Counted from the stretch's first letter, positions 1 through 64,000 are shown. The stretch is 64,000 nt of DNA from an uncultured virus (IMG/VR IMGVR_UViG_3300032088_001800) (IMGVR_UViG_3300032088_001800:1-64000), one strand, 5' to 3'. The notes: generated by a model not told the origin, from the sequence alone. Program-made: numbers and translations.

Positions 1-2
1 AG

Positions 3-1139
3 TCTTATGTCAGTAATTTTGTCATACTCCTCATCAAATAATTCAGGAAATGTTTCATATCCATAGTGACGTAGAAAGTGTAGTGTGTTTACTTGGCTTG
101 CAACTAAGAAAGGATGAAAATTAACAATTGGCTGATAAATTTTTTCTGTTATGAAAAGTACGTCTTCTACATTTACAGGTTCGTATGTTGTTTCTGTAAC
201 AAAAGAAAAATCACTATCTAAATAATGATGATTAATTAATGCACGTTGATTGTATCCTTGTTCTATTTCAGTTCCGTCATAATCAATAATGTAAGGAGCA
301 TCTTGTAGGAACATGTTTAATGGCTGTTCAAGGCTTTTGTGATGTTCTTCATTTAAACAATATTTGTCAATACTTTCATACATTGCATCAGTATGAAATC
401 TATCTACATGAGGTTCAAAATATCTATTCAACCAACTGTAATAACTATGTCTTAGTAAATCACGTTTATAAAATTCCGCTGCAAAGAATACACGTTGATG
501 TCTTGGATTGGCATTCTTAAATATAAACCGTTTGCTTTTTGGAGCATCGTAGTTTAGAAACGTGTCTACATCTAATGGCTTATCGTCCATTTGTGTAATT
601 TCCATATTATACGTTGCTTCAAAACTGTCCATGCCATATACGTTAATTTCACTGTAGCCTTTTCTCTTTCGCCAAGCTGCAAAATTTTTCTGTATGTTTA
701 TATCACCAAACACAAGAAAAACTTTATGTGCAGGTATTGCTAAGTCTTTAACACAGAAATCAATAATTTCCATAAACCTTGGCATAGTTAAACTAAAGCC
801 TTCATTTGGAAACCATAATAGTAACTTTAGTTTACTATCTAAATCACGTATTAGATTCAATGGCTCTTCATCAATATGTTCAAATACATTACGATATACA
901 AATGCATGGTCAATCCAATCAATTTCAATATGATAGAAAGCTGGCTGTCCTACATAGTCCTTAGGAGTAGTACGCTGAACAGGTATATCTAGATAGTCAC
1001 ATACTTCTGTAATAAACTTTGGCTTTACACTCTTAAATTGATTGTACTTATATGCTTCTCTAGTACGCAACTCTTTAGGAACACCATTTGGTATCCATTT
1101 CTCGCCAACAACTCCGGATTGGTAATACAGCGTTATCAT
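3..1139 (-). CDS. Partial CDS (runs off window start): GT10/exostosin-like TET...TEK family protein, putative glycosyltransferase
   Basis: Not in the ORF track; hand-translated from ATG at 1139 (overlaps stop of upstream gene): MITLYYQSG...FKNANPRHQR...FSFVTET...LFITEKIYQPIVNFHPF...FLRHYGYETFPELFDEEYD. Paralog of 1939..2919. Confidence 0.75.
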   Translation of the reverse strand, partial: MITLYYQSGVVGEKWIPNGVPKELRTREAYKYNQFKSVKPKFITEVCDYLDIPVQRTTPKDYVGQPAFYHIEIDWIDHAFVYRNVFEHIDEEPLNLIRDLDSKLKLLLWFPNEGFSLTMPRFMEIIDFCVKDLAIPAHKVFLVFGDINIQKNFAAWRKRKGYSEINVYGMDSFEATYNMEITQMDDKPLDVDTFLNYDAPKSKRFIFKNANPRHQRVFFAAEFYKRDLLRHSYYSWLNRYFEPHVDRFHTDAMYESIDKYCLNEEHHKSLEQPLNMFLQDAPYIIDYDGTEIEQGYNQRALINHHYLDSDFSFVTETTYEPVNVEDVLFITEKIYQPIVNFHPFLVASQVNTLHFLRHYGYETFPELFDEEYDKITDIR

Positions 1140-1948
1140 GTGTATGCTCCTTTAAAGTGTGGTAGCCAAAAGTTTTGTACAAAATCTTCGTGTGCTTCGT
1201 AACTAGGATGATTATCGTATCCATCGTCCCATGTGTTTAGATTATTGAGTGTATACTCTCGAAGCCCGCCGTCTTCATTGTCTGTAAACAAAAACTTATT
1301 CCAATGTATTTCATCTTGTAAAGTTACAAACTGATCAGCACACCATGTTTTGTATTCTTTTACAAATGCTCTGAATGTAGTAAATCTATATTCCCAACCT
1401 TTAAGTTCGCACATCTGTTGAACAAGCAAAATATTCGAAAGTGTTTGATGCCACATAGCATTTTGATTCCACATAAACTTTGAGTAAGATCTAAATGCAT
1501 CTACATACTGTATGTCAATATCAAAGTTATTGCTCCACCTTGTTTTTTCACTAACGTTACCGCCATTCAATAACCAATAATTTCCTGTTATTTTTTGAAT
1601 GTCACCGTTTGCACTTGTTAGTGCATATACTCCGGGATTCATATCGTTATTAGATTCAGTATTGTTTTGGAATAACATATCTACATAAGGTGTTTCTGTT
1701 TCATGTAGTGGAAATTCGCTTCTAGTAGGAGAACTCCACATGATGCTTATGTCAGGCGTGAATCCTTCTCGTTCTGCTTTCAATGCACAGTCAATTACAG
1801 CACTTGCAATAAATTTATTGCCGGCTCCGCTTTTACTTACATTCCGAGAATTGTTATAGTTAAGTAAATCACGTTGGATAACTCTTGCCCAGCTATTATG
1901 CATGTCTGTAAAGCTACATCCTCCGAATATATGAAATTTTACAGCCAT
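1136..1948 (-). CDS. SGNH/GDSL-like protein (putative acyl-esterase/transferase)
   Basis: N-terminal GGCSFT (block I-like), SKSGAGN (block II-like) and C-terminal DNHP (DxxH-like) motifs. Confidence 0.6.
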   Translation of the reverse strand: MAVKFHIFGGCSFTDMHNSWARVIQRDLLNYNNSRNVSKSGAGNKFIASAVIDCALKAEREGFTPDISIMWSSPTRSEFPLHETETPYVDMLFQNNTESNNDMNPGVYALTSANGDIQKITGNYWLLNGGNVSEKTRWSNNFDIDIQYVDAFRSYSKFMWNQNAMWHQTLSNILLVQQMCELKGWEYRFTTFRAFVKEYKTWCADQFVTLQDEIHWNKFLFTDNEDGGLREYTLNNLNTWDDGYDNHPSYEAHEDFVQNFWLPHFKGAYT

Positions 1949-2919
1949 GTTTGTATTTCCTCATTTGATATCTTCATTTGTAAAAATCGTTGCTGATTAT
2001 ACTTTAGTCTTTGTTGTATATCATTTTTATCTATTGAATCTATGCTATTAAGATATTTACTTAGACTGTGTATTGCACTGTTGAATCTTGATACATCTTC
2101 GTGAATTGTATCGTATGTGTTGTCTAGTATATCGTCAAATGTATCATATCCTTGTTGCCTTAAGAATTCTAATAAATTAGGCTGTCCTATATACAATGCT
2201 AGATGGCAGTTTGCAATAGGCTTCCAAGTTTTTTCTGTTATAAATAATCCTCGACTAGCTTCAGGATACGTTTCAGTTACTAAACTAATACTTGTTTCTT
2301 CATATATCCATTTATTATGTAATCTATCATTTTTGTGTATCTCGCCATTTGATCTATCAACAACTAGATGACGATGGCTGTTACGCATGTGGTCAATTTC
2401 TGGTGTATCTTTTTTGTATATTTCTTTAAATGTATCGTAGTGATAATTGTTATCAAGCTGGTTATACCTATTTAGGAAACTTACTAATCCAGTATCATAC
2501 AACCCTGTGTCGTATAACATTTGTAGGGTATAGTAACGATGCCAGTCAGGCCTTCCATTCAAGCACAAAAACTTTTTAGCAAATGTATTTTGATTATTTG
2601 TTTGTACTCCTAATTCCTTTATATGTGTAAGATAGTCGTATGCCCAGTAATTAAAGAATATGCCTTTAGACATATTTGCGTTACAGTGAATTACTTTGCC
2701 AAAGTTGTTGAAGTAATCAATATCTATATATGCAGGATCTCCTTCAGTATGAAATATTACTAGCGGAGTATCTTTGTCATATTCTATATTACCTTTGCCT
2801 TCTATATGCTCACATATCTGCAGATTGCCATTAAAGTCTGAATATTTTTCAATGACAGAACCTAGTCTATTAGTATCAAGACACTCAAATGTACCTTTTG
2901 CTAAAGTAATTTTTGCCAT
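1939..2919 (-). CDS. GT10/exostosin-like TET...TEK family protein, putative glycosyltransferase
   Basis: KFLCLNGRPDWHR, SLVTET, FITEKTWKPI, LRQQGYDTFDDILDNTYD; FITEK resembles the GT10 fucosyltransferase Y(I/V)TEK motif. Confidence 0.55.
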   Translation of the reverse strand: MAKITLAKGTFECLDTNRLGSVIEKYSDFNGNLQICEHIEGKGNIEYDKDTPLVIFHTEGDPAYIDIDYFNNFGKVIHCNANMSKGIFFNYWAYDYLTHIKELGVQTNNQNTFAKKFLCLNGRPDWHRYYTLQMLYDTGLYDTGLVSFLNRYNQLDNNYHYDTFKEIYKKDTPEIDHMRNSHRHLVVDRSNGEIHKNDRLHNKWIYEETSISLVTETYPEASRGLFITEKTWKPIANCHLALYIGQPNLLEFLRQQGYDTFDDILDNTYDTIHEDVSRFNSAIHSLSKYLNSIDSIDKNDIQQRLKYNQQRFLQMKISNEEIQTWL

Positions 2920-3758
2920 AAACTTACACTTTCAAATCCGTTTTGCGTGCCGCTAGTATTACATCCTTTACACGCTGCTAAACTACTTCGGTTACCTTTG
3001 TCTAATTTTTTTCTAACTTCAACAAATTGTTCACTATTCCATAATTCACTAAATGCTGTATTGTTAATATTTCCAAATGGTTGTTGTTTCCTACTCCAAT
3101 CGTTACAGCATAACCGGACTTGTCCGTCCCAGTCTATAAATGCTTTGTAAAATGGTAACCAACAAGGCCTAAATACAGTTTCTTCTTTTGATACTAGTCC
3201 TCCTCGGTTATTGTAATTGTATTGTTCAATCAAATCCGGACTACCAGTATCGTGATGATTTCGTATACGATAACTTATGTTACAATCTTGCAATAGATCT
3301 TGCACTTTGTTGTACTGTTCATTGCCATCATAACAATCAACAATAAGCATACTAAGTCCTGCATCAGATAATTGTGTGTGAGTTAATTGGCCTGACAAGA
3401 GTCTATCGCCGTTAGTAATAATTTCTGTGTAGTATACAGAAAATATCTTTATAAGTTCAAGTATCTGTGGATTGAGAGTAGGTTCGCCAAATCCTGTTAT
3501 ATGTATGTCGCCAGTATAATTTGCTGCTTGCAATCCTTTGACAAGATTGTTTGCTGTGTCTAATGTCATTTGTAAATTTTGATTAGGATATACCGCAGGA
3601 TTACTACGTGGACAAAAACTGCACGTTCTATTACATAACTCAGTAGGATTAACTTCAACAACTCCTAAGCCTAGTAGTAAAGGATTACCAATGTTAGCTT
3701 TTAGATATCTGTTGTTCCTATAACTAATATGGTCTTGGACATTAAAATTTTGAGACAT
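2901..3758 (-). CDS. Radical SAM protein with C-terminal SPASM/twitch domain
   Basis: CNRTCSFC motif, GFGEP, TNG; C-terminal PCWLPF...LCCNDW...CKGC. Start moved from 3794 to ATG 3758 (MSQNF) to reduce overlap with the upstream gene. Confidence 0.9.
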   Translation of the reverse strand: MSQNFNVQDHISYRNNRYLKANIGNPLLLGLGVVEVNPTELCNRTCSFCPRSNPAVYPNQNLQMTLDTANNLVKGLQAANYTGDIHITGFGEPTLNPQILELIKIFSVYYTEIITNGDRLLSGQLTHTQLSDAGLSMLIVDCYDGNEQYNKVQDLLQDCNISYRIRNHHDTGSPDLIEQYNYNNRGGLVSKEETVFRPCWLPFYKAFIDWDGQVRLCCNDWSRKQQPFGNINNTAFSELWNSEQFVEVRKKLDKGNRSSLAACKGCNTSGTQNGFESVSLWQKLL

Positions 3759-4788
3759 AACTATCAGGAATAATAAGTTTATTACTCCAATCAATTCCTT
3801 TTCGATTTGCAGGATGCTCGTTGTTTATAATCACAATACTTTTGTCTTTTGTATGTGTTACACACTTTTGCGGGTCAACAAATAATAATAGTTCAAATAT
3901 ATCACCTAAGAATTCTTTTTCTATATGTATACTAATACCACTATACGCACACTTGCTTGGCAATTCTTCCATTGGTAAGTTGCATTGTAGTAAATCAAAT
4001 TTATTAAATAGCCCTTTAGTACGATCAAAGAATTTAAAGTTTAACATGTCCGTATGCACTTTGCAGTCAGTTGGATTGTTTACTACCATAGGCAAACTTC
4101 TAAACACTAAATCACTCCATTGATCTAATTTAATTTGTGTAAAGCCTTCAAAGTTTGTTGGCATAAGTTTTTCGGGCCAAGCGTCAGAACCTAAAAATTC
4201 GTATGTAAAGTCTTTGGTTGTTTTACCAGTATCTACACTGTTAACAAATAAACGTTCCTCAACTTCTGTTCTAAACAATATTGTATCGCTACTCAGTAAA
4301 CTTTTGCGCAATGTTTCTTCATCAGTTATTACAACACCTTTATCACGTAGTTCTTTAAATGCATTTTGTTCTTTATGTACAGTAAGCATTAAAGGCATTG
4401 TCTTACAATTAAGAAACTTTGCTGCTACACACCTATTGGTTCCGGGATGAACCATATATGTTCCATCGTCCATATGATTTACTGCCTTGACACTATTCTT
4501 CCATCCGGTCTGACAATAGCTTTGTACTAACCAAAGTATTTTTTCAAAATGATGTACAACTATGTTTTCACCGCCCATTGGTGTAATTAATGCTTTAACT
4601 GAAAAATCTTCAACTACACTTTTTGCAATACTCTTATCACCATGCGGATTTTCTAACAGCCAATCATGTAATCTATCTTCGTCAAACTTTAGCCACCAAC
4701 GTAATGTCTCCATTGGTGCTTCAAATAATATTACAACGTGGTCATCAAACCAATCTTTATCAAAGAAATCTTTACCTTGAGTAGACAT
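3742..4788 (-). CDS. Hypothetical protein with possible ParB/sulfiredoxin-like motif
   Basis: 348-aa ORF; YMVHPGTNRCVAAKFL resembles the ParB/Srx G-x-x-R motif. Confidence 0.45.
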   Translation of the reverse strand: MSTQGKDFFDKDWFDDHVVILFEAPMETLRWWLKFDEDRLHDWLLENPHGDKSIAKSVVEDFSVKALITPMGGENIVVHHFEKILWLVQSYCQTGWKNSVKAVNHMDDGTYMVHPGTNRCVAAKFLNCKTMPLMLTVHKEQNAFKELRDKGVVITDEETLRKSLLSSDTILFRTEVEERLFVNSVDTGKTTKDFTYEFLGSDAWPEKLMPTNFEGFTQIKLDQWSDLVFRSLPMVVNNPTDCKVHTDMLNFKFFDRTKGLFNKFDLLQCNLPMEELPSKCAYSGISIHIEKEFLGDIFELLLFVDPQKCVTHTKDKSIVIINNEHPANRKGIDWSNKLIIPDSYVSKF

Positions 4789-4789
4789 A

Positions 4790-5905
4790 TTACTCTCCTA
4801 ATAATAGTGTGTTTAGTTCAGGAAATACTTGTGCAAAATTTTCTTCCCTGTGTTTATCTAATATATGCGTATATTTAAAGAAACTATCAATTGCTCCGTT
4901 GCAATTAGACATTTGATCTGCAAATGGTTTGAATTTATCATTGCTAAGTTTATCTTTAATTACTTGATGTGCATGTTGAGGTATTGCTTGCACATTATAG
5001 TGCTTAGGCCCATGTAGTGCGTTTAAGAACAACCGGTCTTCAGGAAGACCAAGTGTGTTAAACCATTGTTGAAATTCTGGCAAATATAATATATTAAAAA
5101 TATTTACAGTGTGGCAAATACTTGTGTGCAAGAACGGTTGTTCATTTGCAAAACGCAGATTACTTTCAGCTTCTTTCCAAACTGCTGGATGACGTTGGTA
5201 TTCAAACTGTTTGCCTGTGCCGTCAATACTAAACATAAGTTCAACCCATTTAAATTCTTTCCAAAGATCTAACATTTTTTGTGTGGGCTTTATTGTAGTA
5301 TTAGTATTATAGTGTAAACTAATTTTATGTGCATGACCTCTTTCTACACACTTTTCTAATAATTCAAAATGTTTCTTAATTAATAAAGGTTCACCGCCTG
5401 TGAAATCTAGCCATTCAATATACTCAATTACTCTTTCAAGGTCACGCCAAATAGGACTATTATCTTCTATCCAGTAACTTTTAAGGTTAGGATTAAGAAC
5501 TTCTCCGTATAATAATTTTTCATCTTCGGCCCATTTGAAACTGCTAAAGCTACTACATATTCTGCACTTTAAATTACACACTGTTCCTAGCTTTAGATCA
5601 TAATAGATAGGCGGACCTAGTTTTCCAATCCTATGAAACATATGTTCAAAGCGTTCATTATCTGCTTGACGTTTACTACGTATACCCTGCGATTCGTTTT
5701 TCCAACATTGGTTACAACCAGCAGGTTTCTTTCCTGCTAAGAAATCTTTGCGCAATGTTTTCATTTCTTCACTAGACCAGATTTTGCTTAGACCGTCTGT
5801 GCCAAAGTGTCCTACAGGCGGGCCTTCATATAAGCAACAAGGCTTTGCATTGCCTACTGCATCAGCTTCAATATGTATCCAAGGATTTATACAAATATCA
5901 CTCAA
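4790..5905 (-). CDS. Radical SAM protein with N-terminal twitch/SPASM-like domain
   Basis: CINPW..KPCC..GCNQCW before CNLKCRIC; FTGGEP, YNTN, FSIDG. Confidence 0.9.
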   Translation of the reverse strand: MSDICINPWIHIEADAVGNAKPCCLYEGPPVGHFGTDGLSKIWSSEEMKTLRKDFLAGKKPAGCNQCWKNESQGIRSKRQADNERFEHMFHRIGKLGPPIYYDLKLGTVCNLKCRICSSFSSFKWAEDEKLLYGEVLNPNLKSYWIEDNSPIWRDLERVIEYIEWLDFTGGEPLLIKKHFELLEKCVERGHAHKISLHYNTNTTIKPTQKMLDLWKEFKWVELMFSIDGTGKQFEYQRHPAVWKEAESNLRFANEQPFLHTSICHTVNIFNILYLPEFQQWFNTLGLPEDRLFLNALHGPKHYNVQAIPQHAHQVIKDKLSNDKFKPFADQMSNCNGAIDSFFKYTHILDKHREENFAQVFPELNTLLLGE

Positions 5906-6599
5906 TTGCGCTCCTAACCATAGGGTATATATATTCGTCTGCTACAAGTTTGTGTCCTTGAGGTGATATATGATAACCATTGTCAATGTAATGATTATTA
6001 TCTAAAAAGTTGTGTACACTATCTTGATGTACCGGTACTGGTAGTACTTTTTCTACATCTATAGGCGTTGGTACCCACGGAAAGAATATAATCTTGTCAC
6101 CAAAGTTTTCTATATAAGATTTAAGCATATCTAGTTGACACATTAATTGTTCGGTAGCCAATGTACTAAATGTATGATTTTCGTATAAGAATTTTGTAGT
6201 AGTGTCAATATCACTTTTCTTACTTAAACTATTAGAGTATTCACCTACAGTAATCTTGTGTGTCTTTTCTTCTGTTATTCCCCAAAGGCGTGTATGCTTG
6301 CCTTCTCGTGTCCATACTGGTTGTTCTAGATTGTCATGAAATCGGTTGTCTAGAAAATTTTTCTTACCACTAATAGATATTTGCATTCTATCAAATGTAG
6401 TTAACTGAAACAAAACAACTTTTGGTTTATACTTTTGGTAAAGTCTATATGCTGAGTATACTGCATACGCATTGTCTATGCCGGCATGTCCGCCATTTAT
6501 AACTGTTGTTCCGCACTTGTCTTGTAGATAAGCCGAAAAAGTTTCATTTGATTCTACACCAGTACCAAACGTCCAGCTGCATCCAATAGTAAGTATCAT
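5898..6599 (-). CDS. SGNH/GDSL-like protein
   Basis: IGCSWTFG, INGGHAGIDN, DNGYHISPQGH. Confidence 0.7.
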   Translation of the reverse strand: MILTIGCSWTFGTGVESNETFSAYLQDKCGTTVINGGHAGIDNAYAVYSAYRLYQKYKPKVVLFQLTTFDRMQISISGKKNFLDNRFHDNLEQPVWTREGKHTRLWGITEEKTHKITVGEYSNSLSKKSDIDTTTKFLYENHTFSTLATEQLMCQLDMLKSYIENFGDKIIFFPWVPTPIDVEKVLPVPVHQDSVHNFLDNNHYIDNGYHISPQGHKLVADEYIYPMVRSAIE

Positions 6600-7786
6600 T
6601 TTACCAAGTCCTGTAATTCAGGAAATGTTTCTGCAAAATTTTCATTCCTAATTATGTCTACCATTTCTATGTTTTTCTTAAACTCTAGTATTAGATGAGA
6701 TGTATCTGCATCATTCATAAATTTTGCAACTGATAAGAATCCACGCTCAACTCTTTCTTCGCCCCATCTCTTACACTTTTCTGCCATATCTGTATATTTT
6801 TTAGTTAATTCTTTTTTCATGCTTGCAGGTAGTATTTGTAAACTTAGATGCTCAGGATGATGGACAATGTTAATATGAAAGTCTCTTGGGTGTCCTATAA
6901 AGTTATCTTCTAATGCCCATTCGTAGAAATCTGTCATATGAAATGCATTTTGTACACTAACTGTAAAGTTAATAAAAAAGTTTATATCAGGTGCTTTTTG
7001 TATTATTGCTTTTCTATTAGCAACAATCTTATTCCAGTCAGTGCCTTTACGTATATATTCTGCTCTTGCGCCGTAGCCATCTATACTTGCTCCTACATGT
7101 ACGTTATCAAATCTAGGCCAAATGTCAAGAACATCAAGTTTTTTGTATCTTAACTGGCTAAGATTAGTATTATAACGAATGATAGTATCGTACTTTTGCA
7201 TTTCATCTAGTTTATTTAAGATACGGTAATGTTCTTCCATTAGTAATGGCTCGCCGCCAGCAAAATAAATATCTTCTACTTTATCAAATAACGGTTCTAT
7301 TTGATTCCACATGTTAATATTTTTACCTGGGTCAGGTAAGTCATTAGGTAATTGACCCCACATCTTTTTTTGATCTTCGTACCAACCTGTACTTAACTGT
7401 GGACCGCAACTTCTGCAACGCATATTACATATATTAGAAAATCTAAAGTCCCAGTAGTGTATACTTAAATCGTCTAAACTTCCGTCAGCATTTGTTGTTT
7501 GTAATAGATCCATATGATGTGAAAAAGTCTCATTCATATGTGTACGCAAACTTGTTCCGCCGTTTGATTCATTAATAAAGCAACGTTTACAACTTGCCGG
7601 TTGTTCATTGTTAAGAAACTGTGTACGTAGCTTTTTCATATCCTTGCCATTCCAAATTTCAGCAAGAGTATTTTCATTTAGATTACCGACTGAATCTTCC
7701 ATTGCTGTTAAGCAACAAGGATATACATCGTTGTTAGGCCATGTATGTAAATGTATCCACGGTGATATGCATTTGTTGTCAGTCAT
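6596..7786 (-). CDS. Radical SAM protein with N-terminal twitch/SPASM-like domain
   Basis: CISPW..YPCC..SCKRCF then CNMRCRSC; FAGGEP, YNTN, ASIDG. Confidence 0.9.
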   Translation of the reverse strand: MTDNKCISPWIHLHTWPNNDVYPCCLTAMEDSVGNLNENTLAEIWNGKDMKKLRTQFLNNEQPASCKRCFINESNGGTSLRTHMNETFSHHMDLLQTTNADGSLDDLSIHYWDFRFSNICNMRCRSCGPQLSTGWYEDQKKMWGQLPNDLPDPGKNINMWNQIEPLFDKVEDIYFAGGEPLLMEEHYRILNKLDEMQKYDTIIRYNTNLSQLRYKKLDVLDIWPRFDNVHVGASIDGYGARAEYIRKGTDWNKIVANRKAIIQKAPDINFFINFTVSVQNAFHMTDFYEWALEDNFIGHPRDFHINIVHHPEHLSLQILPASMKKELTKKYTDMAEKCKRWGEERVERGFLSVAKFMNDADTSHLILEFKKNIEMVDIIRNENFAETFPELQDLVK

Positions 7787-9224
7787 ATGTTGCTAGAGGC
7801 TCATCAATATTTTTTGGATCTGGCTTTAGTATCCAACCTTCTTTTTCTGCAAGTTCCATAATACTTGCATCAGTGTCTGGAATACTTTCAACCCAGTCTG
7901 TTAGTATTTTAGGAAATACACTTAGGCTTTTGTTCCTACGTACATCATATTGCTGATAGAAAGTTTTAAAGTCACGCCACAACGTAGCAGGGTTACTTGT
8001 ACGCCTATGCGGAGCATCTACTGTAACTAGGTAATCTATCAAACGTTCAATACTTGCCTTTTCAAACTCGTGCCATAATTCTTTGTCTTTGTTTGCTGCA
8101 TACCAAGTAGATAAATTTTTGTGGAGTTCATCTTTAATATGGTTAGGTAAAGCAAGTGGTGACTGAAAGCTAGGAAATCTCAAAAGGTTAACACTTACAC
8201 TTGGCCATTTACTTCCTGTTGTTTCTTTCAATTCATATATTTGATCTAAGAAATCTGTAATACTAAACAAGCATAAACTATTAATAGTCATCATTACATG
8301 TAGATTTGCATTTGCTTCTGACAATATACGCTTTACATTGTTTAACCATTGTTCATAAACTAGCCCGTCACGTATATATTCTGCTTGAGCACCTACAGCT
8401 TCACAACTTGTATAAATTTCAAAGTTCTTAATACCATGCGACTTTTGTATAAGTTTATCTATTATATCATTCTTAGCAATTAGATTACTATTAATTGCAA
8501 AACGCATCTTGCTATTTTGTGCTTCAAACCAATCAAACAATTTCCAAGTGTTATGGCTCATTAAAGGCTCGCCGCCTGTAATGCGTAGTTCTTCTAAACT
8601 ACTGCTAAGTCCGTTTTCCCACCATTTCCAAAATGCTTGAATGTAAGGATTATCGTCATCATCTTTGTAAGGTTGTGTCCAACTGCCGTCTTGTCTAAAT
8701 GCACCAGCACCATCACTTACTAAGTTTGTGTACTCGCCATTCTTTTTAATATCTTTAGCCCATGTGGTTGAGAAACTTGCATTACAATAACTACATGCTA
8801 AGTTACACGTTCTGTCAAACGCAATTTCAAAAGTTTTGAGGTGAACATTTTCTGTGTAGTTCATATCGTATGCACGTTGTAATTCGTCGTCATCATAGAT
8901 AATAGTTTTAAAGACTCTGTCACTAACAGCATCTTTTTTCATATCTTCCATTTTCCAACAATACTCACACTCACGTGGTCGTTGTCCAACTTGCATTTGC
9001 TTACGCATTTCTTTTTTGTGCTTTGTGTTGTGTATAGCAGTAAAGTCTGCTTCAACTTCTTCAAGCGGTATTTTGTGTGCCGGCGGGTGATGACAACTTG
9101 TAGTAGTGCCGCTACCTAACCATGTAGTTGCATTATACCATTTAGCACCACAGAAGCTAGGACTTTTAGCGTTAATAACTCTGTCTCTATACTCTGTTAA
9201 ACTTTCGTCGGGTTTCTTAGGCAT
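7779..9224 (-). CDS. Radical SAM protein with N-terminal twitch-like (C..CHH..CxxC) domain
   Basis: FCGAKW..SCHHP..ECEYCW then CNLACSYC; ITGGEP. Confidence 0.9.
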   Translation of the reverse strand: MPKKPDESLTEYRDRVINAKSPSFCGAKWYNATTWLGSGTTTSCHHPPAHKIPLEEVEADFTAIHNTKHKKEMRKQMQVGQRPRECEYCWKMEDMKKDAVSDRVFKTIIYDDDELQRAYDMNYTENVHLKTFEIAFDRTCNLACSYCNASFSTTWAKDIKKNGEYTNLVSDGAGAFRQDGSWTQPYKDDDDNPYIQAFWKWWENGLSSSLEELRITGGEPLMSHNTWKLFDWFEAQNSKMRFAINSNLIAKNDIIDKLIQKSHGIKNFEIYTSCEAVGAQAEYIRDGLVYEQWLNNVKRILSEANANLHVMMTINSLCLFSITDFLDQIYELKETTGSKWPSVSVNLLRFPSFQSPLALPNHIKDELHKNLSTWYAANKDKELWHEFEKASIERLIDYLVTVDAPHRRTSNPATLWRDFKTFYQQYDVRRNKSLSVFPKILTDWVESIPDTDASIMELAEKEGWILKPDPKNIDEPLATYD

Positions 9225-10590
9225 TCCAGTCCTCTAATATTTCTCTATATTCAGGAAACACTTTCCTAAAGTTTTTTCTTCTACGTTTATCGTATGCTTG
9301 TATGTATCTTACAAAATCCTGTCTATGTTCAATAGCTGGCTCAGAATTACGTAAATAATCACAGAACCTTTTTATTTGATCCCACTCTTCTAAATAAAGT
9401 CTAGCAAACTTATCTGGGCTATGATACTTTAACCAACTTTCACAGGTAGACTCAATTGCACTTGCATATAGTTCTCTATCCTCAGTATCTAAGAGTGTGC
9501 ATTGTAAATGCGGTGGCCACCGCATAATGTTTATGCTTAGAGGTATCCTATTATATTCAAACGCTTTGTTATACTTTTTTCTAAAGTCCATTACTACGTT
9601 AATAAATTTCTCAAATGTTGGCAATGCTAATATGTTTATAGTTGTCATCATTGCTACTGAACTGTCAGTTTGGTCTAATACTTGTTCTACGTTTGTTATC
9701 CATTGTGCATAGTCTAACCCATCACGCGAGTATTCTGCTTGCTCACCAATACTTTCTAAACTTGTGTACACATCTATTTTTTTGACTTTACCTTTTAGTT
9801 TGTTAATTGACTCTATCAACTTTGTTATTAGTTTATCAGGAACACACAAGTTTGTGTTTATTGCTATTTCTAAATTAGGCTGTGGATTTTCTACTAGCAT
9901 GTCTAGAAGTTTCCATGTTTCTTTACTCATTGTAGGTTCGCCGCCAGTAATACGCAACACCTTTAAATGAGGTAACGCATCAGGAAACCATTTCCAAAAG
10001 GCCTTAACGTAAGGATTTACTTCACTGTTAAGGTAAGGAAACTTTTGTGTCTTTTTGAGATAACTTAGATCATGTGATCCGTGCTTTGTAGGATAAGATC
10101 CGTTTTGCTGTATATCTTCCATCCACTTACTGCTAATTTCAGGTGAACAGTATGAACATGCAAAGTTACATGCATTAGAAAAACTTACTTCTAAGTAACT
10201 TGGATATGTATTTTCATTAGGATTTGATTTTGCAATTTCATCAAATCTATCCCATGCCCAATAGTCGGCTGTCTTATAGTGTCTGTCACTAAAGTAATTT
10301 TTATCTAAGTCTTCTATGTTCCAACAGTAATCACACTCTTTTGGACGTTCTCCGTTCAGCATCATTTCACGCTGTTTCTTTTTGTGTTTACTATTGTGTA
10401 GTGCATGTGGATTACCCATTATTTCACTAATAGGTATTTTATGAGGAGCAGGATGGTGACAACTATGATTATATCCGTTTTGCAAGTATAATGTAGTTTG
10501 TAACCACTTAGCTGTACAGAAACTACAACTTACAGAATTTATCTGTTTCCGTTTCTGCTCAAGTAATTCGATGCGCTTTTCATTACTCAT
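9217..10590 (-). CDS. Radical SAM protein with N-terminal twitch-like domain, paralog of 7779..9224
   Basis: FCTAKW..SCHHP..ECDYCW then CNFACSYC; ITGGEP, INTN. Confidence 0.9.
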   Translation of the reverse strand: MSNEKRIELLEQKRKQINSVSCSFCTAKWLQTTLYLQNGYNHSCHHPAPHKIPISEIMGNPHALHNSKHKKKQREMMLNGERPKECDYCWNIEDLDKNYFSDRHYKTADYWAWDRFDEIAKSNPNENTYPSYLEVSFSNACNFACSYCSPEISSKWMEDIQQNGSYPTKHGSHDLSYLKKTQKFPYLNSEVNPYVKAFWKWFPDALPHLKVLRITGGEPTMSKETWKLLDMLVENPQPNLEIAINTNLCVPDKLITKLIESINKLKGKVKKIDVYTSLESIGEQAEYSRDGLDYAQWITNVEQVLDQTDSSVAMMTTINILALPTFEKFINVVMDFRKKYNKAFEYNRIPLSINIMRWPPHLQCTLLDTEDRELYASAIESTCESWLKYHSPDKFARLYLEEWDQIKRFCDYLRNSEPAIEHRQDFVRYIQAYDKRRRKNFRKVFPEYREILEDWNA

Positions 10591-11513
10591 TCAGGATCAA
10601 TCACAAACTGTTGCTTTGGGTTTCTACTTGGGTTTTGGTATACCGTCTTAAAGAACTTGCTCTGTTGAGCGTCTAAGGGCTCAACAGCAATAGGAATATT
10701 TAATTCTTTTATTAATTTAGTTCCGAGTTCTGTAGAATAATACTCAATGTCTTCTTGTACTAATTTACCTTTTTCTTCCCACATAGCGTTTAGATATTCA
10801 AAGTCACGCACTTGTACATAATCCCAGTCAGTACACATTGTTTGGTACAGCCCTTCTCTAGCACCGTATATAGCCCAAGCACCGTTTCGTACATCAGAAC
10901 CTAGCATTAACCAAATCCATAATCTATGCAAATTCTTCCAATGACCTTTTAGAAATTGTTCTTGTGTAGGCTTTACACCTTGATCTAGTGCCATCTTAAC
11001 ACCTTCTCTAAATCCTGCACGCCATGCTTGTTGTGGTGTTTCGTTATTATATACATAACTGTAACAACTATTTTGTTGTATATACTTTAAGTCCCAACAA
11101 AAGTCTACTTGTGCATGTGGATTATCTGGATCTGCATTTTCGTGTGTTTTCATATCTAATACATACTGCTTTGGCCAACACTTTAGTCCGCCATTACCAT
11201 ACATAAGTCCATTAATAACATTTTTGCCGCACCAACTAATTACACTATGTTCCAAATCGGCGTGAGCGTCAAAGTCAATTTCTTGTACAAGGAACTCTGG
11301 GTTAATTTGATTGTCACCATCAACTGTAATAAATCTGTCAGTTTCACTTAATTTTGCACATGCTTTGTGTGCAGCGTCACTACCTTTTACTCCATGTACA
11401 CGTTTAGCCCAAGGAATCTTACTACACAAGTCCGCATAGTTCTTTTCAGCGTTAGGCTCGTCATAAGACAAATAGATTATATCATAATCAATAACTTTAA
11501 ATTTATTACTCAT
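10587..11513 (-). CDS. Putative GT-A fold glycosyltransferase
   Basis: AAHKACA...FITVDGDN DxD motif after a short Rossmann-like N-terminus; flanked by GT genes. Confidence 0.55.
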   Translation of the reverse strand: MSNKFKVIDYDIIYLSYDEPNAEKNYADLCSKIPWAKRVHGVKGSDAAHKACAKLSETDRFITVDGDNQINPEFLVQEIDFDAHADLEHSVISWCGKNVINGLMYGNGGLKCWPKQYVLDMKTHENADPDNPHAQVDFCWDLKYIQQNSCYSYVYNNETPQQAWRAGFREGVKMALDQGVKPTQEQFLKGHWKNLHRLWIWLMLGSDVRNGAWAIYGAREGLYQTMCTDWDYVQVRDFEYLNAMWEEKGKLVQEDIEYYSTELGTKLIKELNIPIAVEPLDAQQSKFFKTVYQNPSRNPKQQFVIDPE

Positions 11514-12123
11514 TAATTACCTCATGCTTATATGTTTCAAAATACTTTGCAGTATAAACGCTTACAACATTATTTTTAAATTCAAACTTTGATTCAAATG
11601 GAAAATTAAATTCATCTGTTTTAATTAAATCATTTACTGAAAGACGTAATGACCTTAATAGAATATTAGGATCGTACTTTTCTGTAATACTAAAGAATAT
11701 ATTACTATTAATATTTACTGCTTCTGAATTCAAAAATTCACGCAAAGACTTACTTACTTTAATTGTCCAACTTTGTTTAATATTATCTTGGAAAATAATT
11801 AAATCACAATCACCGTCAACAAACATAGGTACTTCATAAAGTGTATTGTATACGTGATCATTTTCAGTTTCTAAGTCGCCTCTTTCTCTAAGTGTGTATT
11901 CTTTAAGGCCAATGTCAAAAACAACTTTGTATTCATTCATTGTCTTTGTGCCAGACATGATCTCTGTTATACTATTTGCATCTACTTCAATATAAGAATT
12001 ATCATCGTTACCTTTTTTGCCTACTCTAATAAGTTCTCCAGTATCTGTGTCAAATTCTACAAAAGTTTTTGTTGGTACTTGTAGCCCTTGAATCATATCT
12101 AAGAATGTATTTGTTTCAGACAT
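11506..12123 (-). CDS. Hypothetical protein
   Basis: 205-aa ORF overlapping neighbours on both sides (8-nt overlaps). Confidence 0.7.
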   Translation of the reverse strand: MSETNTFLDMIQGLQVPTKTFVEFDTDTGELIRVGKKGNDDNSYIEVDANSITEIMSGTKTMNEYKVVFDIGLKEYTLRERGDLETENDHVYNTLYEVPMFVDGDCDLIIFQDNIKQSWTIKVSKSLREFLNSEAVNINSNIFFSITEKYDPNILLRSLRLSVNDLIKTDEFNFPFESKFEFKNNVVSVYTAKYFETYKHEVINE

Positions 12124-12961
12124 CTAATAACTCCTCGTATCTCTTTATAACAGCGCCTTCTATAAAGTCTTTTTCTGTGTAATGTAAAATACCTGTTTGT
12201 ATGTGATTACCTAACTTTAAATTACAATCTTTATCCATATAAACACTGATTCTGTTTTGCCATTTGTTTATTGCTTCGTGCCAATCTTGTATTCTTGGCT
12301 TCATATGTGTAAAACTTGGAAACTTTACTCTTGTATTCGTAATTTCAGAGTCACAATCTAAAATCTTAGATACAATAGCTGCACTTACATCAATACTACA
12401 ACGCTTAGGATAATGTTCTTTAACATATTGCCCGTAGAATAATTCCCAATTATTAACTACAAGTTCTAACCAAGTATAAAACTTATGAGAAAACTCACAT
12501 TTCTTAAAGTAATGCAATCCTGAGTACAAGTTAGGCAATTCATTTGCAGTAAATGCTTTGCGATAATAATCACTAGTAACTAAATCACCTCTATACGTGT
12601 AAACATTACTTACAAAGTACATTTCATAGTTTTCTAAAAACTTTACCCATGAGTCAATATCTTGCAACACTAACATATCTGTATCTAACACCAACGTTCT
12701 TGTATAAGGAGATACATGATATATTTTCCAGCGATTTGATATTTTCCAATTTTCTTTTTCTGCACTGTCAGTCCATGGTATTTCAATAATGTTATCAAAA
12801 AATCTTTGATACTGTGCAGGTACTTCGTCATTAGTGATAAGACTAACAGGAATACCAGGATTAGTTTTTGCAATACTCATTGCTGTAACACATGCTTGCT
12901 GAACATAGTCGTCAACATCATTATTTTGCGCAAGCATTACAATACCAAAATTATCTTCCAT
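12116..12961 (-). CDS. Putative glycosyltransferase (GT8/mannosyltransferase-like GT-A)
   Basis: RWKIYHVSPYTRTLVLDTDML DxD motif. Likely start ATG 12961 (MEDNF) with an AGGAG Shine-Dalgarno, rather than 12979. Confidence 0.7.
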   Translation of the reverse strand: MEDNFGIVMLAQNNDVDDYVQQACVTAMSIAKTNPGIPVSLITNDEVPAQYQRFFDNIIEIPWTDSAEKENWKISNRWKIYHVSPYTRTLVLDTDMLVLQDIDSWVKFLENYEMYFVSNVYTYRGDLVTSDYYRKAFTANELPNLYSGLHYFKKCEFSHKFYTWLELVVNNWELFYGQYVKEHYPKRCSIDVSAAIVSKILDCDSEITNTRVKFPSFTHMKPRIQDWHEAINKWQNRISVYMDKDCNLKLGNHIQTGILHYTEKDFIEGAVIKRYEELLDV

Positions 12962-13808
12962 TGGATGTCTCCTTGTCAATTTGTCTTACAAGACTAAATT
13001 TATTCATTACGTGAATACTTTGTCCTCTAGTTCGAAGTGCTGTGTATTCTCCTATATGTTTTTCTTTTTCAACTAAGAAAAGCATGTTGTCATTATCTAA
13101 ATCCCACAATATATCTTTATCTAAAGTGTACAATAGTTTTCCAGGCAAAGGTGTTACAAAGCCACCTTGCTGAAATCCATTCATCATGTGTATTGCTATA
13201 CTAAATGCAAAGTCATTTCTAAACATTTTGCTAGGTATTTGATAAACTCTTCTGTAGTGATCATATTCATCTTGTATATGTGCAACTAAATCAAAAAATC
13301 TTTCGTTAATACTTGTTTTTTTGAAGTATACAACAGTAGCCCAATAAAAATCTACACTACTATCACTTACATACTTAAATTCTCTTGGATTTCTAATGTT
13401 AGATATGTCTATGCTATCTCGATATATTGAAAAGTCATTTACACTACCAAATACATTTTTAAGTAAAGAGTTAGACACTACATAATCAGTGTCCATAAGT
13501 ATTGTTTCATTATACGGAGAGAATCTGTATGCATTAAATCTATCTAAATTTTTGAAATGCGCACGTTGGCTACTCATTGCGCCATCGTTGAATGTTCTGC
13601 CGTTGTCTTTAATCCAAGGTTCAATTGGAATAACCTGATCAAATACTGCTGTATCAAATTCACGTTCTAAATAATGGATAGAATCTGTTACTAGAGTCGT
13701 TGGCACGCCTAAGTATTGCTTTACACGTTTAGCTAAGAAATATGCTTGTTTGATATAATCAATTTGATCATTATTTCTAGCAAATAATAGTACGCCTTTG
13801 CTACTCAT
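12951..13808 (-). CDS. Putative glycosyltransferase (GT8/mannosyltransferase-like), paralog of the adjacent gene
   Basis: RFNAYRFSPYNETILMDTDY DxD motif; FRNDFAFSIA; HVMNK. Confidence 0.7.
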   Translation of the reverse strand: MSSKGVLLFARNNDQIDYIKQAYFLAKRVKQYLGVPTTLVTDSIHYLEREFDTAVFDQVIPIEPWIKDNGRTFNDGAMSSQRAHFKNLDRFNAYRFSPYNETILMDTDYVVSNSLLKNVFGSVNDFSIYRDSIDISNIRNPREFKYVSDSSVDFYWATVVYFKKTSINERFFDLVAHIQDEYDHYRRVYQIPSKMFRNDFAFSIAIHMMNGFQQGGFVTPLPGKLLYTLDKDILWDLDNDNMLFLVEKEKHIGEYTALRTRGQSIHVMNKFSLVRQIDKETSNGR

Positions 13809-14151
13809 AGTCTACTAAATTTTCCACTGACCTATTTGACTTTATTTTTTCATATTCTGCAAAATAATTATTTGAAGCAGTAAAGTAAACATCTAAAATG
13901 TCGTCATAGAATGATTCTAAACTTAGAATGTTTGTAGGTATATCGTTGTCATCTGTAAGCACTGCTTCTTCAAGACCCTTTTCAACTAATAGACCTACAA
14001 ATGTAATCAGTTCTTTAGTAACAGAAAATTGACATCCGTTTGTATAGTACAATAAATCTTCAAAATATTTTTCTTTAAGTAATCTTTTTTGGTTATTCAT
14101 AGTAACCATGAAGTTACTAAAGTCCAATGCTTTTTCTAGACGTTCATCCAT
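13801..14151 (-). CDS. Hypothetical protein, first gene of the modification operon
   Basis: 116-aa ORF with a GGAG Shine-Dalgarno, directly downstream of a sigma70-type promoter. Confidence 0.75.
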   Translation of the reverse strand: MDERLEKALDFSNFMVTMNNQKRLLKEKYFEDLLYYTNGCQFSVTKELITFVGLLVEKGLEEAVLTDDNDIPTNILSLESFYDDILDVYFTASNNYFAEYEKIKSNRSVENLVDYE

Positions 14152-14174
14152 AAGGCTCTCCGAGTTATTATAAT

Positions 14175-14203
14175 AGTATATAATACTTTTTGGATTTTGT
14201 CAA
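14175..14203 (-). promoter_or_regulatory. Sigma70-type promoter for the GT/radical SAM operon
   Basis: Minus strand TTGACA (14203-14198), 17-bp spacer, TATACT (14180-14175). Confidence 0.8.
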
Positions 14204-14214
14204 GAAGAACCTGA

Positions 14215-15426
14215 CTAGATAGTTTGTAAAATTGTACCTGTTACAGGTGAAATATCAACAGTAGTATAATCTACTTCATCTATTGTAAATGTACCAGATG
14301 GACGGAATAGTTGAACACTAGAATTTAATGTTCCAGTAACATCTTCGTCAATATCAAAGAATGGTGCTTGTGATGGAGGGCTATCAAGATCTTGGAAACG
14401 TACTCTAAATCTTATTTCAGTGTTGCTTATTTCTCTTACATAGATATCCCAGTCATTATCTACATAATCACTACCTGAATAATTAGCAAGTAAAGTGTAC
14501 CCTGCACTAAGACCTATATAATTGCCTTTATTAGCTTGTATTGTTGCAGAACCTGATGTTGTTGTTGCTGATCTGCCAAAAGTAACTATCCCAGCTGTGG
14601 ATAATAACGAGCGCCAGTCATTTGTCTTTAGTCCTGAACCACCAGTTATACTAGAAAATATTCTAATCTCGCCGCCAGCATTAAAAAATCCTTGACGTTC
14701 GTTTGCGTTTTGCCAGTTTACACTAAACTCGTGTGTAAGTGTGCCGTTCCAATTTGTAAATCTTTGTCTTGATATTGTAGAACCTGTACCGTCACGTAGA
14801 TCATCTAAATCGTACTGACCAGCTCCTTGAGCAAATAAGTTTGCTTCAATCTGTGTCATTAAAGATTCTAATTGTCCAAGTATAGTATCGTCAACTATGT
14901 CAACTTGTGCTGTCGGTGTAAAGTCTGCAAGAGGATTAGTACCTGTTTGATGTACTCTAGCTGCCATAATATCAAGGTAAAGATTAAACCACTGTGTTGC
15001 TGTTATTCTATCACCACGTACTTCACGCAATCTATGAGTACCTACTGTTCCGCTTACAGCAACAGCAATTTTAGAGCTGTTATTAATTGCAGCAGTAGTG
15101 TGTAATGTAAATGTATTTGCACCTGTTCGATTTACATAATAGTAGTCTTCGTTATTAAGGCCGTAAATATCTTGATTTCCGCGGTTATCGTATAATACTA
15201 AATCCCCGTCTATTAATCCGTGATTATTTATTGTTATAACACTAGAATTACTTATAGAACTTGCTACAGCCCAGTTTACATTTCTATAATTGATAGCAGT
15301 TACGTTTCCGCTTCTAATAGGCTGTGCATACCCTGTTGTACTAGATGGCAGTGTTGGATTGCCATAAACCGAGGCAATTCTATTTTGCAAATTATTGAAT
15401 CGTGTTGCTAGTACTGATGTAGGCAT
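14215..15426 (-). CDS. Virion structural/tail-associated protein with an inserted beta-rich module
   Basis: Paralog of 15467..16396 (RFNNLQ..RIA, ARxHQTG, FFNxGG); extra segment ITINNHGLIDGDLVLY...YYYVNRTGANTFTL. Confidence 0.6.
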   Translation of the reverse strand: MPTSVLATRFNNLQNRIASVYGNPTLPSSTTGYAQPIRSGNVTAINYRNVNWAVASSISNSSVITINNHGLIDGDLVLYDNRGNQDIYGLNNEDYYYVNRTGANTFTLHTTAAINNSSKIAVAVSGTVGTHRLREVRGDRITATQWFNLYLDIMAARVHQTGTNPLADFTPTAQVDIVDDTILGQLESLMTQIEANLFAQGAGQYDLDDLRDGTGSTISRQRFTNWNGTLTHEFSVNWQNANERQGFFNAGGEIRIFSSITGGSGLKTNDWRSLLSTAGIVTFGRSATTTSGSATIQANKGNYIGLSAGYTLLANYSGSDYVDNDWDIYVREISNTEIRFRVRFQDLDSPPSQAPFFDIDEDVTGTLNSSVQLFRPSGTFTIDEVDYTTVDISPVTGTILQTI

Positions 15427-15453
15427 GCGAGCTCCGTAACTGTATCACATAAC

Positions 15454-15459
15454 TATTTA
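15454..15459 (-). promoter_or_regulatory. Late-promoter core TAAATA
   Basis: T4 late-promoter-like core (T4 consensus TATAAATA) in the gap, about 28 nt upstream of ATG 15426. Confidence 0.6.
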
Positions 15460-15466
15460 TGCGTAG

Positions 15467-16396
15467 TTAAAGTATGATAGAATTAAACAGATTTGGTGCT
15501 TCTACTTCAACGCTTGGACCTGTTGCTCGGTATACTTGTATAATGCTTTTTAATATTCCGTCAACACTTTCATCAACACCGCCAGCAATACCTCCTGGAG
15601 GTACTGGTAATATAGGACTATCACCAGTGTCTTCGTCTCTATATGATATTAAAAACTTAATTACACTGTTATTTTGCTTTTTAGCAGCAATAGTATATCT
15701 GTTTTCAGCATATGCTGCATTTACGTCACTACCTACTTTTTGGTAAATTAATTGATATGTTGTAGTTAAATCATAGAATCCAACACCATATGCTTGTCCA
15801 GATCCTGAAGATGCTGTAGTATTATATTTAAACTGTACTGTGCCTGCATTGTTAAGAATTACACGCCAATCATCTGTCTTTAATTCTGAGCCACCTGATA
15901 ATGTACTGTAGAAACGTAATTGTCCGCCACTATTAAAGAAGTGCCTTGCTCCATCTGCATTTTCAAATGTTACTTCGACTTCGTGTTGTAAATTGCCACT
16001 CCAACCTGTTTCTCTTGTGCTAGTTACACCTGCTGTTAAACTTGCTTGTGAGTCATTGATCTGAAATCTGTCAGCTTCAATGTTTAGCATTAAACTTTCA
16101 AAAGCACTTACTGCTTTAGCTACATAAGGCGAAGTATCATCGTCAATAATTAAATCTGCAACATTTATTGATTGTATTTGAGTAGGAACTATACCTGTCT
16201 GATGGGTTCTTGCTCTACTCATATCTAAGTACAACCCTTGCATGTCGGCTGCTGTAACTGTTGCACTTGCAAGTGCTTGATCACTTGCTAGTGTTTGGCC
16301 GTAACCGTCGGAACCACTACCATTACCTTGTATTGTTGCAATACGAGATTGTAAGTTGTTGAACCTTGCTGCTGTAATTAGATCACCGACTGCCAT
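15467..16396 (-). CDS. Virion structural/tail-associated protein
   Basis: Gly/Ser/Thr-rich, in the tail operon, paralog of 14215..15426. Confidence 0.6.
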   Translation of the reverse strand: MAVGDLITAARFNNLQSRIATIQGNGSGSDGYGQTLASDQALASATVTAADMQGLYLDMSRARTHQTGIVPTQIQSINVADLIIDDDTSPYVAKAVSAFESLMLNIEADRFQINDSQASLTAGVTSTRETGWSGNLQHEVEVTFENADGARHFFNSGGQLRFYSTLSGGSELKTDDWRVILNNAGTVQFKYNTTASSGSGQAYGVGFYDLTTTYQLIYQKVGSDVNAAYAENRYTIAAKKQNNSVIKFLISYRDEDTGDSPILPVPPGGIAGGVDESVDGILKSIIQVYRATGPSVEVEAPNLFNSIIL

Positions 16397-16405
16397 AACT
16401 TTTCC

Positions 16406-17905
16406 TTATACCTTAAGTACGCATTCTACTAGCTTTTCACCTTCGTCACTATTGCTTTCTAATGCAATACCAACTAATGCTGTTGCTGCAATAGTTGAAC
16501 AAACACCATCTTCCCAAGCATACACAGGTTGTCCTTTTGAAACTGGTCCAGATACTCTTACTGGAACACGCCCTTTAAGACCAATTGCTTGACCGTCTGC
16601 TTCACTGTTCATTAAGTATGCTGGTTTTTCTGAAATAACACCTATACACATATTACTTGCACTTGCTGCTTTTGTTTCAGCTTCTCCGCCTACTGCCATT
16701 GCTGTACCTACTGGATATTCTTCGTCAGTTGTATACTTTTCTGCAAGGTCAGCATATTGTGCTTCAGTTGCTCTACCTTCAAATGTTACTGCTCTAAGTT
16801 TGTTGTCTGATGTTCTTATAGCTATTGTACCGTTTGGCGCTGCTGCTGGACTTTGTGCTGAACTTGCAGAAATATAATTTCCACCTTCGCCTCTAAGTGT
16901 ATCAGCTTTTGTTGCTACTCCTACAAAACTTGTTGCATAAACATTTGCCCATCGTAGTGATTCACTACCAAGGTTCTTTGTATTATCTACAGCTGGAACC
17001 ATTCCATCTGATACTATTGAAAGAACATGCTGTGTTGTACTTGTACCATCATTTACTTTGAAAGCAATTTTACTATTTGCACCAACAGTATGTTCTATAA
17101 TACCTGCGCCTTGTAACGAACCTGCCGCTGTTTCAACACGAATTTTTAGATCTAAACTGTCGCCTAATGCAATTCCGTTGTCTTTTTGGAAATTAACTAC
17201 TTCAGTAAATACTGTAGCCGAGCCTGGTGCTGCAATAACATATTGACTTGCGTCAACACCGCCTAATTTCAATGCGTTTGTAGATGTTCCCCAAAATCTG
17301 TGATCACCTGTTGTTATGCCAGTGTCAGGGGTATTGACAAGCGTGATGCCTTTTTTGATTTTGGCAAATCCTGAAATTGGATTTGAATCTGAAAGTTGAA
17401 ATGCTGTAGCACTATGTATTGTAATTACTTCGTCGGAAATAATACCTTCAATAATTGTATGTGGCCCGCCAACAGTATCAAGAACTTGACGACTACGCAT
17501 TTGGGTAACACCTTCGCCTGCATTCTGTGGTCCAATTAATATAAAGTTTGTGCCATCAAACACATATAGTTGTTTGTTTGATACGTCCCACCAAAAGTCA
17601 CCTTGTGTTAGTCCTGTTGGTTGTGCTGCTTCAACTTCTGAGCCACCTGTTGTACGCCATTTATTTCCATCGTAAAACTTTAATTTGTTAATAGTACTAT
17701 CGTACCAAAGCTGCCCACTAATTGCACGTGGTGGAGGATTAGCTCCACTAAAGTTTTCTAACAAAAACAACATGTTTTCGTTTTGAATTTCACCATATCC
17801 TGCATAGTTTTTGCCGATGAATTTTAGATCAGTTGTTGTATCAACTGTACCATCTTCAACTATTGTTAGGATAGTGTTATTATATCTATCTATTTGATAA
17901 GCCAT
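16406..17905 (-). CDS. Tail fibre/baseplate protein with a C-terminal ADLAEKY, intramolecular-chaperone-like domain
   Basis: Shared fibre N-terminus (GKNYAGYGE..ENF..GQLWYD..LKFYDG); NLGSESLRWANVYA; C-terminal YADLAEKY...GLKGRVPVRV. Confidence 0.65.
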   Translation of the reverse strand: MAYQIDRYNNTILTIVEDGTVDTTTDLKFIGKNYAGYGEIQNENMLFLLENFSGANPPPRAISGQLWYDSTINKLKFYDGNKWRTTGGSEVEAAQPTGLTQGDFWWDVSNKQLYVFDGTNFILIGPQNAGEGVTQMRSRQVLDTVGGPHTIIEGIISDEVITIHSATAFQLSDSNPISGFAKIKKGITLVNTPDTGITTGDHRFWGTSTNALKLGGVDASQYVIAAPGSATVFTEVVNFQKDNGIALGDSLDLKIRVETAAGSLQGAGIIEHTVGANSKIAFKVNDGTSTTQHVLSIVSDGMVPAVDNTKNLGSESLRWANVYATSFVGVATKADTLRGEGGNYISASSAQSPAAAPNGTIAIRTSDNKLRAVTFEGRATEAQYADLAEKYTTDEEYPVGTAMAVGGEAETKAASASNMCIGVISEKPAYLMNSEADGQAIGLKGRVPVRVSGPVSKGQPVYAWEDGVCSTIAATALVGIALESNSDEGEKLVECVLKV

Positions 17906-17929
17906 TTGTTACCCCTAATGCTTTAATAT

Positions 17930-17935
17930 TATTTA
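17930..17935 (-). promoter_or_regulatory. Late-promoter core TAAATA
   Basis: Intergenic, about 25 nt upstream of ATG 17905. Confidence 0.6.
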
Positions 17936-17944
17936 TCGTAATTT

Positions 17945-20011
17945 TTATATTCCTGGATCAAGGTTTACAACTGTGAGTGGATCCCAAGTGTTTACCCCGC
18001 CAGCTTCAACACAAGTGTAGCGTTTTAACCCTCGGCTAATTGTAATACTAACTGTACCACTAGCAGGGAAAAATGCAACGTCTTGCATTACTGATTCGTT
18101 TTGTGTTCCGTTGCTGTCAACAGCAACAAATGATATGTTTTTAACTGCATCAACATCAATGTTTTCAGCAGTAGATGCTGCCGCTGTAGTTGTTGAAATA
18201 AATGCAAATGATCCAGCAATCTTTTTAGCTGATGGAAACATTGCTTCTAAATGATTGCATATATCACTATCATCTAATCCAGTAATATCTAAACTAAACA
18301 CAATTGGCTGTGTTTCTATTTCATAGTCTACATAACCTTTAGTTGCAACTGTGTCATCTTTATCTTCTATCGATTCGTCATTTTGTGCAATTGCTCTGTT
18401 TTTAGATATCGGAGTTGCTACTCCTGTAATCTTTGCCTTTGATGCTTGATTTATTCTACCTGGATCTGTTGCTGGATTAGGATTTGGTATATCAACACCC
18501 ATTGAAGTTGGATATTTAAATGATTCCGGACTACTAAAGAAATTGTAGTTAGGTTCATTTGTACCAGGTCCTGTAACAACAAATCCTGGATTGCTTAATA
18601 ACATAGTACCGTAACTATCAACTCTTAGACTTTGTCCGTTTGATGTAATTGTATTACCATTTAAATTTAAATTATCAACATTTAGGAATTGTAGTGTACC
18701 AATTCTAATTAGTCCTTCAGCAAATCTAATATCATTTTCTAATCTGTCTGCACTAAGTTTGTCTGCACCGTTAATTTTATATGACTTGCCAGTAACTAAA
18801 TCAAAGTGTTCTGTGCTTGTCCATGCATCAGTTGCTGACTTCCACGTAAGTGATTTATTTGATGTTTCAGCAAGTAATATTAGGCCGCCATCGTCCATCT
18901 GTGCATCTGGAAGCGGCGCACTATCTTCGCCTCTACCTAGTTCAATATTTTTGTCTTCTACACGCAATGTACTCACATCAACAATAGTTGAATCGCCTCT
19001 TACTGTAAGACTACCTTCAATAATAACATCTTTAGGAGTATTTGCATATATTGCATCACTTCCGCCAATATGTAACATTGCTTCTGGGTTACTATTAAAT
19101 ATACCAACTCTGTTATTTCTAGAGTCAATATATATTGAATCAACTGTTAAGTCTAACGAACTACTTTTTGTTCTTAATGTTAAATCACTATCTGTAACTT
19201 GGTTTTCAATAAAGTAGTTTCCGCCTAATATTTTGTGCGCTACGTTCGGAGCAGTACCTAAGATTAAACCACCTTGATTGTTAATTGTAATTGTACCTTG
19301 AGCAACAGCATCAACTTCTGAAGGAAGGAACTGTTCAACTGTACGTACATCACCATCAGCTGTAAGCAAAGCGTTTGACGAAGTAGCTGTTCCGTGGAAT
19401 TTAAAGTTTGTTTGGTCAACAACATTAAAGCCTTCTTTGATAATACCATTTGGATTATCTACTGTTACTAACTGAGCAATACGTTGTGAATACTGTGGAG
19501 TAAATTCAAGATTACTAAACACTCCAACTAATTCACTTGCAACAAATAATTTTGCTACAGGACGTGAGCGAGACTGTTCATCAATAATTGTATCAATTCT
19601 AAATCCACTTTCACCTTGTAGTGAACTATATTGCGGACCAGCAAGTGTTAAGTCTGTACCGTCATAGAAATATAATTGGTTATTTAGGTTATCAATCCAT
19701 AAGTCTCCGGCAACCATTGTAGGTGCTGTAGCTTGTACAAACGGGCCGCCTGATGCTTTCCAAACTGTACCGTCATAAACTTTTAATCTTTGTTCAGCTG
19801 TATCCCACCAAAGTTGCCCGTCCAATGGATTCGAAGGCGCCGCTGTGTTAGCAAAATTTTCTAACATCTTAATAAAGTTTTCGTTAATAAATTCACCAAA
19901 ACCTTCGTAGTTTCTTCCGACCAGTATTAAATTTGTGGACTGATTATCAATCTGTCCGTCAATTAAGTCTACTAGTAATGTGCCGTCGGTTTTATTTAAT
20001 TTATAACTCAT
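17945..20011 (-). CDS. Tail fibre/baseplate protein
   Basis: Same N-terminal domain as both neighbours; fibre motifs RVGIFNSNP and VATKGYVD. Confidence 0.65.
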   Translation of the reverse strand: MSYKLNKTDGTLLVDLIDGQIDNQSTNLILVGRNYEGFGEFINENFIKMLENFANTAAPSNPLDGQLWWDTAEQRLKVYDGTVWKASGGPFVQATAPTMVAGDLWIDNLNNQLYFYDGTDLTLAGPQYSSLQGESGFRIDTIIDEQSRSRPVAKLFVASELVGVFSNLEFTPQYSQRIAQLVTVDNPNGIIKEGFNVVDQTNFKFHGTATSSNALLTADGDVRTVEQFLPSEVDAVAQGTITINNQGGLILGTAPNVAHKILGGNYFIENQVTDSDLTLRTKSSSLDLTVDSIYIDSRNNRVGIFNSNPEAMLHIGGSDAIYANTPKDVIIEGSLTVRGDSTIVDVSTLRVEDKNIELGRGEDSAPLPDAQMDDGGLILLAETSNKSLTWKSATDAWTSTEHFDLVTGKSYKINGADKLSADRLENDIRFAEGLIRIGTLQFLNVDNLNLNGNTITSNGQSLRVDSYGTMLLSNPGFVVTGPGTNEPNYNFFSSPESFKYPTSMGVDIPNPNPATDPGRINQASKAKITGVATPISKNRAIAQNDESIEDKDDTVATKGYVDYEIETQPIVFSLDITGLDDSDICNHLEAMFPSAKKIAGSFAFISTTTAAASTAENIDVDAVKNISFVAVDSNGTQNESVMQDVAFFPASGTVSITISRGLKRYTCVEAGGVNTWDPLTVVNLDPGI

Positions 20012-20016
20012 CTTTA

Positions 20017-22092
20017 TTATCCAGTGTATATAATGTAATTGATTGCCAAATATGGATTCATTGTATCAATTGGTGTACCTAATGTACCTGTTGTTTTAAC
20101 GCCGCCACTTGACGGTAATGCTTGTCCTGCTAGTGTACCTGTAGGAGCATCATATTGAATAGCCTGGTCATCATCTGGTACACCTGCATTATCACGTACC
20201 GCATAATACTGCGCATTGTCTGCGCCGCGCATATCATGTTCGTGTTCTGGTAAGTTGTCAATACCTACTGTAATAGTTTCACTACCTGCTGAGTTACCAA
20301 TTGCTTGCGCACCTGTACCAGTAACTCTACCTGCTGACGGAACGTCTCCCATATTATCAAGTCCTAGTGGGAATCTACCTCTAAAGTCTGGCAATGCAAA
20401 AAGATTAACACCGCTATCTGATAATTGATCAGGATCTTTAAAGTTAAATCCTATTGACAGGAATAATTCACTAAATTCTGATTTTCTAATTTCTTGACCA
20501 TTACAAAATAACCATCCTGTCGGAAGTGCTGATCCACCAAACGGTACAATTGTACCTGCTGGAATAAGTGGAATAGTTTTTAAGAAATTTTGCTTACTAA
20601 TTCTATATAAGCCTTGTGCATCGCCGGATGTTTTGTTAATAAGAATTTCATCGCCGGGGTTTCCGTTTGCTAAACTTTCTTTATTACTAATAAACGAATT
20701 ACTAATTGAAGTTACAAACGTTTTTGTGCCTTCGCCAGTTTTGCCATCAAATGCAAAACTTGTAGCACTTACATCTCCAGACATTGCAAATTGTGTAGCA
20801 CTCGAAAGTCTATCTGCTGATCCTGCTTTACCTGATACTGTACCTGAAACATTACCTTGTAAATTACCAAAGAAATTGTTTGAATATATTTGATCATATC
20901 TATTTAGGTTATTACCTACATTGCGTGTTCCGTTACCGTCAGGTATAATGTTTCCTGTAGACAAAATTCCGCCAATATCAAGGTTTGCGCCTACATATGC
21001 ATTTAACGCAACTCCCAATCCGCCTTTTGTAATAATACTACCTGTACCAATACTTGAAGAATTAGTTGTACTTTCAACTTTTAACTTACCTGTATTTTCT
21101 GCATCGCCAGGAGTACTTGCAATTTGTATGTTTCCTCTAACATCTAATGCTTCGTCCGGCGCAGTATTATTAATGCCTACAAAACCGTCGCTGTCAATAC
21201 GCACTACAGTATTTGTTTCTGCGCCAGAACGCACTCTAATATCAATGTTTGATCCTGAAGTATTGTGCTGAATAATGCCAGCTTCGCCTTCAACTTGTAA
21301 ACTTAACTGTCCGCCTTCACCAATTTGTATACCTTGGTTACTTTTAATTCTCATCTGGCTATCTGTTGTACTCGGAGCATCACCTCTTAAGAAGTTGTTT
21401 GCACTAACTGTTTCAATACCGTTTGCTACTAAAGGACTGTTTGTTACTTTAAGAGCTGCTGCTTTTGACGACAGTCCTATAAATTGATAGTCATCTGTTT
21501 GATTTGGGTTTGCTAAGTTAATACCCTTTGATACACTATCAAAACCAAATATCTGTGTTTTTAAACTAAATGCAGAGTCGCTTATAATAGCAACTGTTGT
21601 ATCTCTAATATCAATTTTTAAGACTGTGTAGTCTATATTATCCTGACCTACTAGTGTTACAGGTGTTGCTCCTGTTACAAGACCATCAGAGTAACTTGGA
21701 CCAACTAATATCCAGTTAGAACCTGTATACAAGTATAGTTGTTGGTTATCAATATCAACCCAAAGGTCACCTGCATTTGAATTACTAGCAGCAGGTTCAG
21801 CTGCACTTTTCTTTAAGCCAGAAGCTGAAATCCATAATGTTCCGTCATAAATTTTTAGCTGATCAACACCTTCTGTTGTGTCATACCAAAGCTGTCCTTC
21901 TACTGGTCTATCAGGTGCTGTGTTATTTGCAAAATTTTCTAGTAATCTTAACAAATCTTCAGCAATTGCTGCGCCGTAGTTTGTTGTAAATCTTCCTGGC
22001 AGTTGTAAAGAAGTATCTTGGTTGATCGTGTTGTCTTCAACCGATATAACACCTTTGTTTGCTTCGTCTGTGTATCTTACTGTATATGCCAT
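20017..22092 (-). CDS. Tail fibre with tail-collar domain (T4 gp12-like C-terminus)
   Basis: PAGTIVPFGG..P.GWLFCNGQ....SEFSELF..IG...LPDFRGRFPLG collar motif; LPEHEH; NPYLAINYII. Confidence 0.85.
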   Translation of the reverse strand: MAYTVRYTDEANKGVISVEDNTINQDTSLQLPGRFTTNYGAAIAEDLLRLLENFANNTAPDRPVEGQLWYDTTEGVDQLKIYDGTLWISASGLKKSAAEPAASNSNAGDLWVDIDNQQLYLYTGSNWILVGPSYSDGLVTGATPVTLVGQDNIDYTVLKIDIRDTTVAIISDSAFSLKTQIFGFDSVSKGINLANPNQTDDYQFIGLSSKAAALKVTNSPLVANGIETVSANNFLRGDAPSTTDSQMRIKSNQGIQIGEGGQLSLQVEGEAGIIQHNTSGSNIDIRVRSGAETNTVVRIDSDGFVGINNTAPDEALDVRGNIQIASTPGDAENTGKLKVESTTNSSSIGTGSIITKGGLGVALNAYVGANLDIGGILSTGNIIPDGNGTRNVGNNLNRYDQIYSNNFFGNLQGNVSGTVSGKAGSADRLSSATQFAMSGDVSATSFAFDGKTGEGTKTFVTSISNSFISNKESLANGNPGDEILINKTSGDAQGLYRISKQNFLKTIPLIPAGTIVPFGGSALPTGWLFCNGQEIRKSEFSELFLSIGFNFKDPDQLSDSGVNLFALPDFRGRFPLGLDNMGDVPSAGRVTGTGAQAIGNSAGSETITVGIDNLPEHEHDMRGADNAQYYAVRDNAGVPDDDQAIQYDAPTGTLAGQALPSSGGVKTTGTLGTPIDTMNPYLAINYIIYTG

Positions 22093-22102
22093 TTAATGCT
22101 CC

Positions 22103-22708
22103 TTATACACCTGACAAGCTCTGAATTCTAACTGTATAATCAATTTGAATTAATCTGTTTAAAGATTTTTGTACTGGGTGGAAAATAACGTGTGTCAAAA
22201 GTCTACCCGAGCCACTAGTGTCATAACTACGTAATCCTAGTTCGTCAAATATATAATTGTTAGTTAAGTCATTAGCTGTATCAAATGCATCTTGTCCATT
22301 AGGCTCACCATAATCAAGTAAACAACTTACAATTACATCTGTATAATTTGTTCCGCTAACATGTCTTGTTTCTAATTTATTTCTAGCAGGGTCTGTATTG
22401 TTAACTGACCTATCGTCTACTACCTTTGTGTATGTTTGGTTATATAGACTTGCATTTGTGCCTGTACTATTTGGAGTCAAGTAAGTAATAATGCCTGTAG
22501 GATCTACACTAGTACCACCGTTACCAAAACTCATTTCATACACAAAACCTTCACCTGCATTAGTAATACTTTCAGCAAGTGCTATACTCATATTTTCGTA
22601 ATGAATAGCATTACGCTTGTCCACAATAACTTTGCCTGATTCTGGATCAGATATTTTAATGTGTCCCTGTAATAGTACACCGTTTTGTTCGTTTATATTA
22701 TCAGTCAT
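22103..22708 (-). CDS. Putative virion structural (baseplate) protein
   Basis: 201-aa ORF in the baseplate operon; FDELGL...LLTHVIFHPVQKS. Confidence 0.6.
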   Translation of the reverse strand: MTDNINEQNGVLLQGHIKISDPESGKVIVDKRNAIHYENMSIALAESITNAGEGFVYEMSFGNGGTSVDPTGIITYLTPNSTGTNASLYNQTYTKVVDDRSVNNTDPARNKLETRHVSGTNYTDVIVSCLLDYGEPNGQDAFDTANDLTNNYIFDELGLRSYDTSGSGRLLTHVIFHPVQKSLNRLIQIDYTVRIQSLSGV

Positions 22709-22728
22709 TTTTTTTGTTTCCTACAATG

Positions 22729-22734
22729 TATTTA
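22729..22734 (-). promoter_or_regulatory. Late-promoter core TAAATA overlapping the stop codon of the giant gene
   Basis: About 21 nt upstream of ATG 22708. Confidence 0.5.
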
Positions 22735-25700
22735 TTCAATAAAGTTTATGCTGCCACTACGCAAGAAATTAGCAATATTATTATCACTATTAGCTAGTGA
22801 TGTGTCTGGATCATTCCAAACTTTGCCTTGTTTTCTTATTATATGTACCTGTACGTTAGCAGGTGGAATATAATTTCCGTAAATTCCTGTGTCAGGATCG
22901 GCTATATTTAATGTTAGTATGTTTCCAACTACGCTAAATTCTGGCGGTAATATAATGTCGCCTTCGTTACTATCTAATGCAGTAGTTGGATTGAAAGATA
23001 ATTGAGATGTTTTTCTCAATCTACGTCCTTGATAAAATACTTCAAAAAATTCTACTGCACTAACTTCTAAGTCATGTGCTGCATTATACACTTGTACGCT
23101 GTTGTCTGGATCAAAGTCTAAATCAATAACTTTAGTTGACCCGTCAGTTGTATGTATTCTTGTAATAGTTTCATCTTTGTATGGTATTGACTTGTTTGGA
23201 CCTTGGTCATATACTGAAGTACCACTTGTAATTGATTCATTTACACTTGTACCTAATGTTCCTCTGCGCAATTGACGTAAGGTGTTATCTTCTTTAACAA
23301 GATATTCTATACGTTCTTTATTAATCCAAATTATGCCAGGTATATTTTTGCCTTTGTTTGGTTCAGGTAATGCGCTACCGTCAGCTACTTCAATCCTTAA
23401 ATCATAATAATTTAAGTTTTGTGTAAGTGTTGTAGTTGCTTGATCAATACGCTTAAAGTGTGTTCTGTTTAGCATGTCTTTAAACTGCCTATATGCAAAT
23501 CGTTCTGTAGCAATCGGAGCAGAGAAACTTAATACATCAATAACATCATCTGGGTTTAATTTTTGCTCTATTCTAACTTTTGTTCTGTCATCTGTAACAT
23601 GATAATCTAAACTAGGTATTAGCAATTCTCCGTTTACACTTATCCAAACATATTGTGCATCTATTACAGGTTTGCGTAATAGAATTTCACCTGTTGATAG
23701 TCTATGATATGTAGAATACTCTTTAGATCCTGCTGTAAGTAAACTTCTAGCAGCAACTTCATAATTTATACGCTCAGAATTTAGTATATCATGATTAGTA
23801 AATGTAATTAATTCTATACCAACATCATATCCTGGTGTATCTGCAAATGTAATAACATTGTTTGTTATTGTGTACTCACCGTCACCTACAATATAAACTT
23901 CTAGTATATCACCTGGTTTTCCAACTCCCGGTTGTAATTCAATAATACTGTTACTACTATCAAATACCCATTGATTAGGGAAAGTAATTGCTTTGCCGTT
24001 GATAAATGGTTTAACATTGTTTTCAACGTTCGAAATACTACCGCTCGGTTTTTGGAATAATTCTAATTGATATTGACGTTGTCTATCTTGTGGAATTGTA
24101 AATTCTGCATTATAACCCGGATTCAATACTTTATTGCCTACTTTTACAAGCATCTTGTATTCTAATGGTGTTTGATATAATGGTGTAGAAGGTAATGTAA
24201 ACGATACTGTGCTGCCATCACCTATTAGACTTGATCTTGCCATTTGACTTACATTAATAATAGTGTCATCTGCAAATATTACATAATCAATTAATGCACC
24301 TGTATCAGGTTCAGATTCAAAACGTATTACAGTGTTACCGCCAAAGTTTGGAAAACTGTCATCGGCTTCTATTAGAATTATATCTTGCTTTATGCCATTT
24401 ATTGTAACATATGCTGACATACTTTCTTGATACTTAACAGCAGTTAAATAATCAGCAGTGTCGCCTGTTGCAACAAAACGTCCTGTATCGAGTACATTTT
24501 GTTGTCCAGTTCCTACTGCAACAACACTTAATACTTGATTAACTGCTAAGTTTGCACTATCAAGTACTAATTTATTATTTGTCCAATCAATAGTATATTC
24601 ACTTGGGCTTAACAATGTATTATCAAGTTTTACAAGAATAGAATCAACACTTGCTGGAATAATCTTAAGATCAAACTCAGTATCGTTAGCACCCAACACA
24701 AATGTTTGTGCATATATCATGCCTTGACCGCCAGTTTCTCTTTCGTATACTTGTATGTCTAAACTATCAATTAACTGTCCTGGAACTAACTCTTCTGTAC
24801 CTTTTGATGTTGTTGGGGTAACAAATCCATCACCGTCTATAATAATTTCTTCTGCTGCAATACCTTTTGCAGTTGAATATGCTAAGTCGCCGCCGCTTAA
24901 TGCAGTGTCAAAGCTAAGATCATCTGGTTCAAAACTTCCGTCACTAGTTTCTTTTCTTATAATGATACTATCACCATCTTTTACAGTAATGCCTAGTTCA
25001 TCTAACTCAATTATATCAGTAGTACCATCGCCGATAAGTGTTTCTATCCATGGTCCGTCGTATGTTGTATCTGAACTATCAGGACTAGCACCATCTATTC
25101 TTGTATATTCTGTTTCGCCAAGAAGTCTTACATAAACATTGTAGTTAGTTGCTGCTTCTAATGGCTGTCCTAGCTTTATACTAATAGTAGATCCATCAAA
25201 TATAAACACTTCATCTTCAAATGTATTAATATATGAGTCCCAAGTTGTTGAGTACCAAGAATCACTATCCCATCCACTTGGACCAGTAAATTCAAAACTA
25301 CGTATCTGAACACCACCATAATCAATGCCGTCCATTAATTGGTTAAGTTCTTTACCTAACATTCCTGAAGTAGGATTATAGAAAAAGTTTACTCTATCTT
25401 GTGCATGTAACATGTCAACACTTTTTTCGTATTCGACAGTTATTACTGCTAAGTTACTAGGTGGTGTAGTGAAGTCAATTACGCCTTGTAATCTTGTATA
25501 CGACTTATCATTATTTTCTTTATTGTAATATGTATATTCACTTCTTAATGCTTCTTCACCATCTACGCTAATTTTAACTTTTGTAGAATCATTTGCAATT
25601 GGCCATTCTAAGTTATATAATGTCTTGAATCCTGTTCCAGTAAATGTTTCTGTAGTATCAAGATCCATTATATACATACTGCCTGACGTTCTGTCAAACT

Positions 25701-28700
25701 TAACTTTCATTAATGCAGTTCTAATTAAACTATTACCAATTATTACACTTGCACTAGCTTCAATACCGCCTGATGCTTGCGAACCTTGTATTGTAATAGT
25801 TGGAGCAGATATATAGCCACTTCCTGGATTAGTAACTTCAATTTTAGTAATTGCACCACGTCCGAGGTATGCTTGTGCTGTTGCACCAGAACCGCCTCCA
25901 CCTTCAATTATTATTTTAGGTGTAAATGTATACTTACTTCCTGGATTAGCAATTTCAATTGATGTAATTTCATATCCAACATTATCAGTAAAGTCCTTAC
26001 GAGGAAATTCGTTAATTTTAGTATCATTAGAAACTACAACATCATCAACTACCTTTATAATTGGAACTGTTATCTTTTTAGAAACAGTATCATAATATGC
26101 AGGAACATCAAAGTCACTAATTTTACTATTTGACTCGTCAATTGCTTCATAGTTACTTACAAATTCTCGTATAGATGTTTTAAATGGTTTTGCTTCTTCA
26201 ATATATGCTTCATAACTAGGTAATGTATCGTTATTAAATGTAATATCCTGCTGTAGAACTCCTAAGTTATGTTTTACTTTTACAAAACTTGTCTTAAATG
26301 CCCAGTCAACATATAGTTGCTCAGAAAATACATAACGTAAACTTGCAAACCATAAGTTGTTGTATTCAACTTCTAATTCATCAACAAATATATTATCTCT
26401 AATAGTGTTTAGAATAATTCTTAATTCTTGTACAGGCTGATTATCATAGAAATAACTGTCAAAACTTCTTACATCATAACCTAAACTATTGTTTAATAAA
26501 TCATAAAGTGAATTATCAAAGATAATAGTACCGCTTTGTCTACCAATTGTTTCATAATTTATTGTAAAGTCTTCTGTATCTTCGTTTGCAACTTTTCTAA
26601 GTAACAGCCAACCGCCTGTTCCTACAGAACTAATCTTAACAATATCGCCAATTCTGTTTTCCAAGCCGTAAAGTTCATATGTTCCTTGTAGACTATAATC
26701 AATATCAGTAAATTCATTATACCCGTTAGCATACCAATCTGCGTATGACCAAAATAAAGACGTATCAAATTCTTGTACACGTTTTCTAAACCATTCTTTA
26801 GAAGAATTATCCCAATCATATATTGCCCACTTGCCATATACAGTTGAATCTGTAATTACAAGTACCGATAATTTTCTAACAAGTAATCGTGTTGCATTAG
26901 TGTAATTTTCACCTTGATTGATAACTTCTACACTAGTAACTTGACCTAAATTATTAATAAACGTTTGTATTTCTGCACCAGTACCTTGTCCTACTATCTC
27001 TACAGTAGGACCTTTTCTAATAGTATCAGTCTCAGGATTAAAGTTAATATCTTTATATCCTCTTCCTGGCTCTGTAATTTCAACTGATCTAATTGCACCG
27101 TTTGAAATAACTGGTGTAAGCTGTGCTTGTACAATTTTACTTGTACCTATAAACCGCAATTCTTCAACTGTGTCAATTTCAAAGTCATATAAATTTGTAA
27201 ATTTGCTTGGTATTGACTGTGAAGATGTTAATGGTGATAAATCAAAATCATCAACAATTAGTTTTTCTGCTAATACTAAGTTTACTCTTTCAATAACTTG
27301 CTTTAGTGCTTCAGTTTTGTTTACAAACATACCTTGACGGGGACTAAATCTGTTACCATACTTTAATTTAACTGGTAAATTAGGATCTGGTACTTGACGC
27401 ATTTGAGCATCATAACCAACTAAGCTATCAAACCACTTTTGTTCAATTTCTGGATTTAGTTTGCTTGTTTCTAAACCGTCACTCATAATTTGATACTGTG
27501 TATGAACGTTTTGCTCTCTATCATTATTAGCAAGCCATCTAACATTTAGTACAATATCTTTATCATTTAATAAACTGTCACAGTTATGAACAATAAATCT
27601 GTCTTGTGCCAATAGTGCTACATGCTTATAACCATTTCCTGCAGGATTTTGTATTAAATTTCCTATATCTAGAACTGATAGCTTTCTATTCGTTGAATTT
27701 TTTGGGACATCTTTTTTACGTGTTACCCAAAAGTAGAACTTACTACCAAAAGTCTGTGTTGCTGAATCATAATTAACAACTTGTGTATACTGTGCATCCG
27801 AATAAACTGTTTGCCCTGTTATGCCTGCTTGATATCCGATCTCAGTTTCACTTAATTCGTCCCACTTAGCTGGTGAATAATCACTTTCTACCCATTCATG
27901 TACTGAAACCAAGTAGTCTGGCATCAATTTATTGAAGTTGTTTTTTTGGAATGTTATATCGCCTTGGTAAGCATTTACAAATTTACTTAAACTAATATCA
28001 TACCATACACTACCAACATAGTTTGCGCCCCATGGATCGCCTTCATCAAACATTCCTTCAAGTGGAGTAACATTATAACGTGCTGGATCGTAAGGTACTT
28101 TGTAATCAATTTCTTGTTCAGCAGGACCAGGCAGTTTGCCCTGTATAATGTCAACATAATCTAAATCTAGTACCTTTTGATTAGTACGTTTGTTGTATAG
28201 GAACATTCCTTCTATCAATTTGATATCAACTGCATCTACTGGACTACGTAATATGTTCCAAGCCGACTTGTCAAATGGTTTTCTATAGTCAATTATTTCG
28301 CCTTGGTAAGTATCTTTCTCTATTCTTGGCATACCAACATATGTATGGTTGTCATTTATAACAAGTACTTCACCAAATGCTTGTGTCTCGCCTGTGTAGT
28401 TAAATCTTTCTGCAAATACAAAACTATCATTTAAGTTTTCAAATACATATACAACTCCACTATTAACCAACACGTTATTAAACGTTGTAAATCCTGAATC
28501 ATATGTAGTTGTTGGTTCAGTATTACCTACTATCGTTCCATCAAATGTAGTCGGCGATGTAATGTCACCATTTTTGCTTGTAATTACAATTTCATTTTTA
28601 GAAAAGTCAATGTTAAATCCAAATAATTCTGACTGTTCGTTATTTGGACTTATCAGTGTTTGAGAAAGTTCAAACACACCTGCTGCATTTTCTTTGTATA

Positions 28701-31700
28701 CTAGTACTCGACCTTGATCAATATTAATACTATCATTATACGGTTCGCTTACTGCAAAGAATTTGCCGTCATCACTAACTGCAATATCATGATATATACC
28801 GTCTTTGGTTAATGTATCTTCAAGCAATTGCTTAAACATATATTTTGAGCCGTCTAATTTATAAATGCCAATTGTAGCAATAGTATCATCAACTGTAAAG
28901 TTAGTAATATAGATTCCTTCAGCATACTCGTCAAGTGCTAAGTATTCCCAAGTACTATCAGCTGTGTCGGCTGCTAGAGTTGCATCACGCACAGTTTCAT
29001 CATTAAACAATGTTGAACTAATTCTAAATGTTGTGTCGCTTAGAATACTATGAACATAATATGTTTGGTTTTCGGCTAGTGGTGACTGAGCAGCAGCATT
29101 AGATGAATCAAGTTCATTTGGTATTCTAACTCTAACCGGCATACCAATATAAAGCCATGCTGTTGAATCAATTGTAATAGTATCAGCATCAGTATCAATT
29201 GACTCTACTTTAGCTTCAACTGAATGTTCATTTAGTACTACTAATAGTTTTCCGTCTTTGCTTAGATCAAAACTCTTTGCAAATTGTGTTAATGGCCATT
29301 TAGATTCAAATAACATTTGTGATTCGTATAGTGTGTTATTAGTTTCTGTTGGTAAGTAACCTAAATAATCTTCGCCACTTGTAACTATTTCCCAATCGTT
29401 AGTGCTAAATGGCTGTGTGCCATCTACTTTAGTTTTTGCTTTATAAAGTTTTAGTGTACTATCGTCATCTGGATCAGCATATTTTACAAGTTCTCCTGGT
29501 GCATAATCTAGTACAGGATCGTTTTGGAACAATCCTCTATAATCATCGTCCTTGCCGTATCTCCAACTTATTCTATTCCAGTAAGTAGTATTTCCTATGT
29601 CAATTACAGGTTCAAGTTGAGGTACATCTCTTTTTGCTTCATAAAACTCTCCCTGATACTCAACTATTACACCTTGTTCAAATGTATTAAGAGGTCCCCA
29701 TTCGCCAAAATAGTTATCGGCTTTGTCAATAGGTACTCCGTGCTTAATAATTTCAAGTTGTCCGGTTCCTAATGTACTAGAAACAAGCAATGTATAATCT
29801 AAGCCTGATTGTACTAGTTTAAGTTTTGTACCGTACCCTCTATTATCACTAGCTCTTTCACTAACAAAACTATCTACGTATCTAAATCCTGAAGTGCCAT
29901 TAAATTTAAAGATACTTATTGTACCTTCATTGACATTCTGTACTTGACCAAATTCGTCAACTGGTATACTATAAACTTGTGTATAATCTCTATTAAATGC
30001 ATCTGGGTAGTTTGCAGGAACTTGTGCTCCTTGTTGAGCTACTGCATCATAGAACCAATATTCTTCGTCTACAATTTTGCTGTACTGCCAACTTGGATCT
30101 TCAGCAGCTGGTGGCAATGATACTAATGGTAAATTACCTTCAGCATTTTCAAAGACCATTAATCCGCCAATTTGATCAGTACCCATAGCAACATCTTGAA
30201 GCACACTATCAATTTTGCCCATTACTCTTCCAGGCTGTCCTGGGAATAACGTAGCATCAGGTTCTCTGCGAATTTCATATCTACCAATATTGTTTAACTG
30301 TGACCAGTCGCCTGATATATTTTTAAGATAAACTCTTACTTTATTAAAGTCTCTTTGATATAATACAACTTCAGCTCGGCTTGTGGTTCTAGTACTTAAA
30401 CTTAGGCCGCCAAAGCCGTCAAACGGTGTTTGTACATCTGTAATAATTGAGCCAACTAACGGTTCATATGGTAAATCGTTTTGGAATTCTGTAAATTCAA
30501 AATCAATAAATCCATCCCAAATATCTGTTATTGTATGTTTTTTATTTAATTGTTCAAAAGTAAAGCCTGCAGAAGCAACGTCAATAATATAGTTGTCAAG
30601 ATCATATAATTGTAATCTAACTTTAACATTGTTTCCTGTATTAGGATCTACTAATACATTTCCATTTATATCAGTAATTTTATTTTGATACTGTTTACTC
30701 ATTCTTACTACAAATTTATCTGTAGCAAATGTAGCAGGAGTAGCTAAGTTTCCATTATCACCTAAATATGTAAGGTTAATAATTTGTCCAGCTTGCTGCT
30801 GTTGACCTGTATAACTTCCTATACTACTAATTAAATTTTGTAAGTTAAAGTATTCAAAAATATTTCTATTATCACTTTGTCGCTTAACATCATTATATAT
30901 TAAACCTGTACCAGTTTCAATCCATGTAGAACCATTTTCATAAACTTTACTTACTGTTTTTTCAGCATCCGAATAAACATTAACTAACCAAAAACCAGAT
31001 AGTCCATCAATTACATTATCTGCAAGTATATTATATGTTCCCATTATGTCGGCATCATTTACATATAAATCACCAAATGCATCAAACACACCGTTGACAT
31101 TAATTAGGTACATTACAACACTATCATCTTGTGTTTCAATGTAATAAACTTCGCCGCTGCCTGTTGGAGTAGTAACTGAATTTCCTATCTGTGGTAATAT
31201 CGTAAACGTATCAACGTATATTACTAAGTCAACTTTTTGTACAATAGTATGAGTATCAGTAATATCTTCGTATGTAAGTGTTCCGCTATCACCGTCCCAA
31301 GGTAATGTTAAATCTAAAGTAGGATTACTTCTAGAAAATCTGTTCCAAGTAAGACCTACACTGTCGCCCGGCTCTGTTGCAAGATATGCTGTCTTCGGAG
31401 CTCTAATTAAGAAGTGATCAGTTGGTTTATCAGTAAGACCAGGATTACCAGTAAGTAGTAAACTGATTAAACTACTATCAGCATCATCTTGACCTGCAAT
31501 ATCTGTATAACTGTTAAATGTATTAAATTCAACACTAGGTTGTTGAGGTATAATAGTTCTATTGGCTTTGTATAATCCTTCTCTAAACGAAATTACATCA
31601 TTTTTACTATATTCTTGTGTTGGTACAAAATCACCTTGAAATCTTGTTCTTATTTCTGCTGCGTCTGGAGTACCTACTGCTAAGAAATTGCCGTCTGGTG

Positions 31701-34700
31701 AAATTGCTATATCACTACCAAAGTTAATATCACGCTGTGTTACAACAAAACTATCAAAAATACCATTATTACCTAATAATGTTTCGATTGTTCCGTTGAC
31801 TGAAATCAAGTCAGCACCTTCTACATTTAGCTGTCCTCGGACATTTTCTAAATAAACTGTGTTACCAGATGTTGTTTGTGATATAGTAGCTGTGCAATTT
31901 CCTTGTTTAAATTTGTGTCCTGCAACTACATTTACTGACTGTGATAATGTAAGCACTGCATCGTTGACTCTAATATTATCTGGTGGTAAAATAGTCTGTG
32001 TTAATACTAAGTTATTAGTTTCTACTGATCTTCTATAGTAATGAACTTTGCCATCATTATCATCAGATGCAGATACCATTAAGTTTCTATTGTCGTCACT
32101 AACTGAAAGAGCTACACCGTATTTTTGAAAGTTATCTGTAGGAGTTGCAGGATTAAAAATAACCTGTTGTTCTACATAATTCTCAGTATTTTGAATTACA
32201 CTCCAACTCTTATCTAATTTGTCAATCCAAACTTTTTGGTTTTCATCTTTATAACTTTCGATAAGAGTATTCAATTCATTTATATCTTTTACTCGTACGC
32301 TTCTAAATCTAGCAACTAGATAGTTTACATTTTCTATTGCTGATACCACAACGCCTTCTGGTACTTGTAGTACCATTGTGTCTACACTTACTTCTGAAAC
32401 ATACAAAAAGTTTAGAAGATTTGATGATGCTGCGCCATATATACCAACTACATCACCTTTCTTTATATCGCCGCCTACAAATTTTGTAGTATTAACTCTA
32501 ATAAAAGGAGTTATAGATCCAGCAATTTCGTCAGCACCTTCGTCTTCTGGTGTTATGCTATTAACGTTGTAAGGTGTATCAACTAACTGGTACACATTCC
32601 AATCTTTATCAAAACTAATATTATCATCAGTTACCCAAACATAATCGCCAACAGTAATTTGCGGAGTTTGAATTTTAAGTAGATCGTCTTTGGTCCTAAC
32701 TCTAAACTTTATATCTTCAGTTCTAACATAACCAGCTGACTGAATATATTCTTTTACATCATCAATTTTAGGAAATACTTTTGATTGATATTCAGAATCT
32801 CTTGAATATACTTCGTATGGCTGTATTTCAATTGCTGTGTCAGATCTTGTAGGATTCTTAATATCTACTAGTTCAATTGGTTGAGGAGTAATTCTAAATT
32901 TAGATTCGTCTAAAATAAAGTCTACATCTTTATACTTAGAAGTAGCACCATATTGTCCTAATTGCACAGCCCATTCTTCAAAGAACTCTAAACTATCTTT
33001 TTCAGCATAATTTAAAGCGTCAAATAATTTACTAAGTGCATTAACAGTACCCTTATCCTGTATCATACCTTGATAGAATTTGTATTGACTTACGTCATCA
33101 TTTATAATATTAGCAAGATAATTTCTTGGTTGATAACCTATAAGATGTTGTGCGAGTTTTTGTTGCTCAATATCAAAGTTGTCACTATCGAGATCATAAA
33201 AGTCTGCAAATTGATTAATTTTATAATCAAAGTTTACCATTAATTGGGACTCTGGCTTTTCTGCAAGTTTTTGCCAACTAGATGTTTGAAAGAACTGACT
33301 TCCTGGAGTGTTTAATAATGCTACATAATAAAACTCTTTATATTTTACAACATCGCCAATTATATAATCTTTATAACTATCCCATACTGTGATATTTGTG
33401 TCATCGTAAATAAACCCTGGCACATCCATTCCGCCAGTCCATTCGTCACTTCTGTATCCTATAACTTTAATACGTTCTTGCCTATATCCAGTTGCTGGAT
33501 GAAAGATTGTATCTCCAAACTGTGTTGTGTTATCTAGCAAGCATACATGCTCTTTTTGTACTAATGGTAGTTGTGCTTGATATATACCTTGATCAGTATT
33601 CTTAAGAATCATTCCAAAACTATTTTGTTGTCTAATAGTATGATCAAACTCTTTCTTAATTTGGCGTGCATCAGCATCTAATATACTGTAAGGATAAAAG
33701 TTATCAAATATATTATCTATTACTGCGTAGTCTTTCTTAAACTGTAATACATTTGCTGCTGGACTTAAACTAATTGCTGTGCCTGCTGCCCAGTTTTGTG
33801 TTGTCCAGAATAAAAATTCTTTACATGTGTATGTCCAGTCATCAATATCATCTGTATTGGCATTAAAGGTGTCAAAAACAAATCCTTGATCTTCTAAGTA
33901 TTTTCCGTACCCTAGAAGAAAATCTACAACCTCTTGACTTGTTCTAAATTGCGTTCCGTAATTTAATCTTTTTATTTTTTTACTAAATGTTTTTCTAATA
34001 ATTGCACGTTTGCCGCCTTCAACTGGAACTTCTGGCATTGAAACTAAATTATCAGTTGTAAATACTGTTGTGCTTTCAAATGCTGTTGTTGCTCTATAAT
34101 AACGGCCTGCATTTTCTATAACAGCACCTTCTGAAAATCTTCTATTCGGTGTCCAAGATTCAAAAGTTTCACTGATGCCGCCGACAGTAATTGTTCTATC
34201 TACTGTAGACTCAATATGAGGGTGATATGAAAAGTAAGGAGTATCAAATGCATATCCTCTTATAATAAATCCGCTGGATTGTTTTTCGACTGTTACACCA
34301 CTGTATATTTGGTTTTCTAAAGGTGAACTTGTATTAAATATTATTTGGTAATTTTCTTCTGGAACAAAAACATTGCCTTGATTATACGGTGTTCGTGAAT
34401 CCAATACTAACTTAAATTTAGACTTGTCAGTAAATCCACCAATCTTAAATCCAAGTTGATTTGTTAGCGTTGTTAATTCATCTTTATATTCTTGATATAT
34501 TGAACTTACGTTAGCACTTATATAATTGTATAGATAATTAATCAATCCGCTTGTTATAACTCTTTCAGTACCATTATAAGAGTTAGGAAATTGTATGTCT
34601 GCTAATGTAATAAATTTACCTGTAGTAGAATAAACATGTTGTCCTGCAAGGTTTGGGGTAATTCTAGAAAGATCAAAACATCTACCAAACATTTCGTTAG

Positions 34701-37700
34701 GTTTATTTAGAACTAATCCAGATATAATAGCAAACGGATATTCACTACTACGTCTCCAAGCATTTTCAACTGGTGATACATCACCAAATTTAAACTTGTT
34801 TCTTGTATTTCTTGAAACATAATTTTTTGCAAAGTTTGCTTTTAAGGGTGAAGCTATATTACCAGCAGAATCAACTGGAATATGCTTTAATAAATTAGGA
34901 CGAGCATATCTTACATCACGTCTAGTATTAGCAGGATCTTTAATTAGTCCTTCTGAAATATCTTCCCAAAGAATTAAGTTATCGCCTGTGTACGGAGCCT
35001 TGCCATATGTATCTTCCCACCAAGTAGGTTTCACTGTGATACCGAGCATTTCCCAAGGATGTGTATGCGGACGATCAGTGTCGTATGCTTTTCTATATAC
35101 GCCGCGCCAAAAACCCGGAAGTTCTTCACCATTAGGAGCATTCATATAAGAGTAGTTAAACGTTAATTGATTACCTCTATCGTAGAATGAGTTATCTGTA
35201 TAATCTGCATCAACTAACTGTTGCCATTCAACAAAACTACTTAATAATGAATTATTAAAGTCATCATACTTAATACCAGTGTTTCTATAATATCCAGGAA
35301 TATAATCGTGTATATTAAATATTTCTTGGTTGTACTCGAACTTAATATTATTAAAGATTCTTTTTTCAAGTTCTAATAACAAGTTATCTCTATAATCATT
35401 AAATGCAACAACTATAGACCCGTCATGTCCTTGTATAACTTTAGTTTCTTCTTGATAAGTGTTGTCTACAAAAATAGCCGGTTCATATTTTGGATACAAT
35501 CCTAACTTAGTAGGTGTTGCCGGAATAAAGGATCCGTCAGTTGATTCCCATTCAACTATTTCAATCTCATCGCCAACATTTTGTTCTGCCACAATTAGTA
35601 CAAAACCTTCAGTACTAAAGCTGTAGTCAATGCCATTAGCTAATAACAAACCATTTAAGTATACTTGTACAGATTTACTAGACAAAGCTGAAGCATCAAA
35701 TGCTGATGTTAATTGATAATAAGGATTTCTTGAATCAAGTACAGAGTTTCTAATAACATTGTTTGCTCCAGTAGGAACCATATCACTAAAGTAATAAGGC
35801 ATATTAGGAGTTTTATCTTTGTTTAATTCTTTTAATATTAAGTCAACATGTGTCCTTGTCGGACCATCATAACCTAATGTTTCTGCTGTTTGTAGAAATA
35901 CTCTTTTAAATTTTGCATAATCATTTTTTGATTGCTTTAAAGATTTTACAATGTTAAAGTTTTTATTAGTTATATGATATCCTGCTAGATTCATAGGAGC
36001 AGTATGCTTTACAAATCTTTTACCGTATCTATTAATATTTTTTATATCACGTAAATTACTTGGACCTGGATATATACCTGAAAACGCATTTATATCTTCT
36101 ACCATAGAATCTACATGATCAATAACTTCGCCTAATGTAAACTGAGCTATATCATCGTTGCTCGGGTTTCTTTCTAAATTAATTGGAAAATCGTAATGTC
36201 CGTTTTCATTTTTATCAGCTGTTGTCTTTACCCTTAATTCTACCACATCGTTTTCTAGTAAGTCTGTTAGAAAACGTACAAATACTCGGCCGTTAATTCT
36301 ATCTAATTCATAATCTAAAAGATTACTCTTTAATTGTTTATTAACATAAACTGCAACACGCAAGTCAGTAACATTTACTGCATTATCTACAACATCTACT
36401 TCAAAATTATTCTGTTGATCTATTGTAGATACATATTGTCTAATAATTTTCTGTACCATTTTAGTAGGTTTTGATTCCCAACCATTTTGGTAACTATATT
36501 CTTTATTATTATTATATTTTTTGAGGAATGATGTGTCAGTCTTTACAGTATAGAAGCCAGCAGCATCTTGATAAACAAATGTATCAGTAAGAAGATTAAA
36601 GTTAAATAATATATCTCCTGAATTTTCAATTGATTGATATTCTAATGGAAATCCTAACTCACTATCTGCTGTTCCTTCACCTTGTGAATAACTGAATAAT
36701 TTAGTACCTGTAAAATTACTTGCTTCGTATGTTGTAGTATCTGAATAACTTACTTCGTTTGCATCAAACAAATCAAACGTTGGATTTGTGTTTACTCCAG
36801 CTTTTGTTTGTGACGCTTTCCATTGTGAATTATCATAGTAAAATAAACTACCTGCAAATTCAACACCTTGTGTAATAAGCACTGTCTGTAAATCTTGAGG
36901 TATAGTGTCAGCTGTTTCGATTAAAGTTATTTGGCGTCTATTATTAGTTGTTACAAATTTTACTTCATAAATTTTTCCGCTAACAAGTATATCAGTATCA
37001 GCTGCAAATAGTACACGCATGCCTTCTGCTAATGCAACACCATCAACACTATAACCTAATGATCCTTCAATTATTGAAAATACATCTGTTGTATAGTTGT
37101 CAATTAAGTCAATATCTTTTTTAGCAAATACTCCGCTATTGTGCAACTTTAATCCTGGTTCAAATTCAATAATAGGTCTTTTTGCTCTAGCACTTTGATC
37201 TATATTGCTTGGTTGATTATTTCTTGATGCTGCATAATCAATAACATCTTTGTGGAACCATCTATTGTATCTTGCCCAAGGATTTTTATCAGGACTAGCT
37301 CTGTTTATAATAATGTAATCTTTAGTACCTGCATAACTACTTTGGTTTGCAAAAGGTAATCTATCGAATCCTTCGCTATCAAACAAGACAGCTTTTTCAG
37401 AAGCATAAGCAGCAGGAATAATTAAGTCTTTATCTCTAACTAATGTTATTTGGCTTCCGACTCCTTCAACATAATATGTTCCTTCACTATATGTATTTGG
37501 AGTAACTTTTCCTAAGAATTCAACTTTAAGACCGTTTGTAAATTTAACACCATTAGAACTTGTGTATTCTTTTTTTCCAATAATTTCTGCATCTATATTA
37601 ATTGCTGTATTTTCTTCAATATCAAAAATTCTTACTTGGCCACTAGTATTCAAATCATTCTTACTAATATAGAATAAGAAGTCAGGAGCATTTAGCGGAA

Positions 37701-38616
37701 TAGTAAATTCTATTACTCCGCTTTCAATATATACATTTGCAATTTCTGTACCTTCTTCATCAAATCTAGCTATTCCATTAGGATATAATTCACTAATGTT
37801 TTCATCATCGCCAATTTCAATGCCGCCTTCACGCGGCTGTACAATAAATTCTCCAAGATCATATGCTTCGCCATACAATGTAGCATCAAATAATCCTTCT
37901 CCTCTAACACCTTCTCTTGTTGCTGTTATTACAGAGTTGCCAGGTGTAAATGATCTTGATATTGCAAATGCCATTGGGTGGCCCGGTGTATCAATTTCAA
38001 ACCTATATGTTTGACCTCTATATAATACAAGATTTGGATTAGCAGTTAGTCCGTCCGGAGTAAACAAAAATGCAGTATCTTCTCCGGCAGTAGTTAAGCC
38101 TACTGAGTATGTACTTGTAACTGATTGAGATTGTCCTAAAACTTCAACTGTTTGTGGACCAGTTGGTAACCAATAGTATTCTCTAAAGTTTACAAATTTA
38201 TCCCAATCAATATGCGGGTTCCATGGATGGTAATCTTGAGCATAAGTTGCTGAATGATTAATAGTGTTGCCGCCAAATACACCTATTTGGTTTGTAATAT
38301 CATTATAATCTTTGTAAAAATTAACAGTGCCTAATTCATCCTTTTGAACTATAGCTGGTTCAAATTGGTAGTCTGTTCTTTGCTTAGATACGTCAGGAAC
38401 ATAATTATCTCCTGGTGCAAATGCTTTTGCTGTTGTTCTTCCATAATAAGATGTAAGTTTTTCAGCTACGCCAGGTTGTATTAACTGATCTAAAGTTGCT
38501 TGTAAAAAGTTTACGTTTGCTGTTGTTCTAAAGTAACGAGGTAATAAATCTGAGCTACGTCTTTTTTCACTACCTTCACCTGGTAGTGGTTTATCGTTTT
38601 GATTATCTATAGCCAT
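22732..38616 (-). CDS. Giant 5294-aa baseplate wedge/structural protein (gp7-like position)
   Basis: One uninterrupted 15.9-kb ORF directly after gp6; repeated aromatic modules, FG-GAP-like repeats and I-x-N-x-G-x-G-Y repeats. Confidence 0.75.
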   Translation of the reverse strand: MAIDNQNDKPLPGEGSEKRRSSDLLPRYFRTTANVNFLQATLDQLIQPGVAEKLTSYYGRTTAKAFAPGDNYVPDVSKQRTDYQFEPAIVQKDELGTVNFYKDYNDITNQIGVFGGNTINHSATYAQDYHPWNPHIDWDKFVNFREYYWLPTGPQTVEVLGQSQSVTSTYSVGLTTAGEDTAFLFTPDGLTANPNLVLYRGQTYRFEIDTPGHPMAFAISRSFTPGNSVITATREGVRGEGLFDATLYGEAYDLGEFIVQPREGGIEIGDDENISELYPNGIARFDEEGTEIANVYIESGVIEFTIPLNAPDFLFYISKNDLNTSGQVRIFDIEENTAINIDAEIIGKKEYTSSNGVKFTNGLKVEFLGKVTPNTYSEGTYYVEGVGSQITLVRDKDLIIPAAYASEKAVLFDSEGFDRLPFANQSSYAGTKDYIIINRASPDKNPWARYNRWFHKDVIDYAASRNNQPSNIDQSARAKRPIIEFEPGLKLHNSGVFAKKDIDLIDNYTTDVFSIIEGSLGYSVDGVALAEGMRVLFAADTDILVSGKIYEVKFVTTNNRRQITLIETADTIPQDLQTVLITQGVEFAGSLFYYDNSQWKASQTKAGVNTNPTFDLFDANEVSYSDTTTYEASNFTGTKLFSYSQGEGTADSELGFPLEYQSIENSGDILFNFNLLTDTFVYQDAAGFYTVKTDTSFLKKYNNNKEYSYQNGWESKPTKMVQKIIRQYVSTIDQQNNFEVDVVDNAVNVTDLRVAVYVNKQLKSNLLDYELDRINGRVFVRFLTDLLENDVVELRVKTTADKNENGHYDFPINLERNPSNDDIAQFTLGEVIDHVDSMVEDINAFSGIYPGPSNLRDIKNINRYGKRFVKHTAPMNLAGYHITNKNFNIVKSLKQSKNDYAKFKRVFLQTAETLGYDGPTRTHVDLILKELNKDKTPNMPYYFSDMVPTGANNVIRNSVLDSRNPYYQLTSAFDASALSSKSVQVYLNGLLLANGIDYSFSTEGFVLIVAEQNVGDEIEIVEWESTDGSFIPATPTKLGLYPKYEPAIFVDNTYQEETKVIQGHDGSIVVAFNDYRDNLLLELEKRIFNNIKFEYNQEIFNIHDYIPGYYRNTGIKYDDFNNSLLSSFVEWQQLVDADYTDNSFYDRGNQLTFNYSYMNAPNGEELPGFWRGVYRKAYDTDRPHTHPWEMLGITVKPTWWEDTYGKAPYTGDNLILWEDISEGLIKDPANTRRDVRYARPNLLKHIPVDSAGNIASPLKANFAKNYVSRNTRNKFKFGDVSPVENAWRRSSEYPFAIISGLVLNKPNEMFGRCFDLSRITPNLAGQHVYSTTGKFITLADIQFPNSYNGTERVITSGLINYLYNYISANVSSIYQEYKDELTTLTNQLGFKIGGFTDKSKFKLVLDSRTPYNQGNVFVPEENYQIIFNTSSPLENQIYSGVTVEKQSSGFIIRGYAFDTPYFSYHPHIESTVDRTITVGGISETFESWTPNRRFSEGAVIENAGRYYRATTAFESTTVFTTDNLVSMPEVPVEGGKRAIIRKTFSKKIKRLNYGTQFRTSQEVVDFLLGYGKYLEDQGFVFDTFNANTDDIDDWTYTCKEFLFWTTQNWAAGTAISLSPAANVLQFKKDYAVIDNIFDNFYPYSILDADARQIKKEFDHTIRQQNSFGMILKNTDQGIYQAQLPLVQKEHVCLLDNTTQFGDTIFHPATGYRQERIKVIGYRSDEWTGGMDVPGFIYDDTNITVWDSYKDYIIGDVVKYKEFYYVALLNTPGSQFFQTSSWQKLAEKPESQLMVNFDYKINQFADFYDLDSDNFDIEQQKLAQHLIGYQPRNYLANIINDDVSQYKFYQGMIQDKGTVNALSKLFDALNYAEKDSLEFFEEWAVQLGQYGATSKYKDVDFILDESKFRITPQPIELVDIKNPTRSDTAIEIQPYEVYSRDSEYQSKVFPKIDDVKEYIQSAGYVRTEDIKFRVRTKDDLLKIQTPQITVGDYVWVTDDNISFDKDWNVYQLVDTPYNVNSITPEDEGADEIAGSITPFIRVNTTKFVGGDIKKGDVVGIYGAASSNLLNFLYVSEVSVDTMVLQVPEGVVVSAIENVNYLVARFRSVRVKDINELNTLIESYKDENQKVWIDKLDKSWSVIQNTENYVEQQVIFNPATPTDNFQKYGVALSVSDDNRNLMVSASDDNDGKVHYYRRSVETNNLVLTQTILPPDNIRVNDAVLTLSQSVNVVAGHKFKQGNCTATISQTTSGNTVYLENVRGQLNVEGADLISVNGTIETLLGNNGIFDSFVVTQRDINFGSDIAISPDGNFLAVGTPDAAEIRTRFQGDFVPTQEYSKNDVISFREGLYKANRTIIPQQPSVEFNTFNSYTDIAGQDDADSSLISLLLTGNPGLTDKPTDHFLIRAPKTAYLATEPGDSVGLTWNRFSRSNPTLDLTLPWDGDSGTLTYEDITDTHTIVQKVDLVIYVDTFTILPQIGNSVTTPTGSGEVYYIETQDDSVVMYLINVNGVFDAFGDLYVNDADIMGTYNILADNVIDGLSGFWLVNVYSDAEKTVSKVYENGSTWIETGTGLIYNDVKRQSDNRNIFEYFNLQNLISSIGSYTGQQQQAGQIINLTYLGDNGNLATPATFATDKFVVRMSKQYQNKITDINGNVLVDPNTGNNVKVRLQLYDLDNYIIDVASAGFTFEQLNKKHTITDIWDGFIDFEFTEFQNDLPYEPLVGSIITDVQTPFDGFGGLSLSTRTTSRAEVVLYQRDFNKVRVYLKNISGDWSQLNNIGRYEIRREPDATLFPGQPGRVMGKIDSVLQDVAMGTDQIGGLMVFENAEGNLPLVSLPPAAEDPSWQYSKIVDEEYWFYDAVAQQGAQVPANYPDAFNRDYTQVYSIPVDEFGQVQNVNEGTISIFKFNGTSGFRYVDSFVSERASDNRGYGTKLKLVQSGLDYTLLVSSTLGTGQLEIIKHGVPIDKADNYFGEWGPLNTFEQGVIVEYQGEFYEAKRDVPQLEPVIDIGNTTYWNRISWRYGKDDDYRGLFQNDPVLDYAPGELVKYADPDDDSTLKLYKAKTKVDGTQPFSTNDWEIVTSGEDYLGYLPTETNNTLYESQMLFESKWPLTQFAKSFDLSKDGKLLVVLNEHSVEAKVESIDTDADTITIDSTAWLYIGMPVRVRIPNELDSSNAAAQSPLAENQTYYVHSILSDTTFRISSTLFNDETVRDATLAADTADSTWEYLALDEYAEGIYITNFTVDDTIATIGIYKLDGSKYMFKQLLEDTLTKDGIYHDIAVSDDGKFFAVSEPYNDSINIDQGRVLVYKENAAGVFELSQTLISPNNEQSELFGFNIDFSKNEIVITSKNGDITSPTTFDGTIVGNTEPTTTYDSGFTTFNNVLVNSGVVYVFENLNDSFVFAERFNYTGETQAFGEVLVINDNHTYVGMPRIEKDTYQGEIIDYRKPFDKSAWNILRSPVDAVDIKLIEGMFLYNKRTNQKVLDLDYVDIIQGKLPGPAEQEIDYKVPYDPARYNVTPLEGMFDEGDPWGANYVGSVWYDISLSKFVNAYQGDITFQKNNFNKLMPDYLVSVHEWVESDYSPAKWDELSETEIGYQAGITGQTVYSDAQYTQVVNYDSATQTFGSKFYFWVTRKKDVPKNSTNRKLSVLDIGNLIQNPAGNGYKHVALLAQDRFIVHNCDSLLNDKDIVLNVRWLANNDREQNVHTQYQIMSDGLETSKLNPEIEQKWFDSLVGYDAQMRQVPDPNLPVKLKYGNRFSPRQGMFVNKTEALKQVIERVNLVLAEKLIVDDFDLSPLTSSQSIPSKFTNLYDFEIDTVEELRFIGTSKIVQAQLTPVISNGAIRSVEITEPGRGYKDINFNPETDTIRKGPTVEIVGQGTGAEIQTFINNLGQVTSVEVINQGENYTNATRLLVRKLSVLVITDSTVYGKWAIYDWDNSSKEWFRKRVQEFDTSLFWSYADWYANGYNEFTDIDYSLQGTYELYGLENRIGDIVKISSVGTGGWLLLRKVANEDTEDFTINYETIGRQSGTIIFDNSLYDLLNNSLGYDVRSFDSYFYDNQPVQELRIILNTIRDNIFVDELEVEYNNLWFASLRYVFSEQLYVDWAFKTSFVKVKHNLGVLQQDITFNNDTLPSYEAYIEEAKPFKTSIREFVSNYEAIDESNSKISDFDVPAYYDTVSKKITVPIIKVVDDVVVSNDTKINEFPRKDFTDNVGYEITSIEIANPGSKYTFTPKIIIEGGGGSGATAQAYLGRGAITKIEVTNPGSGYISAPTITIQGSQASGGIEASASVIIGNSLIRTALMKVKFDRTSGSMYIMDLDTTETFTGTGFKTLYNLEWPIANDSTKVKISVDGEEALRSEYTYYNKENNDKSYTRLQGVIDFTTPPSNLAVITVEYEKSVDMLHAQDRVNFFYNPTSGMLGKELNQLMDGIDYGGVQIRSFEFTGPSGWDSDSWYSTTWDSYINTFEDEVFIFDGSTISIKLGQPLEAATNYNVYVRLLGETEYTRIDGASPDSSDTTYDGPWIETLIGDGTTDIIELDELGITVKDGDSIIIRKETSDGSFEPDDLSFDTALSGGDLAYSTAKGIAAEEIIIDGDGFVTPTTSKGTEELVPGQLIDSLDIQVYERETGGQGMIYAQTFVLGANDTEFDLKIIPASVDSILVKLDNTLLSPSEYTIDWTNNKLVLDSANLAVNQVLSVVAVGTGQQNVLDTGRFVATGDTADYLTAVKYQESMSAYVTINGIKQDIILIEADDSFPNFGGNTVIRFESEPDTGALIDYVIFADDTIINVSQMARSSLIGDGSTVSFTLPSTPLYQTPLEYKMLVKVGNKVLNPGYNAEFTIPQDRQRQYQLELFQKPSGSISNVENNVKPFINGKAITFPNQWVFDSSNSIIELQPGVGKPGDILEVYIVGDGEYTITNNVITFADTPGYDVGIELITFTNHDILNSERINYEVAARSLLTAGSKEYSTYHRLSTGEILLRKPVIDAQYVWISVNGELLIPSLDYHVTDDRTKVRIEQKLNPDDVIDVLSFSAPIATERFAYRQFKDMLNRTHFKRIDQATTTLTQNLNYYDLRIEVADGSALPEPNKGKNIPGIIWINKERIEYLVKEDNTLRQLRRGTLGTSVNESITSGTSVYDQGPNKSIPYKDETITRIHTTDGSTKVIDLDFDPDNSVQVYNAAHDLEVSAVEFFEVFYQGRRLRKTSQLSFNPTTALDSNEGDIILPPEFSVVGNILTLNIADPDTGIYGNYIPPANVQVHIIRKQGKVWNDPDTSLANSDNNIANFLRSGSINFIE

Positions 38617-41600
38617 TAGTAACTATAACCTCCGCTTGAAGAACTTCCTGAAGAACTACTAGAACTACTTGAAGAAGAACTTGAACTACTTGCACTGCTT
38701 GAACTACTGCTTGCACTGCTAACATTTGCTACATTACTACTACTTCTTGTGCTTAATACAGGAGCACTTTGTACCCCTACTACTTCTGCTGGTGTAGACG
38801 TAACAATTTTTCCAGACGACTGTAATTTAGAAGATGTAATTTCATCAATTACATCGATATCTTTTACTGTTGCGCCATTTATAAATATTTCATCGTTTTC
38901 TGAATTAATTTGGAATAGGCTTCCAAATGATTGATCTGCTTGTTCTGGAACAATAAGAAAACTTACTAAATCAGGACTCATAAAATTCATTACATAAGAA
39001 CTAAGTTCTTGGAAATAAAATGTGTCTCCAAAGTCCCAATTTTCTGTGCTAAAGAATCTATTAATTAAAGCAACTATACGTGATTTAATATCATTGTCAT
39101 TTAGTACAAGATCAGGATTCTTTACAACTTTAAATTTAACTTGCAAGTCAGGCATTGCTTTTGATCCAAATAATACTTTGTACTTAACAGGGTGATATAT
39201 TATTTCATCACTTATTGATTTAATTGCATTTAACTCTTTTCCATAAAGTCTAAATAATTCATCACTGCTAGGTGGCTTTGGTTTCATTGGCAGTTCGCCT
39301 GAAAGATAAAGTCTAAACTGTGTATCATAATTTCTACTTAATACATGAGTATCAATAATATTACTTAAACTTGGATCTATTCTATTTTCAGAATCAGCTA
39401 CATGTAAGTAGTTAAACTTCAACGAGTTTCTACCAATATATGCTCTATAATTTGAAATTGTAGTTAAGCTATTTGCAGTCGAATTATACTGTTTAAATAC
39501 ACCTTCCTCAACTAGATAAAATATCTTTCCGTTGTTATTACTAATACGCTCTACTGCTGCTTCGTTTGTTACTTGTATAATATCTGCATTAGTATTATCA
39601 AAATATTTAAAGTCTTCAACACCATCAGATGTAGTATATAATTTTTGGTATATGTACTCATTAGAATTAACTATTTCTTCAAATATTTCAGGGTCATCAA
39701 ATATACCATCATTGTTTGAATCATAGAATGTTACTTCTAATTTTCTAGTATCTCTGTATCCTGCTGGATCTCTAAATTCTTTAGCTGCACTCCATGTATA
39801 ATCTTTATTAAACGGAACTCCAGAACCATCAGGTTTTGAATTAATAGACAAAACATCTATTTTGTCTTTAAGAACTTTACCTGTCCTCGGATTAAAGACT
39901 TTATTTGCTTCATCAAAATAAAACTTTAGTTCGTCAGCACTTTCAAAAACATATCTTAAATTTCTGTAAGTTATTGTATATGTTTCACCATTTGTTTTGA
40001 AGTAAAGCAACCAACTAGAATCTAGTTGCTGTCCACTAACATCGCCAGTTTTACCTGTACTAAAGTCAGCTGTTGTATTAATATTATCAGCTGTAATTAA
40101 TTTCCAACGTCTTGCAATATCGTCATATCTAATAGCATAATCGTTGTAAGCAAATGTTTGGTCAATAATCTGTGTCTTAAGGTCATCTAATAATACCGAA
40201 GACAATTTAGGTTTAATTTGTGTCAATATTGGTTTGATATTTGCATCGCCGTTTGAAACAGGCAATATTTCATTTAGAATAATATTTCCTATGTTGCCTG
40301 TTGTACCAGTACCGTCACCTGTAACACTTACAACCTTTACCCATCTATATAAAGATGCGTTTGGATGATCAGCTGGTCCAGGCATTATGATATTTTCTGC
40401 ATCGTCCATAAAGTGATAACCTTCTGGTGCAGCAAATCTTAACATTGATCCTGATTCAATTAACCTTAAACTATTACTTGTAAATGCTCCAACTTTATAT
40501 GATACTGCATCTTGGTCAATAAAGTTACCTGTGTCAGCATTAGTTGACGTAGACGTTGACGACCATTGTGCATTTAAATCAGTAACAATAATTTTTGGAT
40601 ATTTTGCCCAATAAAAGTTTTTCATATTAGTGCTAGTTAACAATCCTTGTATAGTATTATAAATTACACCTTCAACATCACTTTGTGTTACAAAACTAAA
40701 GTTATTCTTTTCGTCAAATTTTTGCTGGTACAAAATGCCGTCTGTTCCAAATAAATTTGTATTACTGTATTTTCCTGTAGTATCTTTTAAATCTAAATAT
40801 CTGCTTATTCCGCTGCTAACTCTATTAACTGATCTTGTCTTAATAATATCCTGACTTACACCCAATGGTGCAACATTATAGTCTTCACCTGTAATCATTC
40901 GATTTTGAGTATAATACGTTGCAGGAGCATTTGATTTTATGCTTTCATTTGACTCACTTTGTGTAGCATTATTAACAGCATACTTAAGACTCATTGTTAT
41001 AGTAAGTTTTTCGTTAGTATTTTTTCTACCAATATAAGGTACAGAAATAGTAATATTTGACATACCTGCAGGATTAACAGAAAGGTTTCTGTTAGCACTT
41101 GTTCTATAATATGTTCTAAAATTGCCAGCTGGAAGATTACCAAATACGCCGTCACTAAACACTAGATTAATTCTATCACTAACTCTTGTAGCAACTGTAA
41201 ATACATTTCTAATATTTTTAGACAAACTATTATAGATAATATTGTTACCTTCAACAGCAGCTAGTTTTGTCCAAAGTTCGTTTTCAAATCCATTTGAATC
41301 AATACTATATAACCAGACATCACTGTTGTTTATGTTTGTTACATCAATAGCAATGTTTTGGTTAGGGGTAGGATTTTCAACAAAAAATTCTCCAGACTTT
41401 AGTGTTCCTTGTCTAAAGTGCATAAAGAAACCTGTATTAGAACTGCCGGCGCCTCTGCCGTCATCTCTAAATAGAAACGCAGGATTATTTCCTGGTAACG
41501 GTGGTTCTTCTAATATTTCTCCGTCTTGAATATCTGTACTTACTGCTTCAAATGCTACAGTAGATCCTTCAACAGTTTTTGTAAACTTAAATCTTGGAAT

Positions 41601-42191
41601 ATCTGTGTTTAAAGAATTTAATCTGTACTGCTCTGTTGATATGCCTGATACTTGTTCAGTCTTTAAAGGTGTACCTACGCCGTTATTTACAGGTAATGCT
41701 GCATTAAGTATTTTTGTAAATTGCTCAAACCAAGAGCTACTACTAGCATCATTCCAATTGACTGTAATACCAGCTAAATTTGTTCCTGAACTATCAATAA
41801 GTGTTTCAGTAGTTTTTATGCTATCAAACTTTAATAGCCCTGATGCTGCTTGATTTCTTTTAGGGTTATAAGAAATTAGTCTTGCTAAACGTAATATGCT
41901 TTCTCTACGTTCTGCTGTTTCAAGAAAGTTTTCTCTAGCATTTAAATCTGTTCTAAATGACAGATTTTGGCCGAGGAAAGCTATCATGTCAATTAGTGCT
42001 AAGAATTCACTAGATTCAATATAATCGTTAAAGTCTTCTGGATAGTTTTGGCGCAGATAATTAATTAAAGTTCTGCGCAGGCTATCAAAATCATAACTTT
42101 GGAAATCAGCATTCCTGTATGATTGGTATATGCGTTTCCAGTCTTCTGTTACTAACAGTCGATTTTGTCTGTCTGTTGATGACATTGGCAA
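38616..42191 (-). CDS. gp6: Baseplate wedge subunit (T4 gp6-like)
   Basis: DFDSLRRTLINYL...FNDY..SS...LIDMIA...ENFLETAERRESILRLARLISYNPKR; ESIKSNAP..Y.TQNRMITGEDY. Confidence 0.85.
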   Translation of the reverse strand: MPMSSTDRQNRLLVTEDWKRIYQSYRNADFQSYDFDSLRRTLINYLRQNYPEDFNDYIESSEFLALIDMIAFLGQNLSFRTDLNARENFLETAERRESILRLARLISYNPKRNQAASGLLKFDSIKTTETLIDSSGTNLAGITVNWNDASSSSWFEQFTKILNAALPVNNGVGTPLKTEQVSGISTEQYRLNSLNTDIPRFKFTKTVEGSTVAFEAVSTDIQDGEILEEPPLPGNNPAFLFRDDGRGAGSSNTGFFMHFRQGTLKSGEFFVENPTPNQNIAIDVTNINNSDVWLYSIDSNGFENELWTKLAAVEGNNIIYNSLSKNIRNVFTVATRVSDRINLVFSDGVFGNLPAGNFRTYYRTSANRNLSVNPAGMSNITISVPYIGRKNTNEKLTITMSLKYAVNNATQSESNESIKSNAPATYYTQNRMITGEDYNVAPLGVSQDIIKTRSVNRVSSGISRYLDLKDTTGKYSNTNLFGTDGILYQQKFDEKNNFSFVTQSDVEGVIYNTIQGLLTSTNMKNFYWAKYPKIIVTDLNAQWSSTSTSTNADTGNFIDQDAVSYKVGAFTSNSLRLIESGSMLRFAAPEGYHFMDDAENIIMPGPADHPNASLYRWVKVVSVTGDGTGTTGNIGNIILNEILPVSNGDANIKPILTQIKPKLSSVLLDDLKTQIIDQTFAYNDYAIRYDDIARRWKLITADNINTTADFSTGKTGDVSGQQLDSSWLLYFKTNGETYTITYRNLRYVFESADELKFYFDEANKVFNPRTGKVLKDKIDVLSINSKPDGSGVPFNKDYTWSAAKEFRDPAGYRDTRKLEVTFYDSNNDGIFDDPEIFEEIVNSNEYIYQKLYTTSDGVEDFKYFDNTNADIIQVTNEAAVERISNNNGKIFYLVEEGVFKQYNSTANSLTTISNYRAYIGRNSLKFNYLHVADSENRIDPSLSNIIDTHVLSRNYDTQFRLYLSGELPMKPKPPSSDELFRLYGKELNAIKSISDEIIYHPVKYKVLFGSKAMPDLQVKFKVVKNPDLVLNDNDIKSRIVALINRFFSTENWDFGDTFYFQELSSYVMNFMSPDLVSFLIVPEQADQSFGSLFQINSENDEIFINGATVKDIDVIDEITSSKLQSSGKIVTSTPAEVVGVQSAPVLSTRSSSNVANVSSASSSSSSASSSSSSSSSSSSSSGSSSSGGYSY
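38619..38745 (-). repeat. Poly-serine low-complexity tail of gp6
   Basis: Imperfect GAAGAACT/GAACTACT repeats encoding SSASSSSSSASSSS...GSSSSGGYSY. Confidence 0.85.
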
Positions 42192-42208
42192 TTCCTCATT
42201 TGTTGTAG

Positions 42209-42214
42209 TATTTA
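42209..42214 (-). promoter_or_regulatory. Late-promoter core TAAATA
   Basis: Intergenic, upstream of gp6 and its GAGG Shine-Dalgarno. Confidence 0.6.
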
Positions 42215-42237
42215 GCGTTAGAGATTAACTACTACTA

Positions 42238-42681
42238 TTATATCAGGCCTGCAGCCTGATCAAACTTAAATCGCAATGTTTCAGATATATCAAAAGCTAT
42301 ATATGTTAAATCTGCTTCAATTTGAAGACCAAACTCATACGGAGTAACAGTGATACTGTTAACTCCTACTCTAGGATCATAGTTTATAATTTCTGTAACG
42401 TTTTGAATTACTGCTTCTTTAACATCGTCAGTAAACGGTTCAAATAATATGTCCCAAATAATTGTACCAAATTCAGGATCTGATAATTTTTCGCCTTGTC
42501 TAATATGAAAGTGATTTATAATATCTTGTTTAATAATATCTAAATCGTATAATGCATAAGAATCTTTACTAATATCAACTGTTGAAAATCCTCTATAAGA
42601 CTTTTCTTGCTTAGTATCCGTGGATTGTGCAGCATTTTTTACTGTAACTCTTTTGTATAAATTCTTTTCAATAGTACTCAT
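42238..42681 (-). CDS. gp25: Baseplate wedge protein gp25-like (sheath initiator)
   Basis: IKQDIINHFHIRQGEKLSDPEFGTIIWDILFEP...YDPRV, typical GPW/gp25 motif. Confidence 0.9.
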   Translation of the reverse strand: MSTIEKNLYKRVTVKNAAQSTDTKQEKSYRGFSTVDISKDSYALYDLDIIKQDIINHFHIRQGEKLSDPEFGTIIWDILFEPFTDDVKEAVIQNVTEIINYDPRVGVNSITVTPYEFGLQIEADLTYIAFDISETLRFKFDQAAGLI

Positions 42682-42693
42682 AACGTATTTACC

Positions 42694-45144
42694 TTAAACT
42701 GTTGCTGTGTTTCCTGATCCGCCAACTGACCTTGCGCCGATTACATAGTATTCATCTGGCTTTGTACCATATCCGTCAGTTTGTCCACGCTGACCGTTTC
42801 TCCAGTTTTTCATTGCATTAGCACCTAATAAATGTGCGCCAGCTAACATGCCTGCCTTTTTATCGTTTGTATCGCCGGAACGTATACCGCCGTTGTTTGT
42901 TAGATAACTGTAGTTTTTGTTTGTATATGCTATCATTGCTTTTTCTTGACAGTTACCGACATTTGTTAACCAATCTCTTTTGTTATTAACTCCGTCTTTG
43001 CCTGTCCAAGCAGATGGATTATCAAGTGTTCTGTTATTACCACTAGAACCTAAAATAATATATCCTGCTTCTTGACACGCTAATGATCCAAATTGATACT
43101 TGCCGGAATAACCAATAGTATTAACAACATCATATTTGTTACCACTTTCACGCTGTCCAATTGCACTCATATAGTTTGCCGTTTCGCCTTTACTAAATCC
43201 TGTAATTGTTCCAGGAACTTCAGCAGCAGATAGAACAGGTGCAGCTATTGTGCCCGGCTGTTGAAGAGCAGAATCAAGTGTTCTGTCAACTGTTGGATCT
43301 AATGGATCGCTTCCTGCTGCTAAACTAAATCCTCCTGCACTACTGTTTGAGAAACTTGATATTGCAGGGTTAAGAGATGCAACTTGCTGGTTTGAATTTT
43401 TTCTAAATGTATCAGGTGTTTGAGCTGGTCTGCCGTCTATTAGTTGTCCAACTTGCTCTCTATCAGTTTCTTCTAATTTAAATGACTGCGGATTTTGATT
43501 TTCATGATGCGGCCAAGGTTCGTGCTGCGGAGATCTTGCTAGAATACTTTGGTACGTTCCTGGAACACTAACACCTGGTGTAATTTGAGGTAGTGAAATT
43601 AAAGATAATCTTACAACTGGTTCAGGAGTTTCTGCGGCGCCGGCTGCGGCTGCACTACCAGACAATCCACTGTTCCAATGTACTTCGCCTGCATCCCCTG
43701 AAAGTACGCCTTCGGCTGCTAAACTAATATTAGATCCTGATGATACTAACGTACTTGCTGCTGAAGTAATATTAACACTTGCTCCTGATTGTAGGTTCAT
43801 AGCTGCTGTTGAAATAACATTTATAGCAGCATCAGAATCTATATTAGTTGCACCTGCTGATTTAATATTAACAGCAGCACCAGCTTCTGCTTTGATTGCA
43901 GCGCCAACAAGCAATTGGTGGTTAGCACCAACAGTTATTTTAGATTCTGTACCTACGTCTAAATTAAAGGCATGCTTAGATTCAATTTGTACTCTGCCAG
44001 CTTCATTTCCACGTCCATCTTTATTTGCAAAGTTTGCATATCTAGCACTTGCTTTCATATTGATGTTTCTACCAGCTTCTACATTAAAGTCTCTAAATGC
44101 AGTAAAGTTTACATCATTTTCACTATTAACACTAATACTATCTTGACTATGAATATCTATTTTACCATCACTAGTAATTTCTATCCATGCAGTTCCTCGT
44201 GAATTAGCAATATAAATTAAATCTTCTGAATTGTGTAGTAAAATTTGATGACCAGTACGTGTCCTAAATCTTAATAATTCGTTGTGTGGTATAGTTTCGT
44301 CGCCACCTGCTTCGCCTGCTTCTAAACTAGCATAGAAAGGCGGTGCTTCTTCTGCATGTCCTTTCCTAAGTAACTTATCGTCACCATCATCCATAACAAT
44401 ACTAGAACCACCTAAGCGGCTTGCATAGTAATTTGCTCTATTTTGTTCTGAACCTGTTTCAAGTGTAGGTGCTCCAGGACGTTTATCTGTTGGGCCTGGT
44501 GTTGACATACCAAAAACTCCACTAGGTACTTCTCTTCTAGCACTTGTAGTTGTAGTACCTCGTGTTTCGTCCGATATTAATCCTTGAATTTGTAAAATTT
44601 GACTAAAGTCTTTGTTGTAAGGTTTTACAAACCTAGTCGGATCTTTGCCAGCGCCTGTTTCAGTTTTCTTGTTATACTCGCCAACTGGTAATTTAATACC
44701 TTGTAAATCTTGAGGAGTATTAGGTGTAGTTAAATCAGTACTTGCTCTTCCGTCAGGAACCATAAAGTTCATATTTTCGTCTTGAATACAACCTATCCAA
44801 TAAGCATAATTTGTATTATCTTCTGCAAACATAACTAGAACTTTTGTTCCAACATCTGGCGGAACAGCCCAAAAGCCATAGCTTTTTTGTGTATATTCAT
44901 AACCGTCGTTTGCTGTTGTACCCATTGACGGAGTAACCCCATAAAATGGACTTAGGTATTTACATGTTACAAGTTGTCCAGTTCTCTCAGGATTATTACC
45001 TGCACCTTGCTTAAGAAGTTCAACTTCTAGTGTTCCCATATTATAAGGATCAAGATGGTTAACAATGATTGCTTCATATGGTCCGCCGGAATTTGGTGGT
45101 CCTGCACTGTTTACTGTCCTTGATAACGTATTTGGTCTAGACAT
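42694..45144 (-). CDS. Baseplate central spike (gp5/VgrG-like) with C-terminal lysozyme-like domain
   Basis: N-terminal OB-fold (DPYNMGTLEV...VPPDVGTKVLVMF...YWIG), beta-helix repeats, C-terminal QRESGNKYDVVNTIGYSGKYQFG. Confidence 0.75.
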   Translation of the reverse strand: MSRPNTLSRTVNSAGPPNSGGPYEAIIVNHLDPYNMGTLEVELLKQGAGNNPERTGQLVTCKYLSPFYGVTPSMGTTANDGYEYTQKSYGFWAVPPDVGTKVLVMFAEDNTNYAYWIGCIQDENMNFMVPDGRASTDLTTPNTPQDLQGIKLPVGEYNKKTETGAGKDPTRFVKPYNKDFSQILQIQGLISDETRGTTTTSARREVPSGVFGMSTPGPTDKRPGAPTLETGSEQNRANYYASRLGGSSIVMDDGDDKLLRKGHAEEAPPFYASLEAGEAGGDETIPHNELLRFRTRTGHQILLHNSEDLIYIANSRGTAWIEITSDGKIDIHSQDSISVNSENDVNFTAFRDFNVEAGRNINMKASARYANFANKDGRGNEAGRVQIESKHAFNLDVGTESKITVGANHQLLVGAAIKAEAGAAVNIKSAGATNIDSDAAINVISTAAMNLQSGASVNITSAASTLVSSGSNISLAAEGVLSGDAGEVHWNSGLSGSAAAAGAAETPEPVVRLSLISLPQITPGVSVPGTYQSILARSPQHEPWPHHENQNPQSFKLEETDREQVGQLIDGRPAQTPDTFRKNSNQQVASLNPAISSFSNSSAGGFSLAAGSDPLDPTVDRTLDSALQQPGTIAAPVLSAAEVPGTITGFSKGETANYMSAIGQRESGNKYDVVNTIGYSGKYQFGSLACQEAGYIILGSSGNNRTLDNPSAWTGKDGVNNKRDWLTNVGNCQEKAMIAYTNKNYSYLTNNGGIRSGDTNDKKAGMLAGAHLLGANAMKNWRNGQRGQTDGYGTKPDEYYVIGARSVGGSGNTATV

Positions 45145-45168
45145 TAATGTACTCCATTAAATTGTTCC

Positions 45169-45921
45169 TTAAGACGGTCCTGAAGAACCACCGAACTGCT
45201 CAAAAGGTTCACCATTTTGCTGATGTGTATACTTGTATAGCTTATCCCATTCAGCTCTCTTTGCTCTTTCCCGCGGATCAAGCGGTCTTGGATCTACAGC
45301 TTCAAACGCTGGAGCATTTTGATGCTCCGCAGTACTATGTGTATTAGATCCGCATTCTTTACACGCAGCAAGATTTCCTTGTGGTGTATTTACTCCTGCA
45401 CCGGTACTCCCTAGTCCACGTTGTGATCCTAGTTGTGCAGCAGCATTAGATAATGTAAATACTTTTTGTCCAGTACGATAATCATATCTATTATCTAAAG
45501 GATCTGTTGGTAAGTAGGGTCTATTAGGAACTGATTGTATTCCGCCTCCGGAACCTTGTGCAGTTAAATTACTCGGCAATACTGATGCAGCAGCCGTTGC
45601 AGGCGAAACTGTAGCTAATGATGTTACATCAGGACCTATACCTCCAAAAGGATCTAGTTGGGCTGCTATAGATCCGACATCAGGCAACCCTGGAATAGAA
45701 CCTGCTATACCATCAATACTAGGTAAATTTGGGATAGCATCTGCTATATTACCAATGTTAGGTACACCTGAAATGTTTGGTGTTAAATTTGCTATTTCAG
45801 TTGCCTTAGCAGCAATTTTTCGTGTTGTTGCTTCTAATCTTGCTTTTTGAGTTTCGACAATAGTGCCAACAGGACCTGCGGCTATATAATCTCCTGCTTT
45901 TAAGAAATTGTTAATTGCCAT
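45169..45921 (-). CDS. Hypothetical protein with IP-x-LP repeats and a zinc-knuckle-like motif
   Basis: 250-aa ORF overlapping the upstream stop (TAATG); CKECGSNTHSTAEH. Confidence 0.6.
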   Translation of the reverse strand: MAINNFLKAGDYIAAGPVGTIVETQKARLEATTRKIAAKATEIANLTPNISGVPNIGNIADAIPNLPSIDGIAGSIPGLPDVGSIAAQLDPFGGIGPDVTSLATVSPATAAASVLPSNLTAQGSGGGIQSVPNRPYLPTDPLDNRYDYRTGQKVFTLSNAAAQLGSQRGLGSTGAGVNTPQGNLAACKECGSNTHSTAEHQNAPAFEAVDPRPLDPRERAKRAEWDKLYKYTHQQNGEPFEQFGGSSGPS

Positions 45922-48900
45922 TATTGCGCTCCGCCTGTTCTAGCTTGAGGTGTTTCAGTAGCAGGTAAAGACGTTGCACCACCAGAAGGAATTACTCCTC
46001 TACGTAGGCCTTGAAGCGATCCACCTTCGTTTGATGCAGCTGAGAAATGCATAGCATCTTTGCTTTTTCCTGTCCAGGCTCCGCCCCAACCCATTCCGTA
46101 TTTGTTTGCTAATGCAACCATTTCACTACCTGTGCCGCCTGCTGGCATGTCTGTTATGTAGTTTGGACCAAATGGGTTTTCAGGAGGGTTAATATCAATA
46201 GCAATGCCGCCGGAGTGCCAACTCAGTGTTGACGTTTTGCCAATATATCTATAATTATAGCCGCCAATGCTGTATATTTCATACCCGTAGACATTTTCTA
46301 ATTCGTCAATCATTGCTTGAAACTGCGGTGCTAGTGATGCTGCTACTTGTGTTGATTTGCCTTGCTTACTAGTTGTAATAGTTGCAAGTTGTCCCCCGCT
46401 TCCAGCTGGACTACCGGCTGGTGCTGTACTGTTTCTCGCACCTGGACCAGTTCCTCCGCTTGTTACTGGAGAATTTGCATTTGTTAGTGTACGGTTTTGT
46501 TGGTTTCCTACTACGCCGCCTGGTCCTGAACTACGTCCTCCTGACATTCTGTCAGCTGCACGAGGATCCATATTATTTGCATCACCTTCTCTTATTGCTT
46601 CAGACTCACCTGTTGCTTCATCATTTTGACCGCGGCGTCTAATCAGTTTTAAATTAGTCTTAAATTGACCTTTACTGAATGTATTTGTAACTTCATTTAC
46701 TTGGAATAGTCCACTGAACGGCTTTACTATAGTGCTAAATTGCATTAGTCCGCCTTCGGCATAATCTGTAGGAGTTCTAAAGTTTACAACAATTAATACT
46801 TCTTCATTTTGATAGTCCATGCCGCCGTCAGCATTTGTATTACGCTTCACTCCACTTGCTGGTGCATTGTAATTTCCCATTCCGCTTGTTGGAATAAAGA
46901 ACGGATCTCCCCAAATTTCCATTTCAGCTTGTACCATATCAGTATCACCATTAATTAATGTATTATGAAATGCTTCAGCAATTGCACGTTTTGTACCCGA
47001 TGATGCAGTTGTAGCTATTCCGTTCGGAACAACTGATTTACCATCTGAGTTTCTAACAGGCGCTTTTGGTTCTGCTAAGCCGCCGCCACCTGCTGGACCA
47101 AGTCCGGGTGGTGCTACAACTGTTCCAGGAGGTGGTGTATTTGCAACTACTTCACTTCCAGCACCCGATCTAGTTGGTAAATTAAACTGTCCTAAATCTG
47201 CATACAAGTTTTGATAGAACGCTCCTTTAAATTCAATTGCAAAATCTAATACATCTTCATTTTTTCCTGTGTAGAAATAGTTGTATTCTTTTACTGCGTT
47301 TGCCTTTAATTCTTCTGTACTAGAAGGTATTCTACCAGGTCCCATAAATTTAGCCTCATCTGCTAAAAAAGGAACAACACTGTATACATACACTTTTGCT
47401 TTAGTACCTCTTGATAATTCGCTTGCTACATTTTCAGTATCAAAAACCATTGTTTCAACTTTGAACCATGTTTTAAACCCATTTTGAGCAGGAGTTTCTG
47501 CAAGTGCTTTTCCGTATTCACTACTAATAATAACATCTTCTATAATACCAACAATATTTGTACCTTGTACATACTGTCCTGTTCTTTCAAGATCCTGTTG
47601 TGCTATTGCTTGGCGATTTATAAATCTTAAAGGCCCGTCATCATACATTGCATCGACATGGCTTCCCATTGGTCTGGTTCCGCCTTCATTTGTATCGTTA
47701 GTTAGTACAGCTCTACCAATTTCATTTACGTTAGTTTCTGAAAAATTCTTTAATGTTTCGTAAACATTGGCTCCGCCAGCGGCTTCTACTGCACTTGTAG
47801 CACCTTGCTTATCATCAGGAAACATAATGATATATCTATCTTCTTGAGGAGTAACATTAGCATCTTCACGTGTTTCGTTTCTAGCGTTTAGTACATTTGT
47901 TAAACTGCGTTCGCCTCTTTGCAAATATTCATCAACAGCATTACCACTGATTGATACATCTGTTGGTACTTGTGCAATTTCATCAACAAGTGCTTGTTCA
48001 TTCCATGGCAATGCTTCAACTGAATATCTACTACCTTGTCCGTCAACTTGAAATTCAACATTAGTTAGTTTTATCGGAACGTATTTTGTTGTAACGTTTT
48101 GTTCTTGTTTATTTGGCATTGGAGCACTATTTTCATCAAATCCCAAAAACTGTATTCTCAATATATACGGTGCTTCGATATAATTTGCATGATTTGCTTG
48201 TACCGCTGCTACCTGCATAGCTTCTAAAAACTGTCCCATACTATATGGTTCTAGTACTGTAAATGCAATATTTGTACCCATTGCGATACCAGTTTTAGAA
48301 TTTGGAGCAATAAGTGCATCTATTTCTAAATCTTCTAAATAATACTCTCCAGTAGTATTGTAGTTTACTTCGCCAAATGTAGTAACTCTATCTGCAATGG
48401 CGCCGCCACCGGTTTGACAAACTACATTAGTTAAACCACTAGACCTAAATCCACTTTCAGGCGTGTTTACTTCAGCACTAGTTATACAAGCTAATGTAAT
48501 TCTGTAATTATATGCAGCGTATGATCTTAAAGGATTTTTTAATCTACCATTAGCATCAGTTGCTATAGCTGTGTTAGATCTATCAGTTCTACCGCCTGAG
48601 CCTATTGATGCTAGTCCAAAAAACGCTCCTCCTAAGTCGCCGCTGAGTAGACTTGTTGCTGAATTTAAGAGGCCGCCAATTGATCCACCTGCTACTTTTG
48701 ATATAGCACTGTTAAGAACATTTTCGCCAATGCCTCCGGGTAATCCGCTAGGCAGTACTTTGATAGAACTACTTAATGATTCAAAATCTTTGATTAGAGG
48801 TATCTTTCCAAGAAGACCCATTTCAAAATCTTGCATACCAGCTCGCTGAATACTTTCGAACTTTCTAGTAAAATTATCTGTTATGCCTTGTACGTTTCCT

Positions 48901-49064
48901 GGTAGTCCTGATACACCAGATATTGCGCCTCGCAGATCTTTATTAAATCCGCCAAAATTAACTTTAGATAATTGATTTTGAGCCGCAGATAAATTTTTAT
49001 TAAAGTTTCCAAGAGAAGCTGCTGATCCTGCAATATTTGATGATATGAAACTGCCAAAACCCAT
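45921..49064 (-). CDS. Baseplate hub-like protein with C-terminal M15 zinc peptidase domain
   Basis: GDPFFI and FSGLFQVNEVTNTFSKGQFKTNL (gp27/gp44-like hub end); C-terminal SWHSGGIAIDIN...WGGAW...KDAMHFS. Confidence 0.75.
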   Translation of the reverse strand: MGFGSFISSNIAGSAASLGNFNKNLSAAQNQLSKVNFGGFNKDLRGAISGVSGLPGNVQGITDNFTRKFESIQRAGMQDFEMGLLGKIPLIKDFESLSSSIKVLPSGLPGGIGENVLNSAISKVAGGSIGGLLNSATSLLSGDLGGAFFGLASIGSGGRTDRSNTAIATDANGRLKNPLRSYAAYNYRITLACITSAEVNTPESGFRSSGLTNVVCQTGGGAIADRVTTFGEVNYNTTGEYYLEDLEIDALIAPNSKTGIAMGTNIAFTVLEPYSMGQFLEAMQVAAVQANHANYIEAPYILRIQFLGFDENSAPMPNKQEQNVTTKYVPIKLTNVEFQVDGQGSRYSVEALPWNEQALVDEIAQVPTDVSISGNAVDEYLQRGERSLTNVLNARNETREDANVTPQEDRYIIMFPDDKQGATSAVEAAGGANVYETLKNFSETNVNEIGRAVLTNDTNEGGTRPMGSHVDAMYDDGPLRFINRQAIAQQDLERTGQYVQGTNIVGIIEDVIISSEYGKALAETPAQNGFKTWFKVETMVFDTENVASELSRGTKAKVYVYSVVPFLADEAKFMGPGRIPSSTEELKANAVKEYNYFYTGKNEDVLDFAIEFKGAFYQNLYADLGQFNLPTRSGAGSEVVANTPPPGTVVAPPGLGPAGGGGLAEPKAPVRNSDGKSVVPNGIATTASSGTKRAIAEAFHNTLINGDTDMVQAEMEIWGDPFFIPTSGMGNYNAPASGVKRNTNADGGMDYQNEEVLIVVNFRTPTDYAEGGLMQFSTIVKPFSGLFQVNEVTNTFSKGQFKTNLKLIRRRGQNDEATGESEAIREGDANNMDPRAADRMSGGRSSGPGGVVGNQQNRTLTNANSPVTSGGTGPGARNSTAPAGSPAGSGGQLATITTSKQGKSTQVAASLAPQFQAMIDELENVYGYEIYSIGGYNYRYIGKTSTLSWHSGGIAIDINPPENPFGPNYITDMPAGGTGSEMVALANKYGMGWGGAWTGKSKDAMHFSAASNEGGSLQGLRRGVIPSGGATSLPATETPQARTGGAQ

Positions 49065-49065
49065 A

Positions 49066-49356
49066 TTAAGCTCCTATCAATGTTTTCATATTACTTTCTT
49101 TAGGCAAACGTATTTTTGTTCCTGCTGAAAAATCGTATATTGGATCTTTTATTATATCCATATTACGCTGTGCAAATACCCACCATAAATCCTTTGTACC
49201 GTATAAATCATATGCTAGTAGATCTGGTCGATTATGATAATTAGGTGTAATTTCAAATGTTATATCATTATCTTCAGCTGGGATTGGTATAATCTTTAAT
49301 ATATCTAAGTAACCTGATCTTGTTACACCTGTTTTTGCATAGGGGTTCATACTCAT
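49066..49356 (-). CDS. Baseplate wedge gp53/LysM-like protein
   Basis: RPDLLAYDLYGTKDLWWVFAQRN...GTKIRLP. Confidence 0.8.
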   Translation of the reverse strand: MSMNPYAKTGVTRSGYLDILKIIPIPAEDNDITFEITPNYHNRPDLLAYDLYGTKDLWWVFAQRNMDIIKDPIYDFSAGTKIRLPKESNMKTLIGA

Positions 49357-50339
49357 TAGATAAATCCTTCTGTGCCACTAGACGCATAATCGCCGTTTGC
49401 AAACTTCTTTAAGTTAAAGGTAGATTGTGTTGTTCTGCTGTACTGTGGTAATAGTGTTACTGTAATTGTAGATTGTACAGGAACATAGTTAGCTTGGTTT
49501 TGTAAATCAATTTTTATATAATCTACTTCTGCAGGTAAATCAGTTGTAAAGTTACTTACAACTACAGGTATGTTATTAAGAACATGTCTGCCATATCCGT
49601 TTAGTCTAGCAACCAAAGGCGGATTACCACTGTGTGCTCCGTCACCATAGAACATTTTAGTCATTGTTCTAAGATAATGTAACACAGCAATCCAGTATTT
49701 TGCATCAGCTGACGATTCGCTATAAAATTCACCTGTAATTGTTATTGCATCTACTTGACTGTTTTCATATGCATTATAAGGATAGTTTACATGAGTTGGA
49801 TGTATTTGACTATAACTTGCTGTATTACCAAATAATATTGTAGGTGTAAACGGAAAAACTAGTTTGCCGTTGCTGTTATCAAATGGTGAAAATAAAGCAC
49901 TGCCAGAAATAGCTTGAGGTACAGATAAACTAACTCTCCAATCATTTGATTCGGGATCAATTCCGCCAGTTGACACACTTTGACTTATTAGTTGAGCCTG
50001 TGCTGAATTAGATGAAATAGGGTTAGCGCCAGGCGGAGGACCACCTGCTGCTCCCATTCTGCTTCTAGTTCCAAAACCTCGTGTAAATGTACCTTTGAGA
50101 GCGTTAAAGTCATCTGTGGCACCTTTAGCAAGATTAAGCAAATCTGATCCTTGAGATATTAGGCCTGATAGACCACCAATTGATGGCTTACTAGCAAAGT
50201 TTCCAATAGCACCTTGTAAGCCACTAACTCCGCCGAAAGCTGATGTAGCATTTGATTTTAGATTATTAAATGTACTCTGAGCATTCTTTACAGAGCTTGC
50301 TATTGATGATAATTGATTAAATCCGCTAAAAAGTCCCAT
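49356..50339 (-). CDS. Tail tube initiator/baseplate protein (gp48/gp54-like)
   Basis: LVFPFTPTI...HYLRTMTKMFYG...PPLVARLNGYG...IPVVV; next to the gp53-like gene. Confidence 0.6.
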   Translation of the reverse strand: MGLFSGFNQLSSIASSVKNAQSTFNNLKSNATSAFGGVSGLQGAIGNFASKPSIGGLSGLISQGSDLLNLAKGATDDFNALKGTFTRGFGTRSRMGAAGGPPPGANPISSNSAQAQLISQSVSTGGIDPESNDWRVSLSVPQAISGSALFSPFDNSNGKLVFPFTPTILFGNTASYSQIHPTHVNYPYNAYENSQVDAITITGEFYSESSADAKYWIAVLHYLRTMTKMFYGDGAHSGNPPLVARLNGYGRHVLNNIPVVVSNFTTDLPAEVDYIKIDLQNQANYVPVQSTITVTLLPQYSRTTQSTFNLKKFANGDYASSGTEGFI

Positions 50340-50359
50340 ATTCTTTATCTCCTACATAG

Positions 50360-50365
50360 TATTTA
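50360..50365 (-). promoter_or_regulatory. Late-promoter core TAAATA for the baseplate operon
   Basis: About 21 nt upstream of ATG 50339; AGGAG Shine-Dalgarno between them. Confidence 0.65.
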
Positions 50366-50366
50366 G

Positions 50367-50395
50367 TTGACAAATTTAACTACGTATATTATAAT
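50367..50395 (+). promoter_or_regulatory. Consensus sigma70 promoter for the gp55-like gene
   Basis: TTGACA (50367-72), 17 bp, TATAAT (50390-95). Confidence 0.9.
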
Positions 50396-50424
50396 AGTAT
50401 ATATACTATAAGCCTGGAGCGAAA

Positions 50425-51252
50425 ATGAGAAAAAAGAACTACCTTAATAATAAGGACATTTTAAAAGAAATACACAAATCTAAGAATACATATAACAGTT
50501 ACGTAGAAGAAGCATACGGACAGTTTGATATTATTTTATTAGATGTTGATAGAATTAATATTAGAACTATTGCAGAAGCAAAACGCAACAAAGCAAAACG
50601 CCTAAGTACAGCTGATTACGAAGCACGTAAAATGGCTGGACAAAAAGTTAAACAAGCAGAGTGCGAAGTTGATTATAGAAAAATTACAAAAGAAGAACTA
50701 ATTTTTCGTGTCATGACATTTGATCATATTCCAGAAGAACCTGGAAGAAAAAAGAATCCAAAGACAGTTGCAGACACAAAAACAAAACTAAACTTTCCTC
50801 CATTTAAACATTATAAGTTTACAGATGACGGCGAATTAGTATGTGTAGGAAAAAGTCATTGGGAAGGCGGCATGGAAAATGGTTGCTTTAGTAAGTCACA
50901 TGGCAAAGCAACAAACAATCTAGCTATGATGTGGATGAAGCTTTGTGATAGATACGCAACAAGAGGCAATGTACGTGGTTACACTTACAATGACGAAATG
51001 CGTGGTCAAGCAATCTTGCAATTAGCACAGATTGGCTTACAGTTTGACGAGTCAAAATCACAAAATCCATTTGCTTATTATACTGCGGCTGTAACTAATA
51101 GCTTTGTACGTGTTATCAATATAGAAAAGCGTAATCAAAATATTAGAGACGATATTCTTGAAATGAATGACTTGAATCCAAGTTATACAAGACAACATGC
51201 AGGCGAATGGGAAGCTGCCCTAAAAAGAGAAAAAGAACTTTCAAAAAAGTAG
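50425..51252 (+). CDS. gp55: Late-transcription sigma factor (T4 gp55-like)
   Basis: NYLNNKDILKEI; YTYNDEM...FDESKSQNPFAYYT..VTNSFVRVINIEKR; directly before gp47/gp46 as in T4-like phages. Confidence 0.8.
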   Translation: MRKKNYLNNKDILKEIHKSKNTYNSYVEEAYGQFDIILLDVDRINIRTIAEAKRNKAKRLSTADYEARKMAGQKVKQAECEVDYRKITKEELIFRVMTFDHIPEEPGRKKNPKTVADTKTKLNFPPFKHYKFTDDGELVCVGKSHWEGGMENGCFSKSHGKATNNLAMMWMKLCDRYATRGNVRGYTYNDEMRGQAILQLAQIGLQFDESKSQNPFAYYTAAVTNSFVRVINIEKRNQNIRDDILEMNDLNPSYTRQHAGEWEAALKREKELSKK

Positions 51253-51281
51253 TTGACAAGTGTACATTTTTGTTATATAAT
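51253..51281 (+). promoter_or_regulatory. Consensus sigma70 promoter for gp47-gp46
   Basis: TTGACA (51253-58), 17 bp, TATAAT (51276-81). Confidence 0.9.
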
Positions 51282-51311
51282 ATAACAAGTAGATAACCCG
51301 GAGACTATATT

Positions 51312-52319
51312 TTGTTTAAGAAAGCAGCAGTTTTTACTGACATACACTTTGGCCTTAAAAGTAATAGCCGAACGCATAACTCAGACTGTGAAGAATTCAT
51401 TGATTGGTTTATTGCTAATGCAAAAGAAAAAGGTTGCGAAACCTGCATTTTTTGCGGCGATTGGCATCACAACAGAAATTCACTTAATCTTACTACTATG
51501 GATGCAACAATTCGTAGTATGGAAAAGTTAGGCAAAGCATTTGATAAAGTTTTAATGTTTGTAGGAAATCATGATTTATATTACAAAGACAAACGTGATG
51601 TAAGTTCTACTGAGTTTGCTAGGCATATACCCGGTATTACAGTAGTTGATGAGATACTAGTTGAAGATGATGTTGCTCTTGTTCCATGGTTAGTCGGTGA
51701 TGAGTGGAAAAAAGTAGGAAAAATTAAAGCCAAATATTTGTTTGGTCATTTTGAACTACCTAGCTTCTATATGAATGCTATGGTACAGATGCCTGATCAC
51801 GGAGACTTAAAGGCTGAACATTTTGTTAATCAAGAATATGTGTTTTCAGGGCACTTTCATAAACGTCAAAAACAGGGCAAAGTACATTACTTAGGTAATG
51901 CATTTCCGCACAACTATGCAGATGCATGGGATGATGATCGTGGAATGATGGTACTAGAACACGGAGGCGAACCTGAGTACATTAACTGGGAAGCCTGTCC
52001 AAAATACAGAACAATAAAACTTTCTAAACTAATTGATGACACTGACAAACTTATTAAAGATAAGATGTATTTGCGTGTTACATTGGACTTACCAATTAGT
52101 TATGAAGAAGCTAACTTTATTAAAGAAACTTATATTAGCAATTACGGTGTTCGTGAACTAACACTTATACCGCAAAAGCAGATGGAAGAAATTAGTACAG
52201 ATTTAGATATTGCACAATTTGAAAGCGTTGATCAAATTGTAGCAAGTGAAATAGCAGAACTAGATACTGCCAACTACGATAAGAACACTCTCTTACAAAT
52301 ATATAATGGTTTAGAATGA
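51312..52319 (+). CDS. gp47: Recombination nuclease subunit, Mre11/SbcD-like (gp47)
   Basis: Metallophosphoesterase motifs DIHFG, GDWHH, GNHD, GH, SGHFH; TTG start with GGAG Shine-Dalgarno. Confidence 0.92.
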   Translation: MFKKAAVFTDIHFGLKSNSRTHNSDCEEFIDWFIANAKEKGCETCIFCGDWHHNRNSLNLTTMDATIRSMEKLGKAFDKVLMFVGNHDLYYKDKRDVSSTEFARHIPGITVVDEILVEDDVALVPWLVGDEWKKVGKIKAKYLFGHFELPSFYMNAMVQMPDHGDLKAEHFVNQEYVFSGHFHKRQKQGKVHYLGNAFPHNYADAWDDDRGMMVLEHGGEPEYINWEACPKYRTIKLSKLIDDTDKLIKDKMYLRVTLDLPISYEEANFIKETYISNYGVRELTLIPQKQMEEISTDLDIAQFESVDQIVASEIAELDTANYDKNTLLQIYNGLE

Positions 52320-54088
52320 TACGAATTAAAGATTTAACAGTTAAAAACTTCATGAGCGTGGGCAATCAAACCCAAGCTGTAGATTTCAATCGAGAACAGT
52401 TAACACTGGTACTTGGTGAAAATTTAGACCAAGGAGGTGATGATACTGGCTCAAGAAACGGTACAGGCAAAACTACAATAATTAATGCACTAAGTTATGC
52501 ATTATATGGTACTGCCTTGACTAATATTAAACGAAATAATCTTATAAACAAAACCAATTCTAAAGGTATGTTAGTCACACTTCATTTTGAAAAGAATGGT
52601 GTTGATTATCGAATTGAACGAGGCAGATCGCCCAACATTCTAAAGTTCTACATTAACGAACAAGAACAAGAAATGATTGACGAGTCACAAGGTGATAGTC
52701 GCAAAACACAAGAGTCAATCCACGAATTATTAGGTATGAGTCACGATATGTTTAAGCATATTGTTGCACTAAACACATACTCTGAGCCGTTCTTATCTAT
52801 GAGAGCTAATGACCAACGTGCAATTATTGAACAGCTACTTGGTATTACTATACTAACTGAAAAAGCAGATAGACTTAAAGAAAGTGTTAAACAAACTAAA
52901 GATAGTATCACAACTGAAACTTTAAAGATAGAAGCTATACAAACAGCCAACAGTAAGATTGAAGGAACAATTTCTAGTTTACAAAGAACACAACGAGCTT
53001 GGCTTTCTAAGAAATCACAAGACGTTGAAAAACTAACTTTAGGTATTGACGAATTAGAACATGTAAACATTGATATTGAATTAGATTCACATGAAAAACT
53101 ATCAAATTGGACTGAACATAACAATTCTATTTTGGCTCTTAAAAAAGAACTTAGTACTTTGGAACCAGCACTATTACGTGCTGATAAAAGTGTAATAAAA
53201 CTTGTTAAAGATGTCGCAGATTTAGAAGATGCTACATGTTATACTTGTGGACAAGAGCTACATGCAGACAAAAAAGCAGAAATTGCAGAACGTAAAGAAA
53301 AAGAATTAGATGATGCAAAAGCATACGCACTAGAAATTACTACAAAAGTAAAAGACGTTATGCTTGCTTTAGATGAAATAGGCGACATTAATGGTAAGCC
53401 TACTACGTTCTATGAAACAGCTAAAGAAGCATACGAGCATAGACAAAATGTTGATAGTTTAAGGACTGCACTTGCTTCAAAACAGGATGAAACTGATCCT
53501 TATCAAACGCAGATTGACGAATTAAACAACAGTGCTATACAAGAAATTAATTGGGACGAAATTAACGTATTAACAGATTATAAAGAACATCAAGAATTTT
53601 TGTTAAAGTTACTAACAAACAAAGATAGCTTTATTCGTAAGAAAATTATTGATCAAAATTTAGCATACTTAAATAATCGATTGTCTTATTATTTAGACAA
53701 ACTAGGATTGCCGCATCAGGTTGTGTTCTTAAATGATTTAAATGTTGAAATTACACAACTAGGACAAGATTTAGACTTTGACAATTTAAGTAGAGGTGAA
53801 CGTAACAGACTTATACTCGGCTTATCGTTTGCATTCCGTGATGTTTGGGAAAGTTTATATCAAGGCGTAAACTTGTTGTTTATTGATGAACTTATTGACA
53901 GTGGTATGGATGCTGCCGGTGTTGAAAATTCATTAAGCATCTTAAAGAAAATGGGTAGAGAACGTGAAAAGAACATTTATCTTATTTCGCACAAAGACGA
54001 ACTAATTGGTCGTGTTAATCATGTTCTAAAAGTTATCAAAGAAAATGGATTTACAAATTATGAAAATGATATTGAAGTTGTAGAATAA
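52316..54088 (+). CDS. gp46: Recombination ATPase, Rad50/SbcC-like (gp46)
   Basis: KNFMS, Walker A NGTGKT, coiled coil with CYTC zinc hook, LSRGE signature, LFIDE Walker B, ISH. Confidence 0.95.
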   Translation: MIRIKDLTVKNFMSVGNQTQAVDFNREQLTLVLGENLDQGGDDTGSRNGTGKTTIINALSYALYGTALTNIKRNNLINKTNSKGMLVTLHFEKNGVDYRIERGRSPNILKFYINEQEQEMIDESQGDSRKTQESIHELLGMSHDMFKHIVALNTYSEPFLSMRANDQRAIIEQLLGITILTEKADRLKESVKQTKDSITTETLKIEAIQTANSKIEGTISSLQRTQRAWLSKKSQDVEKLTLGIDELEHVNIDIELDSHEKLSNWTEHNNSILALKKELSTLEPALLRADKSVIKLVKDVADLEDATCYTCGQELHADKKAEIAERKEKELDDAKAYALEITTKVKDVMLALDEIGDINGKPTTFYETAKEAYEHRQNVDSLRTALASKQDETDPYQTQIDELNNSAIQEINWDEINVLTDYKEHQEFLLKLLTNKDSFIRKKIIDQNLAYLNNRLSYYLDKLGLPHQVVFLNDLNVEITQLGQDLDFDNLSRGERNRLILGLSFAFRDVWESLYQGVNLLFIDELIDSGMDAAGVENSLSILKKMGREREKNIYLISHKDELIGRVNHVLKVIKENGFTNYENDIEVVE

Positions 54089-54279
54089 TGGATGATACAC
54101 AAGATAAATTAGCTCAAGCATATTTAGAATACTTTCGAGCAAACGAGTTGTTTGAAACACGGAATAGTGTACGTACACACCGGTATGTAAGAAAATGTTT
54201 AAGAGATATTAGAACACTTGCAAAAGATAGAATGGAAGAAGTACACGTAAAGTATTTGGATAAGAAAAATAATGTTTAA
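54088..54279 (+). CDS. Small hypothetical helical protein
   Basis: 63-aa ORF coupled to gp46 (TAATG). Confidence 0.65.
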   Translation: MDDTQDKLAQAYLEYFRANELFETRNSVRTHRYVRKCLRDIRTLAKDRMEEVHVKYLDKKNNV

Positions 54280-54991
54280 TATTTGGAAAAAGAAAGAAAA
54301 ATTACACATAGATTGCTTTACTAATTTTGGTGGTATTACTAAACTTTTTCCAATAGAATCTAGTTCTGCTTTCATGCCTGAATGGTTTAAAAAGTTGCCT
54401 ACAACAGCACAAACTGATACTGGTGGTAATGTAGGAACTGTAAAATTATGTCCTGGAATAACTGATACATTAAAGGCCGGTATTGTTATTCCTGTTTGGT
54501 GTGATATGTTTGTAGACCATGCAAACGGAGTTGTTAAAACTGAGCCAGAAGAAATGGCAGACGGACATCCAAGTTGGCAATGGGGGAATCATTCATTGTT
54601 TAAAGGTTATCATCATTTAAAGATTTCATCACCTTGGCGATTTAGAGAAAAAACAGGTGCAAAATTTATGATGACTAATTCTTTTTGGAATGATCCTCAA
54701 ACTAATTATTTTGTTCCAAATGGTATTTTAGATTTCAAGTATCAAACTACAACTAATATTAATATTTGGATACCAAAAAATAAATTTGGTGGCAGCGGAA
54801 AATTTTTACTTGAAGCAGGAAATCCGCTAGTACAAATAATACCATTAGAGGATAAAGAAATTGTAATTCATATGCAAGAAGTTGGTGATGATGTATTTTA
54901 CGGAGACGAATTAGATTATATCTTTACACAAAAAGGCATGTATTATAAGAGAAAAAATATTTTGTCCAAACGAGAAGGCAAAAAAACTTAG
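54272..54991 (+). CDS. Hypothetical protein
   Basis: 239-aa ORF; PEWFKKLP, TVKLCPGI, GNPLVQIIP; no function assignable. Confidence 0.7.
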   Translation: MFNIWKKKEKLHIDCFTNFGGITKLFPIESSSAFMPEWFKKLPTTAQTDTGGNVGTVKLCPGITDTLKAGIVIPVWCDMFVDHANGVVKTEPEEMADGHPSWQWGNHSLFKGYHHLKISSPWRFREKTGAKFMMTNSFWNDPQTNYFVPNGILDFKYQTTTNINIWIPKNKFGGSGKFLLEAGNPLVQIIPLEDKEIVIHMQEVGDDVFYGDELDYIFTQKGMYYKRKNILSKREGKKT

Positions 54992-55008
54992 GCACACATA
55001 TATACTGG

Positions 55009-55458
55009 ATGCAGTGGACATTTGAAGGAAAAATAATAGACGAAATACCAGAAGAGTACGAAGGCTTTGTTTATCTTATTACAAATATCACTACAGGACA
55101 AAAATACATAGGCAAGAAACTAGCAAAATTTAAAACTACTAAGCCACCGCTTAAAGGCAGAAAAAATAAGAGACGTGGAACAAAAGAAAGCGATTGGAAA
55201 ACCTATTGGGGATCCAGTGATAGACTAAACGCAGATGTTGCACAACTAGGCGAAGACAAGTTTACAAGAGAAATATTATACCTATGTAAAGGTAGGGGCG
55301 AAATGTCCTACATAGAGGCACGAGAACAGTTTGACAGGCGAGTACTTGAAACAGATGATTACTACAATGGTATCATCAATGTTAGAGTAGGCGGATCAGA
55401 CAAACTCAAACAGGCATTGCTAGAACAAAACATCAAGGCAAAACAATCTAACACATAA
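55009..55458 (+). CDS. Small GIY-YIG endonuclease
   Basis: GFVYLITN...KYIGKK, YWGSS, conserved E (YIEAREQ) and YNG. Confidence 0.85.
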   Translation: MQWTFEGKIIDEIPEEYEGFVYLITNITTGQKYIGKKLAKFKTTKPPLKGRKNKRRGTKESDWKTYWGSSDRLNADVAQLGEDKFTREILYLCKGRGEMSYIEAREQFDRRVLETDDYYNGIINVRVGGSDKLKQALLEQNIKAKQSNT

Positions 55459-55800
55459 GGTTGGCGGGCCAGATTAATTTACCGCTGTGGAAAAAGCTCT
55501 CGTATAGAAGCACACGTAACACGTTGAGTCGCGTCTGGTAATAAGGCGTTGGATTGACGTAGATTGAATGTTAGCAATTGAAAAACACAAACACAGTACA
55601 TAAAAACTCTTTAGCAATAGGAACGAAGCGAGAGGTAGCGTAAGCAATGTCGACGTAGGTTGGGAAAGGTCAGAGCCCATTGTACTTTGTGTATAAACAA
55701 TTACCTACTTCCAATGTCTCGGCTGGTGCAAACTCACATGAAGCGCATTTTGAGATTAGATGGGACCGTAACAGGTTCCGTCTGACTGAAACAATCTACA
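55459..55800 (+). ncRNA. Candidate large structured non-coding RNA (family not recognised)
   Basis: About 43% GC by hand count against about 26% just downstream; at least 8 helices, G-U pairs and GNRA loops favouring the + strand; long-range helix GTAGATTG/CAATCTAC; crossing helix suggests a pseudoknot. Confidence 0.6.
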
Positions 55801-55811
55801 TGAAACTTAAA

Positions 55812-55921
55812 CATTATTACATTCGTAATAATGCATTTGTATCATATTCATTACTTCTATCAACAAACGAAGTATGTAGTTTGAGCGTTAAGCGAAAACA
55901 AATATCTACGAAGTAGATATT
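55812..55921. repeat. AT-rich cluster of inverted repeats (possible terminator, origin or processing hairpins)
   Basis: CATTATTAC-attc-GTAATAATG (55812-33), TACTTC/GAAGTA (55852-75), AATATCTAC-gaa-GTAGATATT (55901-21). Confidence 0.7.
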
Positions 55922-55933
55922 GAAACTATATAG

Positions 55934-55941
55934 TATAAATA
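55934..55941 (+). promoter_or_regulatory. T4-type late promoter TATAAATA
   Basis: Exact T4 late consensus 25 nt before ATG 55967. Confidence 0.8.
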
Positions 55942-55966
55942 CATTAACTACTAAGGATTCTTCTAG

Positions 55967-56524
55967 ATGAAAATTAATGAAATTGAAAAACTTGATGAAG
56001 TACCTGCAGGTATGATAGGTCAAGCTGGTAAAAAGCTTGGAGCAAAAGTATTAAACAAAATACCAGGCGGTGCTGCTAAATCAAAAGCTGCTAATATGGC
56101 AGCACAAGCTGACTTAGGAGATACTGCAAATAATTTGCATAAAGAATTTAATGCTCATCTTGGGTCTAAACAACTAACAATGGCACAAGCAACTGGAGAA
56201 GAATTAGTTGCTTTTCTAAAAACAAAGAATCACAAGACTGCTGCTAGAATACCTTCTGGTGTATTGCAAAAAAAGCAACTTGATGCAATACTAATGGCAG
56301 TTGCTAAAGAAGCAACAGCAGCACAAGCTGCTGCTCCGGCTGCAAATGCACCAGTAGATGCTAACAAAGATGGTATAGATGACAATACAGGAAAGCCAAT
56401 TAAAGCTGCTCCTGGCAAAGCTGCACCTGCGGCAGGTGCAAAACCTAAAATACCAGCAGACATTATGGCACAACTACAAAAACTTAGTCTTGAGCAAAAA
56501 CAACAGTTGGCAGAGCTATTATGA
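55967..56524 (+). CDS. Hypothetical Ala/Lys-rich late protein (possible internal head protein)
   Basis: MKINEIEKLDE N-terminus; late promoter upstream. Confidence 0.6.
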   Translation: MKINEIEKLDEVPAGMIGQAGKKLGAKVLNKIPGGAAKSKAANMAAQADLGDTANNLHKEFNAHLGSKQLTMAQATGEELVAFLKTKNHKTAARIPSGVLQKKQLDAILMAVAKEATAAQAAAPAANAPVDANKDGIDDNTGKPIKAAPGKAAPAAGAKPKIPADIMAQLQKLSLEQKQQLAELL

Positions 56525-58098
56525 AACTAAATGAAGTAACATTATTTGAAAACAAATCACATCGTATACTGCAAGAAGGTTGGCAAGATCTAACTGAAGC
56601 ACAAAAGTTGTATCAGTCTAGATGGGAAAAAGAACTTTGGCCATTATTAGAACAGTATGTACAATTATGTGAAAATAAGTTAACGCCAGATGAAATACAA
56701 AAAGTATTTACAAGTGCAGAACAAGTACAAAATGCATTAGGAAGAAATACTAACGCATTAGGCAAAGCAGGCAACGCAGCAAAAGCTGCTGCAAAGCTAC
56801 CAATCGATTTAGCTAAAAAAATTGATGCTAAAATTAACGAATTAGGCAAAGCTGCTCAAAATGCTGAAGCAGTAGTAAATGCAGATGCAAAATTTGAAAA
56901 ATTAAAAGCCGACATTATGAAATCTAAGCCTGACAGCAAAGTTGTCAAAGGCATAAAGGCTGTAAGCGATTGGGCAAAAGAAAATCCAGGCAAAGCAAGT
57001 ATTGCTGTAGGTATCTTAACAACTGTTGCTGCATTTGCAGGCGGTCCTGCAGGCGGTTTAGCAGCAGGTATGATACTAAGATCAACAAAAGAACTGTTGC
57101 AAGGCGAAAAACTTTCAACAGCAGTTGGCAAATCAGTTAAAACAGCAGCATATGGTGCTATTGCTGGGTGGGCGTTACAAGGAATTGGCGAATGGTTTGA
57201 AGGATTGCGCTATGATGCTGTGCCTTTTGAGCAATCAGAAGGGCTAGTAACACTAGAAGTTGGATTTAAAGACACTATTAGTTGGCCAGGATTTGAATCT
57301 ACTCGAGAAATAGGTAGTATGGTACTTCCAGAAAGTCAATTATCTGAATTTACAACACTACTTGATCAAATGAAAGCAGCAACAGCAGTTGTTAATCCAA
57401 CAACTGATCCTGGAGCATTAAATGCCTTTGATGAACTTTGGAAATTTACAAAAGAATTTGACACACAAGAATTTATTGCCAACATGAATCTAAATAACGA
57501 AATTGCTCAAATAGTTGCTGCTGAAAACGATGCATTCCTACAAAGCATGAAAGTTATTAATGACGGATTAGCATCAATTGCACAAGGTAGTATTACTGCA
57601 AAAGGCGAAAACACTCCAGTTAAAGTAGGTAGTGAAGAATATACTGCAAAAGATACTGCAAAAGCTGAATCTTTAGATATGAACGACAGATTTGCTCAGT
57701 ATTTGAAAGAAAGACAAGTAGACGAAGCACCATTTGGCGATATGATCAAAAAAGGTGCTAAAGCAGCCGGCGGAGCCATTGCAAAAGGTGCTAAAGCAGT
57801 AGGTGCTAAAGCAAAAGAAGTTGGAAAAGAGCTAGGAAGCATTGCTACAGCTAAAAAACTAAATGCAATGTGGGTAAAGGCAGGAAAACCAATGGATGTT
57901 GGAAGTATTGTTAATATATTGCAGCAAGGCGGCGTGCAAGACAAGACTATTTCTACAATTGCTAAACAAGCCAACGTTGCATTGCCAATTCCCAAGGATG
58001 CTAACGCAGTTGATCCTAAGATGCAAGCACTAGCTGACCAAATTAAACAATTAGGTGTGGCTCAAACTGTTAAAGCAATGCTAACACAGCAAGTATAA
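56521..58098 (+). CDS. Hypothetical late protein (possible internal/ejected virion protein)
   Basis: MKLNEVTLFE N-terminus; hydrophobic Gly/Ala segment IAVGILTTVAAFAGGPAGGLAAGMIL. Confidence 0.6.
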   Translation: MKLNEVTLFENKSHRILQEGWQDLTEAQKLYQSRWEKELWPLLEQYVQLCENKLTPDEIQKVFTSAEQVQNALGRNTNALGKAGNAAKAAAKLPIDLAKKIDAKINELGKAAQNAEAVVNADAKFEKLKADIMKSKPDSKVVKGIKAVSDWAKENPGKASIAVGILTTVAAFAGGPAGGLAAGMILRSTKELLQGEKLSTAVGKSVKTAAYGAIAGWALQGIGEWFEGLRYDAVPFEQSEGLVTLEVGFKDTISWPGFESTREIGSMVLPESQLSEFTTLLDQMKAATAVVNPTTDPGALNAFDELWKFTKEFDTQEFIANMNLNNEIAQIVAAENDAFLQSMKVINDGLASIAQGSITAKGENTPVKVGSEEYTAKDTAKAESLDMNDRFAQYLKERQVDEAPFGDMIKKGAKAAGGAIAKGAKAVGAKAKEVGKELGSIATAKKLNAMWVKAGKPMDVGSIVNILQQGGVQDKTISTIAKQANVALPIPKDANAVDPKMQALADQIKQLGVAQTVKAMLTQQV

Positions 58099-58311
58099 TT
58101 AAAAATAAGGTAAACCAGACTTTTTAGTAACTTCTATGTTCTCTTTTACTATAGAAGCAATAATTTCTCTGTCTTCATAACACAAACCAAACACTTCGTC
58201 AGTTGTAACTCCGCCACGCATTGCCCAAGCCATTTTAAATAGTTCTGATTTGAGGGCTTTTTGTTCATTTTCTAACGTTTTGGCTTCTTCTAGGATCTCG
58301 TCAAGCCCCAT
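58099..58311 (-). CDS. Small ORF, probable frameshift extension of the upstream chaperone (gp51-like position)
   Basis: Lies in the -1 frame of 58323..59186 with no stop between the slippery site and its ATG. Confidence 0.65.
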   Translation of the reverse strand: MGLDEILEEAKTLENEQKALKSELFKMAWAMRGGVTTDEVFGLCYEDREIIASIVKENIEVTKKSGLPYF

Positions 58312-58338
58312 TGACAGGATCCTTATGCGAAAAAATTT
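58292..58338 (-). other. Programmed -1 ribosomal frameshift signal (slippery heptamers plus 3' hairpin)
   Basis: A AAU UUU and U UUU UUC overlapping heptamers; hairpin AGGAUCCUGUCAA-uggggc-UUGACGAGAUCCU 5-8 nt downstream. Confidence 0.7.
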
Positions 58339-59186
58339 GATTGATCGAATGTTATAGGTATTTCAAAAGTTTCAGGTGCACCTTCTTCAATTTCTTCTGA
58401 AGTACTTTCAACTTTCATTGGTTCAATATTAAATTTTACTTTTTGTGTTTCCAAATGATCTAAAATATCATTAAAGAACTCTTTATCTGCATTGTCAATA
58501 AATTCTTGTATATGTAAGGGGTTATCTACAACTTGATCTTCAACTTCAATACTCTTAATACTTGTTGCTAACATGTTTACAGTCATTTGTGTGAGTTTTG
58601 CAAATGCTACATTAAACTTTTGAATCTTATCTTCATCTGGTATGTCATCATCATTAACAATTCTAAAGATTCTTTGCTCTTCAAACGTTTTCATAGCATT
58701 ACGTGTGAATTCTTTATAAGTTAACGGTGCTAAATTTACTACCATATCGCCAACTTGAATACGATCTTCAAAATGAGTGTTGGTTATCTTATTCAACATC
58801 TGTCTAAGATCCATATTATAATCACGTTCGCTTGTTGTATTAGGCGTAGTGTACGAAATCTGCATATGTTCACCGTATGTAGCAATACGTATAGCAATTA
58901 ATATAGCATCTAAGTCTACACTAGGCATTCCCCAAGCGTTTTTTATACTTGGAATACAACTTTGTATTACATCAACTGTACTTTGTCCGTTTAATAACGC
59001 ATCTGGTGTTTTCATAGCTAATTCATCTTTGGCTGTCATAGCAAATACTGGCAATTCTCCAGTTTCGGTCATTTCAATTGCACCGTCTGGGTAGTATTTT
59101 CCTCTACTTGGTAAATCTAAATAAACTTTAGGCTGTCGATAGAACTTCTTTAAAGGGTTTGCACCGGGTGCAGTAATTTCTGGCAT
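58323..59186 (-). CDS. Baseplate hub/tail assembly chaperone (T4 gp26-like)
   Basis: LPSRGKYY, MTAKDEL, DLDAILIAIRIATYG, C-terminal NFF; adjacent to the tape-measure-like gene. Confidence 0.7.
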   Translation of the reverse strand: MPEITAPGANPLKKFYRQPKVYLDLPSRGKYYPDGAIEMTETGELPVFAMTAKDELAMKTPDALLNGQSTVDVIQSCIPSIKNAWGMPSVDLDAILIAIRIATYGEHMQISYTTPNTTSERDYNMDLRQMLNKITNTHFEDRIQVGDMVVNLAPLTYKEFTRNAMKTFEEQRIFRIVNDDDIPDEDKIQKFNVAFAKLTQMTVNMLATSIKSIEVEDQVVDNPLHIQEFIDNADKEFFNDILDHLETQKVKFNIEPMKVESTSEEIEEGAPETFEIPITFDQSNFFA

Positions 59187-59197
59187 GAGCGTCTCCG

Positions 59198-59235
59198 TAT
59201 AAATACATTATATAAATATGTATCGTTATTATTTA
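59198..59235. promoter_or_regulatory. Face-to-face late promoters for divergent genes
   Basis: TATAAATA at 59198-205 and 59211-18 (+); TAAATA at 59235-30 (-). Confidence 0.7.
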
Positions 59236-59263
59236 TGTGCGCACTTAACTGGACTTTTGATAA

Positions 59264-62200
59264 TTGGCTGAACAAACTGTAGAAATTGAAAACGTAGGCG
59301 GTGCTGGCGTTGCAAGCGAAGTTACTCTTGAAAGAGTAGCCAAAGCTGTGGAGAAAATGGCCGGAATCAAGAGCAAAGGCCAGGCAGCTGAAAACAAACT
59401 ACGTGAATTACATAACAAAGCACAACAAAGTGGTGTTAAAGTTGTTAAAGATAGCACAAAGGCATTAGATCAAAACACAGATGCAGTTGATGCTTCAACT
59501 AGTGCATTTAATAATGCTGCTAAAGGTGCATTAGGACTTGCAGCTAAAGGTTTTGGTACATTATTAGGTAGTGCAACAGGATTAGCTAAAGAACTTGTAG
59601 TAGGCGGCAACCGAGTAACAGATTTTGCTCAACATATTCCTTTAGTAGGCAGTCATTTAGCAATACTTACAGGATTTATGGATAATACTGTAGATCAATT
59701 TAGAAGTTTAACTGCTGTAGGTGTTGATTTCGGCGGAAGTTTGTTTGAAGTACAAAATATGGCTGCAAAAAGCGGACTAAGTTTAGAAACGTTTTCTTCT
59801 ACAATTCGAAATAATAGTCAAGATTTGGCGTTATTTGCAGGCGGCGCAAGAGAAGGTGCAAAACGCTTTACACAAATTAGTGGACAACTACAAAAACAAT
59901 TTGGACCACAGTTTAGTGCATTAGGTTTAACTATGGAAGAAACAGCAGAGTATACTGCTGACTATATTAAATTACAAACTAGACTTGGCCGAAGTCAGCA
60001 AATGAGTGATACTCAGATTGCTCAAGGTACAGCGGCATATACCATGCAATTAGATAGACTTGCTAAAATTACAGGTAAACAACGAGATGAAATTGCTGCT
60101 GGACTAGAAAAAGAAAGTCTTGATGCACGAATGAAAGCAGTAATGGCTACAATGGACGATACTGCTAGAGCAAATCTTACAGGTGTAACACAAATACTTG
60201 AAGCAGCAAGTCCGCAAGCAGCAGAAGCTGTTAGAGAGATGGTTGCAACTGGCGGCGTTCCTATAAGCGACTTTGGTAAGGACTTAGTACGTTTAAATCC
60301 TAACTTAGCTGCTATGTCAAGAGGACTTAGAGACGGTACAGTAACACAAGATGAATATCTAGCAGAAGTTAGAAAAACTGCTGAGATGGCAAACAATCTT
60401 ACAGACGAACAAAAGAAACAGTTTGCAACAATGTCCGGCTTAGGTAGTGCAGTTGGTAGTGCAGCAATTGAATTTATGGGTTTACAAAATGTAGGAGCAG
60501 GTTCTACAGATGCACTAATTGCACAACAAAAAGCTGCAGAAAGAGGTTCAGCAGGACTTCTTGATTTTGAAAGACGAATTACACAAGCAAGAAATATTAT
60601 CATAGGTGCATTAATAGATAGTAAAGTCTTTGAGTCACTAGAATCTGTTATGGCAGATATTATAAACTACTTTACAAGTGAAGACGGCATTGCAAAAATG
60701 AAAGAATCTGTTGAAAAGATCTCAGCAGGAATAAAAGACTTTCTAGCTATAGTACAAGAAAAAGGATTGTTTGGAGCAATAGGCGAAAAAATAGGAGATG
60801 CATTAAAGGCAGCTCTTACTAGTCCAGCAGTACTTACAGCAGTAGGCGGAGCATTTGCATTACTATTAGGCGGCGCAGCAATTAAAAGTGCAGTTACTGG
60901 AGCAATAGGCGGATTGTTCAGTGGCGGTGGCAGCGGTGGCGGCGGTGGCGGCGGCAAAGGTCGAGGCCGAGGCGGCGGCGTTGGTAAAGGTGCAGGATCA
61001 GCAATTGGAAACTTTGTTGGATCAATGGGCGCCGGTGTAATGAAAGGTGCTGCTACAGGACTAGCAGCATTTGCTAATCCACAAATATTAGTTGGTGCTG
61101 GTATACTTGGCGGTGCAATTACTGCTGTTGGTGCAGGTATAGCAGGTGCAGCATGGTTGTTAGGTAAATCATTACCTACGTTTGTTGATGGATTAAAATC
61201 ATTTGAAGAAATAGACGGTACAGCATTATCAACAGCAGCAACTGGTATGCTAGACCTAAGTCTTGGAATGGCAGCGTTTGGTGCTGGAACAGCAGTAGCC
61301 GGACTTGGAACAATGGTAGGCGGTATTACTGAAGGCATAGGAAAACTATTTGGTGCTGATGATCCGTTAACTAAACTAAAAACATTTAGTGACACAAAAA
61401 TAGATGCAGCACAAGTAAAGTCTAATGCAGAAGCAATGAAAGACTTTAGTGATGCAATGGGTGCAGCAGCAAGCGCACCAGGTGAGTCAATAACAAAAGC
61501 AATAGGTAGTTCAATTGCAGGATTCTTTGGAGCTGAAGGCGGTATACCTTATGACCAAATAAAAGAATTTGAAAAACATAGCTTTGACGCAGCAAAAATA
61601 AAATTAAATTCAGAAGCACTAGTTGCGTTTACAGATGCTTTAGCAGCTTCTAAAAAAGGAGAAGCTGTTGCAGGCGCAGGCGCAGCAGTTGGAGCAATTG
61701 GTAATGCAATTGCAGGATTCTTCGGCGGCGAAAGTGGTATACCGTATGATCAAATAGCAGAATTTGAAACACATACTTTTGATACAGTAAAAATAAAGGC
61801 AAATGCCGAAGCAATGGTAGCATTCAACGAAGCTCTAACTTCTAGTGCAAGTGCAAGCCAAGAAAGCGGCGTAAAAAGTGCTGTAGGAGCAATTGGTAGT
61901 GCTATTGCAAGTTTCTTTGGCGGATCAACGCCATTTGAAAAAGTAAAAGAATTTGGTGACTTAGCAATAAACGCTGCTGGCGTAGAAACTAATGCATCAG
62001 CAATGGGAGCTTTTGCTACAGCAATGTCAGCATTTTCTGGTTCTGGCATTGAAAATGTTTCTATTCCTAAAGCACTAGTTGATCGAATGGAAGATATGGC
62101 AGCAATTACAGGAACTGGATTTACAACTACAGCAGAAGGCTTAACAGCATTAACCGCAGTACCTGGACTAGCAGCTACAATAACATCACTTAATTCACTT

Positions 62201-62500
62201 GACGCAACTGACGTTCTAACGTATAATGAAGCTATGAAAGATTTAGTTGAAGTATTAGGAGAATTAAATACCGAACTTGCTAAAGATAATCAAATTGGTT
62301 TTGGTACTGGAACTAATGCAGGTGATGTTGTTAGTAAATTAGATTCAATTGGCGGATCCAGCTCAGGAAGCAATCAAGCACTGAATCAGTTAAATAGTAC
62401 TATGCAGCAAGTATTAACAGTATTAGAAGAAACATACGTATTAGAAGAAAAACAAAATACAAATATCAAAGGACTAAACGGAAATTTAATCCGAGGTTAA
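59264..62500 (+). CDS. Tape-measure-like tail protein
   Basis: 1078 aa, Ala/Gly-rich helical, hydrophobic central segments, ~60-aa internal repeats; lies between the chaperone pair and the portal. Confidence 0.7.
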   Translation: MAEQTVEIENVGGAGVASEVTLERVAKAVEKMAGIKSKGQAAENKLRELHNKAQQSGVKVVKDSTKALDQNTDAVDASTSAFNNAAKGALGLAAKGFGTLLGSATGLAKELVVGGNRVTDFAQHIPLVGSHLAILTGFMDNTVDQFRSLTAVGVDFGGSLFEVQNMAAKSGLSLETFSSTIRNNSQDLALFAGGAREGAKRFTQISGQLQKQFGPQFSALGLTMEETAEYTADYIKLQTRLGRSQQMSDTQIAQGTAAYTMQLDRLAKITGKQRDEIAAGLEKESLDARMKAVMATMDDTARANLTGVTQILEAASPQAAEAVREMVATGGVPISDFGKDLVRLNPNLAAMSRGLRDGTVTQDEYLAEVRKTAEMANNLTDEQKKQFATMSGLGSAVGSAAIEFMGLQNVGAGSTDALIAQQKAAERGSAGLLDFERRITQARNIIIGALIDSKVFESLESVMADIINYFTSEDGIAKMKESVEKISAGIKDFLAIVQEKGLFGAIGEKIGDALKAALTSPAVLTAVGGAFALLLGGAAIKSAVTGAIGGLFSGGGSGGGGGGGKGRGRGGGVGKGAGSAIGNFVGSMGAGVMKGAATGLAAFANPQILVGAGILGGAITAVGAGIAGAAWLLGKSLPTFVDGLKSFEEIDGTALSTAATGMLDLSLGMAAFGAGTAVAGLGTMVGGITEGIGKLFGADDPLTKLKTFSDTKIDAAQVKSNAEAMKDFSDAMGAAASAPGESITKAIGSSIAGFFGAEGGIPYDQIKEFEKHSFDAAKIKLNSEALVAFTDALAASKKGEAVAGAGAAVGAIGNAIAGFFGGESGIPYDQIAEFETHTFDTVKIKANAEAMVAFNEALTSSASASQESGVKSAVGAIGSAIASFFGGSTPFEKVKEFGDLAINAAGVETNASAMGAFATAMSAFSGSGIENVSIPKALVDRMEDMAAITGTGFTTTAEGLTALTAVPGLAATITSLNSLDATDVLTYNEAMKDLVEVLGELNTELAKDNQIGFGTGTNAGDVVSKLDSIGGSSSGSNQALNQLNSTMQQVLTVLEETYVLEEKQNTNIKGLNGNLIRG

Positions 62501-62511
62501 TGGAGTCATAA

Positions 62512-64000
62512 ATGAGTTGGAAAAAACATTTTACACCTGTCGCAACTGGTGACAATATGGGAGGCAGTTATAGTCCTCTCGGAGGTGCGTCCAACGGAAG
62601 CAATCCAGGTCCTGCACGTACTAACTATTCAAGTTACTTACCAGATGTATATGTAGGAACTCCAAACAGAGTTGAACGTTATGGTCAGTACAACACAATG
62701 GATCAAGATTCAGAAGTTAATGCTGCACTAGATATTCTTGCAGAATTTTGTACCCAAGAGAATAAACAAAACAAAACTCCATTTATAATGGACTTCAAAC
62801 AACAAGCTACTAATTCAGAAGTTACTATTATACAACAGTACTTGCTTCAATGGTGCAAGCTACAAAACTTTGATACTAAGATGTTCCGTACAATGAGAAA
62901 TATTTTTAAGTACGGAGATGCATTTTTTATTAGAGACCCAGAAACCAAACGTTGGTTCTATGTTGATCCTGCTAACGTAACAAAAATTATTGTAAATGAA
63001 TCAGAAGGCAAAGAACCTGAACAGTATGTTATTAAGAACTTTAATTTAAATTTTAAAGACGCAGTAGCAACAACTCCACACACTACAGGCGGAAACATAA
63101 GTGGCGGCGGAGCAGGTTCTTATCACCCGCAAGGCAATGCTAGAGGAATGGTAGGTCAACCGCAATCAAGTTTTACTGCAAGTAGATTTACAGAAGAAGA
63201 CGGCGAAATAACTGTTGATGCAAAACATATGGTTCATCTAAGTTTGTCAGAAGGTTTAGATCAAAACTTTCCTTTTGGTAACTCACTGCTTGAAACTATT
63301 TTTAAAGTATACAAACAAAAAGAATTACTTGAAGATGCTATTATTATCTATCGAGTACAACGTGCGCCAGAGCGCAGAGTATTCTACGTTGATGTGGGCA
63401 ACATGCCTTCACACCTTGCTATGCAGTTTGTGGAGCGTGTCAAAACGGAAATACATCAAAGACGTATCCCATCGGCGACAGGAGGCGGCACTAACGTCAT
63501 AGACAGTTCTTATAATCCTCTGTCAATTAACGAAGATTACTTTTTCCCACAAACTGCTGAAGGGCGTGGATCAAAAGTTGAAACACTACCAGGCGGTACT
63601 AACTTAGGAGAGATTGATGACCTTAGATATTTTACTAATAAGCTCGTACGCGGTTTACGAATCCCTAGTTCATACCTACCTACCGGCGCTGACGATTCAT
63701 CTGCGCAGTACAATGATGGACGAGTCGGTACTGCATACATACAAGAATTAAGATTTAATACTTACTGTGAACGTTTACAAAATCTTGTAGCTGAAGATTT
63801 TGATTTAGAATTTAAGCGTTACGTATTGGAAAAGGGTGTAAACATTGACACAGCAATGTTTGATCTAAGATTCCAACCACCGCAAAACTTTGCAGCATAT
63901 AGACAAAGTGAAATTGATAATGCACGTATTCCTACATTTACACAAATGAGTGCAATACCTTACGTTTCAAATAGATTTGCAATGAAACGTTTCTTAGGAA
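62512..64000 (+). CDS. gp20: Portal protein (T4 gp20-like), partial at window end
   Basis: Not in the ORF track; hand-translated from ATG 62512 (GGAG SD): MSWKKHFT...LLEDAIIIYRVQRAPERRVFYVDVGNMP...EDYFFP...VETLPGGTNLGEIDDLRYF. Confidence 0.92.
   Translation, partial: MSWKKHFTPVATGDNMGGSYSPLGGASNGSNPGPARTNYSSYLPDVYVGTPNRVERYGQYNTMDQDSEVNAALDILAEFCTQENKQNKTPFIMDFKQQATNSEVTIIQQYLLQWCKLQNFDTKMFRTMRNIFKYGDAFFIRDPETKRWFYVDPANVTKIIVNESEGKEPEQYVIKNFNLNFKDAVATTPHTTGGNISGGGAGSYHPQGNARGMVGQPQSSFTASRFTEEDGEITVDAKHMVHLSLSEGLDQNFPFGNSLLETIFKVYKQKELLEDAIIIYRVQRAPERRVFYVDVGNMPSHLAMQFVERVKTEIHQRRIPSATGGGTNVIDSSYNPLSINEDYFFPQTAEGRGSKVETLPGGTNLGEIDDLRYFTNKLVRGLRIPSSYLPTGADDSSAQYNDGRVGTAYIQELRFNTYCERLQNLVAEDFDLEFKRYVLEKGVNIDTAMFDLRFQPPQNFAAYRQSEIDNARIPTFTQMSAIPYVSNRFAMKRFLG

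Follow-up and report, generated by a model that had tools for sequence, protein, structure and literature searches.

We found that a 508-bp gap between two genes of an uncultured virus with T4-like gene content encodes a structured RNA on the + strand. The gap (55459-55966) lies in the window, that is, the whole 64-kb stretch that we analysed, with which a 135-kb IMG/VR virus record begins. The RNA gene runs from 55459 to about 55900, roughly 450 nt, and its helices, at least 16 in number, include a 10-bp pseudoknot. The RNA is a new family, contained in no Rfam family, and it is an autonomous unit, separable from the GIY-YIG nuclease gene beside which it usually lies. We hold with high confidence that this is a real new structured RNA, independent of the nuclease. 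The best overall explanation, to which we give a probability of about 50%, is that this new and separable RNA family acts in trans as a ribozyme or scaffold presenting two identical arms.

The locus and the fold of the RNA

The gap separates a 149-aa ORF (55009-55458) from a gene starting at 55967. Its length is as the initial annotation had given it, and so is the GC content of about 43% over the first 340 nt: we computed 43.6% for 55459-55800, followed by 26.5% for 55801-55966, with 35.2% for the whole window. Its description as the only gap above about 90 bp is roughly right, a greedy ORF call leaving one other internal gap (934-1135, 202 bp); an apparent gap at 62501-63274 in this crude call is an ORF that runs off the window end. 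We rejected a coding reading of the 508 bp: the two crude ORFs there (68 aa on the - strand and 78 aa on the + strand) match nothing in Pfam or PHROG and are disrupted by 1-nt and ~35-nt indels in 92%-identical relatives. The surrounding genes are T4-like, with gp55-, gp47- and gp46-like genes at 50425-54088 and a baseplate hub gene at 58323-59186; the gp55 late sigma factor homologue, read by eye, occupies 50425-51252, and the gp47/gp46-like recombination/replication genes span 51312-54088. The best isolate match of gp46 is in jumbo phage PA5oct (48.6%), and the virus has no close cultured relative.

The fold is supported by covariation among homologs, a check that the initial annotation had proposed. 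Pairs were counted on a plain MAFFT alignment, which is therefore not fitted to structure. The first set of loci, fetched by the nuclease, gave 50 unique full-length sequences; L039 and L059, whose 3' ends are cut short, were left out, and the other 48 were aligned. The 16-helix model, drawn from MI-APC pairs and the helix list of the initial annotation and then counted on this alignment, comprises 94 pairs, and 95.9% of its cells are paired, compared to 33.9-41.8% when partners are slid by 1-3 columns and 90.0% in shuffles. Changes on both sides were seen in 40/94 pairs, as against 9-18 when slid and 21.6 +/- 2.3 in shuffles (0/500 reach 40), and the covariation score was 0.203 for the model, 0.027-0.051 for slid partners and 0.108 for shuffles. 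Furthermore, in an unguided MI-APC scan of 95 unique sequences, Watson-Crick covarying pairs rank at the top and stack into the same helices. The + strand, as had been claimed, is borne out by columns fixed as G-U or U-G in 42-48 of the 48 sequences, because these many pairs would be A-C mismatches on the other strand. The minimum free energy is no better than that of shuffled controls (z = -0.83 on the + strand and +0.73 on the - strand), an outcome that the initial annotation had listed as counting against the RNA; support for the fold thus comes from covariation rather than folding energy, and covariation outweighs this null result.

The 5' domain (helices 1-5, 55459-55582; this and all following features are on the + strand) is paired in 92-100% of cells. 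It opens with the hairpin 55463-67/55482-86, in which no pair changed on both sides, followed by the helix 55487-89/55513-15 (one pair changed on both sides; MI-APC top pair 55488/55514), which encloses a variable hairpin at 55496-500/55508-11 with four such pairs, also among the MI-APC top pairs. Next comes a long variable hairpin at 55521-60, whose base (55521-27/55554-60) has three pairs changed on both sides, with MI-APC top pairs at 55522-24/55557-59, and whose inner part is exchanged between alternative forms. The domain closes with the hairpin 55562-66/55575-79 (one pair). Covariation likewise supports the pseudoknotted core (helices 6-11, 55583-55725). The pseudoknot joins 55591-600 to 55681-92 through 10 bp, 6 of which changed on both sides, and is 95.7% paired; its MI-APC pairs, 55596-600/55681-85, are all 100% Watson-Crick or wobble. 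Its 3' strand (55681-92) sits within two nested helices, 55649-53/55719-23 (100% paired, with one-sided changes only) and 55655-60/55703-08 (two pairs changed on both sides). The core also holds the helix 55607-11/55630-34, which continues as 55614-15/55628-29 and carries a conserved 12-nt loop (three pairs changed on both sides), the hairpin 55638-39/55644-45, of variable length and up to ~100 nt longer in relatives (two pairs), and the near-invariant hairpin 55661-64/55676-79. Every core helix is kept by compensating changes, read by eye, in the divergent loci L120 and L129.

Beyond the core lies a module at 55726-55805 with a 12-bp hairpin (55756-67/55774-85) that is retained in the covariation-supported model. 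The 3' domain (helices 14-16, 55806-55899) shows covariation in all three of its hairpins: 55812-19/55826-33 (8/8 pairs changed on both sides), 55852-57/55869-74 (3/6), and the conserved 55879-82/55896-99 with 55885-86/55892-93 (3/6), which contains two adjacent G-A mismatches, a GNNA-type loop and the MI-APC pair 55886/55892 (CG:76, TA:13). The structured core described in the initial annotation is therefore upheld, while the extent of ~340 nt given there is too short, the conserved, covarying RNA running to ~55900; by blastn, homology among relatives extends to about 55900-55958. Among relatives, two peripheral hairpins (the inner part of 55521-60 and the hairpin at 55638-45) are exchanged for other forms or extended by as much as ~100 nt, as is characteristic of structured RNAs. 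Further long-range pairings proposed by RNAalifold link invariant stretches and are beyond covariation testing. The RNA is single-copy in the 135-kb record (nhmmer).

Nine of the 11 helices that had been read by eye survived this analysis. The pseudoknot 55591-600/55681-92 is among the best supported, and the helix 55463-67/55482-86 was kept on the 48 sequences, as were the base of the hairpin 55521-60, the CTCT/AGAG helix (55607-34, now 55607-11/55630-34), the hairpin 55638-45, the helices 55649-53/55719-23, 55655-60/55703-08 and 55661-64/55676-79, and the 12-bp hairpin 55756-85. Two fail. The long-range pairing 55559-66/55792-99 has no compensatory changes, its outer pair is broken in 31/48 sequences and its seventh pair in 12/48, and bases 55562-66 form a local helix with 55575-79; the helix 55733-36/55751-54 has two broken pairs, one in 26/48 sequences and the other in 20/48. 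The list had not included 55487-89/55513-15, 55496-500/55508-11 or the 3' part (55806-55899).

At the 3' edge, an A-T-rich 8-bp hairpin (55902-55920), replaced in relatives by a hairpin of other sequence at the same place, may mark the end of the RNA; no U-tract follows it, and a consensus terminator scan found no + strand terminator here. Further on, 55934-55941 matches the 8-mer that we take to be the T4-type late promoter consensus. Because this match lies directly upstream of the next gene (26 nt before its start at 55967), that gene would have its own promoter. The TAAATA core is retained at this position in most relatives.

Rfam 15 (4227 models, including group I and II introns, tmRNA, RNase P, GOLLD, ROOL, HEARO, OLE, riboswitches and small ribozymes) gave no match at gathering score in the whole window and none at E up to 10 in 55300-56100 on either strand, and ARAGORN found no tRNA or tmRNA gene in the window or the 135-kb record. 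These results agree with the earlier statement that the RNA is not a tRNA, tmRNA, RNase P or group II intron, and, together with the covariation for fold and pseudoknot, they support the claim of an undescribed, highly structured, pseudoknotted RNA. A tmRNA was also rejected on the features of 55459-55900, which has neither a tag frame nor a T-arm; the two-piece tmRNA of the related Methylophilales phage Melnitz is at a different locus, where it adjoins a gp33-like coactivator and a glutamine riboswitch according to the available text of PMC9004378. A literature search by text, which is unable to match by sequence, found no account of the RNA, just as Rfam 15 held no match. The available text of PMC12379486, in which pelagimyophages and non-coding RNA are both mentioned, contains nothing on the RNA of 55459-55900, and the titles and abstract openings of papers on GIY-YIG nucleases, structured RNA and phages contain nothing relevant.

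Distribution of the RNA and its linkage to the GIY-YIG gene

A nuclease-protein search of IMG/VR gave at least 598 confirmed stretches, of which 80 were kept at 86-96% identity. In the nuclease-fetched set, the gap sequence directly follows the ORF in 83/84 loci (69-99% nt identity, blastn), the exception, L007, ending 24 nt past the nuclease ORF. This set is biased to the nuclease and unusable for measuring co-occurrence; therefore, loci were also fetched by an RNA core pattern, a 19-nt degenerate pattern from the most conserved hairpin, which located at least 120 stretches on viral contigs, flanks being included for 80. Locus counts from such collection scans are lower bounds. With an HMM built from the alignment, nhmmer found 204 matches among the collected loci, of which 147 are almost complete; an end-coverage filter retained 129, and 95 of these are unique, with pairwise identities of 60-100% (median 77%). 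These results show that the RNA is present in well over 200 uncultured marine phage contigs. A distant-mode blastn search of 50,697 phage records with the gap sequence gave no match in cultured phages. Frequent in marine phages that are uncultured and missing from those in culture, the RNA points to a part of phage biology still to be explored. When 185,579 species genomes were scanned, at least 120 stretches were returned; among the matches listed, two are true homologues by nhmmer (L209 and L325), L209 lying on a 72.8-kb contig binned with a Crocinitomicaceae MAG, and we discarded the remaining stretches as chance matches to a 17-mer.

In marine metatranscriptome contigs, the nuclease ORF and the 5' part of the RNA are covered in 4/4 runs, and some contigs bridge the boundary between them (55398-55518 and 55450-55632), these being contigs only, for which DNA carry-over is possible. 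Neither the uncovered parts nor the higher summed depth over ORF and RNA can be read as expression levels.

The neighbouring gene (55009-55458, + strand), which lies outside the RNA, encodes a free-standing GIY-YIG nuclease of SegE type. Its 149-aa product matches PF19835 SegE_GIY-YIG in Pfam (E 7.8e-36, profile positions 1-123 of 123) and phrog_447 in PHROG (E 1.2e-39, profile positions 9-143 of 148). PF19835 covers residues 3-123, so that the nuclease is the catalytic domain with almost nothing added. No PDB relative was found at E up to 1, and the gene is single-copy in the 135-kb record. Both in the window and in relatives, the RNA starts 1 nt past the nuclease stop codon. The ORFs upstream are complete and include one that matches phrog_7084 (profile positions 5-201 of 240). 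In the long loci, gp46 (45/47) and a 63-aa ORF (43/47) usually come first, followed by the nuclease and the RNA, and after them by genes that vary; the 239-aa gene found ahead of the nuclease in the window occurs in only 2/47, and a 185-aa protein, for which Pfam and PHROG gave no family match, is encoded downstream in 18/47.

The RNA and the nuclease can be separated in both directions. In the set fetched by the RNA pattern, a GIY-YIG ORF of 48-96% aa identity lies upstream in 72/80 loci. Of the remaining eight, five extend 240 nt or less upstream, and three (L088, L120 and L129), which extend 800 nt, have other small ORFs upstream of the RNA in place of the GIY-YIG gene, one with a zinc-ribbon-like motif and one after a sigma-70-like promoter (by eye). 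A subfamily pattern added five loci of two divergent types (L327-L331), none with the nuclease. Conversely, Melnitz has a 72%-identical GIY-YIG gene just downstream of its ribonucleotide reductase genes, and the 148-nt gap after it gave no match to the RNA by nhmmer at E up to 100. The phrog_447-type nuclease is widespread, with tblastn matches in 784 phage records. Thus, the RNA is shown to be an autonomous unit, since it occurs apart from the nuclease and the nuclease apart from it. The tight linkage over 48-96% protein identity could nonetheless reflect a functional tie in most lineages.

We infer that the GIY-YIG gene is a free-standing homing endonuclease of Seg type parked beside a conserved RNA gene. 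It has the catalytic domain of the Seg family, stands alone between complete genes rather than in an intron, and is patchy at an otherwise conserved locus, and the same family occurs at other loci, as in Melnitz. According to the available parts of PMC2330249 and PMC13096335, SegB of T4 and T6 is a free-standing GIY-YIG homing endonuclease inside a tRNA gene cluster that cuts within the neighbouring tRNA genes and is statistically enriched near them; the latter source also describes SegB as driving the amplification of anti-defence loci. As in the case of SegB, we see a non-intronic Seg-family GIY-YIG gene directly beside a gene for a stable structured RNA, and nuclease and RNA genes that are separable and occur apart in other phages. 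Unlike the tRNAs of SegB, the RNA here is one 450-nt pseudoknotted molecule, and the protein, with 149 aa, has little beyond the catalytic domain. The locus would extend the parking of Seg-type nucleases beside stable RNA genes to an RNA that is not a tRNA.

Two identical arms in the 3' half of the RNA

The module at 55726-55805 carries two single-stranded arms. Arm 1 (55733-43, core 7-mer 55736-42) lies in the loop of a short variable hairpin (55726-29/55745-48), and arm 2 occupies 55795-805 (core 7-mer 55798-804); the arms flank the 12-bp hairpin 55756-67/55774-85 and are spaced 54-68 nt apart. The two 7-mers are identical to each other in 92/95 unique sequences. When arm 1 is variant, as in 25 sequences with seven variant 7-mers, the same variant is found in arm 2 in 23. 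On a tree built without the arm columns, we counted at least 12 and at least 11 state changes for the two arms, and in 8 independent well-supported contrasts arm 2 changed the same way in about 6, the opposite way in none and showed no difference in about 2 (sign test p ~0.03), although phage recombination violates the assumption of a tree and weakens these counts. Three sequences with an A-to-G arm change have as their sole private columns the same position in each arm, and the two divergent nuclease-less types carry a quite different arm sequence that is again the same in both arms. Both arms are present in 160/160 sequences covering the module, and variants lacking the unit between them number 0/160.

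When the columns private to each variant group were listed, no complementary partner for the arms was found inside the RNA; the candidate complements 55709-17 and 55687-93, picked by eye, are unchanged when the arms change. Covariation by identity rather than by complementarity suggests that a single reader serves both arms, or that copying takes place, and does not suggest an internal helix; some cause at the DNA level could also keep them identical. Several further candidates were rejected. A candidate third copy of the arm, where the RNA begins at its 5' border, differs among relatives at a codon position whose changes are synonymous and does not track the arm variants; three further copies in the flanking DNA fall within coding regions and are about as many as chance predicts; and small ORFs starting at the arms have reading frames that differ between subgroups (by eye). 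Within the window the arm motif shows no enrichment: with up to 2 mismatches allowed, it matches 59 times where 86.5 matches would be expected.

Possible function and alternative readings

In the explanation that we favour, the RNA would be co-transcribed with whichever small ORF lies upstream and would act in trans; the metatranscriptome contigs bridging the junction in 4/4 runs are weak evidence for co-transcription. Its rigid conserved core, with the pseudoknot and near-invariant loops, would be a ribozyme or a ribonucleoprotein scaffold, which is our best guess from its size, its pseudoknot and its near-invariant unpaired stretches. Few large RNAs combine many conserved helices with a pseudoknot and invariant unpaired stretches, and those with a worked-out function are usually ribozymes or the cores of ribonucleoprotein machines. 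The module 55726-55805 would then present two identical single-stranded arms of 7-10 nt astride the 12-bp hairpin, and one outside reader would recognise both. Possible readers are RNA-binding proteins or nucleases that are dimeric or built of repeats, and nucleic acids outside this RNA. We offer this twin-arm mechanism tentatively, as a possibility worth pursuing.

Three other readings take their cue from the neighbourhood of the RNA. Hybrid-priming models, such as ColE1 RNA II and the R-loops at T4 oriF and oriG, suggest an origin or primer RNA that would stay hybridised to the A-T-rich DNA immediately downstream and prime replication at its own locus. Like the RNA II preprimer, this is a long folded transcript upstream of an A-T-rich stretch: the RNA, at 43.6% GC, gives way at once to 166 bp at 26.5% GC, and the locus borders recombination/replication genes (51312-54088; gp46 upstream in 45/47) and structural genes. 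We consider a primer unlikely, since known primers need far less conserved structure than 16 covarying helices and near-invariant loops, and the structure is far more elaborate and conserved than that of RNA II; moreover, the A-T-rich stretch also carries ordinary hairpins and the late-promoter match of the next gene, the context is quite different in GIY-less loci, and an arm spacing of 54-68 nt is at odds with phased iterons. The same RNA behind the unrelated small ORFs of L088, L120 and L129, together with the Melnitz nuclease gene, 72% identical and devoid of the RNA, makes a cis-acting 3' untranslated element that stabilises or limits the GIY-YIG mRNA improbable, even though the RNA starts 1 nt past the stop codon in the window and relatives and contigs from RNA libraries bridge the two; its size, pseudoknot and near-invariant loops go far beyond what a stabiliser needs. 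We give little credence to the RNA as a partner or guide of the GIY-YIG nuclease, with the arms supplying target recognition. Such a role would suit a protein that is essentially a catalytic domain alone (PF19835, residues 3-123 of 149 aa), its position next to the RNA in 72/80 pattern-fetched loci, and arms that vary like specificity segments and have no partner within the RNA. Yet RNA and nuclease are each found without the other, the arms stay identical in nuclease-less loci, phrog_447 has tblastn matches in 784 phage records whereas the gap region has blastn matches in 0/50,697, and arms of 7 nt are too short to specify a DNA target alone. The RNA thereby differs from the omega RNA of OMEGA-type systems (TnpB/IscB) and the IS110 bridge RNA in having no obligate pairing with a nuclease gene, as is seen in the loci L088, L120, L129 and L327-L331 and, conversely, in Melnitz; no outside target for the arms was found.

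Two further readings concern the nature of the structure itself. The pseudoknot, which links a 5' strand with the inner part of a helix further on and is followed by an A-rich joiner, recalls a group I core, as do the stack of two helices, the GNRA-type loops on the variable hairpin and the homing endonuclease gene next to the RNA. These features suggest a highly divergent group I intron, or a ribozyme descended from such an intron. The order of elements in group I introns is P3-P4/P5/P6-P7-P3'-P8-P7', with the P8 hairpin between P3' and P7'. Here, the order differs: the hairpin 55661-79 precedes the pseudoknot 3' strand (55681-92), and thus falls between the P7-like 5' strand and the P3-like 3' strand, and only an unpaired joiner, with no hairpin, leads from the P3-like 3' strand to the P7-like 3' strand at 55703-08. 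Furthermore, there are no exons and no split host gene at the 55459-55900 locus, the flanking ORFs being complete and the next gene having its own start and promoter match, and the Rfam Intron_gpI model gives no match even at E 10. We rejected a group I intron on both its element order and its host gene, and regard the broader idea of a divergent relative or derivative as very improbable. The small GIY-YIG gene next to a hairpin-rich stretch would also fit an element at the DNA level, whose single-stranded hairpins that nuclease recognises; this we find hardly credible for a stretch that is single-copy rather than a dispersed repeat, contains dozens of strand-specific G-U pairs (columns fixed in 42-48/48), has a pseudoknot and long conserved unpaired stretches, and occurs without the nuclease as well.

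Among described RNAs, the nearest in kind are GOLLD, ROOL, OLE and HEARO, large structured non-coding RNAs from comparative genomics whose function is unknown and which are all in Rfam. The RNA resembles them in its several hundred nucleotides, many covarying helices, near-invariant unpaired stretches and occurrence in phages or metagenomes, and differs in having no Rfam match at E up to 10; to our knowledge, twin identical arms have no counterpart in any of the four. In type III toxin-antitoxin systems, the RNA (ToxI) consists of tandem near-identical repeats followed by the gene of an endoribonuclease toxin. Here too, identical short sites flank a small structured unit, as would be expected were one endonuclease to cut both and so release it, but there is one unit with two short arms and no tandem array, no toxin gene follows, the downstream genes vary, and a conserved pseudoknotted core of ~300 nt is left unexplained by that model. 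We rejected membership in these systems on the single unit and on the downstream 185-aa protein, which is present in 18/47 loci and has no family match.

A bolder extension of the twin-arm scaffold, which we consider doubtful, is that the RNA may be a modular, programmable machine, in which a conserved pseudoknotted core, serving as a ribozyme or as a scaffold that binds protein, carries two copies of one short specificity segment that lineages retune together. On one version of it, the arms would pair with, or be cut by, a fast-evolving partner such as a host defence nuclease, and cleavage of both would release the hairpin unit of ~60 nt to serve as a decoy or antitoxin; on another, the arms would be twin guides for a symmetric target. 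If this were true, phage RNAs whose arms are programmable in sequence would form a new class, and the Seg-type nuclease would contribute to the spread or amplification of the locus, much as SegB does with tRNA genes that serve anti-defence. Arms that are identical yet changing are unusual, and their reader should co-vary with them, which would make the partner discoverable.

Alternative pairing and the 3' hairpin of the RNA

The invariant 8-mer at 55792-99, within the structured plus-strand RNA that lies directly 3' of the nuclease gene, is complementary to two sites, 55559-66 and 55655-62. The second of these forms the 5' side of a core helix that is itself supported (55655-60/55703-08), and it was the 55655-62/55792-99 pairing that RNAalifold chose over that with 55559-66. 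Modelled in this way, the pairing of 55792-99 with 55655-62 could represent an alternative conformer of the RNA; the columns concerned are invariant, which places it beyond a covariation test.

Farther downstream, the conserved 3' hairpin (55879-55899) carries two adjacent G-A mismatches beside a 2-bp stem and is closed by a GNNA-type loop. This arrangement resembles the stem II junction of the hammerhead ribozyme. However, the CUGA segment that belongs to the hammerhead core is absent from this hairpin, and the hairpin at 55879-55899 had no match in Rfam.

Contig ends and the nuclease gene

Among the 80 IMG/VR contigs fetched with the nuclease protein (L006-L085), 25 end in the interior of the RNA (the equivalent of window positions 55459-55800), and 13 of these 25 stop approximately 140-160 nt past the nuclease ORF. 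The assemblies probably break here because near-invariant stretches of the core are common to co-occurring strains, whereas the variable hairpins of these strains differ.

At the boundary between gene and RNA, the nuclease stop codon (TAA, 55456-58) is replaced by AAA in five relatives (L018, L019, L042, L073 and L105), so that in these loci the nuclease ORF would extend into the RNA's first hairpin (55463-67/55482-86 in the window). On the other side of the nuclease gene, a 239-aa gene (54272-54991; phrog_7084, function unknown) separates it from the 63-aa ORF. Just two of 47 long related loci carry this gene, which appears to have been inserted recently in the window's lineage.

The phage record and a copy in a Bacteroidota bin

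CheckV estimated the completeness of the whole record at 35% for its 135 kb, and the nearest relatives of its gp46 belong to jumbo phages roughly 287 kb in size; for these two reasons, the record may be a jumbo phage fragment. No tRNA or tmRNA was found across the 135 kb. A second internal gap in the window, of 202 bp (934-1135; crude ORF call, ORFs of at least 50 aa), was without an Rfam match.

A full-length copy of the RNA, together with gp46, the 63-aa ORF and the nuclease, was present on a 72.8-kb contig from a species-genome collection (L209). This contig had been binned with a Crocinitomicaceae (Bacteroidota) MAG; either it is a phage contig placed in the wrong bin, or the association hints at the host.
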